64,000 nt of DNA from an uncultured virus (IMG/VR IMGVR_UViG_3300020183_006727). Its lineage: Duplodnaviria > Heunggongvirae > Uroviricota > Caudoviricetes. Shown here one piece after another: positions 1 to 64,000 of the stretch; the first letter of the stretch is position 1, and each line of letters begins with the position of its first letter. The DNA lies in the IMG/VR virus record IMGVR_UViG_3300020183_006727. One strand, given 5' to 3'. The notes beneath the pieces were generated by a model that did not search any database, had not been told where the DNA came from, and saw nothing but the letters and a program-made list of their open reading frames with translations. Both the position numbers and the translations under genes were made by a program.

Positions 1-1533
1 TGCTCGCGTTTGTCAAGCCCATACCCATTGGAACCAGGCAAAAGAAATCCTGCTTTCCATGCTTCTGGGAACATCAGATCATCAAAGTTGTATGAACTTG
101 GGATTATACCAGTGTCATCCCTGGACATGCCAACTGTGGCTCAATCGAGAAAACTGATTGATCAGGTCGTATCAAATCTTGTTGGTGTTGATGTATATGG
201 GATCCTGCTCCTTGATCCATATCCTCCTCGAGGTAAGACAAGCGATTATTTGTCTCGATCTTTAGAAGAGTTTGAAAATGGACTTGCGCCTGACATGTTT
301 CCTTCATACAGAAGGTCGGTGGAACAGCCAATACCCTATGACTCTTCGTTTCCCTATGTTTCAGGAGACAGCTTCTTTTATGGTTGGGGTCTGCAGGAGG
401 CCAATGAATCTTATTTCGTTAGTGGATTTGACAAGAGGGCCATATTCGTAAATGCTGATGGTGGATCGTTATCGAAAGTCAGACCGTCCGACGGAGGATT
501 TTCCCCGTGTGTGTCTGCTGCGTCTGCTGGTTATGGCTTTGTGATTGGATCCGTTGGGCCACCACCTGCAGACATGATTGATCCATATATTCAGCAGGAT
601 CCATATGGGCAATACGATGAGTTTGGAGGGGCTCCGCATCCAACATCCCTGTTCATATCAGTCGCAAACAAGGAAACATGTGGGGAGTCTTGGTGTCTTT
701 CATCTCCTGCGTTGGACACGTCGTTCGGATGTATAGGATGCCCATTTGGAAAATTCACCGTCAATAGGTCTGTGGCAACCCAGAAGCTGAATAGTGTAGA
801 AATGCTAGAAGAAACCATGTTCATGCTGTCACAAATTGTGGCCAAGATGAACAGGAGCGGAAAGAAGATAGATGCATACCTAAATAGTTTTTTCACACCA
901 TCAACAGATGTCTCAGACGCTCTTTTTAAATTAAAAATGAGAGAAATTGTTACACCTTTTTCAACAGATAATGGAGTCGTGAGTACTAAAGGTAGTCTTT
1001 CTTTTTTGATGATAGGTTACAATCATTTTGTATCACAGATATCATATGGGCAGTCAAATTTAAATATCGAACCATCATTCGTTGAGTTCGTCAGTAATGC
1101 AAATCAAAAACTATCTGGATCTTTCTTATCTTACACTCCAGGGGGCCCACAACTGATTAAGGAAATATCTGCACTCAATGTGGAGAAGCCTGGAACTTGG
1201 ACTGCAGAGTTCCCACTGCAGGACATGAACGGAATGCTTGGATTTATACACTTCCAAGCGAAGGTATACAATGAGGACGGAGATCTGATCGACGAGTTGA
1301 AAAGTTACAACAACCAGAGTAGATGGAAGTATGAGATATATTCAGGAAGGATGAAAGAAATACCTCTTTTGGGAGTATTCTCTGGAAGGGTCGGTGCAAA
1401 CATCAGGATGATATCAGGAAATTCTGGATCTAGTTTGAAAATATCTGAAAGAGGTCGGGTTATGATCAGACAAATTCTTGACAGAACAACGGTAGGCGAG
1501 TGGTTTGAGACCACCACCATAGCAACCACATGA
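1..1533 (+). CDS. C-terminal part of a large hypothetical protein, probably virion structural (5' truncated)
   Basis: Frame open from base 1; Gly/Ser/Pro/aromatic composition resembles the giant tail proteins at the right end. Confidence 0.7.
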   Translation, partial: CSRLSSPYPLEPGKRNPAFHASGNIRSSKLYELGIIPVSSLDMPTVAQSRKLIDQVVSNLVGVDVYGILLLDPYPPRGKTSDYLSRSLEEFENGLAPDMFPSYRRSVEQPIPYDSSFPYVSGDSFFYGWGLQEANESYFVSGFDKRAIFVNADGGSLSKVRPSDGGFSPCVSAASAGYGFVIGSVGPPPADMIDPYIQQDPYGQYDEFGGAPHPTSLFISVANKETCGESWCLSSPALDTSFGCIGCPFGKFTVNRSVATQKLNSVEMLEETMFMLSQIVAKMNRSGKKIDAYLNSFFTPSTDVSDALFKLKMREIVTPFSTDNGVVSTKGSLSFLMIGYNHFVSQISYGQSNLNIEPSFVEFVSNANQKLSGSFLSYTPGGPQLIKEISALNVEKPGTWTAEFPLQDMNGMLGFIHFQAKVYNEDGDLIDELKSYNNQSRWKYEIYSGRMKEIPLLGVFSGRVGANIRMISGNSGSSLKISERGRVMIRQILDRTTVGEWFETTTIATT

Positions 1534-2018
1534 TCAGGCTAACAATAAAACCAAGAACATTTTGGGAATCTTTGAGCGCGGTTGCTGTTATCAAAGAAGA
1601 GATGGTAGATGTATTAGGCTATCTGCCAAGACTGATATCCACTGTCTACAAAACAGACACCAACTATCTCAATTTTAGGTCGAGGTCTTTCTTGACCGGA
1701 ATAGCCACCTTAGGTAGCGATCTTCAGAGGAGGATAGACACCTCTGTTCCAAGGTCAGCACACCTTTTCAAGGTTTTTTCTAAATCAGTGAGATCTAGTC
1801 ACAAAATATCTGTTGCTGAATTCATGCGTGAAAACTTCATTGCATGTCCAGCACTGGTTGCAGAAACACTTGCAAGAGCTTCTATGGAAAAAGACTTACC
1901 GATTGGAGATTCGTCCGCAGAGTGGAAAGACCTAAATTGCGGGGCTTCTGATATCTCAGCAGGAGAGTTCTCTTCAAGACCACTATCATGGTCTTGGATA
2001 GGGTCGGTCAATACCTGA
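1530..2018 (+). CDS. Hypothetical protein
   Basis: 162 aa ORF, ATGA overlap with upstream stop. Confidence 0.7.
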   Translation: MIRLTIKPRTFWESLSAVAVIKEEMVDVLGYLPRLISTVYKTDTNYLNFRSRSFLTGIATLGSDLQRRIDTSVPRSAHLFKVFSKSVRSSHKISVAEFMRENFIACPALVAETLARASMEKDLPIGDSSAEWKDLNCGASDISAGEFSSRPLSWSWIGSVNT

Positions 2019-2456
2019 GTTTGTGAACGCGCTGTCAAGCCGCAGTATGCTCTCTGAAAGTTCCCTCATCGTGTCCGAACTGCATGCCCTGCCAGCTTCA
2101 ATAGAGGCCTTCTTCGTGGCAGAGACAGCCTGCCGCATGGCTTGAGCAAGGTCTGTCCCCCTAGATGCTTCAGACCCCCTACCTAGTTTCTTGGCCATCT
2201 CTATGGCAGCCATGTCCTCAGGAACATATTCTTCCATGTACGTGGCAAGTTGATTGGCCTGATTCTTAAGTTTTTCTATTTCCGTAACAAGACCAACTAT
2301 GGTCGACTGCATATGTTCATTTTTTATGATCATGGCAGCAGCTAATGATATGGCGCTTTTTGTGTTGCTGATGCTGTCTGCTATGATCTGAGATTCTGCA
2401 GAAATTGGGACATCATGTTGAGCCCTGACAAGTTTGGTGGCATCATTTATGGACAA
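1986..2456 (-). CDS. Hypothetical helical/coiled-coil protein
   Basis: 156 aa, TTG start after AGGAG, overlaps upstream minus-strand gene. Confidence 0.65.
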   Translation of the reverse strand: MSINDATKLVRAQHDVPISAESQIIADSISNTKSAISLAAAMIIKNEHMQSTIVGLVTEIEKLKNQANQLATYMEEYVPEDMAAIEMAKKLGRGSEASRGTDLAQAMRQAVSATKKASIEAGRACSSDTMRELSESILRLDSAFTNSGIDRPYPRP

Positions 2457-3034
2457 GGCGGGGCTCCTGGACTAGTGCCATTGGCAGCTGATATTCTGTT
2501 GCTGAGGTTGCGGACTGATTCAAATAGCAATGACATTTGTGAGTCTGCGAATTTCTCTGCTTTTTCGTCAACCTTGCCAATTTCATCGGTATGTTTGTTG
2601 ATGTAGATATTGTACGCATGTGCGAATGGACCAAATTTATAATCAAAAGTACTTAAGCACCACTGTCTCCATGTATTAGATTTGGTTTTATAACCTCGAA
2701 GCATACCAATGCCTTGGCTATGCATATTCTGCAGCGCGTCTTTAATAGACTCGGGTATCTTGTGGCAGTTCGGTTCAGTGGCATCTATAAGAGAAACCAT
2801 GTCTCTGGTGACCGAGGCAAGTTCTCGACCTTCCCTGTCTGTCACTCCAGCCCGCTCAAGAGACTGCAACCCCTGCCCAAGCAGACCTGACTTTGCGTCC
2901 AGGTGGGTTCCTTTCCAGAAACTTCCCCACAGCGGATGGCTTGTCATCCTGGAGAATATGTCAAAACCACGAGACATTGACTCGCCGAGAGATGCTTTCT
3001 TTTCTGAATATGATTTTGATCTGATTTCTTTCAT
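2447..3034 (-). CDS. Hypothetical protein
   Basis: 195 aa, ATGA-coupled to 3031..3528. Confidence 0.7.
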   Translation of the reverse strand: MKEIRSKSYSEKKASLGESMSRGFDIFSRMTSHPLWGSFWKGTHLDAKSGLLGQGLQSLERAGVTDREGRELASVTRDMVSLIDATEPNCHKIPESIKDALQNMHSQGIGMLRGYKTKSNTWRQWCLSTFDYKFGPFAHAYNIYINKHTDEIGKVDEKAEKFADSQMSLLFESVRNLSNRISAANGTSPGAPPCP

Positions 3035-3528
3035 CGGGAAAACCTTTCAACAGCCAATTTGAATTCTCTACATGCCCTGTCAACTAGTGCAGAACAATTT
3101 CTGACATGATCGACAAAGTCTTGCATTTCAATGATCTTAATAATTTGACCCAAAGAGGCTATCTCCCCAGCAGTGGCACGCCTCTGGGGTTCGTACAGGC
3201 TTTTTATCTTCATGTCTTTAGCCTCGGGACAAGACTTCCTGTTCTTCTTTTTACCAAAAAATATTGCTGGTTTTTCAAGCCTGACTTCAGTCATAATCAA
3301 TGATTCTTCAATTTTTTCAATGATATTTTGGATCAGGAAGGACAGAAAACTTCTGTCGTAATCTGTTCCTTCCGAACCATGCAGGTTCAAATTGACAAGA
3401 TCATCTCTAGGGGTAGGGGGCAGAGGGTTATGATTGAAGATATCGATACCAGATTTAATATAAACGATGGCGTCGTTGGCAATCCGTATGCCCATTTCTG
3501 TCAAAGTGTCATCTATGTCGTTTGGCAT
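3031..3528 (-). CDS. Hypothetical protein
   Basis: 165 aa, first of a three-gene minus-strand unit. Confidence 0.7.
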   Translation of the reverse strand: MPNDIDDTLTEMGIRIANDAIVYIKSGIDIFNHNPLPPTPRDDLVNLNLHGSEGTDYDRSFLSFLIQNIIEKIEESLIMTEVRLEKPAIFFGKKKNRKSCPEAKDMKIKSLYEPQRRATAGEIASLGQIIKIIEMQDFVDHVRNCSALVDRACREFKLAVERFSR

Positions 3529-3573
3529 GTTCTTCTAGAGGAATTTTCGACCATTACTAGCAAAATACCTTGC

Positions 3574-4170
3574 ATGAGTATATATAGCATTTCAAAAATT
3601 GCGCAACAGCAACAGCAGGGCGATCCCACAATGATTGCTATACAGCGTCAAATAGTACAGATTCAGATGCAGTTGGCCAACTTGTCCAAACAGCCCAAAA
3701 ATCCAAATCCGCAACTTGAGCAGCAGAGGCAGCAACAGATAGAACAGTTGAAGGCCCAGTATCGGCAGTTGTTTGAAAAGCAAAGCAATTTTTCAAGAAT
3801 CATACAAGAGAGAACCAGGTCCAGTATCCAGGAACAGATCAGGGCAATACTTGAGGGAGATGATGCCGTCCTGTCACAAATGAATGCAGATGATTATATT
3901 GCTGCAAGAAGTGCCTTCTTGAAAACCGTGCCACCAATTCAGAGGGGTGAAACAATTGAAATGTATTCGGACAGGGTGAGGGAGTACATCTATCGGTACA
4001 ACACAAAGGGTGATCTTGTTGAACCGTACACAAAAATGGTCATTAACGATATCAATATCAAAGCCGGCGCCGACAGAGATAGGGCACAAAAAGAAAAGGA
4101 GAGAAAGGACAATGTTGCAGCAGTAAGGGCTGCAAGGCAAGCCCAGCAGTCAGCAGCGAGAAGACGATGA
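3574..4170 (+). CDS. Gln-rich coiled-coil protein, putative head-internal protein
   Basis: Start moved to ATG 3574 (MSIYSISKIAQQQ) to avoid overlap with the divergent gene; N-terminal KIAQ motif. Confidence 0.7.
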   Translation: MSIYSISKIAQQQQQGDPTMIAIQRQIVQIQMQLANLSKQPKNPNPQLEQQRQQQIEQLKAQYRQLFEKQSNFSRIIQERTRSSIQEQIRAILEGDDAVLSQMNADDYIAARSAFLKTVPPIQRGETIEMYSDRVREYIYRYNTKGDLVEPYTKMVINDINIKAGADRDRAQKEKERKDNVAAVRAARQAQQSAARRR

Positions 4171-4310
4171 ATCACGGCAATTGGTATAAGCAGGCCAAGA
4201 AGAAGGAGTATGACCCAAATCCTTGGGCTGTTTGCACAGTATCTGTCGGCAGAGATGATAAAAAGAAATACGAACGTTGCGTTAAAGATGTGAAGAAGCA
4301 GAGCAAATAA
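4167..4310 (+). CDS. 47-aa basic protein (NPWAVC...YERC), absent from ORF track
   Basis: MNHGNWYKQAKKKEYDPNPWAVCTVSVGRDDKKKYERCVKDVKKQSK; ATGA overlap; followed by terminator. Confidence 0.75.
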   Translation: MNHGNWYKQAKKKEYDPNPWAVCTVSVGRDDKKKYERCVKDVKKQSK

Positions 4311-4329
4311 GCGAGATCATAAGAAACAA

Positions 4330-4367
4330 CAAAAAGGGCATCCCATCAGGGAGCCCTTTTTGTTTTT
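4330..4367. terminator. Bidirectional intrinsic terminator
   Basis: CAAAAAGGGC-A-TCCC-ATCA-GGGA-GCCCTTTTTG inverted repeat with A-tract and T-tract between convergent genes. Confidence 0.85.
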
Positions 4368-4380
4368 AACGGATAATATC

Positions 4381-5373
4381 TTAGGTGCCCTGAGCAGATG
4401 ATTGCTGAACTGCCTGAGACGCCGCAGCAGGAACAGATGCATACCTGCCACTGTACATGAATTGCCCAGCTTGACCGTTATACTCAATCTCTGCCCAGAA
4501 AATGTTCTGTCCACGCGCAAACGGTCCGTAAAAGCCAGTTTCTGACACCTCGTTGTTTGGGAACCAATATTGCGGCTGGTCTGCGACAATCATCTGGGCG
4601 AGAACCTGATCGGAAACCTTGGGCGCAGACGGCATCTTTTTGATGGCATCGAGCACGACTGCCAGTCCTTGTTCAACGAGAGACAGAAGCCCCACACCAG
4701 AACCGCCCTGCTGACCAGGAGTCGCAGCCTTGGGCTTTCCACCTGCATCTGCCTGCTGAGTAGTGGCCCCCTTGCCGCCTGCCTTGTCTTTCGCAGCGGC
4801 GGTGGATTGCTGTGAGTCGCTTGCGTCAGTTGTGTTGACTGATGATGGGGTTTCTTGGGCCTTGGGCTGCTTCTTACCTGCAGGTTGTCTTGAAGGCTGA
4901 TGTGTCGGCTGCTGAGCAGGCTGCGTCGGCTGCTGAGCAGGCTGCTGTAGGGCAGACTGAATCCTTTCCAACTCATATTTCAGTATCTGGATAGCCTTCT
5001 GTTCCCTATTTTCCCCTAATGGTTTGAGTCGCGGCTGAAGCCTGAATGCATTATCTATGGCGGACTCCCTATTTGAAAACAGTCCAGTTTCTGACATTTT
5101 CTTGATGTAATACTCAAGTAACTTTTTCTTGCTTGCGGGGTCAAGAGATTCGTAGTGCGGACCACCGATGGCGATGTACCATTCCTTGCCTCCATCAAGC
5201 CAACTCTTGGCTTCGGCGGCTATGGCAGCATTCTCTTTATCAGCAGCCATCTGGTTAAAGGATTGTGCCTGCTTTGAGCGTGCAATATCCCTGAACATGT
5301 CGAGAACCATGCTTGCCTCATTTGGGTCTGTGAGGGTGGTCAGTGGTCCAAAGCCTGTGTAAATTTTATCCAT
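4381..5373 (-). CDS. Hypothetical protein with Gln/Pro/Ala-rich linker
   Basis: Start at ATG 5373 (MDKIYTG), 1 nt after upstream stop; PAQQPTQPAQQPT duplication. Confidence 0.75.
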   Translation of the reverse strand: MDKIYTGFGPLTTLTDPNEASMVLDMFRDIARSKQAQSFNQMAADKENAAIAAEAKSWLDGGKEWYIAIGGPHYESLDPASKKKLLEYYIKKMSETGLFSNRESAIDNAFRLQPRLKPLGENREQKAIQILKYELERIQSALQQPAQQPTQPAQQPTHQPSRQPAGKKQPKAQETPSSVNTTDASDSQQSTAAAKDKAGGKGATTQQADAGGKPKAATPGQQGGSGVGLLSLVEQGLAVVLDAIKKMPSAPKVSDQVLAQMIVADQPQYWFPNNEVSETGFYGPFARGQNIFWAEIEYNGQAGQFMYSGRYASVPAAASQAVQQSSAQGT

Positions 5374-5374
5374 G

Positions 5375-5863
5375 TTAAGTTCCCTGCCCTTGGTGGGCTC
5401 TAAGTTCCTGTGTCGGCTGCCACTTTCCACCTGTCTGCAGCGAAATGACCCACTTCATGTCAACAGGCTGACCTGAATACTGATGTGGACCAGTCCAAAC
5501 CTCATATGAATCCTCTCCGACCTGAGTCGGAGTGGTTACCTGTGCTGCATTTGGATTGTATTGCCACGCTGGTTGTGCAACAGCCTGTTGTCCTTGCGAC
5601 TGCTGAACCATCCGCTGAGATGTACTAGGAGCTCCCCACTGAGATGTATCAGGAACTGTGCCCATGTTGCCAAGCGGAGCTGCGGCCACATTGTCCCTGG
5701 ATGTTGCAGAAGGCCCCCATGCACGAATCGAGCCTGCACCCCGGGCTGCCATGTCCCTTGCTGATGGGGCCACTGGCTGGGCAGCGCTGCCAGAAAGACC
5801 AACATCACGAGCCCTCATACGTTGGGCTCCAGACACTTCAGATGACTGAGCAACCTTATCCAT
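5375..5863 (-). CDS. Low-complexity hypothetical protein, putative head-internal
   Basis: 162 aa beginning MDKVAQ; tight operon spacing. Confidence 0.7.
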   Translation of the reverse strand: MDKVAQSSEVSGAQRMRARDVGLSGSAAQPVAPSARDMAARGAGSIRAWGPSATSRDNVAAAPLGNMGTVPDTSQWGAPSTSQRMVQQSQGQQAVAQPAWQYNPNAAQVTTPTQVGEDSYEVWTGPHQYSGQPVDMKWVISLQTGGKWQPTQELRAHQGQGT

Positions 5864-5874
5864 AGTGAATTGAA

Positions 5875-6510
5875 TTAGGCTGCTAGAGCTCCTGGTGGCT
5901 TAGGAGCGGCTGCTGTGGCAGACTGATTTGGTGTTCCGCCAGTAGGCTTGACAGGGGCTTGTGGGTTGAAGTCTTTCGGCAGTTCGCCTCCAGGTCCCTT
6001 GCCAAGAGCGCCATACATCTGGGTCTTCTTCTGAATGTCCTCCAGCTGCTTCTTGTGTGCAGCGGTGGTTTCTTCCTCAAGTTGCTGACCGCCGAAAGAG
6101 GCAGAACCTCCTGCAACACCAATCTGTCGTGCCATGTCGTTCATCTTGGCTGCCATTTCGACTTTTGCTGCCGTGACTGCCTGAGCAACACGCGGGGACA
6201 TCGTGGACAACTTGTCAAGGTGACTCATGAGCAACTTGTAGTTCGTCTGGATCTGTTGAAATTTTTGTGGATTGATACCGTACCCGGAAAAAAGTTCTCC
6301 TAAACTACGATTGTCCGTGGCTTTGTTCCACAGCCATTTGCCACCTTCCCACACAGCAGGTAGAGCAGCACCTACACCGAGGGCAGCAAGTGGTCCCAAT
6401 GCTTCTTTACGAAGCATGACACCCTCGGGGCCTTTTGCGAGATACCCACGCTTGATGCCTGCTTCAATCCACTGACGGTCTGATATTTTTATCATTTTCT
6501 TGTCGTTCAT
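5875..6510 (-). CDS. Putative internal/ejection protein with Gly/Ala hydrophobic segment
   Basis: 211 aa; KISDRQWIEAGIKRG leader shared with neighbour; ALGPLAALGVGAALPAVW segment. Confidence 0.75.
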   Translation of the reverse strand: MNDKKMIKISDRQWIEAGIKRGYLAKGPEGVMLRKEALGPLAALGVGAALPAVWEGGKWLWNKATDNRSLGELFSGYGINPQKFQQIQTNYKLLMSHLDKLSTMSPRVAQAVTAAKVEMAAKMNDMARQIGVAGGSASFGGQQLEEETTAAHKKQLEDIQKKTQMYGALGKGPGGELPKDFNPQAPVKPTGGTPNQSATAAAPKPPGALAA

Positions 6511-6531
6511 TTTTGTTCTTTCTGTTTCTGA

Positions 6532-7563
6532 TCAGCGTGTTGGAACAGGGGCGACTGGCAGACCAACGGGAGACTGAACCTGTGGACCTGTTGGGACAGG
6601 GGCGGCTGGCAGGCCAACGGGAGCCTGAACCTGTGGACCTGCCATAGACTTCGCGTATGCGGCCTGAGCAGCAGCCTGAGCTGCTTGGGCATCTGCCAAC
6701 TCTTTTGCCCTCTGCTCTTCAGGGGTGGTCACGGTTGGAGTCATATTATTGTTCTGCATCTGCTGCATTGTCTGGATAGTGTCAGTCACGGCTGACGCTA
6801 CGGTGTCAAGCTGCTTGTCAATGCTGCTGGACATACCCTTCAGCGTTGGAGCCAACTGGTTGAATTGATATATTGACCTCATGATTAACTTCTGCTTTGC
6901 CGGGTCGGTCATCAGTTCTGGGTTTGGAGCTGCATCGCCCTTGGATTTGTCCTTGAAGTAATCTATCAGGTACTTGCTGCCCAAGAAACCTCCGACGCCC
7001 GCAAGGGCTGGGAGAGCCATTCTTGCCGCGAAACCTCCTACGCCTTTTGCGACATTGCCAAACGTTGTTGCTGCGCCACCAACAGGTGCTCCACCAAATC
7101 CTCTGCCAAAGGCACTTCCAAGTCCACCAAGGGTTCCAGCGGTGCTCTGTCCGGCGCTCGCGAGACCAGAACCGACATTTTTGGCAAGGTTGGTGTACAT
7201 GGCCCTGCCGCCCTGGGTGAGGAGGGGTGCGGCAGCAAGACCTGCAGCGGCAGTGGCAGCGGTACTACCCCAGCCTGGGCCTCCTGTGTCCTGACCGACC
7301 TGCTGAGCAGTCTTGATCAGCGAACTTCCTTCAAGGTTTTCTGCGATCTTTGCCATGATCTCTTCATTCTGCATGGCTTTCTTGATCGTTGTATAACTTG
7401 CCTTGCCAGGTTCGAGACCAGCAGACTTTGTAAGCTCTGCAGCGAATCTTGGAACTCGGGGATCAATTGAGAGCAGACCACGCTTCAAACCAATATCAAT
7501 CCACTCCGGGGTGGACATTGAAATCTTCTGTGTCCCATTACTTGCTGTTTTGATATGAGCCAT
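6532..7563 (-). CDS. Putative internal/ejection protein with glycine-zipper region
   Basis: Start ATG 7563 after GAAAGG (MAHIKTAS); WIDIGLKRG leader; long Gly/Ala-rich tract; duplicated C-terminus. Confidence 0.8.
   Translation of the reverse strand: MAHIKTASNGTQKISMSTPEWIDIGLKRGLLSIDPRVPRFAAELTKSAGLEPGKASYTTIKKAMQNEEIMAKIAENLEGSSLIKTAQQVGQDTGGPGWGSTAATAAAGLAAAPLLTQGGRAMYTNLAKNVGSGLASAGQSTAGTLGGLGSAFGRGFGGAPVGGAATTFGNVAKGVGGFAARMALPALAGVGGFLGSKYLIDYFKDKSKGDAAPNPELMTDPAKQKLIMRSIYQFNQLAPTLKGMSSSIDKQLDTVASAVTDTIQTMQQMQNNNMTPTVTTPEEQRAKELADAQAAQAAAQAAYAKSMAGPQVQAPVGLPAAPVPTGPQVQSPVGLPVAPVPTR
6540..6641 (-). repeat. 51-bp tandem duplication (2 copies) in coding sequence
   Basis: GPQVQAPVGLPAAPVPT / GPQVQSPVGLPVAPVPT with near-identical DNA. 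Confidence 0.9.
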
Positions 7564-7574
7564 TTTGTTTCCTT

Positions 7575-7910
7575 TCAGGGTAGTTTTGTTCCGCGACGCC
7601 ATGCCTTGCATGACCAATACCTTGGCGTCGTGGGATCTTTTGCGGTGTCGCACTTGTGACGTGCAAGAAAATTATTCTGCCTGTCACTATTATTTCTCTT
7701 TATTGACATGGTCTTTTCGCCTCTAGCCTTGGCAGATGACCCGCCATGACCGAAGTTAATCTTCTTGACATTACCAGAGGACGGATCTTTTACATAGACC
7801 TTAAATTTCTTAACATCGCCAGGAAGTATATTCCTCAGCGTAACCTCTTTGCCCTGATACTCTGCTGCCGTCTTTTTTATGTCGGCAGAATCAGAAACAA
7901 ATTCCATCAT
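7575..7910 (-). CDS. Small basic conserved viral protein (DUF5754-like)
   Basis: KKFKVYVK...KKINFG...R.NFLARH.C...PRYWSC..W pattern recognised from phage and giant-virus proteins. Confidence 0.75.
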   Translation of the reverse strand: MMEFVSDSADIKKTAAEYQGKEVTLRNILPGDVKKFKVYVKDPSSGNVKKINFGHGGSSAKARGEKTMSIKRNNSDRQNNFLARHKCDTAKDPTTPRYWSCKAWRRGTKLP

Positions 7911-7928
7911 AGATGAAAATCCTCCAGG

Positions 7929-8609
7929 TTATACCTTTCTTGGTTTTTTTAAAACCCCCTCCAAAGAAGATAATGAATAGTCGGCGGAAATTGACACCGT
8001 CACCTCAAAAAAATGCTTTCTTTGCTCCACGTCAACAACCCATTTGTACCTCGGATCCCCCTCCCGCTTCCTGCGGTCAACCACCTGCTGTATGGTCTCC
8101 CCAGTGCGCCCCTTCTCTCCAAATATATCCTCAGACACAGGTTGGGTTTCCTCACCCTGTGGCGCTGATTTTTTGATCACTAAGACACAGTCGTCTTCAG
8201 GTAGATCACTTATGTCTAAATCCGTGATTTGTATGTCATGGAGTGGTATTGCCTCTGGCGTGGCTCCACCCAATATTCTTTCCCTTATGGCTTCACGGAT
8301 TTTATGGAGCATGTCGGTTTCTAGAATCTTGGATACTTCGTCTCTCCACCTGTCCATGGCTTGGACATCGTCGTCGCAAACATAACTAGTTTCAGACATG
8401 ATTTGGATCAGATTTTTTATCACACCTGGCTTGCAGTCAAATCTGATCCATGTGTTTGCTTTACCCTTTGACTTCATCATCCCGTTGCTAACATCGAATT
8501 CGGCGATAATGCTGTCAGGCTGTATACCTCTATCCAATGCAGAAGTAATTATTTCTACCGCTGCCTTGTGTGGCTCAATTTCCGATAAAAGTTCTTGAAA
8601 GGTTTTCAT
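7929..8609 (-). CDS. Acidic hypothetical protein
   Basis: ~226 aa ORF; start ATG 8609 or 8615. Confidence 0.7.
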   Translation of the reverse strand: MKTFQELLSEIEPHKAAVEIITSALDRGIQPDSIIAEFDVSNGMMKSKGKANTWIRFDCKPGVIKNLIQIMSETSYVCDDDVQAMDRWRDEVSKILETDMLHKIREAIRERILGGATPEAIPLHDIQITDLDISDLPEDDCVLVIKKSAPQGEETQPVSEDIFGEKGRTGETIQQVVDRRKREGDPRYKWVVDVEQRKHFFEVTVSISADYSLSSLEGVLKKPRKV

Positions 8610-8613
8610 CTGC

Positions 8614-9486
8614 ATGTATTGGCTCAAAAGTTTGAAGTTGAAGAATTTTTGTGGGTTGAAGGACGCAAGTTTTGACTTCTATCCAGAAAACAGACCGTTC
8701 TCCGTATTTTTCGGACCAAATGGCACGGGTAAGTCAACACTTATGCATGCCATCAGGATTGTTTCCACCCCAAGAATGCTGAGGGGGCGTGATAATTCTA
8801 TGCTGTTCAGAAAATTGACATACAATCCTGATTATGACCCAACTATGGCTGCCTACATTCCATCTTCAGAGCCATGCAGTATGTATGCTGAATTTCTTCA
8901 TGATGGTGGAGTATCGAATGTCTCCATCATAGGTGGAGAAATAGTTGAAAATGGGCTTGAAGAAGCCCCTTCAGGATCAGATGGTTGGGCTGCCTACTGT
9001 GATGCAGACCACCCCATGAATATGTACAAGTTTCAACTCCCATCTCATTTGGGAGAAAGGTTTCTTAAACTTGCTGACGAGGTTTATGGGTTGCCTTGTG
9101 AACTCGGAAAGCTTGTGACAACAGCCGAATCAGGTGAAAGGGTGGATTTCTATCAGGATTTCTGTATCAGAAAAGGGTTCACTAGGGTTCACCACAAGAG
9201 AATGAGTGATGGAGAGAAAAAGATAGCAACATTGTTGCGTCATCTTTGCATGAAGTTGTCTGATGACAGGAGTATGGCTTTAGTTGACAATCTTGAGATG
9301 CATGTCTATTTCCGTAGGCATCCACGATTGGTTAAGGCTTTGAATATTCAATTCCCAAAAACACAGTTCCTGTGTACCACACATAGTGATGGAATCTTGA
9401 GGACTGTCCGTCAAATGTGGGGAGAATCATCCCTGATTGATATGCAAAGTATGCATCCAGACTGGTCTGATGCATCCGCTGAATAA
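8614..9486 (+). CDS. ABC-type ATPase (AAA_21/SMC-head-like)
   Basis: LKSLKLKNF start, Walker A GPNGTGKST, signature MSDGEK, Walker B ALVDNLEMH, H-loop TTHS. Confidence 0.88.
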   Translation: MYWLKSLKLKNFCGLKDASFDFYPENRPFSVFFGPNGTGKSTLMHAIRIVSTPRMLRGRDNSMLFRKLTYNPDYDPTMAAYIPSSEPCSMYAEFLHDGGVSNVSIIGGEIVENGLEEAPSGSDGWAAYCDADHPMNMYKFQLPSHLGERFLKLADEVYGLPCELGKLVTTAESGERVDFYQDFCIRKGFTRVHHKRMSDGEKKIATLLRHLCMKLSDDRSMALVDNLEMHVYFRRHPRLVKALNIQFPKTQFLCTTHSDGILRTVRQMWGESSLIDMQSMHPDWSDASAE

Positions 9487-9559
9487 ATAAATGTTCATGA
9501 ACACCTAGTTCAGGAAAGAATTTGGCATTGCTCTTAAAAATAGGTATCAACTCAATTGG

Positions 9560-10090
9560 GAATGACCATCAAGGCAGAATGGTGGTGCACAATCCTGGCT
9601 CCGCCGGATGTGCACCACAGCCGTTGGACCTTCGGCCCAACGGTGTATAGGTATATTATATATATACAGATTTACAACAACGACATACGACCCGTGATGT
9701 AGAGACAATAATCCCTTGTCTTTGCCACTCTTGCCAAGAACATCTTGATACACCCAAACACTGGCAAGAGGTCATCCTCCATCAAGGTGTATCATCCCAT
9801 CCGACCATGACTGATCGATATGTTTCATAAGCACACCTGGGACGGTGCACGGGCAGACTTCCTGTAGACTGTAGAAACCCCATCGGTGACACACATGCGC
9901 CTTGTGGATGCATGATGCCTAATAGCTCCCGACTCCTGAGCATACTTGAGCTGTTGGACCAGACTTACGTCCGTCGGGGGCGATTGCTCAAAACCCATCA
10001 GGCGCCCCCAGAAGCGCCACACCAAGATTTTGGTCTCCGATACAGGCGAGAGACCTATCTAATTATTCGTCCTACGGGTGGTCGGAAAAC
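9560..10090 (-). ncRNA. Candidate large structured non-coding RNA (family unassigned; ends approximate)
   Basis: No credible ORF; at least eight inverted-repeat stems, a pseudoknot-compatible pairing and a long-range stem; mismatches become G-U pairs on the minus strand. Confidence 0.55.
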
Positions 10091-10181
10091 AAAAAATACT
10101 GAAAATTGTCAACTTATCTGCACGAAGAATTTTTTCAGATGGGGGGAAAGAACCAGTTTTTGTGAAACATCTTTTGTGGCT

Positions 10182-11108
10182 ATGTCTCCAAATGTTCCGA
10201 TTTCCAGACTGAAAGATCTTGCTGATGTCGCAAGACATCAGCCACAGGACGGCAATACGCTGGTTTGGAATCAGTCCCAGGGCAAATGGGTACCAGCCAC
10301 TATTGTTAGACAGAAGACTGAAATATCCCCAACACAGCCCCCGTCGCCATCTTTAGGTGGGCGTTGGATAAATCCTATAACTGGTAGGGAGGCGGTATGG
10401 TACACAGATCCGCAGGGAAGGTCTGCATGGGTTGAGTTTGGTTCTGAGGGAGACTTTTTACAACTTTCTGCAGCCACCACAGCCATGGTCTTGATCCAGT
10501 CCCCAACCGTCAGTCAGATCATCATCCACGGCCGACGCAAGTGGCAGTGGGACGGCACAGCGTGGCGCCTGTTGTCGCCACCAAAGCTTGAGGGCCTGTC
10601 AAATCAGGACGGCACCATATCCGTGTCACTGTCCAATGGTGGAACAGCAACAGTTTCCGTATCTTCCGTGCCATTGTCAAAAATAGCACAGAGCGGTGCA
10701 GCATCTGGACAGGTTCCCACATGGACTGGGTCTGCATGGGTTGCATCTTCTCCAGCTGGCGGTGCAGGCATCACAGACGGAGACAAGGGCGACATCACCG
10801 TCAGTGGTTCTGGCTCCACATGGACGATTGATTCCGAAGTGGTTTCAACATCTAAGCTCGGTGGAGATATTACGGCGGCAGGCAAAGCCCTGCTTGATGA
10901 CCCCGATGCCAACACGCAACGAGCAACGCTAGGGCTAGGGACTGTTGTAACTAGAGATGTTGGCAACGGAGAAGGAAATGTTCCTGTCTTCGATAGTCTT
11001 CTCAGGTACCCATCTGGAGATGGGTCACTGATATATGGAGTTGATGCTGATTATCTCGAGGGATACACAAGACAACAGATCACCAGGGCGGGTTTATTCA
11101 GTAACTAA
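10182..11108 (+). CDS. Tail/head fibre-like protein
   Basis: Start ATG 10182; fibre motifs LKDLADV..PQDGNTLVWN, GQVPTWTGSAW, DGDKGDITVSGSG, ALLDDPDANTQRATLGLG. Confidence 0.8.
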   Translation: MSPNVPISRLKDLADVARHQPQDGNTLVWNQSQGKWVPATIVRQKTEISPTQPPSPSLGGRWINPITGREAVWYTDPQGRSAWVEFGSEGDFLQLSAATTAMVLIQSPTVSQIIIHGRRKWQWDGTAWRLLSPPKLEGLSNQDGTISVSLSNGGTATVSVSSVPLSKIAQSGAASGQVPTWTGSAWVASSPAGGAGITDGDKGDITVSGSGSTWTIDSEVVSTSKLGGDITAAGKALLDDPDANTQRATLGLGTVVTRDVGNGEGNVPVFDSLLRYPSGDGSLIYGVDADYLEGYTRQQITRAGLFSN

Positions 11109-11323
11109 TCTTGGTCTATAGAAGGCCATGCTACGATACTTGTTCTAGTAATTATCAGCATAGCAATTTCTGCGGTTTCTTTCCGTTTGTGCGACCTCCA
11201 AAGAGAAAATAATTAATAAATTCTATGATATAGTTGTGTATGTTGTATACACAGGTGTAGAGGTAACTTTTACCGAAAAACATATAGAATGAATCAGAAG
11301 CGCAAAATTAAAGGATAAAAACC

Positions 11324-13378
11324 GTGCCAACATCGAGAGAATCACTTATAACCGTCCTGTATGGTTCTTCTGCAACGACAGCCCCTTCTGATCTGTATGA
11401 TGGCGAGTTAGCTTTTGCCAATGGGTCAGGCAGTAACAAGAAACTCTTTGTAGGCTCTAACAGTAATAATACGGCGAACTGGGTGGGTGCGATCATTGAA
11501 GATCAAGCAACCATCGATTGGTCTAGCGTCAGCAGTGAAAACAATAAGTTGGCAACCCAGTATGCCGTAAAAAGCCTAGCTGGAAATTATCTGCCGCTTT
11601 CCGGCGGATCGCTTACCGGGGACTTGAGTCTCGGGACAACAAGTGAAATAGTATTCACAGCCCGTGGCGGTGGTGGTGGAACGTTGACCCTTCAGGCGCC
11701 CACTGCCACCACTTCGAATGCAGCATATACATTCACCCTGCCGGCGAATGACGGCAATGCGTCCGAAGTTCTGACCACGGATGGCAGCGGTGTTCTCAGT
11801 TGGGGAGGAGTGGACACCGCCACGAATGTGAGCGTCACAAATGACGATGCCACCACAACCGCATACATCGCATTCACAAATGCCACCTCTGGCGCCACCG
11901 CATTGAGGGTGGACAGTGATGGTCTGACCTACAATGCGGCGTCGGACTCCCTCAGCGTTGGAGGCGACATTTCTGTCGGAGGGGTAATCAGAACTAGTGC
12001 CGCGTCATTTAATTTTGTGACGGCTACAGCCACAACACTCAATATTGGCCTTGTCGCAACAGCCGTTTCAATTGGTGCTGCAACTGGTACAACAACAATC
12101 AATAATGCAGATACAGTGGTAACAGGCGACCTTGCTGTCAACGGCGGAGACATTACAACTACAGCTGCTGGTACAGCAACAGTATTCAATACAAATGCTA
12201 CAACTCTAAACGTAGGTGGAGCGGCAACTACAGTCACAATTGGTGCTGGAGCTGGTACAACAACCACAATTAGGGGTGGTACACTTGTCGGGGGCACGCA
12301 GACACAGAATGTCTTTAATACCCTTGCATCAACTGTGAATGCTTTTGGTGCAGCCGCCACGGCGAACATCGGTTACAATGGCACTGCTGCTTCAACCACC
12401 AACATTTCGACTGGTGCTGCTGCTAGTTTAACCACCAAAACTCTAAACTTGGGCACTGGTGGTGCGGAGTTCTCTACCACTAATGTAAACATTGGTTCTG
12501 TTGAAGGCGGCACGACTACGGTAAACAGCCCTTTTCTGGTGGGTGCTTGTCCAATACAAGCTGTATTCAACACTACCGCAACAACCGTGAATGCTTTTGG
12601 TGCAGCAACCGCCATCACCATGGGTGCGACAAGTGGCACTACAACCACAATTCGTGGTGGCACCCTTGTCGGGAACACGACGACACAGAACCTTTTCAAC
12701 ACCACGGCAACGACCCTGAATCTTGGCGGTGCAGCCACCGCCATCACCATGGGTGATTCGACAACAGCCACCACCACTATCCGTGGCGGCACACTTGTCG
12801 GAAACACGACGACACAGAATGTGTTTGACAGCACCGCAACAACCGTCAACGCGTTTGGCGCAGCCACCACAGCAAGCTTCGGGTACGATGGGGCATCTGG
12901 TGCAACCACTGGAATTGCCAATGGCGCGACGGGAAGTGGATCCACCAACACCATAAATATAGGTGCAATTGGAGAATCTGGGTCAACCACAAATGTCAAC
13001 ATAGGATCTTCTGCAGGCGGCACCGTTGCGCTTGGCTACAACGCCACGGTTGGCAACAACTTGACCGTGACTGGTGATCTGACTGTCAACGGAACAACCG
13101 TCACAGTTAACACCTCGACCCTATCGGTTGAGGACCCGCTCATAAAACTCGCCAATGGCAACAGCACCGCTGACAGTGTTGACATCGGTTTCTACGGCCT
13201 CTATGACACAAGTGGATCGCAGGACCTGTATTGCGGTCTTATCCGCGATGCTTCGGACGGAAAGTTTAGACTTTTTGTGGATTCACAATCGGAACCCACC
13301 ACCACCGTCAACACTGGTGCAACAGGATACTCGGTTGGAACACTTGTTGCCAACATCAGGGGTGGAACCTTCACCTGA
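11324..13378 (+). CDS. Tail fibre protein, Thr/Gly/Ala-rich with internal repeats
   Basis: N-terminal LYDGELAFAN adaptor motif, YLPLSGGSLTG, GDLAVNGGDITT, C-terminal VEDPLIKL. Confidence 0.85.
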   Translation: MPTSRESLITVLYGSSATTAPSDLYDGELAFANGSGSNKKLFVGSNSNNTANWVGAIIEDQATIDWSSVSSENNKLATQYAVKSLAGNYLPLSGGSLTGDLSLGTTSEIVFTARGGGGGTLTLQAPTATTSNAAYTFTLPANDGNASEVLTTDGSGVLSWGGVDTATNVSVTNDDATTTAYIAFTNATSGATALRVDSDGLTYNAASDSLSVGGDISVGGVIRTSAASFNFVTATATTLNIGLVATAVSIGAATGTTTINNADTVVTGDLAVNGGDITTTAAGTATVFNTNATTLNVGGAATTVTIGAGAGTTTTIRGGTLVGGTQTQNVFNTLASTVNAFGAAATANIGYNGTAASTTNISTGAAASLTTKTLNLGTGGAEFSTTNVNIGSVEGGTTTVNSPFLVGACPIQAVFNTTATTVNAFGAATAITMGATSGTTTTIRGGTLVGNTTTQNLFNTTATTLNLGGAATAITMGDSTTATTTIRGGTLVGNTTTQNVFDSTATTVNAFGAATTASFGYDGASGATTGIANGATGSGSTNTINIGAIGESGSTTNVNIGSSAGGTVALGYNATVGNNLTVTGDLTVNGTTVTVNTSTLSVEDPLIKLANGNSTADSVDIGFYGLYDTSGSQDLYCGLIRDASDGKFRLFVDSQSEPTTTVNTGATGYSVGTLVANIRGGTFT
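12186..12870 (+). repeat. Imperfect 129-bp (43 aa) repeats in the tail fibre
   Basis: AATAITMG...TTTIRGGTLVGNTTTQN.F.TTATT.N units; copies at 12601 and 12730 are 129 bp apart; diverged copy near 12220-12350. Confidence 0.85.
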
Positions 13379-13418
13379 TCTGATCGTATAATGTTATGTA
13401 GAAAGTGATGGCTATGTC

Positions 13419-14618
13419 GTGCCAGTGACTAGAGAGAGTATCATTCAGCATTTGTACTCGACATCTGCTTCTGCGCAGCCGGATACTTCTCTAGAACTTG
13501 GTGAAATTGCAATAAATGCCGCTGACGAGGCACTCTTCATCAAGAACACCAGTGGCACTGTGAAGAAGTTATCGGCAACGACCGATTTGGCAACAAATCT
13601 TGTCACCCTATCCACCACACAGACCGTTACGGGCGACAAGATATTTTCAGGGAATATCACCTTCAACAACGGCATTGTTTTTGAGGGGGCAACAGTAGAT
13701 AACAAAGACACCACTCTGACCGTTCAGGATCCCACCTCCAACAGGACTATAACACTTCCTGACGCCTCTGGTACGGTTGCGATTATTTCTGGTTCTGATA
13801 CACAAATAATGTTTAACGATGGTGGTTCTGCTCTTGGCGGAGATGCAGGACTTACCTACAACAAAACCACTGACTCATTAACCATTTCTGGGGACCTTGC
13901 TGTAAATGGCGGGGATATAACTACTTCATCGTCAACCCTCAATATTGCAGCAGGCACCACAACCGTAAATATAGCCACAGGATCTGGAACCGCCCAAAGC
14001 CTTACGATGGGTTCTGAAGTCAGCGGTAGTACATTTAAATTGTTTGGTTCTGGAAATAAGTTTTCCGGAACTTACAGTGCTGTGAAGAGCTACCATAGTT
14101 TGTATTTTTCTACTGACGTGCATTTCTTTGGCTTATTCGGCGCAACTGATTTTATGGGCTATGGCTGTATGGGGACTACTGTCATTGGAGACTGGGACGG
14201 CGGCGCCAACGGTACTACCATTACAGTAGACGACAGCGCAAGTGGAATCACTTTTTCTGCACTTTCAATAAACTTCGGTGCACCTGGGGGCAGTACATTC
14301 AGCGGACCCATTCAGTCAACTCGTCTTGCTCGTTTTACATCTGCTGCATTTGAAACAAAGACAGCATCTTGGTCAGTAACAGATTCTGATGACGGAAAGA
14401 TTTTCATATCTAATCCTGCCAGTGGAAAAGCAACTCTAACTTGTACTATAAACGGATTAAGCACTGGGGTTCATTTCAAAATACTGGTAAAGAGCGGTAC
14501 TCTTGCTTTCTCGTCATCAGGAACCCTAACAAACGAAAATTTCGGCTCTACCTCTACGACCAGTGTAACCGTATACTGCACTGGGTCTAGTTCTTACCAT
14601 GTTACCAAGTCAGCGTGA
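13419..14618 (+). CDS. Second tail fibre protein
   Basis: GTG start MPVTRES paralogous to MPTSRES; LELGEIAIN motif; QTVTGDKIFS, RTITLPDASGT, GDLAVNGGDITT. Confidence 0.85.
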   Translation: MPVTRESIIQHLYSTSASAQPDTSLELGEIAINAADEALFIKNTSGTVKKLSATTDLATNLVTLSTTQTVTGDKIFSGNITFNNGIVFEGATVDNKDTTLTVQDPTSNRTITLPDASGTVAIISGSDTQIMFNDGGSALGGDAGLTYNKTTDSLTISGDLAVNGGDITTSSSTLNIAAGTTTVNIATGSGTAQSLTMGSEVSGSTFKLFGSGNKFSGTYSAVKSYHSLYFSTDVHFFGLFGATDFMGYGCMGTTVIGDWDGGANGTTITVDDSASGITFSALSINFGAPGGSTFSGPIQSTRLARFTSAAFETKTASWSVTDSDDGKIFISNPASGKATLTCTINGLSTGVHFKILVKSGTLAFSSSGTLTNENFGSTSTTSVTVYCTGSSSYHVTKSA

Positions 14619-15189
14619 TCCCCATACTCTTGAAACAGTTTACACAAAGCCAGCCGAAAATGGTTATGGCAAGCCTTTTGCATATCAACGATTTGAAATT
14701 CTGAAACTGTTTGATTTTAATTCGGTCTTGGATGTTGGCAGCGGTGCTTGTTTTCTTCTTGACTGGTTAAAGGAGAATAATATTAAAACCGATTATGAAG
14801 CCGTGGATATAAGACCTCAAGCACTTGCGCTGTGTGACTGCCAAACATACACACAAATACCAAAAAACAAAGTATACGATTTGGTGTGTTTATTCGGAAC
14901 CGTAACTTACAATTTAGATTACGACAACGAAAAGAACAAACAAACTCTTGTCTCGCTTTTACAGGAGTCTATACAAGCAAGCAAAAAGTATTTGTTATTT
15001 ACAGTTATGAAAAATGAGATAAATCATCCCGTGGTGATTGAGGCAAATCGTTTTCTATACTACACCAAGCAAGATGTGGTGAACCTATTGACAGATTTGA
15101 AAGTAACAAAATATGAAATCATAGAAAACGACAACTACGATAGAGAGGAGTATTTTGTTGTAATCCACCGAAAAGTAGGAGAATCTTGA
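14599..15189 (+). CDS. Class I SAM-dependent methyltransferase
   Basis: SVLDVGSG motif I, YEAVDI, YDLVCLFG. Confidence 0.85.
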   Translation: MLPSQRDPHTLETVYTKPAENGYGKPFAYQRFEILKLFDFNSVLDVGSGACFLLDWLKENNIKTDYEAVDIRPQALALCDCQTYTQIPKNKVYDLVCLFGTVTYNLDYDNEKNKQTLVSLLQESIQASKKYLLFTVMKNEINHPVVIEANRFLYYTKQDVVNLLTDLKVTKYEIIENDNYDREEYFVVIHRKVGES

Positions 15190-15758
15190 ATAAGCATAAT
15201 ATCAAAGGTCTGTACGATATCTATCCAGAGCCTATTAGTAATGGCTATGGTAAAGATTTAGCCAAAAAGAGATTCGAGATACTTAAAGGGCACAAGTTTA
15301 AGTCTGTACTGGATGTTGGATCTGGACCATGCTACTTACACGAGTGGTTAGAGGAGAACAACTTAGACTCCACCTATGAGGCGGTAGACATACGCCCGGA
15401 GACGCTAAAGTTGTGCAGTTGTTCGGTATATATAACAATCCCTACCACAGGCAGTTATGATCTAGTGTGTCTGTTCGGTACGGTTACCTACAACATTGAT
15501 GGTGACGAGCTCAAGAATAAGCTTCTTTTAAAGAAGCTGTTAGAACAGTCTTTAAAGGTTTGTAGATCCCTACTCGTCTTTACAGTATTTAAGGAAAGCG
15601 TAAAAAAAGAACTAAAAGTTTTTCAGCAAGATCGATTTGTATACTTTAGTGAAATAGAACTCCGTAACCTTTTATTGGGTCTAGGGGTTAGTAATTTTAC
15701 TATTGATAAGAACAACAAGATAGATAAAAACGAGTACTTTGTAATCTGCCATATGTAG
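15186..15758 (+). CDS. Class I SAM-dependent methyltransferase (tandem paralogue)
   Basis: Shares NGYGK, RFEILK, SVLDVGSG, YEAVDIRP, YDLVCLFGTVTYN, EYFV with the previous gene. Confidence 0.85.
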   Translation: MNKHNIKGLYDIYPEPISNGYGKDLAKKRFEILKGHKFKSVLDVGSGPCYLHEWLEENNLDSTYEAVDIRPETLKLCSCSVYITIPTTGSYDLVCLFGTVTYNIDGDELKNKLLLKKLLEQSLKVCRSLLVFTVFKESVKKELKVFQQDRFVYFSEIELRNLLLGLGVSNFTIDKNNKIDKNEYFVICHM

Positions 15759-16226
15759 ATTACACCATTTTTAGATTTGTACTATCATTACCATGATTTT
15801 TGAAGTCAACGCAATCGATATAGATAGACCTAAAACTTTGAAGTCAGATGCCTATGTTTGGTACTAATATACATTATAGGTTAGTCATCTATGGTATTAT
15901 CTAGTATTGTATACGGAAGTAATTTAGAAGCGCAGCATCTCACACTATGCATATTGCTGCTAGCAGTATCTATGGTACATGATTAAGTACAATTCCTTCT
16001 TTTTGTGGGTCGGCGAGAGTATGTTTATGTCAAGTTCTCTTATTTTGCGGTCTATAAGCCATTCAATTATCTGATGTGAATAGTGTGCGCTATGGTGTAT
16101 GTGTGACACAGATGTGACACTAAGAGTTTTCTAGTCTGTAGAAGAGTTAGTATGATTGACGTTTTGTTTTTGTGAAGGTATTATTGTCGTTTGTTGGTAA
16201 ATATCTTTGTGGATAGGAGGTGTCTC

Positions 16227-16577
16227 ATGGATATTTTCCATGTGGTGATTCCTCTGAAGCAGGCAGAAATTGTGAAGTCTGCCATCTCCACCAAAATGGC
16301 TGATAGAGACGACATATTTGCTTGGTCTTGTGTCCCAGAGTCAAATGTAGAACCCATATGCGCTGCCTGCGAAGGCATACCAGAATATTTGATGAAATAT
16401 GTTTATATGGTGGATCCTGAGCGCTTGAGTAGGTTCTTTTTCTGGCGTATTGATGGAGAAACAGGAGTTCTTTTGGAGACAAATGCAGCAACATCGATGA
16501 AACATGTAGGACAAGAGGTCGACTTCAAGTTGTGTATAGCATCTGTTGGGTATAGAGTGAGGAGATTTGATGGCTAA
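16227..16577 (+). CDS. Hypothetical protein upstream of terminase
   Basis: AGGAGG then ATG 16227; overlaps terL start. Confidence 0.75.
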   Translation: MDIFHVVIPLKQAEIVKSAISTKMADRDDIFAWSCVPESNVEPICAACEGIPEYLMKYVYMVDPERLSRFFFWRIDGETGVLLETNAATSMKHVGQEVDFKLCIASVGYRVRRFDG

Positions 16578-18453
16578 GCGCGGTCGCCCTCGCAAGACCA
16601 ATCCACTCCTCGCCAAGTTGACAGCTTTCAGGGAGTCACTCGAAAACGAGGCAGGCGGTCAAGTTGCTTCGTCTGGTAAGATACCCTCAATAGTCGAATT
16701 TATTGAGAGTCGTGAATACTTGGGGATGGGTTATTACGAACCAACCCCGATTGAGTTGTTCCCATTCCAGAGGATTGCACTCAAAGCCTTCTATAGGGGC
16801 ACTAAGGGGAATGAAGATCTGAAGTTGACTGATGAAGAGATTGAGTTGTGTAAGAAATATGATCTTGACGACCCCGACTTCGAAAATGGTGACCTTCTAA
16901 AGAAATACGAAAGCGGAAATCTGTTTCAGGAGTTAGTGCTAGTGTGGGGGCGTCGTTCTGGCAAGGATTTTGTTATATCCATTTTGGCACTTTATGAGGC
17001 TCTAAAGTTGATTGAGTCCCCGGGTGGAGATCCGCATGCCATGTATGGTCTGAGTACAGGTGCTCCATTTACCATTCTCACCATTGCAAACTCTTCTAAG
17101 CAGGCAGAAATCTTGTTTCAAGAGATCAGGGATAAAGTTGTGAAGAGTATTTATTTCTCTGACAAAATCAGCCCAGAAGGAATGCTTCAGGATACGATGT
17201 ACATCATGACTCCTGCAGACAGGAAGAGAAACGAAGAGATGACGGCAAGAGGTCTGCCTATTTCTCCTGGCTCTGTGGTCATCCGATCAGGTCACTCAAA
17301 CTCTGACTCTCTTGCAGGTATAGGTTGTTATTGTCTCATGCTTGACGAGGTTGGTCTCTACAGGCAGACCCCCGGGTCTAGCGGTGGAGAGGCAATATAT
17401 AGAACTCTAGCGCCCGCGACATCCACATACGTTCGCCAAGAGAAATACATCGACGAAGAAGGGGTGGAGCGGGAAAGGTTTATTTACGATGGCAAGATCA
17501 TATGTATCTCAAGTCCGCGTGGTAAAGAAGGTGTGTTCTACGACCTGTTCAGAACTTCTCCAACAGTTCCACAAAGGTTGTCTATGCGGCTGCCGACGTG
17601 GGTGGTCAACACCAGGCAGAATCGAGATGGCCTTCGCCAAATGTTTTCCCAAATGCAGGATGAAGAGTTTGAGATGGAGTTTGGTGCCGAATTCACAGGA
17701 ACGGCTGGATATTCGTTCTTTCCAAGGGACATAGTCGAGGCTTGTTTCAAGCCATCCTTACAGTTGAAAGAATATGGTGAGCCTGGCCAGTTTTATTTCT
17801 GTCATCTTGACCCAGCTACTTCAAGCCATAATTATGCCCTCGTGGTCTGCCATAGAGAACAATTTATAAAAAAGGACACTGGCAAGATGGATTTCAGGGT
17901 AGTGGTTGACCACATAAAGTTTTGGCAACCCAGTAAGGACAAGCCCATAGTCAATGAGGAGATAGAGTCATATATAGCAAAACTGAGCAGAAGATTCTAT
18001 TTGTCTCAGGTGTCATTCGACCAGTGGAACTCGGCAGCAAGCATAAAAGGGCTGCAGGCGAAGGGGATACCAGCAAAATTGACGCGCTTCACCAAACGCT
18101 ACAAGATTATCATTTACGACTATCTTTATGACTTGGCTTCTAGTGGGAAATTATATATTCCTTATCACGAACCGATGAAGAATGAAATGCTATATTTACA
18201 GCGTAAATACATGCCCACAGGCTATCGTGTTTTTGCCAAGAGGGACGGTACAGTCAGGACAGACGATCTTGTCGATGCCCTTGCCGGGGCCTGTTTTTCT
18301 ACATTTAAGCAAGATGAATCTAGGTTGCCGCAAGGTAGACTGGCTAGATTGTCAGTAACTATGGGTGAGGATCAGACTATGTGGAGGTCCATGCAGGGTA
18401 TTCCGTATGGTGTTGGCTCAGGTCAAAGGGTAGCAAAGGATATGAGGAGCTGA
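16570..18453 (+). CDS. terL: Terminase large subunit
   Basis: Walker A VWGRRSGKD, Walker B LMLDEV, coupling motif ISSP, nuclease HLDPA ... DDLVDALA. Confidence 0.95.
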   Translation: MAKRGRPRKTNPLLAKLTAFRESLENEAGGQVASSGKIPSIVEFIESREYLGMGYYEPTPIELFPFQRIALKAFYRGTKGNEDLKLTDEEIELCKKYDLDDPDFENGDLLKKYESGNLFQELVLVWGRRSGKDFVISILALYEALKLIESPGGDPHAMYGLSTGAPFTILTIANSSKQAEILFQEIRDKVVKSIYFSDKISPEGMLQDTMYIMTPADRKRNEEMTARGLPISPGSVVIRSGHSNSDSLAGIGCYCLMLDEVGLYRQTPGSSGGEAIYRTLAPATSTYVRQEKYIDEEGVERERFIYDGKIICISSPRGKEGVFYDLFRTSPTVPQRLSMRLPTWVVNTRQNRDGLRQMFSQMQDEEFEMEFGAEFTGTAGYSFFPRDIVEACFKPSLQLKEYGEPGQFYFCHLDPATSSHNYALVVCHREQFIKKDTGKMDFRVVVDHIKFWQPSKDKPIVNEEIESYIAKLSRRFYLSQVSFDQWNSAASIKGLQAKGIPAKLTRFTKRYKIIIYDYLYDLASSGKLYIPYHEPMKNEMLYLQRKYMPTGYRVFAKRDGTVRTDDLVDALAGACFSTFKQDESRLPQGRLARLSVTMGEDQTMWRSMQGIPYGVGSGQRVAKDMRS

Positions 18454-18455
18454 AA

Positions 18456-19148
18456 ATGTTCAACTTTTTGAGACGTATGGGTTTGATTAAATCTGCATCA
18501 AGAGAACAATTTTTGGAGCAGAACAGGGAAGACAACAAGACATCGTCCATGGACGACATGAGTCTTCCTCGGGCAATAGATGAGTCTCATGGCGACGAAG
18601 CTGACAAGTCTGTTGCTCAGAGGCTGGCAGAGCGGGATGAGACATATGCCACAAGAGTTGTTGAAGCACGCCTTGATGAGGCTGATTCAGGATATGACAG
18701 TAATCTTGTTTATCGAAAATCTCGCGAGTCCTCTCCTGTTTCTGACATAAACATGGCAAGTGAGGCCTTTGACCAAAAATTCAGGAAGGCATACGCAGAG
18801 GCAGAGAAGGGTGAGAGAGACCTGTTTTCCCTACACTTCAACACAGGTAAACCTAATGTTGATCCTGTGGATGCAGACGATTCTCTTGTTGTCAACAGGG
18901 CAGGGCGCATCGAGAACACTGGCCATCTCCCAGTTGAAGATGCGCCATCCAACCTAAAGAACATAAACAAAGATGTTGTCATCAAAGAAGCTCAGTCCAA
19001 TCTGTTTGCGATCGACAGAAGGCTTTTTGAAATCAGGCTAGCTGCTGCTTCAGAGGAAAGACAGTTGCATAGAGACGAAGTGTCTGAAATATCAGAGCTT
19101 AACAGTCGCAAGAAAACCATATTGTCTTCCTATATGGTTATTGGGTAA
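18456..19148 (+). CDS. Acidic hypothetical protein, putative head-associated
   Basis: GAGGAG then ATG 18456 (MFNFLRRMGLIKSAS). Confidence 0.8.
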   Translation: MFNFLRRMGLIKSASREQFLEQNREDNKTSSMDDMSLPRAIDESHGDEADKSVAQRLAERDETYATRVVEARLDEADSGYDSNLVYRKSRESSPVSDINMASEAFDQKFRKAYAEAEKGERDLFSLHFNTGKPNVDPVDADDSLVVNRAGRIENTGHLPVEDAPSNLKNINKDVVIKEAQSNLFAIDRRLFEIRLAAASEERQLHRDEVSEISELNSRKKTILSSYMVIG

Positions 19149-19151
19149 CTG

Positions 19152-19598
19152 ATGCTCCGCCTTGAGAGCCACAGTTGGCTGGTCAAGGTTGCCAACCTCG
19201 GCACAACTGTGCCGAACACGCTTCTTCGCCCTTTTGATAGGGTTGATCCATATAAATTGCATCGGGGCCCCAATAGCGGAGAGGGTTATAAATTTACAAC
19301 GCCTATGTCTCAGGGTGTTGCCGGAGAACCTCCTGACATGGCCTCTGACTTTTTGCTTTGGGAGCAGGGCATTGGCGATCATGAGTACAGATATAATCAT
19401 GATTTTGACTATGGTGACCCAGAGGATCCGTTCTCTGGTCGAGAAAGACTTGAAGGCGAGACTGAATATCAAGAGGGAACTAATGACGGAACATGGGCAG
19501 ACCCATCGTCTCCAGTTTCTCGTGGAAGAACCATATTTGAGGGTGCTCCCAATTCGGGCAGCATGGAAAAAATGTTACACAGGAGAAGAAAGATATGA
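19152..19598 (+). CDS. Hypothetical protein
   Basis: 148 aa, operon-coupled; WLVKVAN near N-terminus. Confidence 0.75.
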   Translation: MLRLESHSWLVKVANLGTTVPNTLLRPFDRVDPYKLHRGPNSGEGYKFTTPMSQGVAGEPPDMASDFLLWEQGIGDHEYRYNHDFDYGDPEDPFSGRERLEGETEYQEGTNDGTWADPSSPVSRGRTIFEGAPNSGSMEKMLHRRRKI

Positions 19599-20116
19599 AA
19601 GTAATAGTTTCTGAAACACTAAAAGGTGAATTGGTTTTGTCTTCGATCAAGAATAAGTTCAAGCCTGGTACTGTTGTTGATTTGCCAGACGAATTTGCAT
19701 TTCATCCAAGTGTACTGTGGGCGAAGAAGAAGGGCTACATATCATTCGATTCTGCGAATGAAGATATATCTAGTAAGACATCCGAGGACGAAGTAGAGTT
19801 CTCGAATGCCAAGAGTGGCGGCCTAACGATCTCTTTTTTGAAGAGAACACTAGCTCCCAAGCAGTGTTTCATTTTGAAGAAGTCTGATCCTAACATAGAG
19901 ACTGCCATGAAACTTGTGAGTGCTGGACATTTGTCATGCTCTTCTTTGGTGGCTTCAGTTTCTTCCGATGCGGCCAGTGACCAGAAAATCGCAAAGAAAG
20001 ACAAGCCATCACGGTCAGAAAAGAAGGTCACGCGCAAAGTGTCTAGAACTAAGAAATCCAAGGAAGCAGTTGTTGATGATTCCATATTTGGGATTATGAA
20101 CACGGAGATAGGCTGA
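19595..20116 (+). CDS. Hypothetical protein with two copies of a ~55-aa module and basic tail
   Basis: 173 aa, ATGA overlap; modules end in AKKKGYI and LVSAGHL. Confidence 0.8.
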   Translation: MKVIVSETLKGELVLSSIKNKFKPGTVVDLPDEFAFHPSVLWAKKKGYISFDSANEDISSKTSEDEVEFSNAKSGGLTISFLKRTLAPKQCFILKKSDPNIETAMKLVSAGHLSCSSLVASVSSDAASDQKIAKKDKPSRSEKKVTRKVSRTKKSKEAVVDDSIFGIMNTEIG

Positions 20117-20278
20117 ATGGTTAGAATTGCAACGGACAAATTCACGCGTGTACTTAAGAATCTTAGGACGAAAAACCGCAAGAAATTGTGCCGTTATTTT
20201 ACTCTGCTCTATGACAGTGGCTATGCCAGTTCGCTGGTGGGAGCAAAATGCGATGGCAACTCCAACAATAAGTCCTGA
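20117..20278 (+). CDS. 53-aa basic protein, absent from ORF track
   Basis: GGAG then ATG abutting upstream stop; MVRIATDKFTRVLKNLRTKNRKKLCRYFTLLYDSGYASSLVG resembles C-terminus of 23035..23646. Confidence 0.7.
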   Translation: MVRIATDKFTRVLKNLRTKNRKKLCRYFTLLYDSGYASSLVGAKCDGNSNNKS

Positions 20279-21008
20279 TCATGCAAAGATAGAACTCGCA
20301 CGACTCGGCGTTAAGGTTGGCGTCGATGTTGTTTTTGATCCACAGATTCAGATGCAGGTTCTTGCCTCAGATTATCAACCAGCTCTTTCCAAGAGGGCTG
20401 ATGAATTGGCCATTGTGCTTGAAGATCTTTGGACAGCACTTTGTAACGTGCTTGAATCTATTCCTTCTGCCGGTTCGTGTTCTGTAGTCGGCTCAAGGAT
20501 GGCGGTATGTGCTCTTGAAGGATTGTGCACCATGTCAGCCAAGGATCGGTTGAATGATCAGGTGAAGCATGAAATCATAAGAAACTTCATGGCTTCATTC
20601 GATGTGGCAAAACTTCCCACTCCTGCTTGTTCGGAAATATCTGCGCTGCTTTCCAAAATATCTCTTCATGAGTACATGATTGCGCGCCTTTCGTATAAGC
20701 ACAGGTTGTTCACTGCTTCGTTATCTAAAAAGATTGCTTCCGTGATGGATGGCCCGTGGGGTCGCCTAGATCTTCCAATGGGTGATCGTGTGATCCCCTG
20801 GAGGGACATAGAGGAGAGCATTGAGGGTGATTCGATCGCTCGCAAGAGCCAACACAGATATCGCTCTTGGACTGAGGCATATAATGAGCCTCGTTTCAGA
20901 CCCGGATTCTACTGGAGAGAGTTGGCAACAGAGCCATATCTTATAGATAATGCGAAGAATGAAAGTCCGTACAAGTACAGGGAATACCTTTGGAAACACT
21001 TGGGATGA
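20253..21008 (+). CDS. Hypothetical protein
   Basis: GGGAG then ATG 20253 (MATPTISPD); KKIAS precedes an aromatic-rich C-terminal part. Confidence 0.75.
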   Translation: MATPTISPDHAKIELARLGVKVGVDVVFDPQIQMQVLASDYQPALSKRADELAIVLEDLWTALCNVLESIPSAGSCSVVGSRMAVCALEGLCTMSAKDRLNDQVKHEIIRNFMASFDVAKLPTPACSEISALLSKISLHEYMIARLSYKHRLFTASLSKKIASVMDGPWGRLDLPMGDRVIPWRDIEESIEGDSIARKSQHRYRSWTEAYNEPRFRPGFYWRELATEPYLIDNAKNESPYKYREYLWKHLG

Positions 21009-21352
21009 ATCTAAAAACCGCAAACAGTTCTATACTTGATTTCATCATGCGCGAGAGGTCGGGGTCTGCAATATCTGGACTTGGCGACCCTAAGGGCAAG
21101 GCGGCAAAGGTTTTGTATTCACTTTTCAAGTCTGGAGAAGCTGGGATAGAGCCCCTTACGTTTAAAAGGCCGTTTGGTTTGAGAACTGATGAACTCATCA
21201 ATCTCGAGAGTTTGGGATTTGCAGAATGGCATGGGGAAACAATAAAGATTACCGCAAACGGTAAGCGGCTTCTAGAAGCGGTCATTCTGAATGACGACGA
21301 CTGTGTTTTTGCTATCAAGAACACAGTCAAAACTGGGATTGCACGCCGATGA
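21005..21352 (+). CDS. Possible winged-helix protein
   Basis: MNLKTAN start; LINLESLGFAE...IKITANGKRLL resembles a wHTH wing. Confidence 0.6.
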   Translation: MNLKTANSSILDFIMRERSGSAISGLGDPKGKAAKVLYSLFKSGEAGIEPLTFKRPFGLRTDELINLESLGFAEWHGETIKITANGKRLLEAVILNDDDCVFAIKNTVKTGIARR

Positions 21353-21567
21353 GAGTTTGCATACTGAAAGACAGACCCACAAGACCTTCAGGTTCTTTTG
21401 AGCGCTCCTGGAGTCTAGATGAGGCGCTTAGGCGGGCTCGCGGCGTTGGGGCCGATGTTTTTCGTCACGGATCTGGATATCGCCTAGAATTTGATGACGA
21501 GAATGAGTGCGAGGACTTCGCAGATCGTCTTGTCCGTGGGGGCTTTCGTGTCTCCGAGTATGAATAA
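21349..21567 (+). CDS. Small hypothetical protein
   Basis: 72 aa, overlaps both neighbours. Confidence 0.65.
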   Translation: MRVCILKDRPTRPSGSFERSWSLDEALRRARGVGADVFRHGSGYRLEFDDENECEDFADRLVRGGFRVSEYE

Positions 21568-22402
21568 CCAATTTTCTCGAGTTGTGGTTGAATTGGCAGA
21601 TAAGCCACATCTCAGAGAAAGAGGTTTGATGTTCAGGCATGAGCTAGAAGACGGGCATGGCATGGCTTTTGTATTTGACAGGCCAGAGCGACATAGTTTT
21701 TGGGGTATGAACACATTTCTGCCATTGGACATAGCTTTTGTAAATCCATTTGGTAAAATTGTCACAGTTGGCAGGATAAGACCTCATGATTTGACATCGG
21801 TTTCGTCTTCTGAGCCGTGTAGTTTGGTCGTTGAGTTGCCCGATGGCTGGCTTTCCAAGAATGGATTCAGGGTTGGCGATGAGTGTCATCTCAATACAGA
21901 TGGCGTCCAACCCTGCTGCATATTTAACAGAAGCTATAAACTCGCCCAAAAGATGCCACTGACGTCCTTGGACCCAGATCGTGTTGATTTTGCAGAGATC
22001 AGACAATCGTCAGAAGGGGAGGATGTTGCTTCGACCCCGCCTCCTCAGGCAGATGAGGTTCCCGCAGATAGAGCCCAAATAGTCACGGATCCAGCCAGGT
22101 CTGCAGCAGATTCTCAGGTTTCTATATCTGTTGCAGTCCCAAATTTTTCAGGAGTTGGTGATGCAGTCAGGTGGTCTGTGGCAAACAGGCAGTCTATGCT
22201 TATAGAATATTTGACAGAGGGCGGCAAAATTATTTCAAGGGAGATTGAACCTCACGATATGCATTTTTCTGAAGCCAGCCGCAGACAGGTGGTTGTTTCA
22301 TGGGACACAACGGTTGGAGCGCCTAGAAATTATTTATTGACCAGAATAGTCAGATTTTCTTTCCCGAGCAGGACATTTACGCGTAAATTCGTAGTTACTT
22401 GA
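21560..22402 (+). CDS. DUF192-WYL domain fusion protein
   Basis: N-term VELAD...RERGLMFR...GMAFVF...FWGMNTFLPLDIAFV (DUF192); C-term IEYLTEGG...REIEPH...SWD...RNYLLTRI (WYL-like). Confidence 0.8.
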   Translation: MNNQFSRVVVELADKPHLRERGLMFRHELEDGHGMAFVFDRPERHSFWGMNTFLPLDIAFVNPFGKIVTVGRIRPHDLTSVSSSEPCSLVVELPDGWLSKNGFRVGDECHLNTDGVQPCCIFNRSYKLAQKMPLTSLDPDRVDFAEIRQSSEGEDVASTPPPQADEVPADRAQIVTDPARSAADSQVSISVAVPNFSGVGDAVRWSVANRQSMLIEYLTEGGKIISREIEPHDMHFSEASRRQVVVSWDTTVGAPRNYLLTRIVRFSFPSRTFTRKFVVT

Positions 22403-22406
22403 AGTC

Positions 22407-22997
22407 ATGGAACTATCAAATATCATCAAGGACATTGTTCTCATTGCCAACGGACTTGACGCTAATGGTAATCATCCACAGGCGGTTAGACTTGACGATA
22501 TTGCGTCTGACCTCTCTATGGTCAAAACCGCTCAGTACATGGGCATACAAGGGGTGGCTGTGCGCAACAGCAGGTGCTGGCAGGGATGTTTTAGACACAA
22601 GCGTGCACAGGGCATGCGTCCACAGGAGGCGTGGAGCGAGTGTCACAGTGAATATGTATCTGCAATTTCTGGCGACGTGAAGACCTGGAACAAGTACGCA
22701 TCTTCTGATGGTTCATGGGAAAAAGAACCAATGGGTGGGGATTTCAATCTTCAGACCATAATTGAAGCAAAGATGGCTTCTGGAACTCCAGAGAGGATTG
22801 CCATTCCAGAGGCAGTTGCAGAGCACGCAATAGCCATTCCGGACAGACTGGTTCGATGTTCAAACGAAATGGGAAAAGTTGCCTCTTCCATACAATCGAA
22901 AGATCCTTCGACAGCAGGCAGGCTGCGTGTGGCAGCTTCTTGCTTGAGAGATGAGGCGTGGGAAATTACCAAAGCATCACTCCCTGACGAGGTGTGA
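22407..22997 (+). CDS. Hypothetical head-associated protein with Cys cluster
   Basis: IANGLDANG...AVRLDDI leader then VKTAQ; RCWQGC...WSECH. Confidence 0.8.
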   Translation: MELSNIIKDIVLIANGLDANGNHPQAVRLDDIASDLSMVKTAQYMGIQGVAVRNSRCWQGCFRHKRAQGMRPQEAWSECHSEYVSAISGDVKTWNKYASSDGSWEKEPMGGDFNLQTIIEAKMASGTPERIAIPEAVAEHAIAIPDRLVRCSNEMGKVASSIQSKDPSTAGRLRVAASCLRDEAWEITKASLPDEV

Positions 22998-23034
22998 TTG
23001 GGGTTTAAGAGAAAAGAACAACAAAGGAGCAAAT

Positions 23035-23646
23035 ATGAAGTTCTTCAGCAATAAAATATCAGTCAATGGGCCGTCCCGAAGTTTTAATGACATCATTCGG
23101 GACGTTACAGGTGGGATGAGTAAGCAGGCATCTGCAGTCGATGCGCCAGAAGTCCTAGAGAAGGAGGCTAAGAAAGAATTGCCTGCCTTCATCAAGGACA
23201 AGATCAATGAGCGCAAAAAGAAGCCCAAGGAAGCCGAATCCGATGGCTTCAGCAAGATTGCCGACGTGATCAAGGTAAATGACGACGAGGTCTTGCTCGT
23301 TCTTGCCAATTCCAGCGATGACGAGACCGATGTGGATATTGAAGACGACCACGCTGATGAAGAGATCACAGAGGCCATGGGTGCTGTTGCTGCCGCTGGC
23401 TGCGGTTATGGCACAAAGGAGTCAGACTCATCCTGCGCATCTGATTCTGGTGGTGAGGAAGAGGAGATAGGAAATGCCTACAGGCCGCATAGCAATCCTC
23501 CTCGTCGGCCGAAGACTTCATCTGAGCATCCGAAGTTTGTCAAGATAGCCAATCTCACCGACAAGCAGAAGGGCAAGTTCCGTTCATACTGGTCCAACAT
23601 TTGGCCCAAGGACTTCATAGACGCCGTTCTTGACACGGAGAACTGA
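23035..23646 (+). CDS. Acidic scaffold-like protein
   Basis: AAGGAG then ATG 23035; D/E-rich core; KQAS, KIAD, KIAN motifs. Confidence 0.8.
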   Translation: MKFFSNKISVNGPSRSFNDIIRDVTGGMSKQASAVDAPEVLEKEAKKELPAFIKDKINERKKKPKEAESDGFSKIADVIKVNDDEVLLVLANSSDDETDVDIEDDHADEEITEAMGAVAAAGCGYGTKESDSSCASDSGGEEEEIGNAYRPHSNPPRRPKTSSEHPKFVKIANLTDKQKGKFRSYWSNIWPKDFIDAVLDTEN

Positions 23647-23649
23647 ACG

Positions 23650-24258
23650 ATGTCTTTCCTGCCGGTGGGCCGACGCAGGCATATGCAGAGCCAGCTTTTT
23701 AAGTTGGCAGACGAGCAGATCCCTCAGCCTGAAATGGGGTCTGTATACATGGATACGGGCAGTTCAGCTCCTCTGCCCGCCCCGTCACAGGATCAGGCGC
23801 CTGCATCGAATGAGGGCAGAGAGAAGTCTTTGAGGGAGTATGTTTTTGCAGTCTTGGAAGGTCTTGGTGTTGAACCAAGACATTTGACAGACCCGAAGGT
23901 CTCTAAGAAAATCTTTCGGCAGATATCTTCGATTGGGTCAGGTGAGTTAAGTGGATCTTTCATGATACCTTCAGCGACTGCAAAATCTCGTATCACAGAG
24001 TCTCATGCTTCACAAATTGCAGGTCAGATCTGTGAGGCATTTGGCTTGGAGGGAAATATGAGTCATGAGGGTCGTAACTATATAGTCAATTTCAGCAGCA
24101 AAAAGCCCAAAGCCGTCCAGCCTTCCACCGAAAACGATTCGTTTGCAGATCTTGCAGGAGATGCCATCGCAAAGGCTGCTTCGGCACATCATGATGCCTT
24201 CATGATGAGGAAATCTGCCATGGCAGATGCCCTGAAGAAAGCAGGTTTCCGCATATGA
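23650..24258 (+). CDS. Hypothetical protein
   Basis: 202 aa, operon-coupled. Confidence 0.75.
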   Translation: MSFLPVGRRRHMQSQLFKLADEQIPQPEMGSVYMDTGSSAPLPAPSQDQAPASNEGREKSLREYVFAVLEGLGVEPRHLTDPKVSKKIFRQISSIGSGELSGSFMIPSATAKSRITESHASQIAGQICEAFGLEGNMSHEGRNYIVNFSSKKPKAVQPSTENDSFADLAGDAIAKAASAHHDAFMMRKSAMADALKKAGFRI

Positions 24259-24896
24259 GAATTTTCAAAAATCAAAATGAGGGTCGGTCTGAACTTTTTG
24301 GGAACAAAGTTGAAAAGCTAGCAGAAGAAGCTTCTCGGCCTTCTTGGCTTGAAAACTTTGCTCGTAAAGTGGCTGGCTCTCCTGAGACCGAGGTTTCCGA
24401 GGGAGGATTGCTCCGTAATAGGCTTTTAGGCTCACACACAATTGATGCAGGTGGGCATGTTGGGAGCCTTGGAGTAAAGGCCGCATCAGACACCCTATTT
24501 GGGCTTAAGGACCCACCTGCTCCACGGGTGGCTGCCGATAGTGTGAATGAGCATGCTGTCAAGGAGGAAGAACCCTTGCCCACCTCTGCGGAGCGGATGG
24601 CCGCTCATGTCTCATCTCTTTCTGGCAAATCTGGCGGCAGAGGTCTCATTCGCAACGACTCTGTTAGCATCTTTGACAAGGAGGCATTCTCCCACATCAA
24701 GGATGCTCCGATGGTTGCCAAGCCAACTGTTGAATGTGAGGTGGCTCAGCCGAAGTCTCCAGTCAACAGCAGAGATATGGCTGCTTCCATGTTTGACTCT
24801 TTGGCATCAAAGCATGCATCAAGAAGGCCTTCGTCTTCTGATGTTAGTGCCGTCACAAGAATGTTCGAAGCGCTTAAAGGTAAACAATTCAAGTGA
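24255..24896 (+). CDS. Hypothetical protein
   Basis: 213 aa, ATGA overlap. Confidence 0.75.
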   Translation: MRIFKNQNEGRSELFGNKVEKLAEEASRPSWLENFARKVAGSPETEVSEGGLLRNRLLGSHTIDAGGHVGSLGVKAASDTLFGLKDPPAPRVAADSVNEHAVKEEEPLPTSAERMAAHVSSLSGKSGGRGLIRNDSVSIFDKEAFSHIKDAPMVAKPTVECEVAQPKSPVNSRDMAASMFDSLASKHASRRPSSSDVSAVTRMFEALKGKQFK

Positions 24897-25864
24897 AATT
24901 CAATCTTTCCAAAGTTGCGCAGATAAGAACGACGGAAGCAGAGCAGTTGCTTGTGCCTGAGGCCCCACTTGTCATGGATCCAGTTGCCCCACAGACTGCG
25001 GGCTTGGCGCAAGTGGAGTTGCCGTCATTCTCAAACCACACGGAAATGTTTGAATTCCTGAATAGTTTCAGGAGGGATGGTGAGCCTGGATCTGGCTACA
25101 ATGAGGTGTGGAATGGTTTTTTCGCACCCCGTCTCGGCACATCACCTAACGCCTCCATGTTTGAAGAGGCTCTTCAAGATTTTTATCAACAGGACGAGGA
25201 TTCAGAAAATTCTGCCGATATTGCTGACAGGGCATTCCAAATATATTCTGATGTGATTGCTCCATCTGTTGTTCCGGTGGACGCAGTTGAGAAGGCAGCT
25301 GCCAGCCTAGACAGGATTGTGGAGGCTTCAGACGAGCAGATCAGCCTACTTGCCGAGCGGTTTTCTAAGATTACAAAAACAGTTAAGACTGCTTCTAAGA
25401 AAAATGTTTTCAACTTGACTAAGCAGGCCTCACATGGTAACATGGAGAACATCATATTGTTTGGCCCAGGGCAAACAAGGCCAAGCCCCTTCATTAGAGA
25501 TGTGGAGAGTAATATTTCTGCTCTTGAACGCAACAAGAACAACCAGTTCTTCTTTGGCGGAATCTACGACATAGATTTTGAAACATTGTGGCGTGGCAAT
25601 GTCATGGACAAATATTATCGTCCTTTCGATGGAGCTCACGGTCTGTCGGGCGGTGGTTACATTGAGGATCGTTTTGAAGTTAACAAAGTCGTTCCAGTTG
25701 GCAACGATCTGCGCGTTCCAACTGACGGCAGTCCGCGCCCATTCATCCCTGAATTTAGTTCTCTAGAATCTAGAATGGCTGCAGCACGTGGTGATTTGAA
25801 GGGGAATAATGGTCGCGTCACTTTTGCCCCATTCAACATTTCGGCATCAAAAAAAAAGAGTTGA
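24893..25864 (+). CDS. Hypothetical head protein
   Basis: 323 aa, GTGA overlap; FNLSKVAQ, VKTAS, FNLTKQAS; ends in A9 run. Confidence 0.8.
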   Translation: MKFNLSKVAQIRTTEAEQLLVPEAPLVMDPVAPQTAGLAQVELPSFSNHTEMFEFLNSFRRDGEPGSGYNEVWNGFFAPRLGTSPNASMFEEALQDFYQQDEDSENSADIADRAFQIYSDVIAPSVVPVDAVEKAAASLDRIVEASDEQISLLAERFSKITKTVKTASKKNVFNLTKQASHGNMENIILFGPGQTRPSPFIRDVESNISALERNKNNQFFFGGIYDIDFETLWRGNVMDKYYRPFDGAHGLSGGGYIEDRFEVNKVVPVGNDLRVPTDGSPRPFIPEFSSLESRMAAARGDLKGNNGRVTFAPFNISASKKKS

Positions 25865-26046
25865 CGGCATCTAAAACTGCCGCATTCGACCCCCTCTCGA
25901 CCCCGTTCAGAGATGGTGAGAAGAAAAAGCCAATGGCAGGCTGGAAGAAAAATTGTCCAGTTTGTAGGAGCTGTAACAACGCAACAGCGTCTAATTGTGT
26001 TAACTGTGGAGCGTCTCTAGCTCAAGTTGTTGCCGTGCAGGCATGA
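25861..26046 (+). CDS. Zinc-ribbon domain (separate gene or -1 frameshift extension of 24893..25864)
   Basis: CPVC...CVNCG; only a TTG start; in the -1 frame behind A_AAA_AAG. Confidence 0.7.
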   Translation: MTASKTAAFDPLSTPFRDGEKKKPMAGWKKNCPVCRSCNNATASNCVNCGASLAQVVAVQA

Positions 26047-26076
26047 TGACGAAAAACCACTATAGGACATCATCTC

Positions 26077-28290
26077 ATGGCAACCAAGAAAAACGCAAGT
26101 AGTGAATCGATGGTGGACAACAAGACATATGCAAACGGAACTATAGTTCCGCTGCCGCTGACCAAGGCGGCTCAATATGTTGGTGGGAATGTGTCCACCA
26201 TATTCACCCAGCCGATGTTTTTCTCTCCTCTGCACACTCCGCAGAGTTGGCAGATAGCAAGCAGACGCAAGGAAGTGTACCAGTGGGCGCGTTTCTATTA
26301 CGAAAACGAGCCAAAGGCTGCTGGTGGTATAGATTTCTATGCAACATTCCCCATGAATGGATTCAAACTGGAGTGCAGAGATCGAAAGGTCTTGAACTAT
26401 TTTGAGCACATGGTTGAAAAACTCAACCTTGATCACTGGTTCAGAAAGATATCGCACGAATATTTTTTGCTTGGTGATGTTTTCGTGTTTTTGGAAATAG
26501 ACTGCCCAGTGTGCGGAGGTAGGACAAACCTTCCTGACGGCACGATATGCAACCATCCGGGCGGAACATTCAAAAGACTGATGATCCTCAATCCAGATTT
26601 CGTTGAGGTTCAAAACACGCAACTTGCCGACCACCCAACAATTGCCATGTTGCCAGATGATGATCTACGCAGAGTGGTGCAGCAGAAGAAGCCAAAGGAT
26701 ATCTATGACAAGATATCTCCGCAGGTTCGTGACCTTGTTGCCGCCGGGCAGGCCATACCTCTTAGTCCGCGCTGCGTGAGTCATTTGCGACATAAGGGGA
26801 GTCCTTATGGAACTTATGGAGAGTCATTGCTGCGTCGACTCTTCATGACGATTGCATACAAAACCAAGTTGATGACAGCGAACTGGATCGTGGCAGAGCG
26901 TCATATATTGCCAATAAGAATAGTAAAGGTTGGCACTGCCGAGCGCCCTGCAAATGAGATGGATATTGCAGATGTGCAGGCTCAACTTGCTGCAGTGGCA
27001 AATGATCCAAATTTGACCATTGTTACTCACCATGCATTCGAGATGACTTGGGAGGGTGCAACTGGCAAAATCCACGATATAAGCAATCAGCTCGAATATG
27101 TCGGCAAGGAGATGCTTGACGGTCTAATGCTCAACCAGACCTTGCTCAACGGAGAGATGCAGGCTTATTCTGGTGCTGCTGTTGGCGTGGAGACCCTCAT
27201 CAGAAGACTTGAAACCTGGCGTATGGAGTTGGCACAGTGGGCAGAAAGAAACATATTCTTACCCGTTGCTCAAATGCAGGGTTTTGTTGACACAGTAAAA
27301 TCGAAGCAGTTGAACGAAACTGTATGGCTGTATCCAAGAATAAAATGGAACGATCTTCGTCTTCGTGACAACTCTGAATCGTTGAACAAGATTATTCAGT
27401 TGTATGACAAGCAGGTTATCAGCAGGCAAAAGTTGCTTGATACATTTGATATAGACTTTGATATTGAGGTTGCACGCATCAGGGAAGAACAGGTTATGGC
27501 GGGTACTGGAGGTCAGGTTCTTGGCGGACAGCCTGGTGGCGGCGGTGGCGGCGGCGGAATCGGAGACCTAGGAAGCATAATGGGCGGATTGGGAGGTGCT
27601 GGTGGTGGTGCGCCGCCTGCTCCAGCCCCCATGGGCGGAGGTGCACCGCCGATGGATTTGGGGATGTCTCCGCCTGGTGGTGCTCCATCGGCAATTCCTG
27701 CCATGGGTGGCAACCCTGGTGCTCCGCCCATGGCGGCAGCCGCATCTATTTTGTCAGGAAAGATATTTAAGAAGGGCAAGGGGCCAAAGGCAAAAGATAT
27801 GCCCAAACCTCCACAGCCTACGAAGATATTTTTGACAAAGCCGGAGCAGAAGTTGGCATCGATCCTCAACCAACTTGCGGTTCCGTACCCACTTTTTGCA
27901 CAATTCCAGCAGTACATGCCAGGTCAGAGACAGCCATTCCTTCTAGATTTTGCATATCCTCAAATCGGAGTTGATGTGGAGGCAGATGGAGAAATGTGGC
28001 ATTCAGATCCCGAAGCCATTGAGCGTGACCGAGCAAGAGACATGAAACTTGCACAACTTGGTTGGCGGGTTATAAGGATAAAAGAGGGTGCCCTCAACAG
28101 TCGGGTGGACGAAGTTGCTCAAGTTGTGATGTCAAATATTAGAGAAGCGATAGAAGAGCGGAGGATTTTGGGCAAAACTTCGGCATCTTTATCTGATGGA
28201 GAGCCTCGTGTCATTTCCACAGATGTGGCCGACATTTTCTTACCAACAGGTGCATCCCATGCTGAAGATTTCAGCACGCAGGATACGTGA
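26077..28290 (+). CDS. Portal protein with C-terminal DUF559/Vsr-like endonuclease domain
   Basis: Portal-like EYFLLGDVF, ILNPDFV, SPYGTYGESLL, PIRIVKVG; lies between terL and protease; C-term LDFAYP..GVDVEADGEMWH...RDRARD..L..LGWRVIRI. Confidence 0.88.
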   Translation: MATKKNASSESMVDNKTYANGTIVPLPLTKAAQYVGGNVSTIFTQPMFFSPLHTPQSWQIASRRKEVYQWARFYYENEPKAAGGIDFYATFPMNGFKLECRDRKVLNYFEHMVEKLNLDHWFRKISHEYFLLGDVFVFLEIDCPVCGGRTNLPDGTICNHPGGTFKRLMILNPDFVEVQNTQLADHPTIAMLPDDDLRRVVQQKKPKDIYDKISPQVRDLVAAGQAIPLSPRCVSHLRHKGSPYGTYGESLLRRLFMTIAYKTKLMTANWIVAERHILPIRIVKVGTAERPANEMDIADVQAQLAAVANDPNLTIVTHHAFEMTWEGATGKIHDISNQLEYVGKEMLDGLMLNQTLLNGEMQAYSGAAVGVETLIRRLETWRMELAQWAERNIFLPVAQMQGFVDTVKSKQLNETVWLYPRIKWNDLRLRDNSESLNKIIQLYDKQVISRQKLLDTFDIDFDIEVARIREEQVMAGTGGQVLGGQPGGGGGGGGIGDLGSIMGGLGGAGGGAPPAPAPMGGGAPPMDLGMSPPGGAPSAIPAMGGNPGAPPMAAAASILSGKIFKKGKGPKAKDMPKPPQPTKIFLTKPEQKLASILNQLAVPYPLFAQFQQYMPGQRQPFLLDFAYPQIGVDVEADGEMWHSDPEAIERDRARDMKLAQLGWRVIRIKEGALNSRVDEVAQVVMSNIREAIEERRILGKTSASLSDGEPRVISTDVADIFLPTGASHAEDFSTQDT

Positions 28291-28672
28291 CCGTAACATC
28301 AATTGGGAAGAGGTATACACTGAGCGTACCGAGCCTCTCAAGAAGAGATACGAGAGGGAAATTGGTTCTGGGGCATACCACAGATGGCAAGGCCACGACT
28401 ACACCACCAACTCAGACTATTATGTTGTATGCTCGCCAGCGAGAACCAAAGATCTCAAGAAGGCATTTTTTGCAGGTATCAAAAAGTTGCCATCCAACTG
28501 GATGAAATTTGAGTCTAAAGTCTACAGCCCGTATGGAAAATATTTTACTAACATTGCTTCGGCCCTGTCTTTCCTTTCAGATAAATACAGAATACCATAT
28601 CCTAAGAATCAGTTCAACTATACATTGACCCATTTGGCTAATGTAAGAATCCCGAGGACAGTGAGGGCATGA
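28259..28672 (+). CDS. Basic/aromatic hypothetical protein
   Basis: ATG 28259 (MLKISARR), coupled to the protease gene. Confidence 0.75.
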   Translation: MLKISARRIRDRNINWEEVYTERTEPLKKRYEREIGSGAYHRWQGHDYTTNSDYYVVCSPARTKDLKKAFFAGIKKLPSNWMKFESKVYSPYGKYFTNIASALSFLSDKYRIPYPKNQFNYTLTHLANVRIPRTVRA

Positions 28673-31600
28673 TTCCAAGCAAGTTTTCCATTTCAGGGTC
28701 GAGGCAGGTTACTGCTCTTAATGTTCCCGAGGATTGGGATGAGTTTAACACGGAAGCACTGCAGAAACAGGCGGCCAAGGTTGGTACTGACCTGAACGGA
28801 TTCGACATAACTGCAGCCGTCAAGGAACACCCCGATCATTTATTTGTTAAGGTATTTGCAATAAAGAAGAATGAGGTCAATGACAACGGCGACTGGTTCA
28901 GTGAGACTGAGTTAAAGCGTGCCGCCAAAACGTTCATCGGGGTTCCGGTCTTTGTCAACCACCAAAATGACGACATCGAGAAGGCAAGGGGCAAGGTTGT
29001 ACACGCATGGTACGACGATTCCACTGGCGGTATATATACAATTAACATGGTTGACCGCGTGGCCTTCCCTAGGCTTGCTAGGGGCATAGAGCAGGGATAC
29101 GTGAACGGCACATCCATGGGCTGTCAAGTACAGTACTCATGCTGCAGCATATGCCATCACAGAGCTGCAACTGCAAAAGAATTTTGCTCACATATCAAAG
29201 AGCGCAAGAAGAAGCGCTTCAATGGCGATCATGTCTGTAAGTATCATGAGTCTCCCAATGCTGGCGACGAGCCCTGTCCAGTTTGCGGTTGCAAAAAGGG
29301 CGAAAAGAAGATCCACACACATAAAGATCAACAAATTTTTGAACACAATTTTGGTGTCAAATTTATCGAAGATAGTTTTGTGGTCAATCCAGCATGCCAT
29401 GATTGCCTCGTGCAAGAAATACTCAACCCCGAAGGCGTCCGCAAAAAGATTGCTAGCCTTGTTGAGAGGGTCAGGGCTGTAAACGAGGGGTTTAGCAAGG
29501 TGGCAGAGGAATCATTCTGCAAGGACGGGGTTTGCGGAATGAAAAAAGTGGCAGGTCGACAAGAAATTGGAGAGTTGAATGAAGCAATGAACCTGCTTGA
29601 GCGTGTTGCCAGGTCCATGATGGCACAAAAACAGGCAGTTTCTATGGAATATGTCAGCGATCTTGTTAAGGTCATGTCGAATGTGCAAAAAACCACAGAT
29701 GAACTTATAGAAATGGGTTATGCACAGTTGCCATCTCCATCTTCTGAACAGATGGCAAGGGGGACATCGGCACCAGCATCGCCTGTCGATGGTGGAAAGA
29801 TATCACAAACCACCCCATCTGCAATGGCGCCTGCAACAGCGGCCCCAATGTCTATGCCTCAGCAACCCTCCCCAAGACCCCCATCTTTGGGAACCCCGTC
29901 TTTTCAGGATGTGGGTGACGACATAGGCAGGGTTACCAAGCCAACTTTTATTCCAAGGTCAGCTTTTGGGGAGGAGATTTGGAAAAAAAACAATATTAGA
30001 GGCAAGGGACTTGCCATCCGCGTGGAAGATGGCGAGTATTTCCCCTCGGAGGATTTTTTGGCACAGAACCAAATCATTGCAAAGGTCGCGTCAGCCAACT
30101 GTTCTGTTGTGATATCCGCCGACTCTGACGGCGAATCGTTTATAACAGAAGTTGTTGACGGTCGTGTCGTCAGAGCATCATCTGCAGACGCGTTTCCTCA
30201 TAACTTGAGGAGTGCAATCGCTGAAGATCCAGAAGGCGCAGCCCTCATCATCCTTGCATCCCTTGAAAAACAAGAAAACATCAACTCTAGTAAGGAGCCT
30301 GAATTGGACATTAACAACCGCACCGTTAAAACAGCTTCAAACCGCACCGACAACTCTCCTTCCACCATAATCGAAGGGCAGTTTGTCGAAGGCAATGGCA
30401 TGGGCGCACGTACCGGTGCGGAGTACACCGAAATCATCGAGTCAGACAGCCGTCTTGGTGCATCCAAGCCTGCGTTCAAAGATGTGTCTAGTGCATCACC
30501 GCAGGTGAGGTCTGGATCATCCGAAGGCACGACAGAGATGCAACTAGCTAGCGGATCCAACGGATTCATGGCACGTTGGAACTCTTTCCCAGAAACGATC
30601 ACAGAGGGTCAGTGGGGTGATGCAACCCGCGAGATCCTTGCCAAGATACCAGCAGACTGGACAGACCATGTTCAGTCTGCCCAACTCGACATTCTCCGTA
30701 AGGATCACAAGTGGGTCGATCCAACTGCAATTACAGAGGCTCAACTCGGATCGATGGCCAAGAAGGCAAGTACAGTTGACCTTGTCAAGATTGCAACCCG
30801 TTCTATTGCTGATGGCATTGCAATCTATGGTCTAGATCCCGTCGACATCTCCAAGGTTGCGCAGTACATATCAGCCAAGCCATCAAGACATGCCAAGGCT
30901 GCCTTCATGGTTTCTATTAATGCAGCCCCTTGGACTGTGTCTCAGCGTCGTGAAGTTGCCGAAAGAAACTCTGAGATGACCAAGGGTGCTTCTGCAGGTC
31001 TCATGGCCGAGCCCATCGACCTTGTTTTGGCCTCCATCGCAGATAATGCCAAGAATGTCACTGCCGAGGATGCCATCCAGGCGTTCATCCACTGCGCGAA
31101 CAATGACCTAGCTGTCGAGCAGGCCACCAAGATGGCAACTGATGCTTCTGAAACCCTGGCAAAGGATGCCTCATTTGAGGACGCGATCCGCCAGGCCTTC
31201 CGTCCTGAAGATGGTCTCTACAAGGTTTGCTGCACTGTTGGCGAGGACATTTCAGCAGACCCATCAGATAAGATTAACTTTATAGCGGAGGTCACCAAGT
31301 TTGCTCAGGGCATGATCTCTAGTCGCTTCCCTGGTGTTGATGTTGTACCGATGTCAATAGATTTCGACGATGCCAATGGCATTGTTGAGGCAGTGGTCAA
31401 GGAGGCAAAAATGCTCACTTCTGCAGAGGAAGAGGCATACCACAAGTTTGCATCCGATGTGGAGAGCACTATGAAGAAAGCCCCCAAGACAAAGGTCGCG
31501 GTCGCATCTTCTGAGACTTATGATTCTCGAGAAGACAGGATATCTCGTCGTGCCAAGTTGCTTGAGGAGATTGAGCGACTTGAGAAGAAGGCTCAAGTTG

Positions 31601-34314
31601 GAGGCGCCATGCCCAGCGCCCTAAATCCAGCAGGCATGGGTGCTGGTGTTGCGGTTCCAGGTGCCATGCCTCCCGGCATGCCTGGCGCAGAGGCGCTGAC
31701 TGGCGCTCCGCCAGCACCAGGGGCCCCCGCTGGTATGCCTGGAGCTCCCGCTTCGGCGCCAACAGACCCTCTTGGTCTCGACACAGACACCCTCGGCAAG
31801 GCCAAGCCACCAGCTGCGGTTTGCGTCGTGTGTGGCAACCAGGATGTTGATGTTGCTGGCGGCAAGAGCCAGTGCAAAGGCCCGGGTTGCGGCAGTGGAT
31901 TCACCATCAAGGTTATTCCAGATGCATCTCTTCTTGACAATATCACTGACGGAGATATTGACAAAGAGGATGTTGGCGGCGACAACCCTGCAGAGCCAGA
32001 TAAGGGTCTTGGCGGGATTGGCGCCGAACTGCCACCCGGCATGCCACCCCTAGGGGCACCAGGGCTTCCTCCTGTTGCTGCATCCACCCGCATCACTCCA
32101 GAAACACTCAGGAAGATCGCCAGCAAGGGTGCTCTAGGATCTGTGAGCCCAATCACTGGCGAGAGAAATACCGTCAAACTTGACAACGAAACATGGATGT
32201 GCTTGGACTCTGGTCAGATGTACAAGGTTCGTCTTGCCGCGTCGACCACCTCTCCTAAGGATGTGTATGCTCAGTGGGAATGGGTGCCAGAGTTTAAGAA
32301 GGCATCATGCAGCAGCTGCGCCCGTAAGCGTGCATCTATTAATTCTGCCCTGAATGAAGTTGGCGTTGATCGTGCAACATTCGACGGCATGTCTGTTGTC
32401 AAGAAGGCCGAAGTTTTGAACGAAGCCCTCAGCAAGGGTGCCGTAAAGCAGGTCAAGATAGCTTCTGAAGATGAGACTGCAATTGGCTCATTCAAGAAGG
32501 CATTCACCATGCATGGTGAATTCCCAATGAATGAGTGCGTGGAAAAACTCGCCAGGAGGTATGGCGCTGATTCCGTGGCGCTCAGCGGTCCTTGCCGTGG
32601 AAACAGCCTTCCAGATTGCGTGTGCAGCAAACTTGCCGGTGCGAATGTGTACAGCACAATCGTGGCTGACAAGGTTGCCTCATCTTGGGCGCAGCCGGAT
32701 CCTATGTGCGAGTGCGTAGAGGACCTTGTCCGCGAAGGCATGGGTCTCAAGCAGGCTTCCAATGCTTGTGAGATGATCAAAGCTGCCTATGCAGAGGACG
32801 AGGAGTATCTCGCCGATGATCTCGCAGATGGCGACGGAGAGACTGACTTGTCACAGCAGGATGAAACGGAAGAATCCGATCCATTCGATGGCGAGGATGA
32901 TTCTGAATCTGGTGACAAAAAGACCATTTCCGTCACTCTCGATGTGACCCCAGAAGTTCTTGAGCAGATTGACGAGCAGATACAGAAGGCTCTAACTAAG
33001 GCTTGGAGTGAAGATGAGAGTGATATGGACACAGAGGTCGACATGGGGGCTGAGATGTCTGATGATGTTGGCACGGATGTGCCTGAAGATTCCGTTGAGG
33101 TCGACGACATCGACGATGTCGAAGACGTGGATGAAGAAGAGTCAGTCGAGGTGTCACCTACTGTTGAAGACGAAGACTCTTCTGACGAAGACTCTTCTGA
33201 CGAAGACTCTTCTGACGATAATCCGAATGGAGAAACAGAAGAGAAAGATGCAGTCATGGAAAAGACAGCTCCAAATTATGCCAAATCCAAGTCAAACGAG
33301 ACCTTCGACATTGAGAAGGAGGCCATGGCCCTCCGTCGTGGCAGAGTTGTTGGCGTAGGCAAGTTGGAACTTGACATATCACGTCTTGCATCTGCCCTGA
33401 CCAAGGAGGCAGGAGAGAAGGCTGTCGAGATAGGTCATGCACAGAAGCAGCCAGAACTTGGTACCGTCATGACGGGCAAGGCTGGTCTGAAATCGCCAAA
33501 GGTCGTTGAGAACGGCGGCAAGCCGCTCAGCAGAGAGCACGGCGAAGGCTTCGATGCAGACATGCCCAAGGTTCCCGTTGATGGTCCTAGCTTCAGTGGC
33601 GACAAGATCAAGGGAGAGAAGGGCAATATGGCCACTGGCGGTGTCCAAGGAGCAGGTAAATCTGCCTCTGGCAAGCTTCATAACCAGAAGGCTGCATTCT
33701 CCGATTCATTGGCCAAGCTTGCCTCTGAGCTTGGTCTCAAGACCGAGTTGGTGCAGAACCAGGAAGATCTTGGCGACGTGGGCACCTCTGAAGGTCTTGA
33801 AGGCATGGGAGAACTTGAAGTTCCAGAGGGTAACGAGTCTGCAGGTCTGAGCCTGCCTTCCATACCGGTTGGCGGTCAGGACGGTGCAGAGAAGCAGAAT
33901 CTAATGACAGGCGGCCAGGTTGGATCGGGTAAGTCCGGTCCAGTTGGCGGCTATGCAAAGAAGAAGGCTGGTGAAGATTCCAGCGAGTTGGCTCTCAAGG
34001 TTGCTGGCAAGATGGTTGCTGCAGGGATGATCTCTGCAGACAGTCTGCCTGCAAAAGCCAAAGAGTTGATGGGCTACAAGGTGGCTCAGCTCGTGGACCT
34101 TGAGAAGGCAATGTTCGCAGAGGGTGTCGTCGCCAAGGGCCTGAAGACGGCCTCGGCAGGGTCAGAAACGGCTTTTGTGATCCCCGAGCAGAAGAGTGAG
34201 CGTAATGCGTATGGAGATCTCAAGTCCAAGATCTCGTCCATGTTCCGACTGCAGCAGCAGGTGGAGTTGGCAGATCAGACTGAGACCAACGTACTGCGTC
34301 GGGTCTTCAAGTGA
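28669..34314 (+). CDS. Prohead maturation protease fused to a very long scaffold region
   Basis: NDNGDWF..ELK...FIGVPVFVNH (His), TSMGC (Ser), CSIC/CSH insert, EDSFVVNPA; followed by ~1400 aa helical/acidic region; upstream of capsid genes. Confidence 0.85.
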   Translation: MIPSKFSISGSRQVTALNVPEDWDEFNTEALQKQAAKVGTDLNGFDITAAVKEHPDHLFVKVFAIKKNEVNDNGDWFSETELKRAAKTFIGVPVFVNHQNDDIEKARGKVVHAWYDDSTGGIYTINMVDRVAFPRLARGIEQGYVNGTSMGCQVQYSCCSICHHRAATAKEFCSHIKERKKKRFNGDHVCKYHESPNAGDEPCPVCGCKKGEKKIHTHKDQQIFEHNFGVKFIEDSFVVNPACHDCLVQEILNPEGVRKKIASLVERVRAVNEGFSKVAEESFCKDGVCGMKKVAGRQEIGELNEAMNLLERVARSMMAQKQAVSMEYVSDLVKVMSNVQKTTDELIEMGYAQLPSPSSEQMARGTSAPASPVDGGKISQTTPSAMAPATAAPMSMPQQPSPRPPSLGTPSFQDVGDDIGRVTKPTFIPRSAFGEEIWKKNNIRGKGLAIRVEDGEYFPSEDFLAQNQIIAKVASANCSVVISADSDGESFITEVVDGRVVRASSADAFPHNLRSAIAEDPEGAALIILASLEKQENINSSKEPELDINNRTVKTASNRTDNSPSTIIEGQFVEGNGMGARTGAEYTEIIESDSRLGASKPAFKDVSSASPQVRSGSSEGTTEMQLASGSNGFMARWNSFPETITEGQWGDATREILAKIPADWTDHVQSAQLDILRKDHKWVDPTAITEAQLGSMAKKASTVDLVKIATRSIADGIAIYGLDPVDISKVAQYISAKPSRHAKAAFMVSINAAPWTVSQRREVAERNSEMTKGASAGLMAEPIDLVLASIADNAKNVTAEDAIQAFIHCANNDLAVEQATKMATDASETLAKDASFEDAIRQAFRPEDGLYKVCCTVGEDISADPSDKINFIAEVTKFAQGMISSRFPGVDVVPMSIDFDDANGIVEAVVKEAKMLTSAEEEAYHKFASDVESTMKKAPKTKVAVASSETYDSREDRISRRAKLLEEIERLEKKAQVGGAMPSALNPAGMGAGVAVPGAMPPGMPGAEALTGAPPAPGAPAGMPGAPASAPTDPLGLDTDTLGKAKPPAAVCVVCGNQDVDVAGGKSQCKGPGCGSGFTIKVIPDASLLDNITDGDIDKEDVGGDNPAEPDKGLGGIGAELPPGMPPLGAPGLPPVAASTRITPETLRKIASKGALGSVSPITGERNTVKLDNETWMCLDSGQMYKVRLAASTTSPKDVYAQWEWVPEFKKASCSSCARKRASINSALNEVGVDRATFDGMSVVKKAEVLNEALSKGAVKQVKIASEDETAIGSFKKAFTMHGEFPMNECVEKLARRYGADSVALSGPCRGNSLPDCVCSKLAGANVYSTIVADKVASSWAQPDPMCECVEDLVREGMGLKQASNACEMIKAAYAEDEEYLADDLADGDGETDLSQQDETEESDPFDGEDDSESGDKKTISVTLDVTPEVLEQIDEQIQKALTKAWSEDESDMDTEVDMGAEMSDDVGTDVPEDSVEVDDIDDVEDVDEEESVEVSPTVEDEDSSDEDSSDEDSSDDNPNGETEEKDAVMEKTAPNYAKSKSNETFDIEKEAMALRRGRVVGVGKLELDISRLASALTKEAGEKAVEIGHAQKQPELGTVMTGKAGLKSPKVVENGGKPLSREHGEGFDADMPKVPVDGPSFSGDKIKGEKGNMATGGVQGAGKSASGKLHNQKAAFSDSLAKLASELGLKTELVQNQEDLGDVGTSEGLEGMGELEVPEGNESAGLSLPSIPVGGQDGAEKQNLMTGGQVGSGKSGPVGGYAKKKAGEDSSELALKVAGKMVAAGMISADSLPAKAKELMGYKVAQLVDLEKAMFAEGVVAKGLKTASAGSETAFVIPEQKSERNAYGDLKSKISSMFRLQQQVELADQTETNVLRRVFK
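33169..33218 (+). repeat. 15-bp tandem repeat x3 (DEDSS)
   Basis: GACGAAGACTCTTCT three times, exact. Confidence 0.95.
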
Positions 34315-34366
34315 AGACCGACGGCTTGAGAGGATTTTTCACCAAAGAAGGGTAAAGGAACCCAAC

Positions 34367-34948
34367 ATGGCACTGATTCCAGTTCATCACACAATCGCAA
34401 CACAGTTTGCCGTCGCTAGTGGCAGCGGCAACATCACAGAGGGCATGGGCGTAGCTCTGGCCGTAGACACCGCAAGTGATCTGCGTCCCTATGTCAAACT
34501 GCCAGACACTTCCGGTGGTTTCACCATTGGTTTGGCCGGTGACAGCAAGCTCGCCAGCACCAGCGGCAACGCATACTCTGCGTCTGTCGTTGTCAACGGT
34601 TCTGGTAGCACCCGCACCACCAGCAATCGCGTAAGCGATATGTTCGACGAGACCCTTGCTTCTGGCAAGATCACCGTCTACACGGGCGCGGGCGAGTTCT
34701 TGACTGACCAGTATGTCTCCACTGAGTTCGACGCCGCAAGCGACAACGCCGCAGGCGTTGCTGTCTATGTCGGGCAGGCTACTAACTCTGGCAAAATCAC
34801 GACCACCGCCACCAACAACGGCAACAAGGTCGGTTTTCTGATTGCTGCACAGAATATGTATCCAAGCGGTATTCCTGGTACCGATCTTGATGGTCATGCA
34901 TCGCTGGGCAACTTCATTCGAATTGCCCTGAACGTCCAATCTGCCTAA
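34367..34948 (+). CDS. Capsid decoration/cement protein (putative)
   Basis: AAAGGA then ATG 34367; ASGKITVY..GEFLTDQY motif; directly before major capsid. Confidence 0.7.
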   Translation: MALIPVHHTIATQFAVASGSGNITEGMGVALAVDTASDLRPYVKLPDTSGGFTIGLAGDSKLASTSGNAYSASVVVNGSGSTRTTSNRVSDMFDETLASGKITVYTGAGEFLTDQYVSTEFDAASDNAAGVAVYVGQATNSGKITTTATNNGNKVGFLIAAQNMYPSGIPGTDLDGHASLGNFIRIALNVQSA

Positions 34949-34955
34949 TGAATCT

Positions 34956-34996
34956 TCCGACTTACCACCCTGATGCGTGAATCAGGGGGTGTCGGA
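34956..34996 (+). promoter_or_regulatory. Stem-loop in the major capsid 5' leader
   Basis: TCCGAC...CCCTGAT-GCGTGA-ATCAGGG...GTCGGA ending just before the AAAGGA RBS. Confidence 0.6.
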
Positions 34997-35012
34997 GAAA
35001 GGAAAAAACACA

Positions 35013-35882
35013 ATGAGCATCAACAAAGATGGTTTGACTTACGATGAGAAAGAGGCCGTGATCGCACAGGCCTTGTCGACTGAGGAGGGGCGCGTTGCCC
35101 TTGCCCAGGCGATGGTGGAGCCGATTCGGCGTTCCCTGGAGTACCAGGCCGTCGGTCGCAAGCTCCTGATGGTGGACGAGCTCCCACAGGGCGCTCTTCC
35201 CCGCTACGAGCGCGATGTTGCCTCCGTGGCAGTAGTCGTTGCCCGTCAGGGTGCAGTGCCTGATCAGATCACCGAGGGTGAGGAAGTTCTTGTCCCCACA
35301 TTCGAGATCGCAGCACACCCCACCATCCGTTTGTCCGAGATCAAAGCACGTCGCTTCTACATCGTTGACCGTGCCCAGATCAAGGCAAAAGAGGCAATCC
35401 AGAAGGAAGAGGATCGCAATATCTTCAACGCTCTGATTGCTGCTACTACATCATCTAACGAGATCACCAACAGCGGCACTTTGGAGACTGCGTCTCTGAA
35501 CTCTGCCTACAAGAACATTGAGACCCACGATCTGGTGGCCTCAAAGGTGGTCATGCACCCTGAGTCCTATTCGGCAGTTCGCAGCTTCGGTAAAGACTTC
35601 TATGATGAGGCCACCACACGTGAGATCCTCACCACTGGTCTTTACGGTCACCTGTGGACGGCTGATATCCATGTGTCCAGCCAACTCGATGACAGCAAGG
35701 TCATCGTTACTGCAAGTCCCGACACCGTGGGCGCCTTCCCCATCCGCCAGGACATCACTGTCCTTCCCGCTGATGATCCGAAGAAGTTGCGTCTTGGTTG
35801 GGTGATCTACGAGGAAGTCGGCATCGTGGTCATGAACGACTACGCTGTGTCCGTCATCACCGTGGAGGCTACAACCACCTGA
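35013..35882 (+). CDS. Major capsid protein (HK97 fold, short type)
   Basis: GRVALAQAMVEPIRRSLEYQAVGRKLLMVDELPQGA; VPTFEI; GWVIYEEVGIVV; strong RBS, biased codons, terminator after. Confidence 0.92.
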   Translation: MSINKDGLTYDEKEAVIAQALSTEEGRVALAQAMVEPIRRSLEYQAVGRKLLMVDELPQGALPRYERDVASVAVVVARQGAVPDQITEGEEVLVPTFEIAAHPTIRLSEIKARRFYIVDRAQIKAKEAIQKEEDRNIFNALIAATTSSNEITNSGTLETASLNSAYKNIETHDLVASKVVMHPESYSAVRSFGKDFYDEATTREILTTGLYGHLWTADIHVSSQLDDSKVIVTASPDTVGAFPIRQDITVLPADDPKKLRLGWVIYEEVGIVVMNDYAVSVITVEATTT

Positions 35883-35908
35883 TAGGTTCGGGTGAATTTT
35901 GAAGCACG

Positions 35909-35943
35909 ACTGCCCACCCCGAAAGGGGTGGGCAGTTCTTTTT
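35909..35943 (+). terminator. Intrinsic terminator after major capsid
   Basis: ACTGCCCACCCC-GAAA-GGGGTGGGCAGT 12-bp stem then TCTTTTT. Confidence 0.92.
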
Positions 35944-35957
35944 ATATCATCTGATAA

Positions 35958-36917
35958 TCAGACGCTGTCTATGTTAACGGTTATTGTTTGGATGGCGGAA
36001 TTGTCGCTAATGTTTTTCACAGTAAATATATGTGTGGTTGGAACTTCTTGTCCCCAATTCTCGTTAAATTTAGGTGAACCTTCAAAAAATTCTGACCAAG
36101 GGCTGACTGTAAGTAGTATATCCGTTCCAAATTCCTTATCTGGCAAAATTGTCACTGTCGACCCGCTCGGGCTCGAAATGTCTGGAACTATATCCGTCCA
36201 CGTTGTTCCTCCATTGGTACTGACCTCAAAATATATTTGGTTCGTGGCGGTATCGCTTGTATTTTGCAGCCAAATTTGTATCCCGTCAGGGCATGGAACT
36301 AGTGGATCAAATGTTGTTGTCAAAACTGTTCTTGTGTATGATGATGAGTTCTGCAGAATAATACTATTTGCCAGTTGAGGATTTATTGTGCTCTGGGCGC
36401 ATGATGTGAAACGAGAATAGATTGCTATACCCCAATAATTGCCGAACCTACCCAAGGTGACCCTTTTAGACCCAATCATTGCTTCTTTAGTCTCTTCTGG
36501 GATGCCCTTGTTCACCGTCAGGATTCTGCCTAATATGTCGATGCTTATCCTGCCACCTCCGATCCACACATAATTATTAGTTGTATCGTTCTCCCTAGAG
36601 TATGATATATTGTATGAACAAAGTGCTTTGTAATTTGTATCTGACACTATTTCAAACTTGAGACCACGCCAGTGTGTCTCTTCTAAATTGTTTGTAGACA
36701 TGTTTGGAGTGAACACCCACAGTGCTCTGTCTGATCCAAAAGTAGCCGTGCCTATTTGAAACCCACCTAAAGATATGTAAGAATTTCCATCTGGTGTATA
36801 TATTGTTGAGACTGGTTCTAGCCTGCAGGTGCCTGTGGTTCCAATATCAATAAGTAACTTCCCAGCACCCCCAATGTTTTTTTCTTCAGAAGTGTATCCA
36901 GTATTTGTGATTTCCAT
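35958..36917 (-). CDS. Beta-rich hypothetical protein (possible capsid appendage)
   Basis: Start ATG 36917 (MEITNTGY) aligns with the paralogue start; FEVSTNGGTTW in C-terminal domain. Confidence 0.75.
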   Translation of the reverse strand: MEITNTGYTSEEKNIGGAGKLLIDIGTTGTCRLEPVSTIYTPDGNSYISLGGFQIGTATFGSDRALWVFTPNMSTNNLEETHWRGLKFEIVSDTNYKALCSYNISYSRENDTTNNYVWIGGGRISIDILGRILTVNKGIPEETKEAMIGSKRVTLGRFGNYWGIAIYSRFTSCAQSTINPQLANSIILQNSSSYTRTVLTTTFDPLVPCPDGIQIWLQNTSDTATNQIYFEVSTNGGTTWTDIVPDISSPSGSTVTILPDKEFGTDILLTVSPWSEFFEGSPKFNENWGQEVPTTHIFTVKNISDNSAIQTITVNIDSV

Positions 36918-36933
36918 TGTTAATTTTTTCCAC

Positions 36934-37483
36934 TCACCATTCGCCTTCGGACAGGATAGAGTGAGAATAGAGAGATACTGCCCACATATCGTCAAATCTA
37001 CCTAGCGTTATTAGTCATAGAACCTATGACCGCCTCTTTGAATTCTCGTGGTCGTCCTTGACTTCCTTCTTGATCTGCGAACAAAACTCTTCCTGAAGCA
37101 TCGACAGATATGTTGCCCCCTCCTATTCTGATCATATTATTAGACGTGGGCGTTTCTGAACTGTAAGATATCGTATAGGAGCAAAAAGATTTATTATTAG
37201 CGTTTGTTGCAACTTCAAATTTTAGTCCATTCCACACTGTTTCATAGACATTATCTAAAGACATCTCTTCTGGACGATACACCCACATTGCCCTCCCTTG
37301 TCCGTAGGTTGATGTCCCTATTCTGAACCCCCCTAGTGATATGTAAGAATATCCGTCAGGCGTGGTATCTGTGCACAATGGTTCTAGTCTGCATGTGTTC
37401 GATAACCCAACGCTCAATCTGAGCTTTCCAAGTCCGCCAAGGCCTCTGATTTGATAACTATACCCTGTTTGGCTAAGAATCAT
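36934..37483 (-). pseudogene. Paralogue of 35958..36917 with a one-base frameshift near 37012-37015
   Basis: ORF stops at 36998, but the +1 frame continues ITLGRFDDMWAVSLYS, matching paralogue VTLGRFGNYWGIAIYS, to TGA at 36934. Confidence 0.75.
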
Positions 37484-37506
37484 GTGTTTCTCTCCGATAA
37501 CATACT

Positions 37507-38850
37507 ATGATCGTAAGAAACGCCCTTGGTATACCCGTATATGTTCCCGAATGGGATGACCGCATCCCCGCTGGTGATGATGGTGATAAATTTGAGATAC
37601 CGTCAGATCGGGTGAGATCCGCGCCATCTCTTCGTTCGGCGGTTGCAAAGGGCTATGTTGTTGTGGTAGATCACGATCAGACCGACGGCATAGAGGTCGC
37701 GCTAGCAAAAATGTCATCGAAAGCGAAGAAGCCATCTGGTGATGCCATGTTTGATGATGTCGTTGTCAGGGGTCAATTTTTAGACTACTCAGGATATGGC
37801 AAGGTGAACAGAGGTTTGGTTAGGGTACTTACGGCAAAAAACATTTCAGTAAGCGTTGACCCAGTAGACCTTGGTAAGCCTCAGCTTTTGTACGAAGACG
37901 CACGATGCGGATTACCAATAAGGCCAAGATGTCAAGGCATGCTTGACATACATAGTGTGGTTCCTACATTTGGTTCGCCAGGCCAATCTGGCATTAGAGT
38001 CCTCTATACGACTGTTGAATCAGAGACCCTTAATGATGCTGTTGTGACCTCTGCCAAGAAGTATGAAAAGGTTTGGTGCGTAAGCAAATTCTGCTGTGAC
38101 ACTTTCAGAAAGTACGGAATTGATGCCAAAGTCTTGAGCCCACACATTAACGACGGTGTTTTTTGCACCAAAGGCGCAGAATATCAATTCTCACATCCTC
38201 TACCAAGTTTCAAGTTCTTTACGATATTCGGGATGAGCCCTAGAAAGGTTGGAACCAATGTAATCGAGTCATTTCTTAATGAATTTGACCCATCAGATGA
38301 TGTCTGTCTCATCGTGGCGCATAGAGATAAGCGCGGAGAAGATGCTCAAAAACGATTCGCAAACACGGTTTCTGATTTGGTGTCAAAGTGTGGCAAGAAG
38401 CATCCGCCCCTTGTGGTCAGGATATCCAAAAATATTACTGAAGCAGATCTTGCTAAATTGTACAGATCTGTGGATGCATGCGTGCTAGCTGCTCGAGGAG
38501 AGGGATTTTGTCTTCCTTATGCAGAAGCCGCCATGTGCGGCATACCTTCAGTTGCCCCAAGGTTTGGCGGTCAACTCGATTTTCTCGATGATTCTTCAGC
38601 CTTTTTGGTTGATGTTAATAAGAACACCATTAAGCCTGGCATAACTGGCACAATTTTATGGGATGGGACGGTTATGGCGGATACAGTTGGTGTAGAATTT
38701 ATCCAAAGATTTGGAGAATCTATGAGAGCATGTTGGTCTGCATCTGACAAAAAGAGAAATTTGATGGCTTTAAGGGCAGCATCAAAATTAACTGATATCT
38801 GCTCTGCAGACGCCGTTATTTCGCAATTCAAAGGCCTAGTGACAAGATGA
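37507..38850 (+). CDS. GT4-family glycosyltransferase with N-terminal accessory module
   Basis: SGYG, YTTVES, PRK, RGEGFCLPYAEAAMCGIP (E-x7-E) and GGQLDFL. Confidence 0.9.
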   Translation: MIVRNALGIPVYVPEWDDRIPAGDDGDKFEIPSDRVRSAPSLRSAVAKGYVVVVDHDQTDGIEVALAKMSSKAKKPSGDAMFDDVVVRGQFLDYSGYGKVNRGLVRVLTAKNISVSVDPVDLGKPQLLYEDARCGLPIRPRCQGMLDIHSVVPTFGSPGQSGIRVLYTTVESETLNDAVVTSAKKYEKVWCVSKFCCDTFRKYGIDAKVLSPHINDGVFCTKGAEYQFSHPLPSFKFFTIFGMSPRKVGTNVIESFLNEFDPSDDVCLIVAHRDKRGEDAQKRFANTVSDLVSKCGKKHPPLVVRISKNITEADLAKLYRSVDACVLAARGEGFCLPYAEAAMCGIPSVAPRFGGQLDFLDDSSAFLVDVNKNTIKPGITGTILWDGTVMADTVGVEFIQRFGESMRACWSASDKKRNLMALRAASKLTDICSADAVISQFKGLVTR

Positions 38851-39449
38851 TGAAAGCATTTTATGACAGAGATTTTAACAGGGTTGTGTTTATGGGAGAA
38901 AAGGTTTATTCTCTTCCCGTTGATAGGGTGGTGGTTCATCCCGAACTGATGAACGTGCCAGTCGTGGTTGATGGTGGTTTGATGACTCTCAAAGATGTGG
39001 TCTTGGGGAATCACTCTGTTTCGCAGACTGTTTCTCTTCCTGTGTTTGCAGGCGTTGTTTCTTCTGCCCATCAGGCATCACAAGAGAAAGACCTTATAGC
39101 TTCGACTAAGGATGGATGCTTGATATTAACCAATCTTAAGCCTCCTTTAAAGTTTGATGGCAAAACAGATGGTAAGTCTTTATCCTTGATTAAAAAAGAA
39201 TATGGAGACATTCCGGCCCAGGTGTTGTCTTTAATATCATCAGGTCGTCTGATCAGGTTGTCTAGACAGGAATTGTCAGCCATATGTCAGGCACACAACG
39301 AGCAACTGAAACTCAAGAAAGAAGCTCAAGCAGCAAGTAAGAAATCTCGACGCTCTGTGCGTAGGAGAGATAGTGATGATATGGTAGCTGATGATGACGA
39401 TGATGTTTTGCCCGGCGGGATCAGAAACGCTGCCGAAATAAGGCTATAA
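38847..39449 (+). CDS. Hypothetical protein
   Basis: 200 aa, ATGA overlap; LSLISSGRL module. Confidence 0.75.
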   Translation: MMKAFYDRDFNRVVFMGEKVYSLPVDRVVVHPELMNVPVVVDGGLMTLKDVVLGNHSVSQTVSLPVFAGVVSSAHQASQEKDLIASTKDGCLILTNLKPPLKFDGKTDGKSLSLIKKEYGDIPAQVLSLISSGRLIRLSRQELSAICQAHNEQLKLKKEAQAASKKSRRSVRRRDSDDMVADDDDDVLPGGIRNAAEIRL

Positions 39450-39450
39450 A

Positions 39451-40176
39451 ATGAAAAAGATATGTTTGATTCCGCCTCCATCTGAATGGGGCATACTCAT
39501 CACCTCTTCAGTGCTTCAGATCATGAAGCGTATACATGATGGGCGGTGTGAACTTACTGTTTCTTCCTCAGCGGGATGGGAGGATGGGCTTCAGCAGATG
39601 CTTCCAACTAAGCCATCTTTTGCTAATCTGCACACTGTTTCTAGGGGGCAGTTTGATGAGGTTATATGCGTTTCAGATTCCATGGTTGACTGCCGTCATG
39701 CGTTTAGTCTTGATGCTTCTGGTTTTGTGCTTGATCGTGGATCTATAGTGGCAACAGAAGCAAGATTTTCTCACATACTTTCTGCGTACCTTGAGGATCA
39801 GTCTGTTCTATCTTCTCTGTCTAAGGCGTTTCATTTTGACGATGTTGTGCTGCCAAGTTTTTATACTCAGTTTTCTCCCAAAATGCACGACAGGCAGGGT
39901 GTTTCAATTTCTAATGACTCCCTCCGCATGGCTATCAAGTCAAAGTTTTTCGAGACAGGCAGGCTTTGGCACGTGCCTGTCCGCAAGAGTTTAGTGAAGA
40001 GAATCGAAGAGAGTAGAACCGTGTGTGCGCTGGTAACAGATGACCCTGTATGCGCATGGGGCTGTGCCTCGGGTGGTGGCAGAGCTCTTCTGCTAAGGTC
40101 TTCAATGGCCCGCAGTCCTGTTTTTGGTTTTGCGGACATGGTTGAAGAGGAGGTTCTGCCCGATGGTGTTGGGTAA
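39451..40176 (+). CDS. Degenerate GT9 (heptosyltransferase)-like protein
   Basis: KICLI...G.LIT..VLQIMKR.H...LTV, FDEVI, ALVTDD resemble GT9 layout; weak. Confidence 0.45.
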   Translation: MKKICLIPPPSEWGILITSSVLQIMKRIHDGRCELTVSSSAGWEDGLQQMLPTKPSFANLHTVSRGQFDEVICVSDSMVDCRHAFSLDASGFVLDRGSIVATEARFSHILSAYLEDQSVLSSLSKAFHFDDVVLPSFYTQFSPKMHDRQGVSISNDSLRMAIKSKFFETGRLWHVPVRKSLVKRIEESRTVCALVTDDPVCAWGCASGGGRALLLRSSMARSPVFGFADMVEEEVLPDGVG

Positions 40177-40924
40177 TTTTCCTCCGGATAGAAGACTGAG
40201 AATATCGCCCAGGGTTAGGAAGGTTGTCTTGCCAGCACATGGCGGCTTCAGAGTTGAGAGGGCTGACTGCTCATCTCTCAAGATCGGGGTTGTAGACACT
40301 GGGGCTCCCATACACAGGGATATCAAGTTGAATAATAGTAGCAGGCAAGTGAGCATGGTTGATGACGAAGAGCCATACGACCGAGATGGCCACGGGACTT
40401 CTGTATCCGGCATTTTATCTTCTTCTCATGCCTCTGGCATGCCAGGTCTTTGTCATGAAGCTAGTTTCTTTCACGCCAAGTGTGCAAAGTCGGATGGGTC
40501 AGGAGACATATCTGCTCTTGTTGGAGGACTTTTGTGGTGCATGGCTTCCCAATGTGACATGGTGGTTTGTAGTATTACATCTTCTGAAGAAGAACATCTC
40601 GCCTCAGAGGTGATAAAAAAGTTGCTTTCAAAGGACATACTAATATTTTCTGCAGTTCCTGACACACGCTCTTATGCCTTCCCATCCTCGGATTCTGGGG
40701 TTATTTCAGTGGCAGTAGGCGGTGTTAACTCCCCATCTGCTGACGGCATCAGGATAACTATGCCAAATTGGACATATGACACGATGACTGTTGGAGACAG
40801 ATTTATGGATTCTAGAGGCTCTAGTTTTGCCAACGCCTTTGTTGCCGGAGTTGCTGCAAATATGATTGCTTTTGGCGTCGATCCTAATCCAAGAGGCATA
40901 GTTGACAAAATGATGGAAACATAA
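40163..40924 (+). CDS. Subtilisin-like (S8) serine peptidase
   Basis: Triad motifs IGVVDTG, DGHGTSVSGI, GSSFANAFVAG; GAGGAGG RBS. Confidence 0.88.
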   Translation: MVLGNFPPDRRLRISPRVRKVVLPAHGGFRVERADCSSLKIGVVDTGAPIHRDIKLNNSSRQVSMVDDEEPYDRDGHGTSVSGILSSSHASGMPGLCHEASFFHAKCAKSDGSGDISALVGGLLWCMASQCDMVVCSITSSEEEHLASEVIKKLLSKDILIFSAVPDTRSYAFPSSDSGVISVAVGGVNSPSADGIRITMPNWTYDTMTVGDRFMDSRGSSFANAFVAGVAANMIAFGVDPNPRGIVDKMMET

Positions 40925-40927
40925 GTC

Positions 40928-41701
40928 ATGCCGTCATTTTCGGTGAGATTTATTGCACCAAGACAATCTGTTTTTTACTGTATATGCACATCAGAAGATG
41001 GTCTAAAGCTAAACCCGTCTTCAGGCATTTTTTCATCTGCCATAACACATTCTGCTGCAGTCATAACTTTGGATTTGCTCCATTTCCCGATGTATGCGGC
41101 TTCAGTAGTGGCTGACGGCATTAAAAATGATAAAGTGAATGTCTGCATCTATGAGATGATGGGAGCTTCGCCAGCTGCTGATGATCTGCTTATGTCTCAT
41201 GAGGAGTTGTTGTGGGATCCTGTTCTTGGCGTGGCTATTCGCGGGAACGATCCTTCGCAAATCGCTTTGCGAGCCTTTTCATCTGACGAAAACAGTAGGT
41301 TTGACAACTTTTTTATGTCTGGATCTAGGGCTGGATCTGCATCGGTTTTCTATCCTTTCAATGATAAAGTTGTATACGCCAAGGTGTCCGCAGGAACATC
41401 TACTGCGCAGGTCAGCAGAGTTTCACTGCGTACAGTAGATGCAGGTCTAAGAACCACACAAGACCTCAGGCGAGTTTCTTATAGTCCGCCATATGGATCT
41501 TTGAAGTTTACTGAATTGACTGATGCCATGGTGGTGGCGATAAAATCCGGAATGTATGCCTTGTGTTTTGAATCTCCTTCTGGAGCAGTTGTCGGTTTTG
41601 GCTCTCCTATGCCTAGTGTTCAGGTTTCTCAAGCAGGTATTCCCGGTCGTATTGAAGTAACATCAACAGGAAGAACCTCGCAAGACTTGAGGAAATTCTG
41701 A
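40928..41701 (+). CDS. Hypothetical protein
   Basis: 257 aa operon-coupled ORF. Confidence 0.75.
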   Translation: MPSFSVRFIAPRQSVFYCICTSEDGLKLNPSSGIFSSAITHSAAVITLDLLHFPMYAASVVADGIKNDKVNVCIYEMMGASPAADDLLMSHEELLWDPVLGVAIRGNDPSQIALRAFSSDENSRFDNFFMSGSRAGSASVFYPFNDKVVYAKVSAGTSTAQVSRVSLRTVDAGLRTTQDLRRVSYSPPYGSLKFTELTDAMVVAIKSGMYALCFESPSGAVVGFGSPMPSVQVSQAGIPGRIEVTSTGRTSQDLRKF

Positions 41702-42699
41702 TGGCACTAAGTCAATCGACAGAGTCTCAAGGAACATTTACCCAAGGCACTTCAAACAGTTTGTTCCTGTGTTTGACATCTCTCAACTCTCAGCCCGTCG
41801 CAGCCACTGATGTGTCTGTGACTCTGACCAGTCCGTCTGGAGAGGTTGATGTCGATGCAGACACCGCAATTACGATATCTGACGGTTATTATGCATACAT
41901 ATGGTCGGTTGCATCTGATGCAGAAGTTGGTCGTTGGGATTTAACCTGGTCATATAATGATGGGATTGAAACAAACACGATTACGCAAGAGGTTGTCATA
42001 AATGAGAGACCAGATCCAGAAGGTGTTTACTTTGGGCAGGTTAGGGATCTTATAGTTGCTCTTGAATACCACATAAGACCAACCATGAACATACCTGTGT
42101 ATTTTGAGCAGGGTCGTACATCAAAAGACAACGCCACTTTCGCCTTTTCTTTCCCGAGGTGGAATCAGTCAGCAGGCGTCATAATCTACAGAAACAATAA
42201 CATCGTAGACGAGGGCTTTTCTACGAATTATTTTCGTGGTACAGTTACATTTGACATACCATTGACATCATATGACATTGTGAATGCCGACTACAATTTC
42301 AGATGGTTTTCCAATGATCAGTTGTACAGATTTTTGGCGAATGCACTTGGCAAGTTCAATTTTTATCCACCCAGAAGCAACTACAGTCTTTTTTCAGTGC
42401 CAAGCGAGATTGTCCCAGCTGTTCTTTACGGCGCCGCAGCCGATGCCATAAGAGAGATGATGCTGTCTTTGGCTTTTCAGGAGCCGCAACTTGTTTTTGG
42501 CGGTGCTGAGCGTGCGTCAAATCTTTCGAGCAGTCTAGACACTTTGAAAAAGAATTATGAAGAGAGTGTAAAAGGCTTCTTGGATGGCAAGAAACTTGGC
42601 CCATATCCCAAGAGTAGAAATATTGTCACTCCTGAATACACTTTACCTGGCGGCAGGAGTAGATGGTTTAGGTACATATTTACAGGTGGTGGTGTATGA
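41701..42699 (+). CDS. Putative neck/head-completion protein with Ig-like N-terminal domain
   Basis: VTLTSPSG..GYYAYIW..GRWDLTW; WFSNDQLYRFL adaptor-like helix; position in module. Confidence 0.55.
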   Translation: MALSQSTESQGTFTQGTSNSLFLCLTSLNSQPVAATDVSVTLTSPSGEVDVDADTAITISDGYYAYIWSVASDAEVGRWDLTWSYNDGIETNTITQEVVINERPDPEGVYFGQVRDLIVALEYHIRPTMNIPVYFEQGRTSKDNATFAFSFPRWNQSAGVIIYRNNNIVDEGFSTNYFRGTVTFDIPLTSYDIVNADYNFRWFSNDQLYRFLANALGKFNFYPPRSNYSLFSVPSEIVPAVLYGAAADAIREMMLSLAFQEPQLVFGGAERASNLSSSLDTLKKNYEESVKGFLDGKKLGPYPKSRNIVTPEYTLPGGRSRWFRYIFTGGGV

Positions 42700-42992
42700 T
42701 CGTAAACAAGAAAGTTTTGCGAGAGTTGCTTGACAAGGTTGCAGGGGAGGATGATTGTTTCTTTTACGCCCTTGCCACTGAAGAGATGAAAAATCACATC
42801 ATCAACAATGATGATCCTGCAGTGAATAGGATAACTCAAAATTTTAGAAACATTTTGCTTTCAGGGAGGGGTATTGCTCTTGACAACGGACTTTTGGTTA
42901 AGTTCGCTGCTGGCGAATCAGATGCTGATACCACCCATGTGTTGAACATGTGTCGCATCATGCTCAACGCCCCCTTGAGCATCAGGACATGA
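42696..42992 (+). CDS. Hypothetical protein
   Basis: 98 aa, ATGA overlaps both sides. Confidence 0.7.
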   Translation: MIVNKKVLRELLDKVAGEDDCFFYALATEEMKNHIINNDDPAVNRITQNFRNILLSGRGIALDNGLLVKFAAGESDADTTHVLNMCRIMLNAPLSIRT

Positions 42993-43414
42993 AACGAAAA
43001 AAGACGCAAGACGTACCCATTTTCGAATCATATCCAGAATTTTGCAGATTGACCCGTCTTCTCAATGCCGAGCAGTTGGCTCATCTGCGAGAGTCAATGG
43101 GCTACGATCAGATAGATTATTTGAGGCGTTCAAGAGACGAATCTGGTTTTTGGCAGTTAGAATTGGCTAATGAATTTGACGACTTTTTAGTACAGGTTGA
43201 GTCGTTGACAGACTTTAACCCAATAAAAATAAGACTGCAGTTACTTGAAGGGAGGCGTATCCGCCTCCCTTCGCCTGTTTGGGACGTAATCGTATCACGT
43301 ATGGGAGAGTTGGACTCTTTCTACGGCTCAATGCTCACGGACGGTATTGTGTGCCGCCGTGATTCTCGTTCGTCTGGTTTTGTAATTCTAACGCTAGGAG
43401 GAAAGGCGACATGA
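42989..43414 (+). CDS. Hypothetical protein
   Basis: ATG 42989 (MKRKKTQD), ATGA overlaps. Confidence 0.7.
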   Translation: MKRKKTQDVPIFESYPEFCRLTRLLNAEQLAHLRESMGYDQIDYLRRSRDESGFWQLELANEFDDFLVQVESLTDFNPIKIRLQLLEGRRIRLPSPVWDVIVSRMGELDSFYGSMLTDGIVCRRDSRSSGFVILTLGGKAT

Positions 43415-44100
43415 GCAACAAGTCTAGGCGCAAGCAGTTGGTTGAGGACAATCGTTCTGGGCCCCACATAGCATTCAAACCACTTGATGATCATCAGAAG
43501 AAGGCTATTAAAATTATTGAGGACAGCGCGGTGACTATGTTATATGGAATGGCAGGAACAGGTAAGACAACCATTGCCACTGGTATGGCCCTGCGGATGT
43601 TGAGTGAAAAAAGAATCAGTAAAATTGTCTTGACGCGTCCCTATGTCAGTGCGGGTGAAAGGCTAGGATATCTTCCTGGGTCTCTTGAGCAAAAGTTTGA
43701 TCCTTTTGTTTCTCCGGTCAGAATGATTATGGAGAAGATACTTGGTAAGAGCACGGCTGGCAGAATGATGGCATCTGATCAGATTGAAATACTACCTCTT
43801 GCCTTCATGCGTGGCGTCACGTTTGAAAACACTTTCATGATCATGGACGAGGCTCAAAATAGCACTCCCGAGCAGATGCACCTATTCCTGACCAGGCTTG
43901 GCAAGTCATCTAAGGCAGTTGTTGCTGGGGACGAATTTCAGTGCGACCTAGACTGCAGGTCGTCTAGGAATGGCCTTACAGACGCCCTGAGAAGACTCAA
44001 GGGCCTGGGCGGGGTGGGTTATTTTGAATTCCCACCAGAATCTTGTCAGCGACATGGTCTTGTTTCCCAGATAGACCTCAAATACAAGGAAAAAAACTGA
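43411..44100 (+). CDS. phoH: PhoH-family ATPase
   Basis: GMAGTGKT, LTRP, GERLGYLPG, PLAFMRG, DEAQN, LTRLG, GD..Q.D. Confidence 0.97.
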   Translation: MSNKSRRKQLVEDNRSGPHIAFKPLDDHQKKAIKIIEDSAVTMLYGMAGTGKTTIATGMALRMLSEKRISKIVLTRPYVSAGERLGYLPGSLEQKFDPFVSPVRMIMEKILGKSTAGRMMASDQIEILPLAFMRGVTFENTFMIMDEAQNSTPEQMHLFLTRLGKSSKAVVAGDEFQCDLDCRSSRNGLTDALRRLKGLGGVGYFEFPPESCQRHGLVSQIDLKYKEKN

Positions 44101-44208
44101 CACCACCGTGGCGGCGTGTGGTGTTGGGCGGGGCGCATGTTCTCCTCACACCTCCTCACAAGGATAGGTCGTGATAAGTCAGAAATACCATTTATGGGAA
44201 AAGACATC

Positions 44209-46464
44209 ATGTTTTCACAGAAATTTCAAAAAACCGCAGCTGGATCTTGCGAGTCGGCGACTCGTAAACTCAATTATATATATAGTCGCAACAGGGAATT
44301 ACATGCATACCTAACTGGCGTGATCACAAGCATGGAGCAGGCTGCCAATAACGCTGATAGGTCTGTTGATGTTCGGCGGGAGGAGTTGAATCGCCTGTCT
44401 GAGGAGGCTTATGTAAAAATTAATGAATACGAGGATGACAGTCGTGTTGCCGATGAAGCACAAGATATTTTGTCTGAAAGTTTAACATGTTTGCAAGAGT
44501 GGTTGAAGTCCCCCGAGGCGAACATGCAGGATCAGGGTGATGCCCAGATTGTCCAGGATGGAATTGTGCTCCCAAGGCAGATGAGAGCAGTTCCAGGCGT
44601 AAATCAGGACGAGTCTCCATGTTCAACGTTCCCCGAAGGCGGAGATGACCTGCTAAGCATCATCGCACACCTGAATGACGTGATATCCAAAGGTGGTTTG
44701 CCAGCATTTGGCAAGGCAGCTCTTGTTAACCAACAAAGTGCTGCTCGTGCAGCATGTGTCAGGAATGGTTTGAATGCTGAATGGTTTAGGCAAAGATCAA
44801 ACCTAGCATATACCGTATACCTAGATGAGATTGAGGGCGGAAGAAACGCCATAGAGATTTCTGACTTTCAGGCCTCTAGGGGCAACTTCGTATATAGTTT
44901 CTTTAATCGTCATCGTGAGAAGATGCCACAGCGTGTCCAAAGTGTTTTGAATGAGTCTGGCAAGACCAATGTTCAGACAGTATCTAACAGAACTATTGCA
45001 CAGATGCCAGGAACGTCATCTGCTTTTGATGTTGTTGGCATCACGCTGCTGTGCAGGCTTGTTAATCTTCTACAGGGTGGCGACGAAGATGCGACTGCAC
45101 ATATGTTTGCATATGTGGTTGACAAGCGTAGGCGTGAACTCGGAGTTAACGAGTTCGCGCAGGATGAGTACGACTCCGCTCGGGCTCTAGGAGAAGTGGA
45201 TCCAGAGAAACGAGGTCTTGATGTAGTTCCGGATAGTTCAGCAACTACAACTTCCGAAGACTTTGCTGCAAACATTCATAGTGGGATTGAGCAACTTCAG
45301 TCTCAGGCTCCTACTCAATACAACGATAAGGCTATCAGAATTCTTGAAGGATTCAAGAATGATGTCGCCATCAAACTTGACACCCATATTGGCTCTTTGA
45401 GCAGCATACTTGATAAACTTTCCATTGAGGCGATTGGTGCTGAGCAGATGAAGAGCCAACAGGCGGCCGTAGAGCCCATGAGAAATATTTTGCAGCAGTC
45501 TCTCGAAGATGCAACGAACGCACGTAATAGGATCATCAACGGGCTTGATGCGCTTATAGATGTTGCGCAGCGTGGCCATTCAATTCCTGCACTTATCCAC
45601 CTGAAGTCGCTGTTTGGTAGAAAGAAGACAGCGTATGTCAACCACAATCACGCTCAAATTGTAATCACCACAGAAAGTGGTGAAATTAATGAGGGCATCA
45701 GGGTTTTGACTGCAATTGTCAGGGCAAATAGGGCTAATCCTCCGTTGGACTGGACGAATTTTGCACCTGATGATTTCGAAAGATCTGATCTTCACAGTCT
45801 TCAGCAGGCTCAACCGAGAGCTCTTTCCAAAAAAGAAGAGGCTAAGCGTCGCTGCAGATATGTGCTTGTGCACACATTGGCCCCAAGAATTTCTGGTCTT
45901 CCTTTTGAAGATAAGGTGCAGGAGATCAAGGGTGCCATCAACAGTGAAGAAATGGCTAAGTGCATGATGCAGTTGTTGAAAGACAATACGAACAGAACTG
46001 TTGAGCGCATTCCCGCTCGTGGACCTAATGAGGTTCAGTTGATATACCAAAAACTGAAGCAAGATGGCGGCATATTCAATCCTGCGGCATGGATAGCATC
46101 GTTGACAAATGCCGATCCTCAAGAGCAGAAAAAGTTAGACAATGCTCTTGTGGCAGCATTCGATAGGGCGACAAATAGATACAAAGATAAATACAATGCT
46201 GCAAGAGTGATTGCCGGCTTGGCTTGGCAACTCAACCAGTCGGTCATCATAAACAATGAAGAAGCTGTTGCACTTATGAACTTCATTGGAGAAGAACCTG
46301 ATATCAAGAGTTGGCGAGATAGCGGTCTTGGCACGGCAAGACGCGCTCGAGAGCAAAGAATGGCATTTATAGATGATGTTCCATTTTTCAAAGAGGCAGG
46401 ATGTTCTTACGAAGATGTAAGGGATTACATGTTGAAATTGGCAAGGAGTTTGTTCCTTGCCTAA
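44209..46464 (+). CDS. Large helical hypothetical protein, putative head-internal
   Basis: ~750 aa; start 44194 or 44209 (MFSQKFQKTAA). Confidence 0.8.
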   Translation: MFSQKFQKTAAGSCESATRKLNYIYSRNRELHAYLTGVITSMEQAANNADRSVDVRREELNRLSEEAYVKINEYEDDSRVADEAQDILSESLTCLQEWLKSPEANMQDQGDAQIVQDGIVLPRQMRAVPGVNQDESPCSTFPEGGDDLLSIIAHLNDVISKGGLPAFGKAALVNQQSAARAACVRNGLNAEWFRQRSNLAYTVYLDEIEGGRNAIEISDFQASRGNFVYSFFNRHREKMPQRVQSVLNESGKTNVQTVSNRTIAQMPGTSSAFDVVGITLLCRLVNLLQGGDEDATAHMFAYVVDKRRRELGVNEFAQDEYDSARALGEVDPEKRGLDVVPDSSATTTSEDFAANIHSGIEQLQSQAPTQYNDKAIRILEGFKNDVAIKLDTHIGSLSSILDKLSIEAIGAEQMKSQQAAVEPMRNILQQSLEDATNARNRIINGLDALIDVAQRGHSIPALIHLKSLFGRKKTAYVNHNHAQIVITTESGEINEGIRVLTAIVRANRANPPLDWTNFAPDDFERSDLHSLQQAQPRALSKKEEAKRRCRYVLVHTLAPRISGLPFEDKVQEIKGAINSEEMAKCMMQLLKDNTNRTVERIPARGPNEVQLIYQKLKQDGGIFNPAAWIASLTNADPQEQKKLDNALVAAFDRATNRYKDKYNAARVIAGLAWQLNQSVIINNEEAVALMNFIGEEPDIKSWRDSGLGTARRAREQRMAFIDDVPFFKEAGCSYEDVRDYMLKLARSLFLA

Positions 46465-46672
46465 AAGAGAGGAGGTGACCCATGAGCATGAGGTGTTCAG
46501 AGTGGTGTGTCCAGCGTGCTTCTCTAGTACGGCGGCTCGTGGCAATGTGGAGATTAACTTCTCGCAGGGCACAATACACATGGTTTGCCCATCGTGTAAA
46601 AAGAGTTCGACGATGATTATAGACCCATCAAAAAATTTCAAACCTCTACCTCGAACCAGATTGCACGGATGA
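46457..46672 (+). CDS. Small zinc-ribbon protein
   Basis: CPAC ... CPSC; AAGGAG then TTG. Confidence 0.7.
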   Translation: MPKREEVTHEHEVFRVVCPACFSSTAARGNVEINFSQGTIHMVCPSCKKSSTMIIDPSKNFKPLPRTRLHG

Positions 46673-47199
46673 TGTTTTTAGTGGTAAATACAACTAGGCA
46701 GCATTTGTCACTCGGAGACCTGAAGGTGGTGCTATCTCCAAGTCAGTCTATAGATCTTGACAGTGTTGCTGACAGGAGAATTGTCGAGGCAAGCCCATCA
46801 GTAAAAAAGGCCGTGGTTGCTGGATATCTAAGGGTAGTATCAAAAGATACTAACCATGGTCGTCAGAATGCCATAGACATGGACGCATTGAGAAAAATAG
46901 TTAGAGAAGAGAATGATGGTAAGGCCATATCCGCAATTGCAGAATCACTAGTAGAGTTAAAAAAAATGCTATCTTCCATGCCTGCCCCTCAGGTTGTTCA
47001 TGTCTCCTCACAGGTTGAAAATGTTGATGTCATTAAATCAATATCTGAGCCGCAAGCCGAAAACCTTATAGCCATACATGAAAAAGTTGTTTCACGCATG
47101 GCATCCAACCTTTCCACAAATATAGAGCCTAAAAAAGGCAAATCTAAGGACGCATCCGATATGAAGAAAAAACTAGATGAATTGGAGGGTCTTCTCTAA
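46669..47199 (+). CDS. Hypothetical protein with N-terminal ~55-aa module and coiled coil
   Basis: VVNTTRQHLSLGDL...SPSVKKAVVAGYLRVV; stop overlaps the actin-like gene start. Confidence 0.8.
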   Translation: MMFLVVNTTRQHLSLGDLKVVLSPSQSIDLDSVADRRIVEASPSVKKAVVAGYLRVVSKDTNHGRQNAIDMDALRKIVREENDGKAISAIAESLVELKKMLSSMPAPQVVHVSSQVENVDVIKSISEPQAENLIAIHEKVVSRMASNLSTNIEPKKGKSKDASDMKKKLDELEGLL

Positions 47200-48359
47200 T
47201 GAACGCCCACCACAAAGCCGTGCAGAATGTTTCTTCCTTAAAACGGTCGTCGTCGTTGGCGAACGCTCCCGCGAAATCTGTGAATAGTTTTGAAGAAGAA
47301 AAACCAAGCACCCGAGCCATTGGCGTGGATGTGGGAACTATGTTTTTTCAGACAGCGGAACTAGTGGGTGACAACATAAGCGTATCTTCGGTCAGGAACG
47401 CGTTTGTAGAAATACCATATTCATCAGAACTGGAAGAGATCTTGACTAGAAATGGTTGGAGATATGTAAAAGATGGCATGCAGTACTTTGTCGTTGGAGA
47501 TGACTCAATGCAGGTTGCCAAGTTATTTCCAGGGTCGGTTGAGATTCGCCGCCCACTTCAGGACGGAGTCCTCAACAGAGACGAGCCAAAGAAGAGTTTG
47601 GTTCTTTCTGGAGTCATAGAATCTTCTATTGGCAAGGCTCCTGATGAAAATTCAGTTGTTTGCATATGTGTGTCCAGTCCATGCGCGGATGCTGGTCAGG
47701 ACAGCATTTTTCATTCGGCTCGTCTCAAGGCCATGTTTACCCGCCTTAATTGGAATGTTAAGGTCATAGAGGAAGGTCTTGCTGTCATTCTCAGCGAGAG
47801 GCCGTCTGTGGTTCTAGATGACGGCACAGAAGTCCCTTTCAGTGGAATAGGAATGTCATTTGGTGCCGGCAGGGCAAATTGCGTTGTAGCATACAAAGGT
47901 ATGCAGATTCTTGGCATGTCTGTTAGCAGGAGCGGAGATTGGGTTGACAGACAAGTTTCAGAGCAGACTGCGGTGCCAGTGTCTCAGGTGATAGATTTCA
48001 AGGAGCGGGTTCTTGACTTTGAAAACATCGATGAAGATAATGACATAGCTTTTGCGCTTGACGCATATTATGATGCCATGCTCCGTCATGTCGTCGGTTT
48101 GTTTGCCAAGAAGTTCATAGAAGTTAAGAGTCAGTTTGACAAGCCTCTTGATGTGGTGATCGCCGGTGGAACTTCTATGCCAAACGGCTTTGAGAATAAA
48201 TTGGCAAGAATCATGTCTTCCATACAACTGCCATTCAAGATTGGGGATGTCCGCAAGGCGGCAGACCCACTAAACGCAGTTTGCTCTGGACTGTTAACAT
48301 CTGCGCAGATTGTAAAGAACAGACTTCTTAATGGAATTATAACTAGGGATCAGGTCTGA
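47199..48359 (+). CDS. Actin-fold ATPase (MreB/FtsA/ParM-like)
   Basis: Phosphate-1 IGVDVGT, connect IEEGLA, phosphate-2 GMSFGAG, adenosine VIAGGTS, DPLNAVCSG. Confidence 0.85.
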   Translation: MNAHHKAVQNVSSLKRSSSLANAPAKSVNSFEEEKPSTRAIGVDVGTMFFQTAELVGDNISVSSVRNAFVEIPYSSELEEILTRNGWRYVKDGMQYFVVGDDSMQVAKLFPGSVEIRRPLQDGVLNRDEPKKSLVLSGVIESSIGKAPDENSVVCICVSSPCADAGQDSIFHSARLKAMFTRLNWNVKVIEEGLAVILSERPSVVLDDGTEVPFSGIGMSFGAGRANCVVAYKGMQILGMSVSRSGDWVDRQVSEQTAVPVSQVIDFKERVLDFENIDEDNDIAFALDAYYDAMLRHVVGLFAKKFIEVKSQFDKPLDVVIAGGTSMPNGFENKLARIMSSIQLPFKIGDVRKAADPLNAVCSGLLTSAQIVKNRLLNGIITRDQV

Positions 48360-49084
48360 TGGGATACGCAACGAGAGATCTCTGCAAGCGTGTTTTTGCC
48401 CAGTCTTTTACGACCGCGACAGATCCAACGCTCACACAGAAAGGTAGTCTCATAAATTTTGGCAATAGCCTCAAGGGTAATGTGATAACTGATGAGATTC
48501 TTGATCAGCACATCGCGCTTGCTGACGAGTACATAAACTCTATTTTGAGCTCCATGTACAGCACTCCACTGAAAGAGATAAGTGATGTCGAATTTGAACT
48601 CGTGGTGGATATTGATCCATACAACACAGATATCGTCATCATGAGCCCCAATGCAAATGTATTCGTACCGGGTGATATAATTGTTCTGACAAACGGTTTT
48701 CTAAATGAGAGAAGGACAGTTGCTAATATTGCGAACGGTACAACCCTTATCGTTAATGACCCTTTCTTGGTTGATTTTGCGGCAGCAGAATCACGATTGC
48801 TGCGAGTAAAATTCCCCGACCCAGTCCCGGGAGCATCAGCGCGTCTTTGTGTTGCCAGCCTGTTTGACAGACATTTCTCTGCCATGAGCGGCACAGAGAA
48901 GAACGAGTATGGCAAGGGGTTGAGAAATCAGGCACGCGTCATGTTGATGAACATATTGAACGGAAGAACTATTCTTCATGGTCAGACCAGAATCTCAAGT
49001 AGATTTGCCAATCCTACGCTTTTGGGCAGATATTCACTACCCAATACTGATCAGGATTCGACTAGAGACATTCCAGATATGTGA
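48359..49084 (+). CDS. Head-tail connector (Mu gp36/DUF1320-like) with inserted beta domain
   Basis: MGYAT..L, ILDQHIALADEYINSILSSMYSTPL, FPDPV. Confidence 0.7.
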   Translation: MGYATRDLCKRVFAQSFTTATDPTLTQKGSLINFGNSLKGNVITDEILDQHIALADEYINSILSSMYSTPLKEISDVEFELVVDIDPYNTDIVIMSPNANVFVPGDIIVLTNGFLNERRTVANIANGTTLIVNDPFLVDFAAAESRLLRVKFPDPVPGASARLCVASLFDRHFSAMSGTEKNEYGKGLRNQARVMLMNILNGRTILHGQTRISSRFANPTLLGRYSLPNTDQDSTRDIPDM

Positions 49085-49086
49085 TC

Positions 49087-49344
49087 ATGGAAGCAATTGG
49101 AGACATTGTGAGCTCGGCTCTGGCGCAGATCAATGCCATAAAAGATGGGTCTGCCGAGTCTTCGAGCGCTCCATCTCGCATATATGCTGGAACCAGAATA
49201 TTCTCTTCAAGAGAAGAGGCAACTCAAGATGCTGCAGTAAGAAGTGCTTCGTCCGAAGATGCTGTCAAGATGGACAAGATAAATGCTATTGTGGAAGATA
49301 TGATTGATAGGGTTGTTGACAAAATAATGAAATATCCACTTTGA
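49087..49344 (+). CDS. Small hypothetical protein
   Basis: 85 aa, coupled to neighbours. Confidence 0.6.
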   Translation: MEAIGDIVSSALAQINAIKDGSAESSSAPSRIYAGTRIFSSREEATQDAAVRSASSEDAVKMDKINAIVEDMIDRVVDKIMKYPL

Positions 49345-50252
49345 TGTATAAGGTTCTCACTAGTCTTCGGCAAATCATACACAGATGGGTCAGTTCTGAA
49401 TCCCCAATAACTGAACCCATCGCTGTTGGTGACCGTGTTTTGACACTGAGAACCTCTAATCGCTTTAAAGTCGGAGATGATGTACTGATCACCGATGGTA
49501 CTGAATTTGAATATCCGCATGTTATTACGGAGGTTCCCGATGAGACGCATGTAGTTCTTCAAGAGGGGGTCAGGTTTTCTGATTGGAACGTTGGGAGTTG
49601 CAATTTGCGAAAGGCTGTCAAGGGGCAATTTGTTCAGGGCATATATCTTGGAGATCCAGACAACATCATAAAATATCCTGCAATAACAATAAATGGTAAG
49701 AGCAAGAATTCTGAGTGGATTGGCTTGGAGGTCAGCAACGAAACATACGAGGTTGACATCACTTGTTATGTTGCAGATGCAACACAGGAGGAGGGCTACG
49801 AGTATCTAATGCATCTTGCCAACATCGTAGAAACTGGTCTCAAGAAGAACCCTGTTGCAATTGCAGGCGATAAGGGATACGTGTCAGTCTTATCGAATAT
49901 CGAGCAGGGTGATGTTTTTGTGAGACTTTCAGATACAGACGGTATTACTGCGGGTCAGTTCATCTTGCTAGACAGTGTATTCATATCTGAAGATTGCCAT
50001 GTGGCTGAGGTTGTTGACGGTCAGGTGATCAGGTTATCTGAGCCAGCAAAAAACGAGTATCTCGTGGCAAATGATCCTAAAGTCATTCTCGTTGAACGAT
50101 TCTTGTACAAGTGCTGGCCAAAAAGCATAGATTATGGCTTCGTCCATAAGGGCACGTTGTTGAAGGCTGCCAGGATCAGTTGGAGTGCAACCGAAGCTCA
50201 GAATCACCACCCATATGGATTTGGTGATTCTTGGAGGCAACCGCCAGGATGA
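49344..50252 (+). CDS. Putative tail terminator/completion protein with two inserted beta domains
   Basis: IYLGDP...YPAITI...YEVDITCYV...LANIVE layout; position before tail tube. Confidence 0.6.
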   Translation: MYKVLTSLRQIIHRWVSSESPITEPIAVGDRVLTLRTSNRFKVGDDVLITDGTEFEYPHVITEVPDETHVVLQEGVRFSDWNVGSCNLRKAVKGQFVQGIYLGDPDNIIKYPAITINGKSKNSEWIGLEVSNETYEVDITCYVADATQEEGYEYLMHLANIVETGLKKNPVAIAGDKGYVSVLSNIEQGDVFVRLSDTDGITAGQFILLDSVFISEDCHVAEVVDGQVIRLSEPAKNEYLVANDPKVILVERFLYKCWPKSIDYGFVHKGTLLKAARISWSATEAQNHHPYGFGDSWRQPPG

Positions 50253-51334
50253 TTATTGCAGTCACAGGGTGCAGCCCCCACCTGTTGACCGCCAATTCAA
50301 GGATTGGCGATGTCATATGGCGACATATTCAAAAATCTTTTCCAGAACACATCGGAGTGTTTTTTGACCTTTCTACTGACTCAGGCATCCCAAGGTGCTT
50401 GCCACTGCCTAGGGGGGTTGCAGCCGCAGTTAATTTTGGCGTATTTTGTGAATCAGCGAAGCCAGATTTGGTTATCTCCTTTGGAGATGATGCAGATGCC
50501 GCCCATGTTGCTGCCTGTCGGGTTGTTGGTATACACGATTTTGGATGGCTGCACATCTTGAACGACTGCGAAAGATATGTTGATCGACCCTATGAGTCGT
50601 GTCTTTTGGCTGATGCCGTCATAGCTTGTAGTATGGTGGCAGCAAATCAGGCTGTTCGATCTGGTGTTAAAAATATTCAAGTTTCCACACCGTTTACTGC
50701 TCTGTTTTTGCAAAATGTTCAAGAAATCAAGAGGGGCAAGTATTTTTTTGCCCCCATGAGAAACTTTGAGTCTAACAATTTTTCATACCTTCTGTCGGAA
50801 TGGGAGAAGTCTGGTCTGTATGAAAGCGGATGGGAGCTCGTTATCGGGACAAACGGAGCCGACCCAGGCGACTTTGACCTAGGCAGAGGGGTGCTTCCAG
50901 CAGGCTCTAGGCAGGCTTGGGCGGCCTCCTCTGTGGAATATGGGGTTGACGACCTCCTGTACGCGCAGACGCTTGCCGGAGCTTGGGCGGCGGTTTTTCC
51001 TGTCCTCTGTCCGTCTTCTGCGGTTTCTGTTGTTGAGGCTGTAAGGTTCGGGGTTGACTCAGTGGTGACCGACTGCCCTATTTTCCGAGCCATTGGATGT
51101 AGTCATCTCCTGCCATCTACCCCGTTTATGTCTGCATCAGGCAAACTGCTTCACATACCTGTCCCAGGGGCCCTTGCAGAGACTCTAGTGACCCTGTCGT
51201 CCCTATCAGAACCTTCGCGACCTTGTGATTTGAATGACACTCCTAGCCACCTAGATATTTTTATTAAATTGATGCCACTAATCTCGAGAAGGGAAGCAAG
51301 GAAACTTGATGTAGAAAGTGTAACACCATTATGA
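50249..51334 (+). CDS. Degenerate GT-B (GT4-like) glycosyltransferase
   Basis: KPDLVISFGD, ADAVIACS, AVFP...SVVEAVRFGVDSVVTDCP; first Glu of E-x7-E missing. Confidence 0.6.
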   Translation: MIIAVTGCSPHLLTANSRIGDVIWRHIQKSFPEHIGVFFDLSTDSGIPRCLPLPRGVAAAVNFGVFCESAKPDLVISFGDDADAAHVAACRVVGIHDFGWLHILNDCERYVDRPYESCLLADAVIACSMVAANQAVRSGVKNIQVSTPFTALFLQNVQEIKRGKYFFAPMRNFESNNFSYLLSEWEKSGLYESGWELVIGTNGADPGDFDLGRGVLPAGSRQAWAASSVEYGVDDLLYAQTLAGAWAAVFPVLCPSSAVSVVEAVRFGVDSVVTDCPIFRAIGCSHLLPSTPFMSASGKLLHIPVPGALAETLVTLSSLSEPSRPCDLNDTPSHLDIFIKLMPLISRREARKLDVESVTPL

Positions 51335-51350
51335 ACTATCGGAGGAGCAA

Positions 51351-51716
51351 ATGGCAGTAATTTCAGCAGCAGAATACAAGAATCTTTCGGACTATATTGC
51401 ACAGTGTAAGGCAACCTTGTTGCTGGCCAAGGATTCCGTGTATAGCGCTGTGTACGAGATTGCGCTGTTTGACTCGGTCCAGCCGTCAATTGACCTGTTG
51501 TCTCCTTTCTTTAACAGCTATGAAGCAGTCACCGCTAGCACGCAGTCAACCTCGACGCTTAATTCTGCCGTGGCAGCCCTAAACAATCATGTGTTGCGCA
51601 GGACAAATGCCTCTCTTGACAGTTTCTTGGACGCAGGAGACATTCAGGTTGACCCAGTTTTTGCGCAGATGAGCGCCAATTTAGGCTTCACCATCAGTGC
51701 AGAAAATATTGAGTGA
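51351..51716 (+). CDS. Hypothetical protein, probably structural
   Basis: GGAGGAG RBS, 121 aa. Confidence 0.8.
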   Translation: MAVISAAEYKNLSDYIAQCKATLLLAKDSVYSAVYEIALFDSVQPSIDLLSPFFNSYEAVTASTQSTSTLNSAVAALNNHVLRRTNASLDSFLDAGDIQVDPVFAQMSANLGFTISAENIE

Positions 51717-51763
51717 ACATGATGAATTTGTTCTCGCGATTATCGACGAGATGAGGTAAAATA

Positions 51764-52765
51764 ATGCCATCATTTGAGAATCCGATTGATAACCAAAACC
51801 TTCCCGTTCGTGCTGGATTCCCTGGCGTGGTGGCCATCAACGGGGCAATCCTGCGTGCAACGAGTTGCAGCATCAAGGGCGAACAGTCAATTGAGCCAGT
51901 TGAGGACATCGACGGCAGTATTGACATGACCAGATACAAGATGGGTAATTTCAAGGCGTCAGGGGATGTGAAATTTACCCTTGACAAGGCCGAAAATGGT
52001 GGAAACCTTGACACCTTCGCGCAGTTGTGGCGTGCTGCAGGCAGGAGAACTGCAGACGGCAAATTTGCAGAAACAGTTGATGTAGTGGTGCACTACCACA
52101 GTGGTTTTACATTTGTATACGACGACATGGTCGTTGACAAAATAAGTTTGTCAATAGCTGCGAATGGCACCCTAGATTGCACTGCTTCATTTCGAGGCAG
52201 GGGTCGTCGACCGGCCACAGCTGCAGACAACCTTCCGAATCTGGATACTGCATCTGCAGAATCTCCTCTTCGTGTTATCACTTATAACGATGTTACTATA
52301 GGGGTGGAGGGTGTTAATGGGAACATCGACCCCAAAGAGTTTAATTTGATTGAGCAACTTGATGTCAGCATTGACAACAATTCAGAAGAGGTGTATGTCA
52401 TTGCTGGACAGTTGGCTCCATACGACATTTTGCCCAAGAAGCGAAGGGTCTCTGGTTCCGTAAGATTTTTTGGTCGCCCACAAACCTTGGCAGATCAGGC
52501 AAAAAATCGCGAAGATGATCCTGGCCAAAACATCCCGCATGTCAATATTTTGTTGAATGCAAAAATTGGGGCAACACCAAAAACGCTCGTGAAGTTCTTC
52601 GGCTGTATCTTCCAGTTGGACAGTACAGAACTTACCAACGGTATTATCAAGACGCCTATGAATTTTGTTTCTCTAGGTACCGATGCCGGTAGGTATCTTG
52701 CAATATCTGATTATGGTGGTGGGGGGTGGAGTTCTGCAGACCAGCCACACCCATTCCCTCTCTGA
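51764..52765 (+). CDS. Tail tube protein
   Basis: ASGDVKF, VDKISLSI..GTL.CTASF, LDVSIDNN, RRVSGSV; precedes chaperones and tape measure. Confidence 0.75.
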   Translation: MPSFENPIDNQNLPVRAGFPGVVAINGAILRATSCSIKGEQSIEPVEDIDGSIDMTRYKMGNFKASGDVKFTLDKAENGGNLDTFAQLWRAAGRRTADGKFAETVDVVVHYHSGFTFVYDDMVVDKISLSIAANGTLDCTASFRGRGRRPATAADNLPNLDTASAESPLRVITYNDVTIGVEGVNGNIDPKEFNLIEQLDVSIDNNSEEVYVIAGQLAPYDILPKKRRVSGSVRFFGRPQTLADQAKNREDDPGQNIPHVNILLNAKIGATPKTLVKFFGCIFQLDSTELTNGIIKTPMNFVSLGTDAGRYLAISDYGGGGWSSADQPHPFPL

Positions 52766-52785
52766 TCATCCGATAAAATGGGGTC

Positions 52786-53202
52786 ATGACAGGACCATTT
52801 GGCGTAGAGTTCGCAACATGTACCGGTTTTGTCCGCAGTGAAAAGAGGGGCAGGAGGTGGTCTCTTGTCGGTTCATGGCAAGGACAAGAGCCAGGAGCTC
52901 ATGTCCATATGCATGTTTCTTGCAAATGGAAAACTGTGACTTGGGGTCAGCGCGCTCAGGTTGTCTCTGGCGCCAGGCGCTTCGACCCAATACAGGGAGA
53001 CTATGTCATTGACCCCATGGTCTACAGGTCGCTTATGGCACAGACCGGCTTGGTTTCTGGCTCTTGGCACGAAGGAGAAAAATCTGGGTCATTTGACAGT
53101 GGCGACATTGCAAAGATGGATTCTGATGTTTTTGATGCCCTGCTGTCAGCATATGAAAAATTCATGTTTACAGATGAGGACCCCGACCCGGGAAAACCAT
53201 AG
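52786..53202 (+). CDS. Tail assembly chaperone (gpG-like)
   Basis: 138 aa after tube gene, ends in G_GGA_AAA slippery site. Confidence 0.75.
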   Translation: MTGPFGVEFATCTGFVRSEKRGRRWSLVGSWQGQEPGAHVHMHVSCKWKTVTWGQRAQVVSGARRFDPIQGDYVIDPMVYRSLMAQTGLVSGSWHEGEKSGSFDSGDIAKMDSDVFDALLSAYEKFMFTDEDPDPGKP

Positions 53203-53423
53203 AGGCGGTCGGTCACCTGTGGCGGGACGAGGACATCCCGCTCGTGACTGATCGCCTGAGAGAATACATAATGGCACACCACTATGGATGGACAATAGAA
53301 GATATCAGAAATCTGAGGGTGTCAGATTTTTACGCCTTTTCCAACATGGCGATGTTGGGGGCAAGATTGAAAAATGCCGATATAGTAAAGGTGTTCAGCA
53401 TGATGATGGGAGCAAGGATCTGA
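52786..53423 (+). CDS. Tail assembly chaperone -1 frameshift product (gpGT-like)
   Basis: GGGAAAA at 53190-53196; -1 frame open to TGA 53423 with YIMAHHYGWTIEDIRNL; next ATG at 53425. Confidence 0.85.
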
Positions 53424-53424
53424 C

Positions 53425-53805
53425 ATGTCAATATTCATCTCAAAGTCGGACGAATTCAAGATTGATTTCTGGGTTGGTTTTCAGGCAGGTAAGGTAGTCT
53501 TCTTCAAAACCAAGGAAGAGGCATCCACAGCCTTGGGCGAAGGTAATTTTCAGCAGCATCACATCATGTGTCGACCAATTTCATACGCCACTTCTCTGAA
53601 GATTCAGGAGTCCTCGATGAGGAACGACGGATCAAGACTTGTTTTTGACCCCATCACATTCCGATCAGCCAGGTTCAAAAATATGATGATAGGCTGGTCA
53701 TTCACAGACTCAGAGAGCAAAGCAATACCCTGCAACGAGGAAAAGATAGGCAGCCTTTCCGAAGACGCTGCTATGTTCCTCATCTCTCTCGTCTCGGAGA
53801 GGTGA
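53425..53805 (+). CDS. Second tail-chaperone-like protein
   Basis: IGWSFTD...IPCNEEKIGSL resembles chaperone motifs; directly before tape measure. Confidence 0.6.
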   Translation: MSIFISKSDEFKIDFWVGFQAGKVVFFKTKEEASTALGEGNFQQHHIMCRPISYATSLKIQESSMRNDGSRLVFDPITFRSARFKNMMIGWSFTDSESKAIPCNEEKIGSLSEDAAMFLISLVSER

Positions 53806-53848
53806 GTCTGCCTTGTGCTAGAAAATAGACAGAGAGGCGGACTCTGTC

Positions 53849-56581
53849 TTGGCTGATATTGTAGACAAAATCACAGGCTTAACTGGCTCTCTAGCCAATA
53901 TGGGCGTGGCAGTTAATAATGCCATTGAGAGCATGGGAGGCCTTGGGCTTTCCATGTCAAATTTACTAGAGTTCGGGAACAAGATAAATGTTAGCCTTGT
54001 GGCTGCTGAGCGCAGTCTTTCCTTATATGGCAAGACTGCCGACGGAATTGCAGCGAGTACTGCCAATCTTTCTCGTCAATTCTCTCTTCCATACGAAGAT
54101 ATGTTGACATTGCAGCAGGATCTTGCCATGAAGATGCCTCTGGCAATCACTGGACAGGAAAAGATGGCTGCTGTGGTGCAGTTTGCTGGTGATCGTTTTG
54201 GCATGACTTCAGAGGCCATAAAGGGGTATGTTGGCAGGCTCGAAGGGTTGAGCCAGAAGGCTTACGCAGCATATGAAGATCAGTTGTTGTTGGTTGATGC
54301 CGCTGAAAAGTTGAGGGCTGCTCAACTTGCTGGTTCTGCCGATGTTGGTAAATTGAGTGATTCGCTCACGAGGCAATCTCAAGTCACAAAGGCAAATGCC
54401 GAAATGATGTATGCGATGGGAAAGATCAGCAGAGATGAGCTTGCCACCATAATGAGAACCACTGATGTATTGAACGAGCAGTCCAAGGGGCGTATTGCTC
54501 TTGCTCAAACTGCAACAGCCGCCAGCAATGTTCTTGCTAATGAAAGCAAGATCATGTATTCCATGATAGGAAACCTCCCAGAGGTTCAAGAACTAGTAAA
54601 GGGTCTCACCGTGGCCCCCGCTGCGGCCACTGCTGAGATGATGAAAAAGATGACAGATCGTAAGTATGAGAATGTTGGAGACCTGGGTGCCGACACGGAA
54701 GATGCAACCACATTCAGAAAGGAATTGAGCTCAGATACGATTGCCTCTTTTGAACAATTATTTGCCAAGGGTATGAATCTCGAACAGGCGAAGGCCGAAA
54801 TGATGAAGGCTGCATCGGAAGGCGGGGCAGAGGCTGAGGCTATTTTGGAATTTATGCTTCAGCAAACAGAGGTTGCTGATGCACTCAAGAACATGGAAAG
54901 TGGCAGGGTAAAGTCGAAACAAGCTCAAGAAAAAATGGAGAACGCCATCGCCAAAGCGATGGAAGATGGTAATACAGCCAATTTGGCTGGTAAGGTTATT
55001 GATTCGTTGCGACTTCAGACTATGGACCGCCTGAGGGTTGCACAGACCCAACTTACGGAGCAGGCAAAAGTGCATGGCAGTGTTGTTGCTGCAATAAATG
55101 AAGCATACACTTTGCAGGCAGAGATGCTCGGAAAAATTGCTGGAACAGGTGCAGACATAGGAGATCAGTCCGCCAATGATTCTGCGTTTGTTGCGCAGAT
55201 GAAAGAAAGCATGGATAGGGAGTTGAAGAGCAAGCAGGCGATCTTGGAAATAGAAACAACAAGATTTGAATTGATACAGAGGGGGGTGCAAGCATCGAAA
55301 AATATAAATCCTGCAGAGCGAGAAAAAGCCGCACAAGAACTTTTGTCCGGATATGAGGCACAGGCCGCCGAAGCCAAAAAGCTGATTGATGCTGAAAATG
55401 ATGAAGATAAGAGAGCCGAATTGCAGAAGCAGCTAGATGCTGCCAAAAAGGATGCGCAGGCGACTGCAGATGCCATCAGGGATGGTAATTATGATCAGGT
55501 TGAGAAAATGACTGAGGAGGCGCGTGAAAAACAAATAAGCGCATCTAATGATGTCACTAAAACTATGACGGGCAACAACACGAAGATTTTGGAGGCTAGC
55601 ATTGCTAGGTTCAAGGCTGAATCTGACATGAGGCAGTCAGAAATTTCTCAGATTGAGGCTCAACTATCCATGATAGACAGTGTGGCGAGTGGAATTGGGG
55701 CCAGTGCTGAGATGCGTGCCGCTGCCGTTCAGAAGATGGGCGAGCAGGTCTCAACTATTGAAAATGAAATGGCAGAACTCACTCGGCGGCAGCAAGATTT
55801 TGTCAACAAAGCCGCAGAGGCTGAGCAGAGGCTTGCCGAGGCTCAAGCCAAGGGCGATCAGACAAAAATAGAACAGGCAGATAAAGCAATCACGGCAAAC
55901 AAGGCAGCAGCTGCTGATGCTGAAAAGAAACTTAACGAAGCTGACACCAAGCGTCTCGGTCTGATCCAGCAGCAACTTCAAATGACCAAGCAGATCAGGG
56001 AGGGTTATCTAGATGCCCTGAGCTCCATGATGGAAGGAGCTGGAGTATTTGCGGAAATTGTTGTTGACCAAGAGAAAAACCTAGGAACTCTTCTCAGGAC
56101 TGCAAAAGACATGCCCACCAGTCTGCGAACAGGCGCAGCCGACGGACGAGGGGCAGGGATATCCACTTTTGGCGCAGGCGGCTTACAGGCTGGTGAATGG
56201 TCTCAGGAGATGGCTAGTTACACCAACGAGTTGGTTAGCAGTCAAATACCTGAAATTACTGATTATCTCAAACAGATAGCTGGCAGGGCAACTGGCGATG
56301 TTGCAAGCCTAAATGCAGACAGATTGGGAGCCGCCATGGATCAGGCTGCAGCAGCCGGGGGTGCTGCTGGGTCTGTGGGAGGCGCGCCTCCTGCGGCAAC
56401 TCCTGCTGCTGCAGCAACATCGTCTGTGGCTGGTACGTCTGCATCGACTGGCCAACTTCGTCTTGATGATAGTGTTGTTGCTAGCATATCTAGCCAAGTT
56501 GCCGCCATGGCCAAGGAACAGATCGTTCCAGCCATAATTGACGGATTTGCCACGGCCATGAAGGCTGCGGTGAATGCATGA
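53849..56581 (+). CDS. Tail tape measure protein
   Basis: 910 aa Ala/Gln/Glu/Met-rich helical protein after the chaperones. Confidence 0.8.
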   Translation: MADIVDKITGLTGSLANMGVAVNNAIESMGGLGLSMSNLLEFGNKINVSLVAAERSLSLYGKTADGIAASTANLSRQFSLPYEDMLTLQQDLAMKMPLAITGQEKMAAVVQFAGDRFGMTSEAIKGYVGRLEGLSQKAYAAYEDQLLLVDAAEKLRAAQLAGSADVGKLSDSLTRQSQVTKANAEMMYAMGKISRDELATIMRTTDVLNEQSKGRIALAQTATAASNVLANESKIMYSMIGNLPEVQELVKGLTVAPAAATAEMMKKMTDRKYENVGDLGADTEDATTFRKELSSDTIASFEQLFAKGMNLEQAKAEMMKAASEGGAEAEAILEFMLQQTEVADALKNMESGRVKSKQAQEKMENAIAKAMEDGNTANLAGKVIDSLRLQTMDRLRVAQTQLTEQAKVHGSVVAAINEAYTLQAEMLGKIAGTGADIGDQSANDSAFVAQMKESMDRELKSKQAILEIETTRFELIQRGVQASKNINPAEREKAAQELLSGYEAQAAEAKKLIDAENDEDKRAELQKQLDAAKKDAQATADAIRDGNYDQVEKMTEEAREKQISASNDVTKTMTGNNTKILEASIARFKAESDMRQSEISQIEAQLSMIDSVASGIGASAEMRAAAVQKMGEQVSTIENEMAELTRRQQDFVNKAAEAEQRLAEAQAKGDQTKIEQADKAITANKAAAADAEKKLNEADTKRLGLIQQQLQMTKQIREGYLDALSSMMEGAGVFAEIVVDQEKNLGTLLRTAKDMPTSLRTGAADGRGAGISTFGAGGLQAGEWSQEMASYTNELVSSQIPEITDYLKQIAGRATGDVASLNADRLGAAMDQAAAAGGAAGSVGGAPPAATPAAAATSSVAGTSASTGQLRLDDSVVASISSQVAAMAKEQIVPAIIDGFATAMKAAVNA

Positions 56582-59500
56582 GTGCTATAGGCTTGGGCGG
56601 CTTGCCGTCTGGCATACTCGCTCTTGACCACTCTCAAGTTTTGGCCAAGGGTAGCATACCCACGGTGGGCACGCCTCCGCCAAAGCCTTCAGAAATACCT
56701 TCATTTGCTCCATCTATAGGAATGTCTGCAGTTGCATCTACCAAGGTTGTTTCGGCATCCGGATCAGAGCGTACATTCGATGGTTTTAAAATCGAATTGC
56801 AGACGAGTGTAGAAGATCTTACGGATAGCATGATCAATCAGGGCATAGATTCTCGTGTAATCAAAATGTACTTTGAATATGGATGGTATTACTACAGGAA
56901 CGGAGTTCCAGATCTTCTTCAGGGCACTTTGCGTAGAGTTGGTCTTTCAGTCAGAATCATGAAAGAAGATCCAACTGAAGCAGAGGCTGGCTCACAATTT
57001 TCAACAAGCAAAGCAGTCAAAAGAGGTCAGACTGTGGTTTTTTATGTTGTTCCATCATATGGTGGCCCGTCTGATGATTTGACGATTAGTTCTCTATTTG
57101 GCCCTGTATTTGATGTACCATATTTTGTTGGTGCTCGTATCAGAATGTTGCCATCTGATACCATACAGATACAGATACAGTCTATAATAAATCTTCAGTT
57201 GCAGGCTGCGGATCTTTTAGAACCACTCGCTTCACTTGGTGTCGGTGTTCAGAGCGCTCTTAATGCGCTCGGACTGGCAGCCGGCATAAGCCATGTCAAC
57301 CTTAAAATGTTCTCCTACAAATACGGGTATTTTATACATAATGGTGGAACCCAAGTAAACAGGCAAATTGGAATTAACAGTATTTTTGATTTTGCTCCAT
57401 CTGGAAGTGAAATCTCACATGGCGTGATGATACGCAGGGGTCAAGAAGAATTTTCAGACGGAGTGGCAAATTGGCCTATGTTTGCAAGTGGGCAAGGAAA
57501 AGCGCTCATTATCAAGATACCAGATGGGTACGCCTCTGTCTTGTGTGTGACATGGAAGCCAGTCAACTTCGGAGCTTCAATTCAATATATTGGCAAGGGG
57601 TTGGTTGAAGGCGCTAATTCTGAAGACCCTAGGAATGGAGTGCCGGCTTCAGTCGTGGAGGAAGCCATGCCTCTGAATTTTGCATACATATCTGGTGTTA
57701 AATTGAAAAAATATATCATGGCTGGTGGCAAAGCCATGAGCAGCGTGCAATTGACAAGCACAGAAACATCAGGTGGAGGTCTCGATGCTGGCCACACGCC
57801 TCTTTTTGCAGTGAATGAGGATGTAGACCCAACCAAGCGCTATCTTGTTGTGTTTTTTCCTGCAATAACAGCGTCGATGGGTTCGAACGCAGGCGGCGGG
57901 TCAGGTGCGCCAGATGGCACTGAAACAAATTTCATATCAACTGATAAGTACTACAATTCAGTATATATCACATATCAAGCTGCGGAAAAGGTTCTTGCAA
58001 GGAGGGTTCACCTAGACCGAGGCGTGGTACAGCAAAGTACTTCTATAATGGGAGGTTTTGGTCTCACGTTATTCCCTCCCAAAAGTGGAGTGTATCATTT
58101 TGCTCCATGTAGAACTATTGTTCGCGAGGTGGACGCTTTTGGGGAGTTGTGTACATGGAGATCTTTAGCATCGGCATCAGGAACGGATATTACTTACAGA
58201 TATGAGGGTAAGCTACCCTCCTTGTCGTCTGTTGGAACTGAAGGAAAATCTTTTTCTTATCTTGGTTATCTTAAGTGTGTTGAACTAGGCTCAAGTTCAT
58301 ATGACTCTTATCTTGCATCAGATGAAAACTTTGATGATATTTGCACCAGGGTAAGACAATCGATAAATATTGACACTGGTCGTCCTGGTTTTGGTAACCC
58401 ACTTGATCCTCCTGGTGGTTCAACTGATTCGGCGGACTTTGTGGAGCCCATCGTGGGATCTCCAATAAGCGTTGAATGGCCACGTATATCAAGAATACTG
58501 ACAAGGTTGCCGACATTCAGAAAATTTGACTTCCCAAGAGGTTTCTTCTTTGGAGACAGATTGGGAATACATTTCATGTCTCCACTAAACGAGCCAACGC
58601 TTCTGTTCTATCCCTCCTCTCTGAACTCTGATTGGTTCAGCGCCAATCTCTCAGGCATTCCTCCATTATCTATTGATGAGATGGCAGAAGGAAATATGTA
58701 TTTTGACATATCGGAAGCCTGCAACAGTTGCCTTCCAGACGACCTCAAGATCCCGTATCACAAAAATCTTGCACTGGCAATACAGAAGGCAACGAAATAC
58801 GAATCTGATGGCATAAGCGCTGGGATTGGTATACCAAGGCTTGATTTTTTTGAGCCATACTCCAGCACTCAGATAAGAGTTGGAAGCATTCCGACATATG
58901 GAGATGTTGGTTTTCCAGATTTGTCGCTGGCAGAATTTGACACTCGGACGACCATGACAATACCCACAGTGTCCTATGGTGCATCTGCTGTCGATCCAAC
59001 GACTGGTGAAGCATCAATAAATTCTCTCAGAACGGCTGGACGTTTGACCAATATAAATCTATCTAGAACTGGCAGGATTAGTATAGAAAACATGGGTCCA
59101 GAAGAACAACTTGGTAATGTTTATGTTTTGACAGAGGGGACTTTTGAGGGTATGCGTTCTGCGATGGATTGGCAGAACAGGAGAGGTATTTTGACGGTGA
59201 GGGACGACCAGAACTTTGCGCTCATGCCGATTGACTCCATGCAAACTCAAAGGGTTGCTTCGGCATGTTCGTTTATCAATGATCGTATTGATGATGACTC
59301 TCTCAAGTGGCGAGAAAAAAAATTCACCAACCTTGCCAATCCGATAGGTTCGAAAGCCGCTTTTGGCCCTCCTTTTGACATAGTACCAGCTGTTTATCCT
59401 GGTTTCAAGGCAGTTGTCAATCAAACTGATGCATTCCGTGAGCAGCCGAGCAACATCCCAAAGTTTGTTGAAGATGATTATCCCATATCATTTTCAGTCA

Positions 59501-61179
59501 ACGGAGATGGGGCGTCAGCATTCATTCCGTCCAATGAAGATCACTATATAGCCGGAATTGATGTGCATATAACAGGTCAATCTAAAGAACAACTGAAGAA
59601 CATGTTCCTCTCTGCATGCATAGATGATTCATTTTTGTCATCTTCGGGTTCTTTCTATCCGCCAAGCGGTAGCAAGACTATGCTTTGGTACAAGGTGGAC
59701 GATTTCGGCATGGTCAAAATGCGTGGTCCGCATTACGGCTCATCTATGAACTTAATCATATCTTCTTCATCTCCTATTTCTGGACCAATCGCCGCAACCG
59801 CAAAGGTGAGGTGGATAGAAAAATCAAAGTCTGACATGTGGTATCCTGAGATGACGAGTGCGTCTCCATTCGTAGACTCATATGGCTGTTCCGGTATGTA
59901 TTTTGCATCGCAGGATGACGCCTTTGGTTTGAGTTGTTATATGTCTTGTGATGGCGATTTGCGCTGGAATCTCATGACGCATGTAATGCAGGGCTTCATC
60001 AATGAGACATGCAGCGATATCATAGCAAAATCAGATCATCGTGCATTCTGCACGTACTGCATGTTCAAAAAAGACGGCATGTTGCTGTGTAAGAGAATAG
60101 ATGATTCTGACATGAATACTGATTTGTGTCGACTGCCGAAGTCGATGCCAAAAAGTAAGTTTAGGGTTGGATTCGCAAACGGCTTGAGAGATTTTGTGTA
60201 TGCGATTTCAGAAGAACCATACAAGAGTAATGGATTTTCTCAGAATCAAACTGATGTTAAGATAAATCTTGGAATGATGAAAGTTAGATTGGCACCTTGC
60301 CACGTGGTTTATGCTAATTTTGAGAATAACGAAGAATACAAGGAAGAGGCAGCCAATTTTAAAATCTTGACAAGCGGGCGGTTCACAAGTTCTTCTGGTA
60401 TTTCGTCGAGCGAATTGTCCAAAAAGACTTTCTATCCAAGAATATCCACATCATTCGGAGAAAGCCCCAAACTGTGTGTTGGTACATCGGGTAGATTTGA
60501 TTTTGATCCTATTGGGCCATACGCATTTGAGGTGATGCCTAACGGCAGTTTGTTCTGCATGATGATAAACGATGGTTCAGCATATGCATTCCTAAGTTCT
60601 GATTGTGGTAAGACATGGTCCCCAGCTTTCAGAGAATATGCGTTTTCAATCAGACCAATTAAGTATAAAATAGATGACGCAGATAGCGTTTACGATTTTG
60701 AGAATGTTTCTGCATCTTTAGGAGATACGCTGCCCATAGATAATGTGGCTATGTGTGTAGACAAATTTGGAGACTTCGTTTTGATAATCTATAATGTCGG
60801 AGGATGTCTTTTTGGCCAGCGTGTGCCCTGTGTTTCCATAATTGGTAGGTCTGCTGAGGCTTCAAAAATATTCACTACTGCTTGGTTGTCGTCAGAGGAC
60901 AGAAAGTTCATGAGGCCATTTTATATTCTTGGACCCTTACCTTCTGAGATATCAGAAGAACTCCTTACGGGGAGGTCGTTTGTAAGGTTGGACAAAACAT
61001 ATGCTGGAGAGCCAAGCAAGCTTCAACAAAATCTGGGTGTCGACTTGGGTGGATCTATGCCAACAATCGTTCCTCTTCAAAATGGCATGTTTAGGCTTTA
61101 TTATACCGCTAGTGACTCTGTGCGTGGCGGATTTCTAATTGGAGACAGGCTAATTCTCGATGCCCAACTCACGCAGTAA
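56578..61179 (+). CDS. Giant tail-tip/baseplate-region protein
   Basis: 1533 aa after tape measure; Asp-box-like SSDCGKTW and MSCDGDLRW suggest a C-terminal beta-propeller. Confidence 0.7.
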   Translation: MSAIGLGGLPSGILALDHSQVLAKGSIPTVGTPPPKPSEIPSFAPSIGMSAVASTKVVSASGSERTFDGFKIELQTSVEDLTDSMINQGIDSRVIKMYFEYGWYYYRNGVPDLLQGTLRRVGLSVRIMKEDPTEAEAGSQFSTSKAVKRGQTVVFYVVPSYGGPSDDLTISSLFGPVFDVPYFVGARIRMLPSDTIQIQIQSIINLQLQAADLLEPLASLGVGVQSALNALGLAAGISHVNLKMFSYKYGYFIHNGGTQVNRQIGINSIFDFAPSGSEISHGVMIRRGQEEFSDGVANWPMFASGQGKALIIKIPDGYASVLCVTWKPVNFGASIQYIGKGLVEGANSEDPRNGVPASVVEEAMPLNFAYISGVKLKKYIMAGGKAMSSVQLTSTETSGGGLDAGHTPLFAVNEDVDPTKRYLVVFFPAITASMGSNAGGGSGAPDGTETNFISTDKYYNSVYITYQAAEKVLARRVHLDRGVVQQSTSIMGGFGLTLFPPKSGVYHFAPCRTIVREVDAFGELCTWRSLASASGTDITYRYEGKLPSLSSVGTEGKSFSYLGYLKCVELGSSSYDSYLASDENFDDICTRVRQSINIDTGRPGFGNPLDPPGGSTDSADFVEPIVGSPISVEWPRISRILTRLPTFRKFDFPRGFFFGDRLGIHFMSPLNEPTLLFYPSSLNSDWFSANLSGIPPLSIDEMAEGNMYFDISEACNSCLPDDLKIPYHKNLALAIQKATKYESDGISAGIGIPRLDFFEPYSSTQIRVGSIPTYGDVGFPDLSLAEFDTRTTMTIPTVSYGASAVDPTTGEASINSLRTAGRLTNINLSRTGRISIENMGPEEQLGNVYVLTEGTFEGMRSAMDWQNRRGILTVRDDQNFALMPIDSMQTQRVASACSFINDRIDDDSLKWREKKFTNLANPIGSKAAFGPPFDIVPAVYPGFKAVVNQTDAFREQPSNIPKFVEDDYPISFSVNGDGASAFIPSNEDHYIAGIDVHITGQSKEQLKNMFLSACIDDSFLSSSGSFYPPSGSKTMLWYKVDDFGMVKMRGPHYGSSMNLIISSSSPISGPIAATAKVRWIEKSKSDMWYPEMTSASPFVDSYGCSGMYFASQDDAFGLSCYMSCDGDLRWNLMTHVMQGFINETCSDIIAKSDHRAFCTYCMFKKDGMLLCKRIDDSDMNTDLCRLPKSMPKSKFRVGFANGLRDFVYAISEEPYKSNGFSQNQTDVKINLGMMKVRLAPCHVVYANFENNEEYKEEAANFKILTSGRFTSSSGISSSELSKKTFYPRISTSFGESPKLCVGTSGRFDFDPIGPYAFEVMPNGSLFCMMINDGSAYAFLSSDCGKTWSPAFREYAFSIRPIKYKIDDADSVYDFENVSASLGDTLPIDNVAMCVDKFGDFVLIIYNVGGCLFGQRVPCVSIIGRSAEASKIFTTAWLSSEDRKFMRPFYILGPLPSEISEELLTGRSFVRLDKTYAGEPSKLQQNLGVDLGGSMPTIVPLQNGMFRLYYTASDSVRGGFLIGDRLILDAQLTQ

Positions 61180-64000
61180 TCTTGGCGAAGGTACGATTCT
61201 CAGTAGAAACCTCTATGACCTCAGGGTGGGTGGGGAGGTATCCGGTGGCTCAGTAGCGGCTCTTGGTACTGTCAGAATACAGGTTATGCTTTTTGAGTCT
61301 GGTAGATGCCCATTTTCAAAGCGTGTCAGGCAGGTGCACGAATTCTTGTTTACCAAGAACAACATTCAGTTCTTGAATGCGAGCCAGATAGATGATGTTG
61401 AAACAATAGATATGGGCTCATCTGTTGGTGTCACATTGAAACGTGCGCAGTATGGTCGCTTTTCAACCTGCTTTGCTGAGCGGGTGTTTGTTTCTTCATC
61501 GGACCAAGCAAATCCGAGCATAGATGTTGAGGGCATTAATGAAATAGCAGCAAGCGTCAGATCAGACAATGAAAGCCTTTTCATGCACCAATTGTTCATT
61601 CATGCTCCCGGGTTGTTCACTGACCTGATTAATAAGCAAAGTGTAGAGGAATTAAGCAGATCATCTTATCAGCAAGGAGAAAACGCGAGATCTCCCCTGG
61701 AAGACTTGATTCCTGTGAGCAGAACGAGGAGTGTGACCGAGCCCCCCAAAAAGAGTCAAAATCGCATGCCCGGCGAAGAGGTTTCTGTTAGTGCAGATCA
61801 GCCACTTGCCTCCGAATTGCCATACGTGCAATTAGATACATCTTTTGTAGGTAACTTATTCGAGAAATTAGGCGAAGGCATAAGAACCTCTTGGATGTTT
61901 CTTAGAGGCTCGCGCCTCGCTCAGAAAATTGGAGACATTCAGAGAAATACGGTGCCTACCTCTTCAACATACTCAAACTTGAATCCCGGCATGCACGTGA
62001 GCTACGAGAAGGTTACGGATCTTTTCGCCGGTCTAGATTTTTCTTTCAAGTTTCACAACACGACTCCGCAATTTCCTAAGGTTAGTTTGGACACGGTAAA
62101 AACTGATGGTGGAAGCACTGAAAAAGTTGTGACAGGCGCCTTCTTGATGAGACATGACTACTGTTACCTTGACCCTCTTTATATTGATTATGATGATACA
62201 GATGGGAACACGACACACAGTGTATCTACGTCTCCTAGTATTGTTGCTGACAATACGATATCTGATGCTGCTACAGTTGAGAGGAATTTCGGGGTGGCTC
62301 GTCCTGTTTACAGGACTGCGACGACGATCACGTCTTCTTCGGAGTCCTCAACGATTCCTCCAGGTTTTATCATACCAGCCGATGCGGAAAAAAACTACCT
62401 TGCTGAACAGCCATACATCATTATTGAAGTAGATGGTGGCAAAGAAAACAGATTTTTTATATGCATAACTCATGAATCTAAAGTGTCTGTATATGAGGTG
62501 ACTGAAGATCCTGAATGGGTTAGTGCTCTTACTACAGGCAGTCAGCAGACGACGACAGTTTTGCGCGGCGGCAAAGAGCATTCTCGATTGCTTGCAACCA
62601 TGAACAAGAGCGGTGCATCTGTTCTCACAATGGACGCATTCGAAATAAGTGTGCAGCATTATTTTGGTCGCCTGCAAATATCAATCGATGGCAACGAACC
62701 CCTAGTGATTGAAAGAAACAGATGGCCCGACCATATACGGGCAATGGCAATGAAACAAATGTTGACAGAGAGTCAACTTCAGGCTTTAGATGCAGAAAAT
62801 AAGCCTGCAAGCAACCAGTATTTTTCCCCCATCAAATTGTCTGGGGTAATTAGGGTTCATATGGGAAATTATCGTGGCGCATTTAATTTTAGCCCACTAC
62901 AGTATGTCCCTTCTGTAAGTTTAACCACGCAGTTTCCCGTTACTGCTCATGATGTAGCCTATCCACCTAGTGAAACATCGAGTGAACAGTCTTTTCCACC
63001 ACCCTCGGTATTGGACAAGTCTGCCATAAGCATACTGCTGAGATCCAAGGGGTCTCGAGACGCCACAAAAAATGCTGAAGATATTGAGAATGGCACTGCT
63101 GTTGGATTTGCTGGTGAGGAGCCTTCTTATTGGTTTCAGTCGTGTCTAGAACTCAAAGAAGTTATAGGCAGCAATGAGAAAAGTTTTACTTCTGACAAGT
63201 TTTCTACAGATGTCCGCAAGACAATTCCTGGAGATACCCATGGAGTAACATCCTCTCATGCATCTTCATACGCAGGTTTTCAGGTTTCTAGTCCTTCTGT
63301 CATACAGGCTAGCTATAAAGGTTCGGTAAACACGAATAACCCAACTTCAATAAATATTACACCATCAATCACATTGAAGTCTGGATCTTTGGAGTTGTTA
63401 GGCGGGGATAAGTCGTACATCATAGAAAACTGCCTTAGACCACTATGTACAAGTTTTACAGTTTTTATCAAAGAAGATGAGTCAGATAGGTGGACTTCAG
63501 AGCCTATTGATATCACAAATCATGTCATTTCGTTTGAAGATACCTGGACTCGAGAGGAGCGACATAAGATCAATCACCAAGGAAGCATGACGTTGTATCT
63601 CACCAAGGGTGAGGCTCAGGGTAACTTTGAATCAATAAAACCAGTTTCTGTAACTGGTCAGCAGTACCCTGTCAACAGCGGTGTTGGAGGGCAAAATACA
63701 AATGACAGCCAAGCAGACAAGAGTGATTATCTGGCCTCTTTGCAAGATCGGTATTTCTATGTTACCGTTTATGCATGGCGTGATGGAGCGGGGTACTTTG
63801 ACGGATCGATGTACGTTACTCCTGCATCTGGAGCAGTCCAAAAATCAAGACAAGCTCTTTTCACTGGCATATGTAATGATGTAAGTTTTCAGACTGAGCC
63901 AACCAAAATTATTATGACATGCAATTTGCGAGACTACTCCATGGTGCTTGAGCACATGCGGTGGTTGAATGCTCCATACTATGATGCCATGCGAGACTAC
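61160..64000 (+). CDS. Giant tail-tip/hub-like protein (3' truncated; absent from ORF track)
   Basis: ATG 61160 (MPNSRSNLGEG), read by hand without a stop to 64000 (947 codons); IDITNHVISF...LFTGI...MTCNLRDY resembles hub domains. Confidence 0.85.
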   Translation, partial: MPNSRSNLGEGTILSRNLYDLRVGGEVSGGSVAALGTVRIQVMLFESGRCPFSKRVRQVHEFLFTKNNIQFLNASQIDDVETIDMGSSVGVTLKRAQYGRFSTCFAERVFVSSSDQANPSIDVEGINEIAASVRSDNESLFMHQLFIHAPGLFTDLINKQSVEELSRSSYQQGENARSPLEDLIPVSRTRSVTEPPKKSQNRMPGEEVSVSADQPLASELPYVQLDTSFVGNLFEKLGEGIRTSWMFLRGSRLAQKIGDIQRNTVPTSSTYSNLNPGMHVSYEKVTDLFAGLDFSFKFHNTTPQFPKVSLDTVKTDGGSTEKVVTGAFLMRHDYCYLDPLYIDYDDTDGNTTHSVSTSPSIVADNTISDAATVERNFGVARPVYRTATTITSSSESSTIPPGFIIPADAEKNYLAEQPYIIIEVDGGKENRFFICITHESKVSVYEVTEDPEWVSALTTGSQQTTTVLRGGKEHSRLLATMNKSGASVLTMDAFEISVQHYFGRLQISIDGNEPLVIERNRWPDHIRAMAMKQMLTESQLQALDAENKPASNQYFSPIKLSGVIRVHMGNYRGAFNFSPLQYVPSVSLTTQFPVTAHDVAYPPSETSSEQSFPPPSVLDKSAISILLRSKGSRDATKNAEDIENGTAVGFAGEEPSYWFQSCLELKEVIGSNEKSFTSDKFSTDVRKTIPGDTHGVTSSHASSYAGFQVSSPSVIQASYKGSVNTNNPTSINITPSITLKSGSLELLGGDKSYIIENCLRPLCTSFTVFIKEDESDRWTSEPIDITNHVISFEDTWTREERHKINHQGSMTLYLTKGEAQGNFESIKPVSVTGQQYPVNSGVGGQNTNDSQADKSDYLASLQDRYFYVTVYAWRDGAGYFDGSMYVTPASGAVQKSRQALFTGICNDVSFQTEPTKIIMTCNLRDYSMVLEHMRWLNAPYYDAMRDY

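Follow-up and report, generated by a model that had tools for sequence, protein, structure and literature searches.

A conserved non-coding element with an H-type pseudoknot, a candidate minus-strand structured RNA, between an ATPase gene and a tail-fibre-like gene of uncultured phages

The genome of an uncultured lake virus of the class Caudoviricetes contains a gene-free gap of 689 nt (9487-10175), located between an ABC-type ATPase gene and the first tail-fibre-like gene. The window, that is, the whole 64,000-nt stretch of DNA analyzed here, forms part of a virus contig of 100,465 bp (IMG/VR record IMGVR_UViG_3300020183_006727), and its PHROG and Pfam matches include a large terminase, a portal and tail fibre proteins, the terminase exhibiting only ~25% identity to that of the closest cultured phages. 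The original prediction, made from the letters of the window, described positions 9560-10090 as an ORF-free, heavily base-paired segment and a candidate large phage RNA. This observation is confirmed in part: the gap and the pairings are real, but the thermodynamic pairing of the core, one of the stems and the long-range closure are not upheld. Likewise, of the reading as a structured non-coding RNA, a conserved, non-coding, structured element with covariation stands, and the multibranch closure, the same stem and a core marked by its folding energy fall away.

The completeness estimate for the 100-kb record is only 22%, and contigs that are near-identical or related to it extend to 130-164 kb. 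More distant homologues of the ATPase (loci L148 and L149) lie on still longer contigs (333 and 498 kb). Very large (jumbo) phages may make up the clade.

The upstream ATPase (290 aa; 8614-9486) can be aligned with its orthologues over its full length, and its stop is conserved. It is PtuA-like according to PADLOC and NCBIfam, yet its PtuA score is 42 bits against a cut-off of 500, and the protein is thus not a member of PtuA. For the downstream tail-fibre-like gene the likeliest start is the GTG at 10176 and not the ATG at 10182 which an ORF caller would choose: the GTG and the residues following it are kept in 6 of 6 sequences, while none of the five distinct relatives retains the ATG. This GTG has no Shine-Dalgarno sequence ahead of it. 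A conserved T-run block is located ~10-25 nt upstream of the start of the gene. On its other side, the ATPase is accompanied across the whole clade by a 232-aa protein of no known family (7929-8627, minus strand), whose gene is divergent from the ATPase gene, the two starts overlapping by a few bases; it shares 32% identity with its counterpart in locus L137 (an ORF of ~224 aa on the minus strand), and a Protein Atlas look-up gave no usable match for it. The 232-aa protein and the ATPase may form a module.

The claim that the gap is free of ORFs holds in that no conserved ORF was found. The longest stop-to-stop frames in the window's gap reach up to 115 aa, and the ORF at 9912-11108 extends upstream of the real start of the tail-fibre-like gene. 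Alignments show indels of 1-2 nt that break the frames between close relatives, and blastp of translated segments across lineages gave matches no longer than 42 aa, spread over many frames of both strands. Together with the conservation of the core (see below), the broken frames and the short, scattered matches indicate a region which is selected but non-coding. A small minus-strand ORF starting from a conserved purine block was considered and rejected, since the length of a hairpin loop within it (27, 28 or 29 nt) shifts the frame.

Nor does the gap match a known family of RNAs, in agreement with the original prediction, which had found no resemblance to tRNA, tmRNA, RNase P or an intron. Rfam covariance models gave 0 matches in the 64-kb window at the gathering score, a permissive search of 9400-10300 (E up to 10) gave only a chance match to snoR1 (E 4.3), and the gaps of seven relatives (E up to 1) gave nothing; the families without a match include ROOL, GOLLD, riboswitches, ribozymes, RNase P, 6S and group I/II introns. 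ARAGORN placed 0 tRNA or tmRNA genes in the window and 0 in five relatives, and blastn of the region against 50,697 phage records returned no match. A self-splicing intron was rejected because the two flanking genes have boundaries of their own: the stop of the ATPase is conserved, and so is the start of the gene downstream. A retron or other RT-associated non-coding RNA was set aside because an RVT_1 match is absent from the 100,465-bp record, which is itself estimated to be incomplete. The best second match of the region in the genome record is 16 nt long; there being no further copy, the element is neither a repeat nor the template of a diversity-generating retroelement (DGR).

Relatives were collected by means of the ATPase. 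Its protein search of viral contigs gave three loci, two of them identical to the window in this region and one L004 (ATPase 91% identical), and the search of metagenome contigs gave 11, namely four with the downstream region, one cut off and six distant. ATPase identity to the window is 93% in L015, 91% in L016, 73% in L017 and 76% in L018. Each of the five distinct relatives has the element at this position, flanked by the ATPase and the tail-fibre-like gene, and the resulting window group comprises three lineages: the window with L004, L015 and L016; L017; and L018. Distances between successive conserved blocks in the six sequences are 27-29, 88-93, 170-188, 68-80 and 28-29 nt. The core (~9701-10078) exhibits 84-90% identity to L004, L015 and L016; in the same comparison identity is 85-88% over the whole ATPase gene, 69-72% at the third positions of its codons and 51-63% in the flanking spacers. 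These figures show a core with the signature of purifying selection in the absence of coding.

An alignment-based scan with the ATPase yielded 16 further loci, which comprise twelve (L137-L147 and L152) and four (L148-L151). ATPase orthologues beside the element in the window group are 73-93% identical, and those of the twelve, which form the distant group, are 45-46% identical to the window's. The gene order is kept in the twelve: a minus-strand ORF of ~224 aa and then the ATPase, separated from a small tail-fibre-like gene by ~560 nt poor in ORFs. In the other four the ATPase is 37-42% identical and there is no gap. Seven distinct sequences of the twelve were read, the other five sharing ORF maps only; with this scope, an element of the same architecture occurs at the same place in 12 distant phage contigs. 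The distant-group gap agrees with the window group in its pseudoknot architecture and in a set of short motifs, which follow one another in identical order. Wherever sequences were read, namely in all six of the window group and in seven of the 12 distant-group loci, both domains of the element are present. Profiles of the window group run with nhmmer against all collected loci found no further members and no link to the distant group, and a covariance model made from the distant group (R1) did not find the window group, with filters off too. Since neither approach joins the groups, their homology rests on synteny, architecture and short motifs, and the two are probably homologous. Exact and degenerate DNA pattern scans of viral and genome contigs returned the known relatives and chance matches in coding DNA. 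With 13 distinct sequences examined, the family is small, and kinship among them inflates the shuffle controls.

The features of the locus are the following, where "finder" refers to the helix finder used on the aligned sequences and a dot stands for no strand assigned.

8614..9486, plus strand: ABC-type ATPase gene, 290 aa (Pfam SMC_N / AAA_21 / AAA_15), conserved neighbour upstream of the element
9487..9580, dot: spacer after the ATPase stop, 53-63% identity to close relatives
9581..9618, dot: hairpin H1, with an outer perfect 10-bp stem (9582-9591/9609-9618) and an inner stem (sequence, folds)
9621..9643, dot: hairpin H2, 10 pairs, 3-nt loop (helix search)
9644..9700, dot: AT-rich spacer, 51-60% identity to close relatives
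9701..9722, minus strand: conserved block, apparently unpaired, beside the pseudoknot (by-eye alignments); its 10-nt core is common to the distant group
9723..9794, minus strand: H-type pseudoknot with compensatory changes in both stems, composed of a 4-bp extension (9723-9726/9771-9774, bulge 9727), the stem H3 (9728-9736/9762-9770), a loop segment (9746-9754) with its partner (9786-9794), and a conserved connecting strand (9775-9785)
9802..9817, minus strand: hairpin H5, 6 bp (finder, window group and L018), with other sequences at the same place in L017 and L018
9831..9850, minus strand: hairpin H6 of 7 bp, whose stems in the three lineages are unrelated in sequence (finder)
9854..9871, minus strand: hairpin H7, 6 bp with one mismatch in the window, three unrelated stems in three lineages (finder for L004, L015, L016, L017 and L018)
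9872..9888, minus strand: strongly conserved block, in which 9882-9886 can pair with 10037-10041 in the loop of Hf
9894..9914, minus strand: hairpin Ha, extendable, with wobble and mismatch changes among close relatives
9962..9971, minus strand: 3-bp hairpin with a tetraloop (9965-9968) that follows the GNRA pattern on the minus strand; the four close sequences have three variants of this loop
10001..10018, minus strand: hairpin He, 5 bp, 8-nt loop, with a compensatory change in the close group and a minus-only wobble in L016
10032..10055, minus strand: hairpin Hf, three stems in three lineages; its loop motif also occurs in the distant group (by eye)
10069..10078, minus strand: conserved 10-nt block, an anchor among the conserved blocks
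10079..10142, dot: spacer, 67-75% identity to close relatives, followed by a conserved block ahead of the start (10143-10175) (alignment)
10176..11108, plus strand: tail-fibre-like gene (PHROG tail fibre match), likeliest start GTG 10176

All eight pairings listed in the original prediction are present in the sequence at the coordinates given. In an alignment-free helix search of the 13 distinct sequences, the hairpin 9728-9736/9762-9770 (H3) is perfect Watson-Crick in all 13, with six arm sequences, and the pairing of its loop with a segment outside the stem (9746-9754/9786-9794) has a counterpart of 6-10 bp in all 13, with differing sequences. The top helix returned for two of the 13 (the window and L018) is an alternative register and not the homologous one; the homologous 9-bp pairing of the window is the one originally named. 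On the minus strand the connector is conserved, purine-rich and 11-13 nt long, and the loop segment pairs just beyond it. When loop and partner were shuffled 2000 times, scores at least as high as observed were reached 6 times in the window, 159 in L004, 39 in L017 and 355 in L018, and 18 times in L137, 1 in L138, 17 in L146 and 734 in L141. The support per sequence thus runs from strong to weak, and the pairing recurs with different letters in every lineage.

The aligned columns convey the same picture. Read on the minus strand, 84.4% of 243 cells are paired in the window group, versus 26-45% with slid partners, a value lowered by MAFFT setting some L017 and L018 arms out of register; none of 500 shuffles was as high, and 10 pairs are changed on both sides. 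In the distant group 95.0% of 120 cells are paired, versus 38-48% with slid partners, again with 0 of 500 shuffles as high, and 6 pairs are changed on both sides. With a loop-to-outside pairing kept by compensatory change, the predicted fold is an H-type pseudoknot. The idea of a ribosome mimic, prompted by an apparent Shine-Dalgarno-like core in the connecting strand, was dropped because this core is lost in the distant group.

The remaining hairpins of the core vary in how they are conserved. H5 has no counterpart in the distant group, and in L017, where the finder chose another helix, a 4-bp hairpin was read by eye at its place. H6 contains two non-Watson-Crick pairs in the window, which are wobbles on the minus strand only. 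In the window the finder again passed over H7 in favour of another helix; this stem, which has an A-A mismatch, was traced by eye. The stem of the hairpin 9962-9971 covaries in L018, by eye, the finder having chosen another helix there as well. Among the stems originally proposed in this part, 10032-10037/10050-10055 (Hf) is substantiated by covariation across lineages, and 9894-9898/9910-9914 (Ha) is retained for the close relatives, recurring in the four close sequences but lacking a clean equivalent in L017 and L018. The stem 9976-9982/10003-10009 is not maintained, being in competition with a hairpin at 10001-10018 that is better supported and shows a compensatory change. The same applies to the long-range pairing 9800-9807/10079-10086, proposed to close a multibranch domain of 280 nt, which is broken in L004 and L016 and overlaps the covarying hairpin 9802-9817. 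On the whole, the comparisons show predicted hairpins and an H-type pseudoknot kept through compensatory changes.

Two further long-range contacts are advanced here as tentative. A second pseudoknot, of 4-5 bp and covarying in part, may form between 9882-9886 and 10037-10041. The ends of the distant-group RNA may be joined by a 12-bp helix, which is paired in 81% of cells versus 51-67% when slid, with 5 double-change pairs, a level reached by 17 of 500 shuffles. The candidates obtained for a terminal closing helix and for a second pseudoknot in the window group were inconsistent. The half 9891-10078 differs between lineages, and the second domain of the distant group has its own helices, in which 11 pairs carry changes on both sides. 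The block 10069-10078 is likely near the 5' end of the predicted minus-strand RNA, a boundary drawn from the drop in conservation.

The description of the core as heavily base-paired does not survive comparison with shuffled sequence, than which it folds no better. The z-score of the minimum free energy (MFE) for the core (9700-10090; 100 shuffles) is -1.86 on the plus strand and -0.56 on the minus strand, and pieces of the pseudoknot domain lie between -0.35 and -2.6. For 9560-10090 (100 shuffles) the values are -4.80 (plus) and -3.26 (minus), and for the whole gap (20 shuffles) -4.35 and -2.51, respectively. Because z is strong only when 9581-9643 is included, the thermodynamic signal stems from the two perfect hairpins and not from the core.

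These two hairpins, H1 and H2, may have to be regarded separately from the folded core, as terminator or 3'-end hairpins shared by convergent transcripts. H1 is probably a terminator or 3'-end hairpin, and its assignment to the RNA is uncertain. The motif of its inner loop recurs in hairpin loops of L017 and L018 with different stems, according to a reading of the alignments. H2 has a lone non-Watson-Crick pair in the window and L015, which is A-C on the plus strand and G-U on the minus strand. T-rich tails follow the hairpins beside the ATPase gene on the plus strand in L017 and L018 (by reading); a scan for intrinsic terminators at 9581-9643 in the window reported none. The second post-ATPase hairpin of L137 (3416-3438; also in L138, L143 and L146) has a symmetric tandem G-A/A-G pair on the plus strand and an upper stem that covaries; as the tandem pair is kept on the plus strand, this hairpin is suggested to act on the plus transcript. 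The T-rich tails and tandem G-A pairs suggest that the flanking hairpins serve the plus transcript. The 3-nt loop of H2 in L004 is the reverse complement of the window's, with the stem kept. A short C/G-rich motif occurs in or between the post-ATPase hairpins of all lineages, with differing stems around it (window 9594-9607; L017 ~2410-2470; L018 ~3490-3530; L137 ~3455-3470).

The strand from which the core would be read is indicated by pairs that are tolerated on one strand only. A strand-neutral helix finder, in which G-T counts the same as A-C, gave 28 wobble cells of the minus-only type versus 11 of the plus-only type, several of the latter coming from doubtful helices in misaligned parts; reading of the unambiguous helices in the four close sequences gave ~10 minus-type sites versus 1 plus-type. 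RNAalifold energies are -82.5 kcal/mol on the minus strand versus -69.1 on the plus strand in the window group, and -42.3 versus -32.0 in the distant group. The proportion of paired cells in the distant group is 95.0% (minus) versus 85.0% (plus), with little difference between strands in the window group (84.4% versus 82.7%). In the distant group the main helix has a 4-bp extension with two invariant pairs, each a wobble on the minus strand and an A-C mismatch on the plus strand. All three variants of the tetraloop 9965-9968 in the four close sequences fit GNRA on the minus strand and differ at N only. The better MFE z-score of the core is on the plus strand. Promoter and terminator scans placed none for the minus-strand RNA, with 3 promoter-like sites found versus 3.7 expected. 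On balance, the minus-strand polarity put forward originally is favoured by the wobble asymmetry, the RNAalifold energies and the GNRA loop, and we consider with good confidence that the element would be read from the minus strand.

The explanation we moderately favour is that the core (~9701-10078) constitutes an independently transcribed, minus-strand structured RNA gene whose family is not in Rfam. The best-supported reading of its size is a putative RNA of ~380 nt (the core) to ~500 nt (with the hairpins 9581-9643, into which the RNA may extend). Read in this manner, the RNA gene would run towards the ATPase gene (convergent) and away from the tail-fibre/structural operon (divergent). The RNA would fold around the H-type pseudoknot, the purine-rich connecting strand presumably lying along a composite helix of 11-13 bp, and it may act in trans during infection as a folded scaffold or a protein-binding RNA. 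Even where ATPase identity has fallen to 45%, the element stays next to the ATPase gene, which makes this co-conserved neighbour the most obvious candidate partner, although the partnership is a guess. A bolder proposal would see here a new large, pseudoknot-centred class of RNA restricted to one clade of big uncultured freshwater phages, acting as a ribonucleoprotein with the PtuA-like ATPase and perhaps the 232-aa neighbour; we hold it to be doubtful. If true, the RNA and the ATPase would form a module of a kind not described for phages.

The main rival to a minus-strand RNA gene is a cis-acting leader of the tail-fibre/structural operon on the plus strand, which we regard as unlikely but as deserving serious attention. 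In such a scheme a promoter in the AT-rich spacer, following the terminator hairpins of the ATPase, would give rise to a structured 5' UTR of ~480 nt controlling the elongation of late-gene transcription or translation. The order of hairpins, AT-rich spacer, structured region and gene on the coding strand accords with it, as do the T-rich tails in L017 and L018, the better MFE z-score on the plus strand, the conserved block just ahead of the start codon, and the fact that every helix is equally possible as Watson-Crick on that strand. The evidence on polarity points the other way, namely the 28 versus 11 wobble cells, the RNAalifold energies in both groups, the invariant extension pairs of the distant group (mismatches on the plus strand) and a GNRA pattern seen on the minus strand only. 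Moreover, the window group offers a candidate pairing of the element with the start-codon region, but nothing equivalent is present in the distant group. Somewhat less probable still is a cluster of separate small elements, in which terminator hairpins, a pseudoknot RNA of ~110 nt and a second, independent structured domain merely adjoin. The variable AU-rich linker of ~50-70 nt between pseudoknot and second domain in the distant group would suit this arrangement, along with a second domain that differs between the two groups and the weak z-scores of the core; it is hard to reconcile with block spacing kept across the whole core, with domains always found together (6 of 6 in the window group and the seven distant-group loci read, of 12) and, tentatively, with the end-joining 12-bp helix of the distant group, which 17 of 500 shuffles reach.

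The two remaining explanations dispense with RNA. An element acting as DNA, be it a replication origin, a packaging site, protein-binding inverted repeats or a structured single-stranded signal, could account for a long non-coding stretch near the boundary of divergent gene blocks, for the perfect inverted repeats at 9581-9643 and for the AT-rich segment adjoining them. A compensatory pseudoknot, many short hairpins and strand-specific tolerance of wobbles would be unexpected of duplex DNA, no iterons or repeats were found, and the GC-skew minimum lies at ~8500 and not in the gap, so that this possibility appears highly improbable. Even fainter is the prospect of a decayed gene or a small unannotated protein gene. 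The stop-to-stop frames of up to 115 aa and the upstream reach of ORF 9912-11108 are what it has to offer, against frame-breaking indels of 1-2 nt between close relatives, peptide matches across lineages that never exceed 42 aa and fall in many frames on both strands, and, within the one minus-strand ORF that has a conserved start site, a hairpin loop that may be 27, 28 or 29 nt long.

Comparison of the predicted minus-strand RNA with known systems reveals likenesses of several kinds. As in retrons of the Ec78 type, which combine a structured non-coding RNA with a PtuA ATPase, a gene for a PtuA-like ABC ATPase lies beside a structured, putatively transcribed element; unlike them, there is no RT in the 100-kb record (a fragment), the ATPase scores 42 bits against 500, and an HNH partner is missing. 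Retron msr/msd RNA is also far smaller than the present element. The packaging RNA of phi29 is a phage-encoded structured RNA that works with an ATPase, but the likeness is one of idea only, the phage studied here having a canonical large terminase and portal and the element no sequence or model match. Pseudoknot operators of the T4 gene 32 type are small, reside on the mRNA strand and lie directly 5' of the regulated gene. The present element shares with them an H-type pseudoknot in a phage intergenic region, yet its favoured strand is the opposite one, and the pseudoknot is ~380 nt from the next start codon, in a much larger conserved element. Fremin et al. 2023 (PMC10690425) mention such operators of phage mRNAs, among them the autoregulatory pseudoknot of T4 gene 32.

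The same study reports 8,495 candidate structured RNAs from IMG/VR, averaging 67 nt (PMC10690425). The present element resembles these in its data source and in combining intergenic conservation with covariation in uncultured phages, and differs in being several hundred nt long. None of six sample numbers taken from the names of element-bearing contigs occurs in the supplements of that study outside three files, and given those three files a fragment of the element may have been listed earlier. The portions consulted of the Minerva preprint (10.64898/2026.09.22.753630) contain nothing on the element. ROOL and GOLLD are large, ornate RNAs of phages and prophages that form Rfam families (10.1101/2024.12.08.627333). 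The present element is like them a large, structured, phage-associated RNA candidate of unknown function recognized by comparative analysis, and unlike them it has no Rfam match, belongs to a much narrower family and has no tRNA genes nearby. It is rated as a putative new family within the known kind of large orphan phage RNAs which ROOL and GOLLD represent.

Few large, elaborately folded RNAs without known function have been found in bacteria and phages, and each has opened new questions. The family described here is narrow, and its structural core is unusually well supported for a metagenomic candidate; with a well-supported pseudoknot core, a fixed genomic position and a clear strand prediction, the RNA could be synthesized and probed directly. 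Should it act with the adjacent ATPase, it would provide an RNA component for a protein family otherwise known from defence systems. Should the element instead be a plus-strand leader, it would represent an unusually long control element for phage late genes.

Two observations concern other genes of the window. The product of 4381-5430 (minus strand) gave a weak Pfam match to the first helical domain of C2c1 (Cas12b), with E 0.002 and 17.7 bits against a cut-off of 27, which is probably due to chance. The portal protein (26077-28290) matches Portal_Mu at residues 206-403, and its C-terminus (residues 620-688) matches DUF559 above its cut-off and REase_MTES_1575 just below; it is an apparent portal-nuclease fusion with an endonuclease-like C-terminal domain.
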